Assembly: GCA_048772705.1 (NCBI GenBank)
Contig: JBLWGC010000124.1
Location: 1 to 7,324, forward strand
Origin: Leidyana gryllorum EB-2025a
Taxonomy: Eukaryota; Protista; Apicomplexa
Reading direction: 5' to 3'
Length of the DNA stretch: 7,324 nt
In this document: positions 1 to 7,324 of the stretch, one piece after another
Numbering within the stretch: the stretch's first letter is position 1
Layout of the letters: each line of letters begins with the position of its first letter
Notes under the pieces: generated by a model
Told to the model about the DNA's origin: nothing
Database searches by the model: none
The model's input: only the letters and a program-made list of their open reading frames with translations
Position numbers and translations under genes: made by a program

Positions 1-47
1 CGTAGAGCGCAAGACTTTTGAAGGGAGAACCGCGGGTTCGGGCGGCG
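1..47 (+). pseudogene. tRNA remnant, Lys(TTT)-like, cut by the window edge
   Basis: GTAGAGCG-CAAGA-CT-TTT then CCGCGGGTTCG-GGCGGCG; 3' strand of the T arm is deleted. Homologues at 3846-3909 and 7122-7186. Isotype uncertain. Confidence 0.55.
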
Positions 48-53
48 CGAGCA

Positions 54-117
54 GTCCTAGTAAAGCTTGCTGAACCGTATGTGAAGCCATTGGCCGCAAA
101 ATGCCAAGTTGGACAAC
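54..117 (+). repeat. Conserved Ser 5' flank of about 64 bp; further copies at 1394-1458, 3916-3980 and 7193-7256
   Basis: All four copies share GAACCGTATGTGA and variants of GGCCGCAAAATGCC. Confidence 0.9.
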
Positions 118-199
118 GGCAACTCGCCCGAGTGGTTAAGGGGGTAGACTAGAAATCTACTGGGCCGGGCCCGTGCTGGTTCAAATCCAGCAGTTGTCG
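118..199 (+). tRNA. tRNA-Ser(AGA)
   Basis: 82 nt; acceptor GGCAACT/AGTTGTC, G73; anticodon arm GTAGA-CT-AGA-AA-TCTAC; long variable arm; GGTTCAAATCC. Confidence 0.95.
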
Positions 200-274
200 T
201 GCGATGTGGTTGGAGGGTTAAACACCAACTCACGCTTGAATTTCTGAATGGTGGAAAAGCAACCATGTGTCATC

Positions 275-345
275 TGCATCTGCCGGGAATCGAACCCGGG
301 TCGTCTCGATGGCAACGAGACATTCTACCACTAGACCACAGATGC
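275..345 (-). tRNA. tRNA-Gly(GCC)
   Basis: 71 nt; GCATCTG/CAGATGC, A73; TCTCG-TT-GCC-AT-CGAGA; CCGGG-TTCGATT-CCCGG. Confidence 0.96.
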
Positions 346-410
346 GTGACACCTTGTTGTTGAAGCTCGTACACGGTAACGGCCGTTTTCTGAACGAATG
401 GAATGTCCGT

Positions 411-472
411 GGCGTGTTCATAGTGGTTACTATTTTCGCATGTCACGCGTAAGAAGCGGGCCGATTGCCGGT
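411..472 (+). pseudogene. tRNA-Asp(GTC) remnant
   Basis: TAGTGGTTACTATTTTCGCATGTCACGCGTAAGA aligns to Asp 782-853; 5' acceptor strand deleted and T arm decayed. Confidence 0.8.
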
Positions 473-500
473 AAATGAGTCTGGAACGGGGGATGGTTTT

Positions 501-572
501 GGGCCTATGGGGCAACGGTAGCGCGTCTGACTCCAGATCAGAAGGTTGGGTGTTCGAATCACTCTGGGCTCA
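501..572 (+). tRNA. tRNA-Trp(CCA)
   Basis: 72 nt; GGGCCTA/TGGGCTC; TCTGA-CT-CCA-GA-TCAGA; one D-stem mismatch (GGGC/GCGC). Confidence 0.9.
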
Positions 573-585
573 ACCGGACTCTATG

Positions 586-590
586 TTTTT
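586..590 (+). terminator. Candidate Pol III oligo-T terminator (T5) after Trp
   Basis: TTTTT starting 14 nt after the discriminator. Confidence 0.5.
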
Positions 591-608
591 CCCGTTTGGG
601 GCGCAGCC

Positions 609-688
609 TGACATAAGTGGGATTCGAACCCACGACCTTTCGGACTCCGGTCTGAGCACAGCGCCTCAGACCACTCGGTCATCTTGCC
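609..688 (-). tRNA. tRNA-Leu(CAG), possibly decaying
   Basis: 80 nt; CTGTG-CT-CAG-AC-CGGAG with a G:G mismatch; A5:A68 acceptor mismatch relative to Leu 6007-6086. Confidence 0.75.
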
Positions 689-781
689 GGGATGTTGTTG
701 GCTCGCCGCTCCACGCGTTTTCTATCCCTGGATCTCAAGATGGAAGGACTTTTGGGGTTTCAGGCCGGTGTGTTCGGAGCG

Positions 782-853
782 TCCGAGATAGTATAGTGGT
801 TAGTATTTCCGCCTGTCACGCGGAAGACCCGGGTTCGATTCCCGGTCTCGGAG
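782..853 (+). tRNA. tRNA-Asp(GTC)
   Basis: 72 nt; TCCGAGA/TCTCGGA, G73; TCCGC-CT-GTC-AC-GCGGA; intact A and B boxes. Confidence 0.97.
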
Positions 854-879
854 CACAGTTGATCTCGCTTAAGATTGTC

Positions 880-885
880 TTTTTT
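880..885 (+). terminator. Candidate Pol III oligo-T terminator (T6) after Asp
   Basis: TTTTTT starting 27 nt downstream of Asp. Confidence 0.5.
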
Positions 886-908
886 GGTGCCCGCTGAAAG
901 TTGCAAGC

Positions 909-981
909 TACAGCCACCGAGGATCGAACTCGGGACCTTCTGCGTGTTAAGCAGACGTCGTAACCACTAGACCATGGCTGC
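909..981 (-). tRNA. tRNA-Val(AAC)
   Basis: 73 nt; GCAGCCA/TGGCTGT, A73; TCTGC-TT-AAC-AC-GCAGA; CCGAG-TTCGATC-CTCGG. Confidence 0.95.
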
Positions 982-1041
982 ATGGATGGTCCCCGCAGCC
1001 CAAGAGAAGTGGCGAAGCTTCAGGGAGTAGTGAGGACCAGT

Positions 1042-1110
1042 TCATCGCGCCGGGATCGAACCCAGGTCGGAAATCCAAAGTGTCGAGTGCTAACCACCAA
1101 GGACGCAACC
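1042..1110 (-). pseudogene. tRNA-Gln remnant (loop reads TTG)
   Basis: Aligns to Gln 3073-3144 including both flanks; D stem, anticodon stem and 3' acceptor are disrupted. Confidence 0.85.
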
Positions 1111-1267
1111 GGTTCAGCCCATCCCAGAAGAGTCGGACTAGCGCTTCCTCAACTGGACACATGCAACACGGGTCTTGTATACAGACCCCAGCGTAAAGAG
1201 TTGGATTCGAGTCGGGCAAAAACCTCAGTTCAATCATTCAACCAGTTGCGCTCTCCCCGAATGCTAC

Positions 1268-1349
1268 CGACAAGGGTGAGATTCGAACTCACGCGGGTGG
1301 AACCCAACGGCTTAGCAGGCCGCCGCCTTAACCACTCGGCCACCTTGCC
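1268..1349 (-). tRNA. tRNA-Ser(GCT)
   Basis: 82 nt; GGCAAGG/CCTTGTC, G73; GCGGC-CT-GCT-AA-GCCGT; long variable arm. Confidence 0.95.
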
Positions 1350-1458
1350 GACGACATCTCCTACTCGCTGGCACTTTTTAACAACGGTTTGGGGTCCTAG
1401 TCAAGCTTGCCGAACCGTATGTGACATCACTGGCCGCAAAATGCCGAGTTCGACAGGT

Positions 1459-1540
1459 GGCAACTTGCCCGAGTGGTTAAGGGGGTAGACTCGAAATCTA
1501 CCGGGCCTGGCCCGCGCTGGTTCAAATCCAGCAGTTGTCG
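1459..1540 (+). tRNA. tRNA-Ser(CGA)
   Basis: 82 nt; body nearly identical to the Ser(AGA) copies; GTAGA-CT-CGA-AA-TCTAC. Confidence 0.95.
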
Positions 1541-1604
1541 TGCGATGTGGTGGAAATGATGCAATTCCCAGCATCAAAAACTCATATGGGTCGAGACAAG
1601 GAAT

Positions 1605-1676
1605 GCCTCCTTAGCTTAGGGGCAGAGCATTCGCTTTGTAAGCGAAAGGTCGCTGGTTCGATTCCGGCAGGAGGCT
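1605..1676 (+). tRNA. tRNA-Thr(TGT)
   Basis: 72 nt; GCCTCCT/AGGAGGC; TTCGC-TT-TGT-AA-GCGAA. Confidence 0.95.
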
Positions 1677-1699
1677 TCAGTCATTAGCCTAAACATGGT

Positions 1700-1759
1700 T
1701 GCGATCATCGGCCCGCATTTTCGGACGGCGGCTTGCACGCAGCACTCGGCCATCTTGCC
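1700..1759 (-). pseudogene. tRNA-Leu remnant
   Basis: Minus strand GGCAAGATGGCCGAGTG...GTCCGAAAA; internal deletion, T arm lost; lies in the same Leu-Asp cassette as 609-853. Confidence 0.8.
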
Positions 1760-1836
1760 GAAGTGTTACCCGTTTCCTGTCCGTGAAATTCAAAATGCGA
1801 GGAGTTCTGGGGTTGGAGGCCGGCGTGTTTATAGCG

Positions 1837-1908
1837 TCCGAGATAGTATAGTGATTAGTATTTCCGCCTGTCACTCGGAAGACCCGTGTTCGATTCCCGG
1901 TCTCGGAG
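1837..1908 (+). pseudogene. tRNA-Asp(GTC), full length but probably non-functional
   Basis: Three substitutions versus 782-853: D-loop GG>GA, anticodon-stem C:T and T-stem T:C mismatches. Confidence 0.75.
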
Positions 1909-1953
1909 CAGTTCCAGCCCCTCACAACTGCTGCAACTCAGGTTTTGTCTCAG

Positions 1954-2005
1954 CTGGTCTGGACTTCATCCGGCATTGTAAGAGTGGGAGCCGCATATAG
2001 AAGCC
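1954..2005 (-). pseudogene. tRNA-Glu remnant
   Basis: GGACTTCATCCGG...GTGGGAGCCGCATATAGAAGCC aligns to Glu 2407-2479; followed by a Pro remnant, same order as 2407-2632. Confidence 0.65.
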
Positions 2006-2046
2006 GACCTTGGAGAGACGTGGCATTGAGTCAACAACTATCAAAC

Positions 2047-2116
2047 GGGCTGTTCTGGGAATCGAACCCAGGACTTCTTCCACCAAAGGAAGAATACATA
2101 ACTGGACCAAACAGAG
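2047..2116 (-). pseudogene. tRNA-Pro(TGG) pseudogene
   Basis: 3' half identical to Pro 2561-2632; 6-nt anticodon loop TT-TGG-T; D-loop GG lost; 5' acceptor end altered. Confidence 0.85.
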
Positions 2117-2131
2117 CGCTGTGGGTGCGTC

Positions 2132-2204
2132 AGGTACTGGCAGGTTCCAAACCTGCGACTTCGTGGCTAAGAGACTTACACTCTGATGGCTGAGCTACGA
2201 GGCT
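2132..2204 (-). pseudogene. tRNA-Asn-derived pseudogene (loop reads CTT)
   Basis: Aligns to Asn 5686-5758; D loop, anticodon stem and TTC motif are mutated. Confidence 0.8.
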
Positions 2205-2258
2205 CAGCTACGATGATTTGAGTTGCGATAAGCTTGCAGGTACCCATTCGATGCAGTC

Positions 2259-2330
2259 AGCCTTCTGCCGGAATCGAACCGGCGACCTTTCGCTTACTAA
2301 GCGAATGCTCTGCCCCTAAGCTAAGAAGGC
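2259..2330 (-). tRNA. tRNA-Thr(AGT)
   Basis: 72 nt; GCCTTCT/AGAAGGC; TTCGC-TT-AGT-AA-GCGAA; GCCGG-TTCGATT-CCGGC. Confidence 0.96.
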
Positions 2331-2406
2331 AATGCAAGCCAAAGATCACGAATCAGTCACTATTGACGGGGATTTCTGAGGCACTTTGCTCGAATGGTTC
2401 AATGAC

Positions 2407-2479
2407 TTCCACTGCCGGGACTTGAACCCAGATCGTGCGGGTGAGAGCCGCATATCCTAGCCACTTAGACTACAGTGGA
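2407..2479 (-). tRNA. tRNA-Glu(CTC)
   Basis: 73 nt; TCCACTG/CAGTGGA; TGCGG-CT-CTC-AC-CCGCA. Confidence 0.94.
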
Positions 2480-2560
2480 CAACTTCCTCAGCTGCAGCTT
2501 TAGCCGAGAGCCGTACCCTCTTGATCTGAGATAGAGCGTCGGGTCAACCGACAAGCAACG

Positions 2561-2632
2561 GGGCTGTTCTGGGAATCGAACCCAGGACTTCTTCCACCCG
2601 AAGGAAGAATCATACCACTAGACCAAACAGCC
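2561..2632 (-). tRNA. tRNA-Pro(CGG)
   Basis: 72 nt; GGCTGTT/AACAGCC, C73; CTTCC-TT-CGG-GT-GGAAG. Confidence 0.96.
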
Positions 2633-2721
2633 GCCTGTCGGTCGTGCAACGCGGTGAGCACAGTCGCGAGAGTGGTCATACGATGTTGAGAATCAACAAA
2701 ATGCGACGGGGTCTGCACAAA

Positions 2722-2794
2722 GGGCGACTAGCTCAAATGGTAGAGCGCTCGCTTAGCATGCGAGAGGTACTGGGATCGATGCCCAGGTCGTCCA
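2722..2794 (+). tRNA. tRNA-Ala(AGC)
   Basis: 73 nt; G3:U70 identity pair; CTCGC-TT-AGC-AT-GCGAG; eukaryotic Ala-type GATCG T loop. Confidence 0.96.
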
Positions 2795-2818
2795 CACTTC
2801 GTAGTCTGCAAGTGCCGC

Positions 2819-2824
2819 TTTTTT
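2819..2824 (+). terminator. Candidate Pol III oligo-T terminator (T6) after Ala
   Basis: TTTTTT starting 25 nt downstream of Ala. Confidence 0.5.
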
Positions 2825-3072
2825 ACTACAGAGTTGAAAGCTTTCAAGTGTGCCCTTTACCCCTTGGCTAGACTCGGGCACCGCAGTATGTGTGAAGGTT
2901 GCCTCAGAGCCCGGATTTCCGAGTTTGCATTTTACAATCACACACTCTGCCGACGAAGATACCAGAGTCAGTTACAATATTTCAAAGGTCAGTAGAGAGA
3001 CGCGTGTTGCATGTGTCCAGTTGGGAACGCTAGCCCGGATGATTCTACCGACTCTTTTGGATGGGCTGAACC

Positions 3073-3144
3073 GGTTGCGTGGTGTAGTGGTTAGCACTGG
3101 AGACTCTGAATCTCCCGACCTGGGTTCGATTCCCGGCGCGACCT
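3073..3144 (+). tRNA. tRNA-Gln(CTG)
   Basis: 72 nt; GGTTGCG/CGCGACC, U73; GGAGA-CT-CTG-AA-TCTCC. Confidence 0.95.
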
Positions 3145-3195
3145 TGGAACTGGTCCTCACTACTCCCTGAAACTTCGCCATCTCTTGCCATTCGT

Positions 3196-3222
3196 GCAGC
3201 CACGATCTAGTGGTCTCGACGT
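3196..3222 (+). pseudogene. tRNA-Val 5' fragment
   Basis: GCAGCCACGATCTAGTGGTCTCGACGT versus Val GCAGCCATGGTCTAGTGGTTACGACGT, in the syntenic position after Gln. Confidence 0.75.
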
Positions 3223-3286
3223 ACACGACCGTTTTACTTCAAATGAGAAGATAGAATCGAGTTGAGCGAGTGTGAGGGGCAGTTCT

Positions 3287-3358
3287 GGGTACGTAGCTCA
3301 GTGGTAGAGCAGCTGACTGCAGATCAGCAGGCTCGTGGTTCAACTCCGCGCGTGCCCT
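3287..3358 (+). tRNA. tRNA-Cys(GCA)
   Basis: 72 nt; GGGTACG/CGTGCCC, U73; GCTGA-CT-GCA-GA-TCAGC. Confidence 0.94.
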
Positions 3359-3427
3359 GGAGATGGGCTAAAACGCTCGAAGTTGTTGGTCCAACATTCC
3401 TGACCACAATGCAATGAGTCTGGACCG

Positions 3428-3490
3428 GGGCCTATGGCGGAACGTAGCGGGTCTGACTGCAGCTTAGAAAATTGGGGGTTCGAATCACTC
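3428..3490 (+). pseudogene. tRNA-Trp-derived pseudogene (loop reads GCA)
   Basis: Aligns to Trp 501-572 and shares the upstream AATGAGTCTGGA; 3' acceptor strand lost. Confidence 0.85.
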
Positions 3491-3527
3491 AATTTGATCT
3501 CATGATCTTCCCGTATGGGGGGCAACC

Positions 3528-3588
3528 TGAGAAGAGTGGGATTCGGGCCGACGCCCTTCCCGTACTGCGCCGTCTACAGCTTCTTGCC
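3528..3588 (-). pseudogene. tRNA-Leu remnant
   Basis: TGAGAAGAGTGGGATTCG...TCTTGCC aligns to both ends of Leu; D arm deleted; syntenic with Trp-Leu 501-688. Confidence 0.8.
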
Positions 3589-3671
3589 AGTGTCTGAATG
3601 GCTCTGTGATGTTTGATTCTAACTCAGGGGGATCCAGCATCCGGGTCGGTGCCATCTGTCGTCGCAGAAGT

Positions 3672-3745
3672 GGTCGCGTAGCTCAGTCGGTTAGAGCGTG
3701 AGCCTAATAAGCTCAAGGTCCCCGGTTCGAGCCCGGGCGTGACCA
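3672..3745 (+). tRNA. tRNA-Ile(AAT)
   Basis: 74 nt; GGTCGCG/CGTGACC, A73; TGAGC-CT-AAT-AA-GCTCA. Confidence 0.96.
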
Positions 3746-3845
3746 AGTGAGTAGATCTCTGATAAATAGTTGTCCTGGACCCGATGAAGCCTCAACATTC
3801 TGCGACCAATACGAAAGGAACTAGTTACTAAGTCCGAGCTTCCTT

Positions 3846-3909
3846 GCCGCTCCAGCTCCGTCGGTAGACCCCTAAATTTCTAATGGAGAGACCGCAGCTT
3901 CGGGCAGCG
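3846..3909 (+). pseudogene. tRNA remnant, Lys-like
   Basis: GCCGCTC-CAGCTCCGTCGGTAGA (A-box-like) ... CTTCG-GGCAGCG; same T-arm deletion as 1-47. Confidence 0.55.
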
Positions 3910-3980
3910 CCAGCAGTCCGAGTCAAGCTTGCTGAACCGTATGTGAAGCCACAGGGCGCAAGATGCCAAGTCCGACAGGT

Positions 3981-4062
3981 GGCAACTTGCCCGAGTGGTT
4001 AAGGGGGTAGACTAGAAATCTACTGGGCCTGGCCCGCGCTGGTTCAAATCCAGCAGTTGTCG
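3981..4062 (+). tRNA. tRNA-Ser(AGA)
   Basis: 82 nt; GTAGA-CT-AGA-AA-TCTAC; stems intact. Confidence 0.96.
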
Positions 4063-4144
4063 TGCGATCTGATTGGAGGGACAGACAACAACTCACTCCT
4101 GAAACCCCAGAATGGTGCCTCAATCAACCATCTGCCATCTTCTC

Positions 4145-4215
4145 TGCATCTGCCGGGAATCGAACCTGGGTCGTCTCGGTGACAACGACACAGTCTACCA
4201 CTAAACCACAGATGC
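4145..4215 (-). pseudogene. tRNA-Gly body with GTC (Asp) anticodon, probably decaying
   Basis: Paralogue of Gly 275-345 with flanks; TGTCG-TT-GTC-AC-CGAGA with a G:G mismatch; T-stem A:C mismatch. Confidence 0.8.
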
Positions 4216-4339
4216 GTGACATCTCCATTCCTGAATACAAAGCGAAGGGTCTTAAAACTAGTCCAGGCCGTCCAACTTAGGCCGATACATAAAAACCAGG
4301 CTCATCGGATACGTGGTTCCAGAGACACACGCTCTTTTC

Positions 4340-4417
4340 GCAGTCCGGAAGCTATCTAGTGGTCACGACGTCTGTTTAACACGCAGAAGGTCCCGAGTTC
4401 CATCCTCGGTGGCTGTA
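4340..4417 (+). pseudogene. tRNA-Val(AAC) pseudogene
   Basis: 3' two-thirds match Val 909-981; 5' acceptor/D strand disrupted by an insertion; T loop TTCC rather than TTCG. Confidence 0.85.
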
Positions 4418-4469
4418 ACACGCATCGTTCAGGTGAGCATCACGAAATCTAGAGAGGAAGACGATCTAT

Positions 4470-4541
4470 CTCCGAGACCGGAAATCGAACCCGGGTCTTC
4501 CGCGTGACAGGCGGAAATGCTAACCACTATACTATCTCGGA
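4470..4541 (-). tRNA. tRNA-Asp(GTC), two substitutions
   Basis: 72 nt; differs from 782-853 by a D-stem T>C and C61>T in the B box. Confidence 0.82.
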
Positions 4542-4632
4542 CGCTCTGAACACGCCGGCCTCCAATCCCAGAAGTCTTTCTATTTTGGCTCACGGACAAA
4601 AAACGCATGGAGCGATGAACCAACAACACTGT

Positions 4633-4694
4633 GGCAAGATGGCCGAGATGTCTGAGGCGCTGTGCTCAGACCGCAGTCCGAAAGGGCGAGGATC
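4633..4694 (+). pseudogene. tRNA-Leu(CAG), 3'-truncated
   Basis: GGCAAGATGGCCGAG...CTGTG-CT-CAG-AC-CGCAG-TCCGAAAGGGCG; D-loop GG lost; no T loop or 3' acceptor. Confidence 0.85.
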
Positions 4695-4733
4695 TCGGGT
4701 TGAGCCTTTCGGACCCCCGGAGCAGTTGGACGG

Positions 4734-4813
4734 CCGGGGGTTGCTCAGTTGGTAGAGCATCTGACTGTAGTGCTGGCATCAGATAGTCGGCGGTTCGATT
4801 CCGTCCCACCGGA
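4734..4813 (+). tRNA. tRNA-Tyr(GTA) with a 7-nt intron at 4771-4777
   Basis: C1:G72, A73; TCTGA-CT-GTA-G-[TGCTGGC]-A-TCAGA; 73 nt after splicing; one acceptor G:A mismatch and T at position 9. Confidence 0.85.
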
Positions 4814-4895
4814 AGTAGAGTGGTGATTGGCAAAGTACTAGACAGCGTTGATAGGCCAACCAGACTACTCTGGCGAGGGTTCCATCTATGTAGTT

Positions 4896-4967
4896 CGGAT
4901 GGGCTGAGAATCGATCCCGGAACCTTTCGCATACCAAGCACCGTTTCATCATCTGGGCTAGCCTCCC
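4896..4967 (-). pseudogene. tRNA-Ala remnant
   Basis: Minus strand GGGAGGCTAGCCCAGATG...ATGCGAAAGGTTCCGGGATCGAT...TCC; divergent from Pro, as in 2561-2794. Confidence 0.75.
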
Positions 4968-5056
4968 TCTGTGCCTACCTCATGGCATTGAGTGATACTC
5001 CACATAGTGAGACGAGTCTCTCGACTGTACCCAGCGGGTTGAACCACCGGCTAGGC

Positions 5057-5128
5057 GGCTGTTTGGTCTAGTGGTATGATCCTTCCTTAGGGTGGAAGGA
5101 GTCCTGGGTTCGATTCCCAGAACAGCCC
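5057..5128 (+). tRNA. tRNA-Pro(AGG)
   Basis: 72 nt; GGCTGTT/AACAGCC; CTTCC-TT-AGG-GT-GGAAG. Confidence 0.95.
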
Positions 5129-5262
5129 TCTTAAATGTCGGTTGACCCGATGGGATAAGCAGGTTTTAGAAGTAACACAGCCACCTCGTTACCACTTCGG
5201 CACTCAAGGCAATTAACATCTCAAAAATCGCATTTCGGCTCCCTCTTCCATGGTGCAGACTG

Positions 5263-5334
5263 AGCAGTGTAGCTCAGTGGAAGAGTGTTGGGCTCATAAC
5301 CCAAAGGTCCGTCGATCGAAACGACGCACTGCTA
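5263..5334 (+). tRNA. Initiator tRNA-Met(CAT)
   Basis: A1:U72; three consecutive G:C pairs in the anticodon stem (TTGGG-CT-CAT-AA-CCCAA); A54/A60 (GATCGAAA). Confidence 0.96.
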
Positions 5335-5383
5335 AGTGTGCGCAGGAGGGAAACAGTTACAGAATTGACTGGGTCGTGAGCAA

Positions 5384-5447
5384 AGCCTTCTGCCGGAATC
5401 GAGCCGGCGCTTACGAAGCGAACGCTCTGCCCCTAAGCTTAGAAGGC
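5384..5447 (-). pseudogene. tRNA-Thr(CGT) pseudogene with an 8-nt deletion
   Basis: 64 nt; lacks ACCTTTCG relative to Thr 2259-2330, removing the 3' anticodon stem and variable loop. Confidence 0.9.
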
Positions 5448-5497
5448 AATGTAAGTCGGAGATAACATGGAGCACTTTGCTCGAGTACTTCAATGAC

Positions 5498-5570
5498 TTC
5501 CACTGCCGGGACTTGAACCCGGATCGTGCGGGTGAGAGCCGCATATCCTAGCCACTTAGACTACAGTGGA
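5498..5570 (-). tRNA. tRNA-Glu(CTC)
   Basis: 73 nt; one difference from 2407-2479; stems intact. Confidence 0.96.
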
Positions 5571-5685
5571 CAACTCCCTCAGCCGCAGCTTTAGCCGAGA
5601 GCCGTACCCTCTTGACAAGACGTGGTTGCAATCCTGCGGTACAAAAAGGAGGATGTCTATACTAACCTGTGAACCATTGTAGCTG

Positions 5686-5758
5686 GGCCTTGTAGCTCAG
5701 TCGGCAGAGCGTGTGGCTGTTAACCACAAAGTCGCAGGTTCGAAACCCGCCAGGACCG
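5686..5758 (+). tRNA. tRNA-Asn(GTT)
   Basis: 73 nt; TGTGG-CT-GTT-AA-CCACA; G73; C3:A70 and one T-stem A:C mismatch. Confidence 0.85.
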
Positions 5759-5802
5759 GTTTCAGAGGCACACTAAACACTGACTGCGCTGCTCTCCCAA
5801 TG

Positions 5803-5860
5803 GCACTTGTGGTCTGCGACTCTTCAAAGATGTAAGTTTGTTTGGATCCCGCCACGTGCA
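5803..5860 (+). pseudogene. tRNA-Gly(CCC)-type remnant
   Basis: 5' GCACTTGTGGTC and 3' TCCCGCCACGTGCA-GCCG match the ends of Gly 6461-6531; interior is lost. Confidence 0.7.
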
Positions 5861-5873
5861 GCCGTATGTACTT

Positions 5874-5946
5874 TGGACGACCTCGGTATCGATCCCAGTA
5901 CCTCTCGCATGCGAAGCGAGCGCACTACCATCTGAGCTAGCCGCCC
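5874..5946 (-). tRNA. tRNA-Ala(CGC)
   Basis: 73 nt; G3:U70; CTCGC-TT-CGC-AT-GCGAG; one D-stem and one T-stem mismatch. Confidence 0.85.
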
Positions 5947-6006
5947 ATGCGCTCTACATGGAAGACCTATTGCATCCAGTGGCTGACCGAGGGCCGATAA
6001 AACGGC

Positions 6007-6086
6007 TGACAAGAGTGGGATTCGAACCCACGCCCTTTCGGACTGCGGCCTTAACACAGCGCCTTGGACCACTCGGCCATCTTGCC
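6007..6086 (-). tRNA. tRNA-Leu(AAG)
   Basis: 80 nt; GGCAAGA/TCTTGTC, A73; CTGTG-TT-AAG-GC-CGCAG; T4 on the minus strand at 5999-6002. Confidence 0.96.
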
Positions 6087-6159
6087 GGAGTGTTCTTGGC
6101 TCGCCACTTTACACGTTTTCTGTTCGTGAAGTCTCGAGAAGAAAGGCTTTTCTCACGGG

Positions 6160-6236
6160 CCGGGGTGCTTAGATGGCAACCCATCTGATGGTAGTGGTGG
6201 CATCAGCTATTCGACGAGGAAATTCCGTCCGCCGGG
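6160..6236 (+). pseudogene. tRNA-Tyr pseudogene retaining the 7-nt intron (6195-6201)
   Basis: CATCTGATGGTAG-TGGTGGC-ATCAG aligns to Tyr 4734-4813; D and T loops destroyed. Confidence 0.8.
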
Positions 6237-6313
6237 AGTTGAGGAGTGGACTTCTTACAACGCATTCCATCCTGATCGATGCTTCGCTACCTCTACAGCC
6301 TCGCTCAAAGATT

Positions 6314-6385
6314 GTCCGAGTCGTCTAGTGGTTAGGACAGCACGTTGTGGCCGTGCAAACCCAGGCTCGATTCCTGGCTCGGACA
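6314..6385 (+). tRNA. tRNA-His(GTG)
   Basis: 72 nt; GTCCGAG/CTCGGAC, A73; GCACG-TT-GTG-GC-CGTGC; C at position 54; no encoded G-1. Confidence 0.9.
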
Positions 6386-6460
6386 AGCAGTCTAAAGTGC
6401 ATTGCTCTTCGCCCCGGTTGAAAATATTGTTGCAGCCATGGTCAAGCCTGTACGATCGGC

Positions 6461-6531
6461 TGCACCTGCCGGGACTCGAACCCGGGCTGCTCGCATGGGA
6501 AGCTCGCATCCTACCCTTGGACCACAAGTGC
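6461..6531 (-). tRNA. tRNA-Gly(CCC) with a defective anticodon stem
   Basis: 71 nt; GCACTTG/CAGGTGC, A73; CGAGC-TT-CCC-AT-GCGAG has two purine mismatches. Confidence 0.75.
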
Positions 6532-6596
6532 ACTCGAGAAAGAGCTCCAGCACCCCGAGACTCGGCCGCAGTCTGCGTTGAGCTAGTGGGTGCCTC

Positions 6597-6668
6597 AAGT
6601 ACTGGCAGGTTCCAGTCTGCGACTTTGTGGCTAAGAGACTTACCCTCTGGTGGCTGAACTACGAGGCT
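6597..6668 (-). pseudogene. tRNA-Asn-derived pseudogene
   Basis: Sister of 2132-2204 with shared lesions (GTAAGTCTCTTAGCCAC on the minus strand). Confidence 0.8.
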
Positions 6669-6729
6669 CGGCTAAGATGATTGGAGCTTGAGAGACTTAA
6701 GCTTTGCAGGTGCCCAGTCGATGTAGTCA

Positions 6730-6801
6730 AGCCTTCTGCCGGAATCGAACCGGCGACTTCTCGATTACGAAGCGAACGCTCTGCCCCTAAACTAAGAAGG
6801 C
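6730..6801 (-). tRNA. tRNA-Thr(CGT)
   Basis: 72 nt; TTCGC-TT-CGT-AA-TCGAG with a C31:T39 mismatch; acceptor and T stems intact. Confidence 0.82.
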
Positions 6802-6877
6802 AATGGAAGCCGGAGATGACGAAACAATCGCTATTGACGGAGATTAGTGGAGCACTTTGCTAGAGTAGTTCAATGAC

Positions 6878-6950
6878 TTCCACTGCCGGGACTTGAACCC
6901 GGATCGTGGGGGTGAAAGCCGCATATCCTAGCCACTTAGACTACAGTGGA
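6878..6950 (-). tRNA. tRNA-Glu(TTC)
   Basis: 73 nt; two differences from Glu 5498-5570: wobble base and a C:C anticodon-stem mismatch. Confidence 0.85.
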
Positions 6951-7121
6951 CGAGTGGTTGAGTTGGGGCTTCGGCCGAGAGCCGTACAGTCTTGGAAAAC
7001 ATGGTATGTCGGCGTGATCAAGTGAGGTGGATCTCTGATACAGATTCGGACTTAGTAACCAATTCCATTTGTATTGATCGTGGAATCTTGGGCCTTCCTC
7101 GGGTACGGGGCGAGCTTTCTT

Positions 7122-7186
7122 GCCGCCCCAACTCCTTTCCTTTGCGCGCAAGACTTTTGAAGGGAGATCCGCGGGTTTGGGCGGCG
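7122..7186 (+). pseudogene. tRNA remnant, Lys-like
   Basis: GCCGCCC...GCGCAAGACTTTTGAAGGGAGA...GGCGGCG; closely similar to 1-47. Confidence 0.5.
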
Positions 7187-7256
7187 CGAGCAGTCCTAGT
7201 AAAGCTCGCTGAACCGTATGTGAAGCCACTGGCCGCAAAATGCCAAGTTCGACAGC

Positions 7257-7324
7257 GGCAACTTGCCCGAGTGATTAAGGGTTAGACTTGAAATCTATTG
7301 GGTCTGGCCCGCGGTGGTTCGAAT
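7257..7324 (+). tRNA. tRNA-Ser(TGA), cut by the window end, possibly decaying
   Basis: Same body and upstream flank as the other Ser(NGA) genes; TAGA-CT-TGA-AA-TCTA; D-loop GG>GA and a 1-nt deletion. Confidence 0.75.

Follow-up and report, generated by a model that had tools for sequence, protein, structure and literature searches.

The 7,324-nt stretch of DNA analysed here (the window) is probably a nuclear tRNA island of a unicellular eukaryote, in which many tRNA families undergo fast birth-and-death turnover and Pol III termination appears to have become relaxed and distal. The host is presumed to be alveolate or apicomplexan, a lineage suggested initially by the Asp and Ala(AGC) bodies; the window itself carries no marker gene. 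Mixed tRNA islands are known, but not for a protist at ~7 loci per kb, and a single 7-kb stretch here exhibits all stages from the birth of genes through anticodon switches to their death. Our point of comparison is L001, a related array on a soil-type JGI metagenome contig (Ga0114129_10037694).

Gene content and layout of the window

ARAGORN detects 31 tRNA genes for 17 amino acids in the whole window, with 26 anticodons (4.2 genes per kb), and 32 Rfam RF00005 matches reach the gathering threshold. A library scan yields 20 remnant matches, two of which are the halves of one Leu (shuffled controls: 0–1 weak matches in 20 shuffles), and alignments reveal two further remnants, Gly-CCC at 5803–5860 and an Ile tail near 7011–7021. 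Altogether, ~50 tRNA loci lie in 7.3 kb: 18 clean, 13 lesioned and ~20 remnants. The initial annotation, which described about 32 full-length genes for 17 amino acids and about 20 remnants on both strands, agrees with these counts, but its 'full-length' genes are not all intact: a structure audit finds 18 of the 31, covering 13 amino acids, to be without stem or invariant-base lesions. These 18 genes display the A and B box bases inside an intact cloverleaf. The proposal that the locus holds most of a decoding set stands in part only: clean genes serve 13 amino acids, no gene in the window is for Arg, Phe or elongator Met, and Lys is represented by remnants alone. The body at 4145–4215, read as Asp, is a decayed Gly-GCC copy. 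The loci are arranged as follows.

From 2 (+): Lys-like remnant, then Ser-AGA at 118–199 (+), U8 changed to C
275–345 (−): Gly-GCC, clean, 97% identical to L001
2–345: cassette (Lys-like, Ser, Gly) repeated at 3854–4215 (block 21–354/3882–4224, 85%)
420–472 (+): Asp remnant (library scan)
501–572 (+): Trp-CCA, one D-stem mismatch
609–688 (−): Leu-CAG, several lesions
501–688: Trp–Leu pair, with a decayed second occurrence at 3428–3578
782–853 (+): Asp-GTC, clean, facing Val-AAC
909–981 (−): Val-AAC, clean
1045–1110 (−): Gln remnant
782–1110: group with inverted copies at 4355–4691 and 2998–3222, showing reciprocal loss of Val and Gln
1268–1349 (−): Ser-GCT, clean
1459–1540 (+): Ser-CGA, clean
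1605–1676 (+): Thr-TGT, clean, with a compensatory acceptor pair relative to Thr-AGT
1714–2203: decayed tract with a Leu remnant (−) and Glu, Pro-TGG and Asn remnants (−), matches of 28–79 bits
1837–1908 (+): Asp, lesioned
2259–2632 (−): Pro-CGG, Glu-CTC and Thr-AGT, all clean and co-directional; Thr-AGT identical to L001 at 71/72 positions
2722–2794 (+): Ala-AGC, clean, T6 run 24 nt downstream
2920–3222: Asn remnant (−) and Val 5′ fragment (+), inverted partner of 955–1175
3073–3144 (+): Gln-CTG, clean
3287–3358 (+): Cys-GCA, clean, no T4 in 400 nt
3672–3745 (+): Ile-AAT, clean, no T4 in 400 nt
3287–3745: span with Trp and Leu remnants between Cys-GCA and Ile-AAT
3741–4224: 3′ flank of Ile, containing 60 bp (3779–3837) inverted in its copy, and Lys-like remnant
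3981–4062 (+): Ser-AGA, clean
4145–4215 (−): decayed Gly with a GTC anticodon
4355–4813: Val and Leu remnants alongside Asp and Tyr
4470–4541 (−): Asp, lesioned
4734–4813 (+): Tyr-GTA, 7-nt intron (ARAGORN; 9 nt in the L001 Tyr gene), acceptor mismatch
4897–5334: stretch starting with an Ala remnant (−)
5057–5128 (+): Pro-AGG, clean
5263–5334 (+): initiator Met, clean
5498–5570 (−): Glu-CTC, clean, then Thr-CGT
5384–5570 (−): Thr-CGT lacking 8 nt; Glu–Thr cassette, second copy
5686–5860 (+): Asn-GTT with two stem mismatches and Gly-CCC remnant, inverted partner of 6458–6682
5874–6237: includes Ala-CGC (−), lesioned
6007–6086 (−): Leu-AAG, the sole clean gene with a T4 within 10 nt
6162–6237 (+): Tyr remnant
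6314–6531: His-GTG (+, T54 changed to C) converging with Gly-CCC (−, two anticodon-stem mismatches)
6599–6950 (−): Glu-TTC and Thr-CGT (one anticodon-stem lesion each) and Asn remnant; third copy of the Glu–Thr–Asn cassette, within a 410-nt block (2121–2523/6586–6994, 85%)
7011–7324 (+): Ile 3′ tail, inverted 60-bp segment (7046–7104), Lys-like remnant and edge-cut Ser gene; blocks shared with 3835–4049 and 7–186

Both strands are used, with 26 strand switches among 50 loci, and neighbours are co-directional in 23 of 49 cases, versus 34 of 42 in L001 (p=0.001). The GC content is 52–56% throughout (54% overall). The window contains no tandem unit (TRF reports only a 13-nt doublet), in line with the earlier view that gene order follows no fixed repeating unit. 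Eight of the longer ORFs (ORF 475–897 left out) have no Pfam match; protein coding was rejected on this basis, as the initial annotation had anticipated, and so were other RNA families, the Rfam matches below gathering being tRNA overlaps. The array reaches both window edges, another earlier claim, since it starts with a Lys-like remnant at base 2 and the end at 7324 truncates a Ser gene. Its density does not stem from mis-joins, because every spacer measures at most ~310 nt and has tRNA loci on both sides. That assembly produced the scrambled order artificially, by joining dispersed loci via near-identical tRNA bodies, seems highly improbable: although no sequencing run contains over 10% of the window's words, the duplicates are 75–92% identical and not collapsed, one of them has an internal inversion, and an independent assembly (L001) shows a like array.

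Copying, decay and anticodon switching

Segments of 100–400 nt, comprising 1–3 genes with their spacers, have been copied within the array, often in inverted orientation. One copy of a duplicated segment has then often decayed, and in some cases the two copies show reciprocal losses. Recurrence affects eleven oriented gene adjacencies (13 repeats versus 1.4 expected), and the spacers of the recurring cassettes are 75–92% alike, in agreement with the 2–3-gene cassettes noticed initially. The repeated blocks span 230–410 nt at 77–85% identity and occur in both orientations, and alignment of 3779–3837 with 7046–7104 discloses an internal 60-bp micro-inversion. Renewal by duplication, inversion and decay, formerly a proposal, is thus seen directly in the repeated blocks, the remnants, the micro-inversion and the recurring adjacencies. 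A CpG-decay signature was rejected (CpG o/e of 0.9).

The surviving bodies are far better conserved than their own spacers. Divergence between copies is 5.7% without indels for gene–gene comparisons versus 17.6% with 31 indels for spacers, the former figure being partly circular since 'intact' was set by the same structure criteria, and derived from overlapping blocks whose columns are not independent; the difference implies that selection or conversion acts. In a neutral simulation, only 1–10% of genes stay clean at 6–12% change per branch. Both copies are nonetheless clean for Pro (spacers 24.6% apart), Ser 1459/3981 (15.3%) and Glu-CTC (11.6%). In the inverted block 2539–2804/4886–5150, the two Pro genes show 3 differences in 72 positions, against 24.6% for the spacers, and a compensatory pair distinguishes the copies. 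Ser, Pro, Thr, Glu, Leu and Ala isoacceptors have arisen anew from sister copies through switches at anticodon position 34, and isoacceptors of Ser, Pro and Glu differ by 2–3 nt in the window versus 8–16 nt in L001. Besides these switches in six families, anticodon position 35 changed once, in a decayed copy. Gly-to-Asp recruitment at 4145 was rejected, given three stem lesions.

Alternatively, the window could be a mostly silent collection of amplified L001-like copies that have lost their terminators and are decaying, with bodies repolished by conversion from a few expressed, terminator-bearing masters. Consistent with this, ~33 of the ~50 loci are lesioned or remnant, T runs of at least 5 are at the shuffle level (10 vs 10.0, compared with 66 vs 28 in L001), and conversion that acted on homologous bodies alone would look like selection; master genes elsewhere could likewise keep bodies pristine through gene conversion. 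However, the wobble switches in six families, set against a lone position-35 change in a decayed copy, and the compensatory pair between the Pro copies fit selection on tRNA function, and we hold such silence to be unlikely. We give still less credence to the idea that these arrays are mainly chromosome-structural DNA (TFIIIC/condensin platforms, telomere- or centromere-like), with tRNA output secondary. The array is gene-free apart from its tRNA loci and very dense, a telomeric role has been proposed for Entamoeba arrays (PMC2652664), and terminator loss would be irrelevant to factor binding, but what is conserved is the whole cloverleaf, including the acceptor and anticodon stems, and not the A/B boxes alone.

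Oligo-T runs and Pol III termination

Termination is the sharpest anomaly of the window. The canonical Pol III run of at least four T (T4) just 3′ of the gene is lacking as a rule: a T4 lies within 10 nt of 1 of the 31 genes (0.9 expected by chance), versus 39 of 43 in L001 (p=3e-15). Seven clean genes have no T4 within 400 nt, while for 7 of the 18 the run is 15–45 nt away; the number of clean genes with a T4 within 50 nt (7/18 versus 2.3 expected) exceeds chance in a post hoc comparison (p=0.005). Degenerate or non-canonical T signals are not enriched at the window genes, and 15 non-redundant flanks yielded no consensus for an alternative terminator or upstream motif. The minus-strand trio at 2259–2632 is a candidate polycistronic precursor, because the next T4 on that strand is at 1795. 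Note that the initial annotation made no mention of absent terminators.

The relaxed-termination reading that we favour would start from an ancestor resembling L001, a regular lattice with terminators and ~56-nt spacers. Tightly packed Pol III genes would act as fork-stall and recombination hot spots and so drive turnover; tDNA clusters are unstable regions elsewhere (PMC2888827). In the weakest step of the scheme, Pol III would transcribe the clean genes from internal A/B boxes but stop late, at T4 runs 15–45 nt (7/18) or hundreds of nt away, and RNase P and RNase Z would excise the tRNAs from the resulting long-trailer, partly polycistronic precursors, release being possibly aided by a Sen1-type helicase or by structure. 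Sen1 provides fail-safe termination, but in yeast T-tracts are necessary, which counts against this reading (PMC9278858), as does the lack of enrichment of non-canonical terminators in the window. None of the sequencing runs that share words with the window is recorded as RNA. In humans, tDNAs whose terminators are distant yield pre-tRNAs with long trailers (PMC3141230), so that genes without a nearby T4, like those of the window, can yield such precursors; nevertheless, 50–60% of human tDNAs have a T4 within 15 bp and most others carry degenerate T-rich signals, whereas 1 of 18 clean window genes has a close T4 and degenerate signals show no excess.

More tentatively, the organism might have given up most proximal oligo-T termination for all of its tRNAs. 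Large scrambled arrays would then deliver them as precursors that are long or polycistronic, or Pol III would stop independently of T runs, in contrast to a relative that has an array of like kind but keeps strict terminators. If true, this would provide a natural experiment testing what is regarded as a general eukaryotic rule, as well as an undescribed lineage-wide tRNA array architecture.

Comparison with L001 and with known tRNA gene arrays

In 6.8 kb, L001 packs 43 tRNA genes that together serve all 20 amino acids (6.3 genes per kb, 56-nt median spacing, head-to-tail spacers of 52–61 nt). It shares with the window lineage-specific bodies (Thr 98.6%, Gly 97%, Leu 96%), density, use of both strands and scrambled isotypes, but differs by its 20 amino acids, regular spacers, T4 at 39/43 genes, near absence of remnants and old isoacceptors. 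The two arrays share no spacers and no significant gene order (4 common adjacencies versus 2.2 expected, P=0.16); since L001 is equally dense and mixed nonetheless, such arrays seem to be characteristic of the lineage, judging from this single relative with a comparable array. Whether such an architecture is already described as the lineage norm was a question raised initially: the distant relative does have it, but we found no description of gregarine, apicomplexan or dinoflagellate tRNA arrays in the literature, and a literature search with the window tRNA sequences gave no match. Gregarina niphandrodes, an early apicomplexan, has 231 tRNAs and 53.8% GC (PMC9250747). As a pair, the window (shuffled, unterminated) and L001 (ordered, terminated) open two questions to testing: the reason for which tRNA genes cluster, and the indispensability of oligo-T for Pol III termination.

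The tRNA gene islands of Chlamydomonas and metazoans, defined by a threshold of 5 genes per 5 kb, are among the closest known systems, although singletons are nearly exclusive among the protists and fungi sampled in the same review (PMC13578239). Like them, the window has at least 5 genes in 5 kb, many isotype families close together, variable orientation and no tandem unit; as to their 'no obvious repeated motif', it lacks a tandem unit, yet diverged 2–3-gene cassettes recur. Its 31 genes and ~50 loci in 7.3 kb stand apart, and diverged cassettes, dense remnants and absent terminators are undescribed there.

Entamoeba nuclear tRNA genes also lie in gene-free, mixed-isotype protist arrays, whose units fuse and split between species, but these are uniform tandem units of 1–5 genes with AT-rich spacers and, in two species, STRs (PMC2652664); the window shows neither a tandem period nor STRs, has a GC content of 54%, and contains diverged copies and pseudogenes. 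The Entamoeba type also comprises almost every tRNA gene of the genome, with arrays probably located at chromosome ends. An Entamoeba-type array was rejected on account of the dispersed copies (75–92% alike), the GC content of 52–56% and the 13-nt doublet as sole tandem repeat. Prokaryotic tRNA array units comprise 20 genes or more, with a density of no less than 2 per kb (PMC4758250), values that the window reaches, but they are 98% co-oriented, whereas orientation in the window is random and its genes are of eukaryotic type (A34 anticodons, intron-bearing Tyr). This origin was rejected given the random orientation and the absence of the Thr and Asp patterns from GTDB genomes; five tRNA patterns had no match in viral contigs either.

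Finally, trypanosomatid Pol III clusters resemble the window in their mixed isotypes, use of either strand and short spacers, and show weak synteny between species (PMC2695483). A cluster of this type was rejected, as the window holds ~50 loci and no protein gene. Trypanosomatid clusters, which lie between protein-coding units, contain 2–10 tRNA genes, every one of them followed by a T run after 0–7 nt (PMC2695483), a rule that L001 obeys and the window does not.

Gene content and integrity of the array

ARAGORN detects 31 tRNA genes on both strands of the window, with 26 anticodons for 17 amino acids, and 32 tRNA matches reach the Rfam gathering threshold; the Rfam search of the window returned no credible family besides tRNA. 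A scan with a library of genes from the window and from L001 (Ga0114129_10037694, a related soil-type metagenome contig carrying a dense mixed tRNA array) gave 20 more matches, to remnants, compared with 0–1 weak matches in the identical scan of shuffled spacer DNA, and two further loci, a remnant of Gly-CCC and the tail of an Ile gene, emerged from alignments. Altogether, some 50 loci of tRNA origin, or roughly 7 per kb, extend to both edges of the window, and eight of its longer ORFs lack Pfam matches; the initial annotation (about 32 genes, about 20 remnants, 17 amino acids, no protein gene, an array running off both ends) is confirmed on these points. Its description of the genes as full-length needs correcting: in a structural audit, only 18 of the 31 genes, covering 13 amino acids, are clean, i.e. 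have no stem mismatch and no changed invariant base (a flag on Gly-GCC was discounted, as both L001 copies carry it). GC content is flat, at 52–56%. Misassembly is very improbable as an explanation; it could not create such density, because every short spacer joins two tRNA loci.

The genes are of the eukaryotic nuclear type, since they include A34 anticodons and a Tyr intron. The intron of Tyr-GTA (4734–4813) is unusually short, only 7 nt (9 nt in the L001 Tyr gene); this gene is mismatched in its acceptor stem, and its sister copy at 6162–6237 is decayed. Locus 4145–4215 combines a Gly-GCC body with a GTC (Asp) anticodon; recruitment was rejected, as three stem lesions suggest a pseudogene. 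The two mismatches in the anticodon stem of Gly-CCC (6458–6532) resemble a 2-nt micro-inversion making the strands identical instead of complementary.

Rearrangement and conservation of gene bodies

Self-comparison reveals repeated blocks of 130–410 nt (75–92% identity), direct and inverted, which cover both genes and spacers. No tandem period was found in the window, and orientation is random, with 23 of 49 neighbours on the same strand. Eleven oriented adjacencies recur, with 13 repeats observed versus 1.4 expected by chance: Glu-Thr and Leu-Asp three times each, and Lys-Ser, Ser-Gly, Trp-Leu, Asp-Val, Gln-Val, Pro-Ala and others twice. Inverted pairs show reciprocal decay, one having kept Val at 909 and Gln at 3073, another Asn at 5686 and Gly-CCC at 6461, and the duplicated block 3741–4049/7016–7324 contains an inverted 60-bp segment. 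These data show local duplication, inversion and reciprocal decay, and bear out the earlier view of an array with recurring cassettes of two or three genes, no fixed unit and renewal by such processes. Wobble switching adds to these processes: anticodon position 34 differs between flank-sharing copies in six families, position 35 in only one copy, which is decayed.

In duplicated blocks, 5.7% of gene–gene columns differ, with no indels, versus 17.6% of spacer columns, with 31 indels. As this test is partly circular, we added a neutral simulation, in which a clean gene remained clean in only 10%, 3% and 1% of cases when substitution per branch was 6%, 9% and 12%, respectively. The two Pro copies are both clean despite spacers that are 24.6% different, and they differ from each other only at the wobble base and at one compensatory pair, three sites in all; Ser 1459/3981 and the Glu-CTC pair behave similarly. 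A subset of gene bodies is hence conserved in the window. Instead of selection at this locus, gene conversion from copies elsewhere could account for this conservation; that the array is a silent archive with bodies polished in this way seems to us rather unlikely. Ser, Pro and Glu isoacceptors differ by 2–3 nt in the window versus 8–16 nt for the matching L001 pairs; window isoacceptors were thus regenerated through anticodon shift, a known process (PMC3923123).

The 60-nt upstream flank of Ser accompanies the gene in four copies (54–117, 1394–1458, 3916–3980 and 7193–7257). It is more strongly conserved than the downstream flank (25–29 of 30 positions at −60 to −31); the cause may be an element upstream of the gene or the positions at which duplications ended.

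A related array and the lineage

L001 was the one contig matched when JGI metagenomes were searched for the unusual Thr D-arm pattern. Its 6.8 kb contain 43 tRNA genes, which represent all 20 amino acids and are separated by a median of 56 nt; both strands bear long series of genes that point the same way (34 of 42 neighbours). Alignment with the window is confined to the gene bodies (Thr 98.6%, Gly 97%, Leu 96%, Asp 92%), and the two arrays have no gene order in common. Judging from this one relative, dense mixed arrays more likely predate the split than arose twice in close kin. The L001 array (1–6824) is pristine, a near-minimal Pol III lattice with spacers of a near-constant 52–61 nt (head-to-tail), 76–78 nt (divergent) or 28–39 nt (convergent). 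Its sole large tRNA-free gap (5390–5690) holds a minisatellite-like repeat (sub-units of 33–55 nt, a 98-nt block at 99%); single copies related to it lie near 4833 and 5917. SRA runs (phyllosphere, air and moss metagenomes, coded organisms) share only 5–10% of the window's words, probably conserved gene bodies.

The window array differs from Entamoeba arrays, trypanosomatid clusters and prokaryotic array units in their defining properties. A literature search of incomplete coverage found no description of such arrays in alveolates. The lineage may be apicomplexan; the Asp, Gly and Ala bodies appear to resemble apicomplexan ones. Gregarines are a lead only; Gregarina niphandrodes has 231 tRNAs and 53.8% GC (PMC9250747). 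The array belongs with the multi-family tRNA islands but is much denser than these and comes from a protist; in a small sample, protist tRNA genes are nearly exclusively singletons (PMC13578239).

Missing terminators and possible expression

The aspect most deserving pursuit is the absence of proximal terminators. A run of at least four T lies within 10 nt downstream of 1 of 31 window genes, which equals chance, versus 39 of 43 in L001; T runs are at shuffle level in the window and strongly enriched in L001. A terminator lies within 15 bp of >97% of yeast and 50–60% of human tRNA genes (PMC3141230), and within 7 nt of every trypanosomatid gene (PMC2695483). Around the window genes, neither enrichment of human-type degenerate terminators nor any other flanking motif was found. 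Runs of at least four T occur within 50 nt of 7 of the 18 clean genes, where 2.3 would be expected (p=0.005, in a set of six post hoc tests), at 87–272 nt for four and nowhere within 400 nt for seven. The loss is old and tolerated, because neither member of flank-sharing clean copies has a proximal T run.

A mainly structural role of the array appears improbable. We lean towards a combined reading, in which the array would derive from an L001-like lattice destabilized by Pol III genes stalling replication forks (a source of instability discussed in PMC2888827 and PMC2652664), its clean genes being expressed as long-trailer or polycistronic precursors. A candidate polycistron is Pro-Glu-Thr at 2632–2259, where transcription would continue to the T run at 1795. 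Maturation would fall to RNase P and RNase Z, which mature tRNA precursors. Release might involve Sen1-type fail-safe termination (PMC9278858); according to the same paper, yeast requires T-tracts.

What the first reader, a model, noticed from the sequence alone, without database searches (positions are those of the whole stretch)
118..7324. Isoacceptor sets generated by wobble-base switching within duplicated cassettes
Seen: paralogues with homologous flanks differ at anticodon position 34. Ser AGA (118, 3981), CGA (1459), TGA (7257). Thr AGT (2259), CGT (5384, 6730). Glu CTC (2407, 5498), TTC (6878). Pro CGG (2561), AGG (5057), TGG (psi 2047). Leu CAG (609), AAG (6007). Gln CTG (3073), TTG (psi 1042). 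Ser 1459 and 3981 differ at only two positions, one being base 34. Amino-acid-changing switches appear only in damaged copies. Inference: so many changes at one base among near-identical genes point to selection for synonymous anticodon recruitment, or to gene conversion that homogenises bodies but spares base 34.
Basis: partly seen in the sequence, partly recalled or inferred. Interest (0 to 1): 0.8.

Follow-up and report, generated by a model that had tools for sequence, protein, structure and literature searches.

The report
Same tRNA genes, different wobble base
In this parasite's huge scrambled field of tRNA genes, the genes that read synonymous codons are often the same gene apart from the first anticodon base and sit in related flanks; this comes from a few old single-base switches copied hundreds of times, a known kind of tRNA evolution, not from a hot spot at that base.

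Summary
Paralogues in the window share flanks far above chance (44-56 of 60 flank bases matched; null 99th percentile about 38).

In 282 kb of this genome (1,108 ARAGORN tRNA genes), the commonest wobble-masked body is shared by Ser AGA/CGA/TGA, Glu CTC/TTC, Lys CTT/TTT, Val AAC/CAC/TAC, Leu AAG/CAG and Pro CGG/TGG. A common body is also shared by Gln CTG/TTG and Ala CGC/TGC.

- The wobble base is inherited with the cassette. The nearest neighbour by flanks has the same base in 85-100% of genes.
- Among recent copies, base 34 changes about 2.3 times as often as flank sites, base 35 nearly as often. The excess is the same in single-anticodon families, where the change cannot yield another normal tRNA of the set.
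- Several apparent switches are gene-conversion patches that carry base 34 together with linked body markers, so conversion does not spare it.
- A relative with unrelated spacers already has the same Ser bodies.

Best reading: a few old isoacceptor anticodon shifts on duplicated cassettes, then mass copying and recombination. This is a known kind of event (Rogers and Griffiths-Jones 2014; Yona 2013). First readers noted the same idea on two other pieces of this genome.

The parts
118..199 (+). tRNA-Ser AGA; 3 differences from the family's commonest body
53..117 (+). Upstream flank of Ser-AGA, homologous to the flanks at 1394-1458, 3916-3980 and 7192-7256
   Evidence: families D2, D3; 49-56 of 60 matched
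1459..1540 (+). tRNA-Ser CGA; differs from Ser 3981 at base 34 and one variable-arm base; sits in the CGA-type cassette found in dozens of near-identical copies
3981..4062 (+). tRNA-Ser AGA, identical to the commonest Ser body; its downstream flank is of the type usual for Ser-TGA
7257..7324 (+). tRNA-Ser TGA, cut by the contig end, decayed (89.9% to the commonest body), in an AGA-type upstream flank
2259..2523 (-). Two-gene cassette: Glu-CTC (2407-2479) then Thr-AGT (2259-2330) with a 76-nt spacer
   Evidence: D1
6730..6994 (-). Paralogous cassette: Glu-TTC (6878-6950) then Thr-CGT (6730-6801); 86% identical to 2259-2523; both genes differ at base 34, and Thr also at its CGT-class body markers (positions 26, 43, 45 in the numbering)
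5384..5570 (-). Cassette of Glu-CTC (5498-5570) and a Thr-CGT pseudogene with an internal deletion (5384-5447); this pseudogene cassette is itself multi-copy
1605..1676 (+). tRNA-Thr TGT with its own body markers (positions 6, 51, 68 in the numbering) and flanks unrelated to the other Thr genes
2561..2632 (-). tRNA-Pro CGG, the commonest body, shared genome-wide with Pro-TGG
5057..5128 (+). tRNA-Pro AGG; differs from CGG at base 34 and a compensating anticodon-stem pair; upstream flank 44 of 60 matched
   Evidence: (I3)
2047..2116 (-). Pro-TGG pseudogene; one base missing in the anticodon loop and a damaged 5' end
609..688 (-). tRNA-Leu CAG of a second body type (10 of 80 positions differ from Leu-AAG; G:G mismatch in the anticodon stem; Rfam 29.2 bits)
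6007..6086 (-). tRNA-Leu AAG, the commonest body, shared elsewhere in the genome with Leu-CAG and nearly with Leu-TAG
3073..3144 (+). tRNA-Gln CTG, identical to the intact Gln-TTG body apart from base 34
1042..1111 (-). Gln-TTG pseudogene (11 body differences); a member of a pseudogene lineage with at least 15 copies; flanks homologous to those of Gln 3073
2722..2794 (+). tRNA-Ala AGC with its own body type (markers at positions 6, 15, 60 in the numbering)
5874..5946 (-). tRNA-Ala CGC with the TGC/CGC body type; no flank homology to Ala 2722
4145..4215 (-). Gly-GCC body whose anticodon reads GTC (change at base 35), with 5 other body changes
2133..2201 (-). Decayed Asn-like body whose anticodon reads CTT (Lys); second copy at 6599-6665
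   Evidence: (I9, D9)

Best explanation
The window is one whole contig of a genome-wide, scrambled field of eukaryote-type tRNA genes. The field is built from short cassettes: one or two genes with about 50-100 nt of flank, each copied tens to hundreds of times.

For several amino acids and codon boxes, the isoacceptor genes are one and the same gene apart from the wobble base, and sit in flanks that are homologous but 15-30% diverged. They are paralogues that parted once or a few times per box, by duplication of a cassette plus a change at base 34 (an isoacceptor anticodon shift). This happened before the burst of copying, while selection held the rest of the body.

The 'many changes at one base' are those few old differences copied many times. 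They were then reshuffled by crossing-over and gene conversion between cassettes, which moves base 34 together with any linked body markers. Among recent copies the anticodon mutates like any other site.

Shown: shared bodies, flank homology, inheritance of the wobble base with flanks, near-neutral recent rates, conversion patches.

Inferred: that the founding events were point changes rather than old conversions, and when they happened.
For: Shared bodies. The commonest wobble-masked body is shared by Ser (AGA 9, CGA 18, TGA 4), Glu (TTC 16, CTC 12), Lys (CTT 4, TTT 5), Val (AAC 18, CAC 5, TAC 1), Leu (AAG 4, CAG 3) and Pro (CGG 8, TGG 3). For Gln (TTG 3, CTG 3) and Ala (TGC 7, CGC 2) the second commonest body is shared.

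Flank homology between anticodon classes is above the null: Ser AGA/CGA upstream median 0.83, Leu AAG/CAG 0.75, Gln downstream 0.80, Val 0.75, against a null 99th percentile of 0.63-0.64. Window pairs reach 44-56 of 60.

The wobble base follows the flanks. Nearest-neighbour agreement is 0.85-1.00 against 0.35-0.60 by chance. Fitch steps on flank-only trees are far below shuffled labels: Ser 13 against 39.9, Thr 14 against 59.2, Gln 4 against 17.6. 149 clusters holding 589 genes need 20 changes at base 34.

Recent rates per cluster-column: flank 0.0234, body 0.0225, base 34 0.053, base 35 0.045. In single-anticodon families base 34 is also 0.053.

Body markers. Thr, Gly CCC/TCC and Arg ACG/TCG markers are fully linked to the wobble base; those of Pro-AGG and Ala-AGC are linked apart from a few mosaic copies.

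Conversion patches in identical flanks carry base 34 plus markers.

A relative (metagenome loci L058 and L065) has the same bodies: Gly 71/71, Ser-CGA 82/84, Ser-TGA 83/84. The one spacer I tested, from L058, has no match anywhere in this genome.
Against: - With identical bodies, a point change at base 34 cannot be told from a short conversion tract taken from a pre-existing isoacceptor gene. The founding mechanism is therefore inferred.
- Body polymorphisms are shared across anticodon classes (Leu position 20, Gln position 60, Val position 20, in the numbering). This shows later exchange between the classes.
- The relative shows that Ser CGA/TGA body identity is older than the present spacers. 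The flank homology may therefore post-date the origin of the isoacceptors.
- I hold only 282 kb of an estimated 2 Mb of array. 23 of the 3-kb pieces were picked by a Ser-CGA query and are biased.
- No outgroup with matching flanks was available to give the direction of change.
Confidence: 0.62

Rival explanations
1. Concerted evolution. The isoacceptor genes are old. Frequent gene conversion and crossing-over among the thousands of arrayed copies erases body differences and spreads flanks. Selection for a complete decoding set keeps base 34 polymorphic, along with a few co-adapted sites in Thr, Pro and Ala.
For: - Conversion patches within identical flanks are seen directly in Thr and Ala; in one Thr case a deleted Thr-CGT pseudogene cassette holds a full-length AGT body; Leu and Glu show marker-carrying switches of the same kind.
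- Polymorphisms are shared across anticodon classes.
- Ser CGA/TGA bodies are the same in a relative whose tested spacer has no match in this genome.
- In another organism (L061), adjacent Ser-CGA and Ser-TGA genes are much less alike than here (each matches this genome's Ser body at only 67-69 of 83-84 positions), so body identity is not universal.
Against: - The tracts seen include base 34 rather than sparing it. My search for them was conditioned on a base-34 difference, which weakens this point.
- In Thr, none of 124 genes has both flanking markers converted with base 34 kept.
- Thr, Pro-AGG, Ala-AGC, Gly and Arg classes keep fixed body differences, so homogenisation is not general.
- Purifying selection alone can keep tRNA bodies identical.
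Confidence: 0.25
2. An ongoing process aimed at base 34: either a mutational hot spot or recurrent positive selection that recruits copies to a synonymous anticodon.
For: - Base 34 has the most Fitch steps of any body column on flank trees in 7 of 12 families.
- It shows a 2.3-3.2-fold excess among recent copies.
- Clean single-base cases exist: Ser CGA to AGA in a CGA cassette, Pro CGG/TGG, Val AAC to TAC.
Against: - The excess is the same in single-anticodon families, where the change gives an anticodon outside the normal set. Examples are a Trp body with ACA (3 copies), Ile TAT to CAT, and Asp GTC to CTC.
- Base 35 changes nearly as often (6 against 7), and one other column (position 41) ties base 34.
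- Most base-34 events come with several other body differences, and at least Thr and Leu carry the partner class's markers, so they are conversions. Clean synonymous switches number 1-3 in about 133 clusters, at or below the flank rate.
- High-frequency sites collect extra steps on imperfect trees; in Thr and Pro a linked marker column has almost as many steps (13 against 14, 21 against 22).
Confidence: 0.06
3. Artefact: chance similarity of short flanks, mis-called anticodons, or a mis-assembled repeat.
For: The contig is short (7,324 bases), it is an entire contig, and the region is highly repetitive.
Against: - Two independent tRNA finders agree.
- The same cassettes recur at 97-100% identity on more than 20 contigs.
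- Flank matches are far above the cross-family null.
- An independent metagenome holds similar dense arrays from a relative.
Confidence: 0.02

Closest known systems
Isoacceptor anticodon shifts found through flank synteny (Rogers and Griffiths-Jones 2014, RNA 20:269, PMC3923123)
   Same: Same logic and same kind of event: tRNA genes with homologous flanks whose anticodons differ but code the same amino acid. That paper found 44 isoacceptor shifts, 39 of them at the first anticodon base. [quoted passage not shown] Here Ser, Glu, Gln, Lys, Val, Leu and Pro CGG/TGG have no covarying change. Thr and Pro-AGG covary at mid-molecule and variable-loop sites (positions 26 and 43-45 in my numbering).
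   Different: There the comparison is between orthologues in related species, and the shifts are scattered single genes. Here the comparison is between paralogous cassettes inside one genome. It covers most multi-anticodon boxes at once, and each version has since been amplified tens to hundreds of times. The direction of change could not be set for lack of an outgroup with matching flanks.
Anticodon switching (Yona et al. 2013, eLife 2:e01339, PMC3868979)
   Same: A tRNA gene whose body is as close or closer to a gene with another anticodon than to genes with its own. It was reported in 58 of 68 eukaryotes, mostly through the first anticodon base. The commonest bodies here meet that definition for Ser, Glu, Lys, Val, Leu and Pro.
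   Different: Yona and colleagues tie switching to changed translational demand and show it by experimental evolution. Here I see no sign of recent demand-driven switching: recent changes at base 34 look neutral.
Arrayed tRNA genes of Entamoeba under concerted evolution (Tawari et al. 2008, PMC2652664)
   Same: [quoted passage not shown] Concerted evolution is invoked there for the spread of variant units.
   Different: Entamoeba has 25 orderly tandem array units with short tandem repeats between genes. Here the cassettes are scrambled on both strands, many copies are decayed, and isoacceptors share bodies and flanks. The passages of that paper I read (a term search for isoacceptor, anticodon and gene conversion) say nothing about wobble-only differences between array units.

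Membership tests
Isoacceptor anticodon shift / anticodon switching | Genes with homologous flanks carry different anticodons | tested here: met
   Window pairs match at 44-56 of 60 flank bases against a null 99th percentile of about 38. Genome-wide medians between classes are 0.70-0.83.
Isoacceptor anticodon shift / anticodon switching | The difference is in the first anticodon base and keeps the amino acid | tested here: met
   The shared body differs at base 34 only in Ser, Glu, Gln, Lys, Val, Leu AAG/CAG, Pro CGG/TGG and Ala CGC/TGC.
Isoacceptor anticodon shift / anticodon switching | The body is as close or closer to a gene with another anticodon than to genes with the same anticodon | tested here: met
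   the single commonest wobble-masked body is shared by two or three anticodons in six families.
Isoacceptor anticodon shift / anticodon switching | The derived state is shown against an orthologue in a related species | tested here: inconclusive
   The only relative found (L058, L065) has the same bodies, and the one spacer tested (from L058) does not match this genome. No orthologous flank is available and no direction can be given.
Concerted evolution by gene conversion in a gene array | Conversion tracts: identical flanks with a patch of the body replaced by another paralogue's sequence | tested here: met
   In Thr, AGT and CGT bodies (markers at 26, 34, 43, 45) sit in the same 60+60 nt flanks, and a full-length AGT body sits in the deleted-CGT pseudogene cassette. 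Ala TGC/AGC likewise.
Concerted evolution by gene conversion in a gene array | Paralogues within a genome are more alike than orthologues between species | tested here: inconclusive
   the bodies in the relative are almost the same as here, so there is no contrast to measure.
Mutational hot spot or positive selection at base 34 | Independent changes at base 34 clearly exceed neutral sites and bases 35 and 36 | tested here: not met
   Rates are 0.053 at base 34, 0.023 in flanks and 0.045 at base 35. Most base-34 events come with other body differences.
Mutational hot spot or positive selection at base 34 | The excess is limited to families where the change is synonymous | tested here: not met
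   single-anticodon families show the same rate, 5 events in 95 clusters (0.053).

The most novel reading that the evidence does not exclude
This lineage runs a 'one body per codon box' tRNA system. In at least six or seven amino-acid families the A34, C34 and U34 isoacceptors are literally the same molecule apart from the wobble base. That state would be kept by conversion among thousands of arrayed copies plus selection on base 34 alone. Charging and wobble-base modification would then have to tell the isoacceptors apart by the anticodon only. The supply for synonymous codons could be re-tuned by a single-base change or a conversion in any copy. That would be the most extreme natural case of anticodon switching. 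It would be unusual for Lys and Glu, whose C34 and U34 tRNAs differ clearly in the well-studied eukaryotes (from my own knowledge, not tested here).
Probability: 0.3. Interest if true: 0.55.

Novelty: new member of a known kind. Interest (0 to 1): 0.38.

Why it matters
Isoacceptor anticodon shifts are known as scattered events between species. Here most multi-anticodon boxes of one genome show the end state at once, with the flank evidence still readable, inside a tRNA field of about ten thousand copies.

That makes the genome a natural data set for two measurements. One is how tRNA genes mutate when they are redundant: among recent copies, bodies change as fast as flanks. The other is how gene conversion moves anticodons between cassettes.

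It does not reveal a new mechanism.

Tried and rejected
The census rests on 282 kb in total, and 23 of the 3-kb loci are biased towards Ser-CGA cassettes.
No read-level or expression evidence was obtained. The local aggregate statistics, run on files already held, include that gene family.
- The look-up of sequencing runs: only small shares (0.10 or less), no RNA holder, nothing usable.
- Metagenome scan with a Ser anticodon-arm pattern: 31 of 34 loci are AT-rich Ser-TGA genes of unrelated organisms. Only L058, L065 and L061 were informative.
- First multiple alignments misplaced the Pro anticodon and let cross-family chimeras into Ala, Val and Asn. I redid them by projection on family references. 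The conclusions did not change.
- A hot spot at base 34: rejected.
- CpG decay as the source of C34/T34 pairs: considered. Only Pro CGG/TGG among the recent clean events fits it, and Glu, Gln and Lys C/T pairs are not at CpG.
- I did not check the organism's identity. 'Gregarine-like' comes from earlier notes of this scan.

Full report
WHAT IS THERE

The window is the whole of contig C124 of a 15.5-Mb assembly in 237 contigs. ARAGORN finds 31 tRNA genes in 7,324 bases on both strands. Rfam finds 32. A BLAST census with this genome's own commonest tRNA sequences finds 44 tRNA-related loci, about a dozen of them decayed.

The anticodon set is eukaryotic. It has A34 for Ser, Thr, Pro, Ala, Val, Leu and Ile, and the Tyr gene has a 7-nt intron. 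Earlier notes of this scan call the organism a gregarine-like apicomplexan with about ten thousand arrayed tRNA copies. I did not test the taxonomy. I can confirm the density: 806 ARAGORN genes in 196,311 bases of unselected sequence, and about 11,600 rough Rfam candidates genome-wide.

THE OBSERVATION

Every anticodon and coordinate in the finding is correct. Ser 1459 and Ser 3981 differ at 2 of 82 positions, one of them base 34.

Flank homology is real. Flanks of genes from different families match at no more than about 38 of 60 bases at the 99th percentile.
- Ser: 49-56 of 60 upstream.
- Thr AGT/CGT: 48 upstream, 46 downstream.
- Glu CTC/TTC: 47-48 downstream.
- Pro CGG/AGG: 44 upstream.
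- Leu: 46 upstream.
- Gln: 45 and 47.

The two-gene cassette Glu-Thr at 2259-2523 recurs at 6730-6994 with 86% identity, and both anticodons differ at base 34.

Small corrections:
- Leu 609 and Leu 6007 differ at 10 of 80 positions.
- Thr-TGT, and the Ala pair, share no flanks with their partners in this window.

GENOME-WIDE PICTURE

In that sample the commonest wobble-masked body is shared between anticodons in six families:
- Ser: AGA 9, CGA 18, TGA 4.
- Glu: TTC 16, CTC 12.
- Lys: CTT 4, TTT 5.
- Val: AAC 18, CAC 5, TAC 1.
- Leu: AAG 4, CAG 3.
- Pro: CGG 8, TGG 3.

For Gln (TTG 3, CTG 3) and Ala (TGC 7, CGC 2) the second commonest body is shared.

Other classes keep their own body markers: Thr AGT, CGT and TGT, Pro-AGG, Ala-AGC, Gly CCC/TCC and Arg ACG/TCG. 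In Thr, Gly and Arg those markers are completely linked to the wobble base. In Pro and Ala they are linked apart from a few mosaic copies.

Flanks of different anticodon classes are homologous in Ser, Thr AGT/CGT, Glu, Leu, Gln, Val, Gly CCC/TCC and Ala CGC/TGC. They are not homologous for Arg ACG/TCG or Thr-TGT.

IS BASE 34 CHANGING OFTEN?

No. The wobble base is inherited with the cassette.
- The nearest neighbour by flanks has the same wobble base in 85-100% of genes, against 35-60% by chance.
- On trees built from flanks alone, base 34 needs far fewer steps than shuffled labels: Ser 13 against 39.9, Thr 14 against 59.2, Gln 4 against 17.6.
- 149 clusters with both flanks at least 90% alike hold 589 genes and need 20 changes at base 34.

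To compare with neutral sites without circularity, I defined clusters by the distal flanks only and counted changes in the inner 40+40 flank bases and the body.

Site class | Multi-isoacceptor families | Single-anticodon families
Flank | 0.0234 | 0.0255
Body | 0.0225 | 0.0174
Base 34 | 0.053 (7 in 132) | 0.053 (5 in 95)
Base 35 | 0.045 (6 in 132) | 0.032 (3 in 95)
Base 36 | 0.015 | 0.021

Values are changes per cluster-column.

So base 34 is about 2.3 times the flank rate (P about 0.04). It is not distinct from base 35. The excess is equally present where the change gives an anticodon outside the normal set.

Looking at the events one by one, most come with several other body differences. For Thr and Leu these are the partner class's own markers. 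Clean synonymous single-base switches are rare: Ser CGA to AGA inside a CGA cassette, Pro CGG/TGG, and Val AAC to TAC.

Clean amino-acid-changing events in otherwise intact bodies also occur. Examples are a Trp body with ACA in 3 copies, Thr TGT to TCT in 3 copies, Thr CGT to CAT, Gly GCC to GTC, and Ile TAT to CAT.

GENE CONVERSION

In Thr, three AGT and three CGT genes sit in the same 60+60 nt flanks and differ by the whole marker patch 26-45. A full-length AGT body sits in a cassette whose other copies carry the deleted CGT pseudogene. Ala TGC/AGC shows the same pattern.

Conversion is therefore active between isoacceptor genes, and the tracts I saw carry base 34 along. In Thr, none of 124 genes has both flanking markers converted with base 34 kept. 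My search for tracts was conditioned on a difference at base 34, so 'never spares' is not proven.

Polymorphisms shared across anticodon classes (Leu position 20, Gln position 60, Val position 20, in the numbering) confirm exchange between the classes.

A RELATIVE

A metagenome scan with a Ser anticodon-arm pattern gave two GC-rich contigs, L058 and L065, with 4 and 6 tRNA genes in 1.2-1.4 kb. Their bodies match this genome's commonest ones: Gly 71/71, Met 71/72, Asp 71/72, Asn 72/73, Ser-CGA 82/84, Ser-TGA 83/84.

The match stops at the gene ends. A 451-base spacer from L058 has no match anywhere in this assembly. Ser CGA and Ser TGA there differ by base 34 and one other base. So body identity of these isoacceptors is older than the present spacers.

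A third contig, L061, comes from a different organism. Its adjacent Ser-CGA and Ser-TGA genes are much less alike than the Ser genes here: each matches this genome's Ser body at only 67-69 of 83-84 positions. Identity of isoacceptor bodies is therefore not universal.

READING

Best: a few old isoacceptor anticodon shifts on duplicated cassettes, with the rest of each body held by selection. A burst of copying and continuing recombination and conversion then multiplied and reshuffled them.

The main rival is concerted evolution with selection on base 34. I cannot exclude it, and it may act alongside the best reading.

A hot spot or ongoing adaptive recruitment is not supported.

KNOWN RELATIVES OF THE IDEA

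- Rogers and Griffiths-Jones 2014 used flank synteny to find 44 isoacceptor shifts, 39 of them at the first anticodon base.
- Yona et al. 2013 found anticodon switching in 58 of 68 eukaryotes.
- Entamoeba keeps its tRNA genes in arrays under concerted evolution.

The present case is a new and unusually complete example inside one mega-array, not a new kind of thing. Two first-reader notes on other pieces of this genome made the same suggestion.

LIMITS

- The sample is 282 kb, part of it biased.
- No outgroup with matching flanks was available.
- There are no expression data.
I worked beside them and sent none of those letters to any search tool afterwards.

Noticed in passing
genome sample (contigs C217, C174, C61:1-20000, C124): Among recent cassette copies the tRNA bodies change as fast as the inner flanks (0.0225 against 0.0234 per cluster-column in multi-isoacceptor families; 0.0174 against 0.0255 in single-anticodon families). 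Most copies therefore show little or no purifying selection since the amplification.
   Followed up: partly
window 2133-2201 (-) and 6599-6665 (-): A decayed Asn-like body whose anticodon reads CTT (Lys). It lies just downstream of the Thr gene in the Glu-Thr cassette. 11 Asn-like bodies with CTT are in the sample. This is an amplified lineage with a changed amino-acid anticodon that neither tRNA finder calls.
   Followed up: partly
L058 and L065 (metagenome Ga0116230): Contigs of a related organism with dense scrambled tRNA arrays, nearly the same tRNA bodies, decayed copies of Glu and Thr, and a fixed difference in the Met gene. The spacer tested, from L058, is absent from this genome.
   Followed up: partly
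L061 (JACCDW010649718.1): A 1.3-kb contig of another organism (41% GC) with five tRNA genes. Three of them (Arg-TCG, Ser-CGA, Ser-TGA) lie within 340 bases, and the Arg and Asn calls are 88 and 91 nt long, which may mean introns.
   Followed up: no
genome sample, Ala, Val and Asn families: Bodies assigned to one family carry anticodons of another with two-base differences: Ala-like with AAC or AGT, and Val-like with CGC (5 copies each). They look like chimeras made by recombination between different tRNA genes.
   Followed up: no
window 609-688 (-): The abundant second body type of Leu-CAG has a G:G mismatch in the anticodon stem and scores only 29.2 bits in Rfam, against a gathering score of 29. 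Yet the sample holds well over a dozen copies of this body type. It may be an amplified pseudogene.
   Followed up: no
window 4734-4813 (+): tRNA-Tyr GTA with a 7-nt intron after the anticodon, as expected for a eukaryote.
   Followed up: no
window 1042-1111 (-): This Gln-TTG pseudogene type is the commonest Gln-like sequence in the sample (15 identical wobble-masked copies). A dead gene has been amplified more than the live ones.
   Followed up: no
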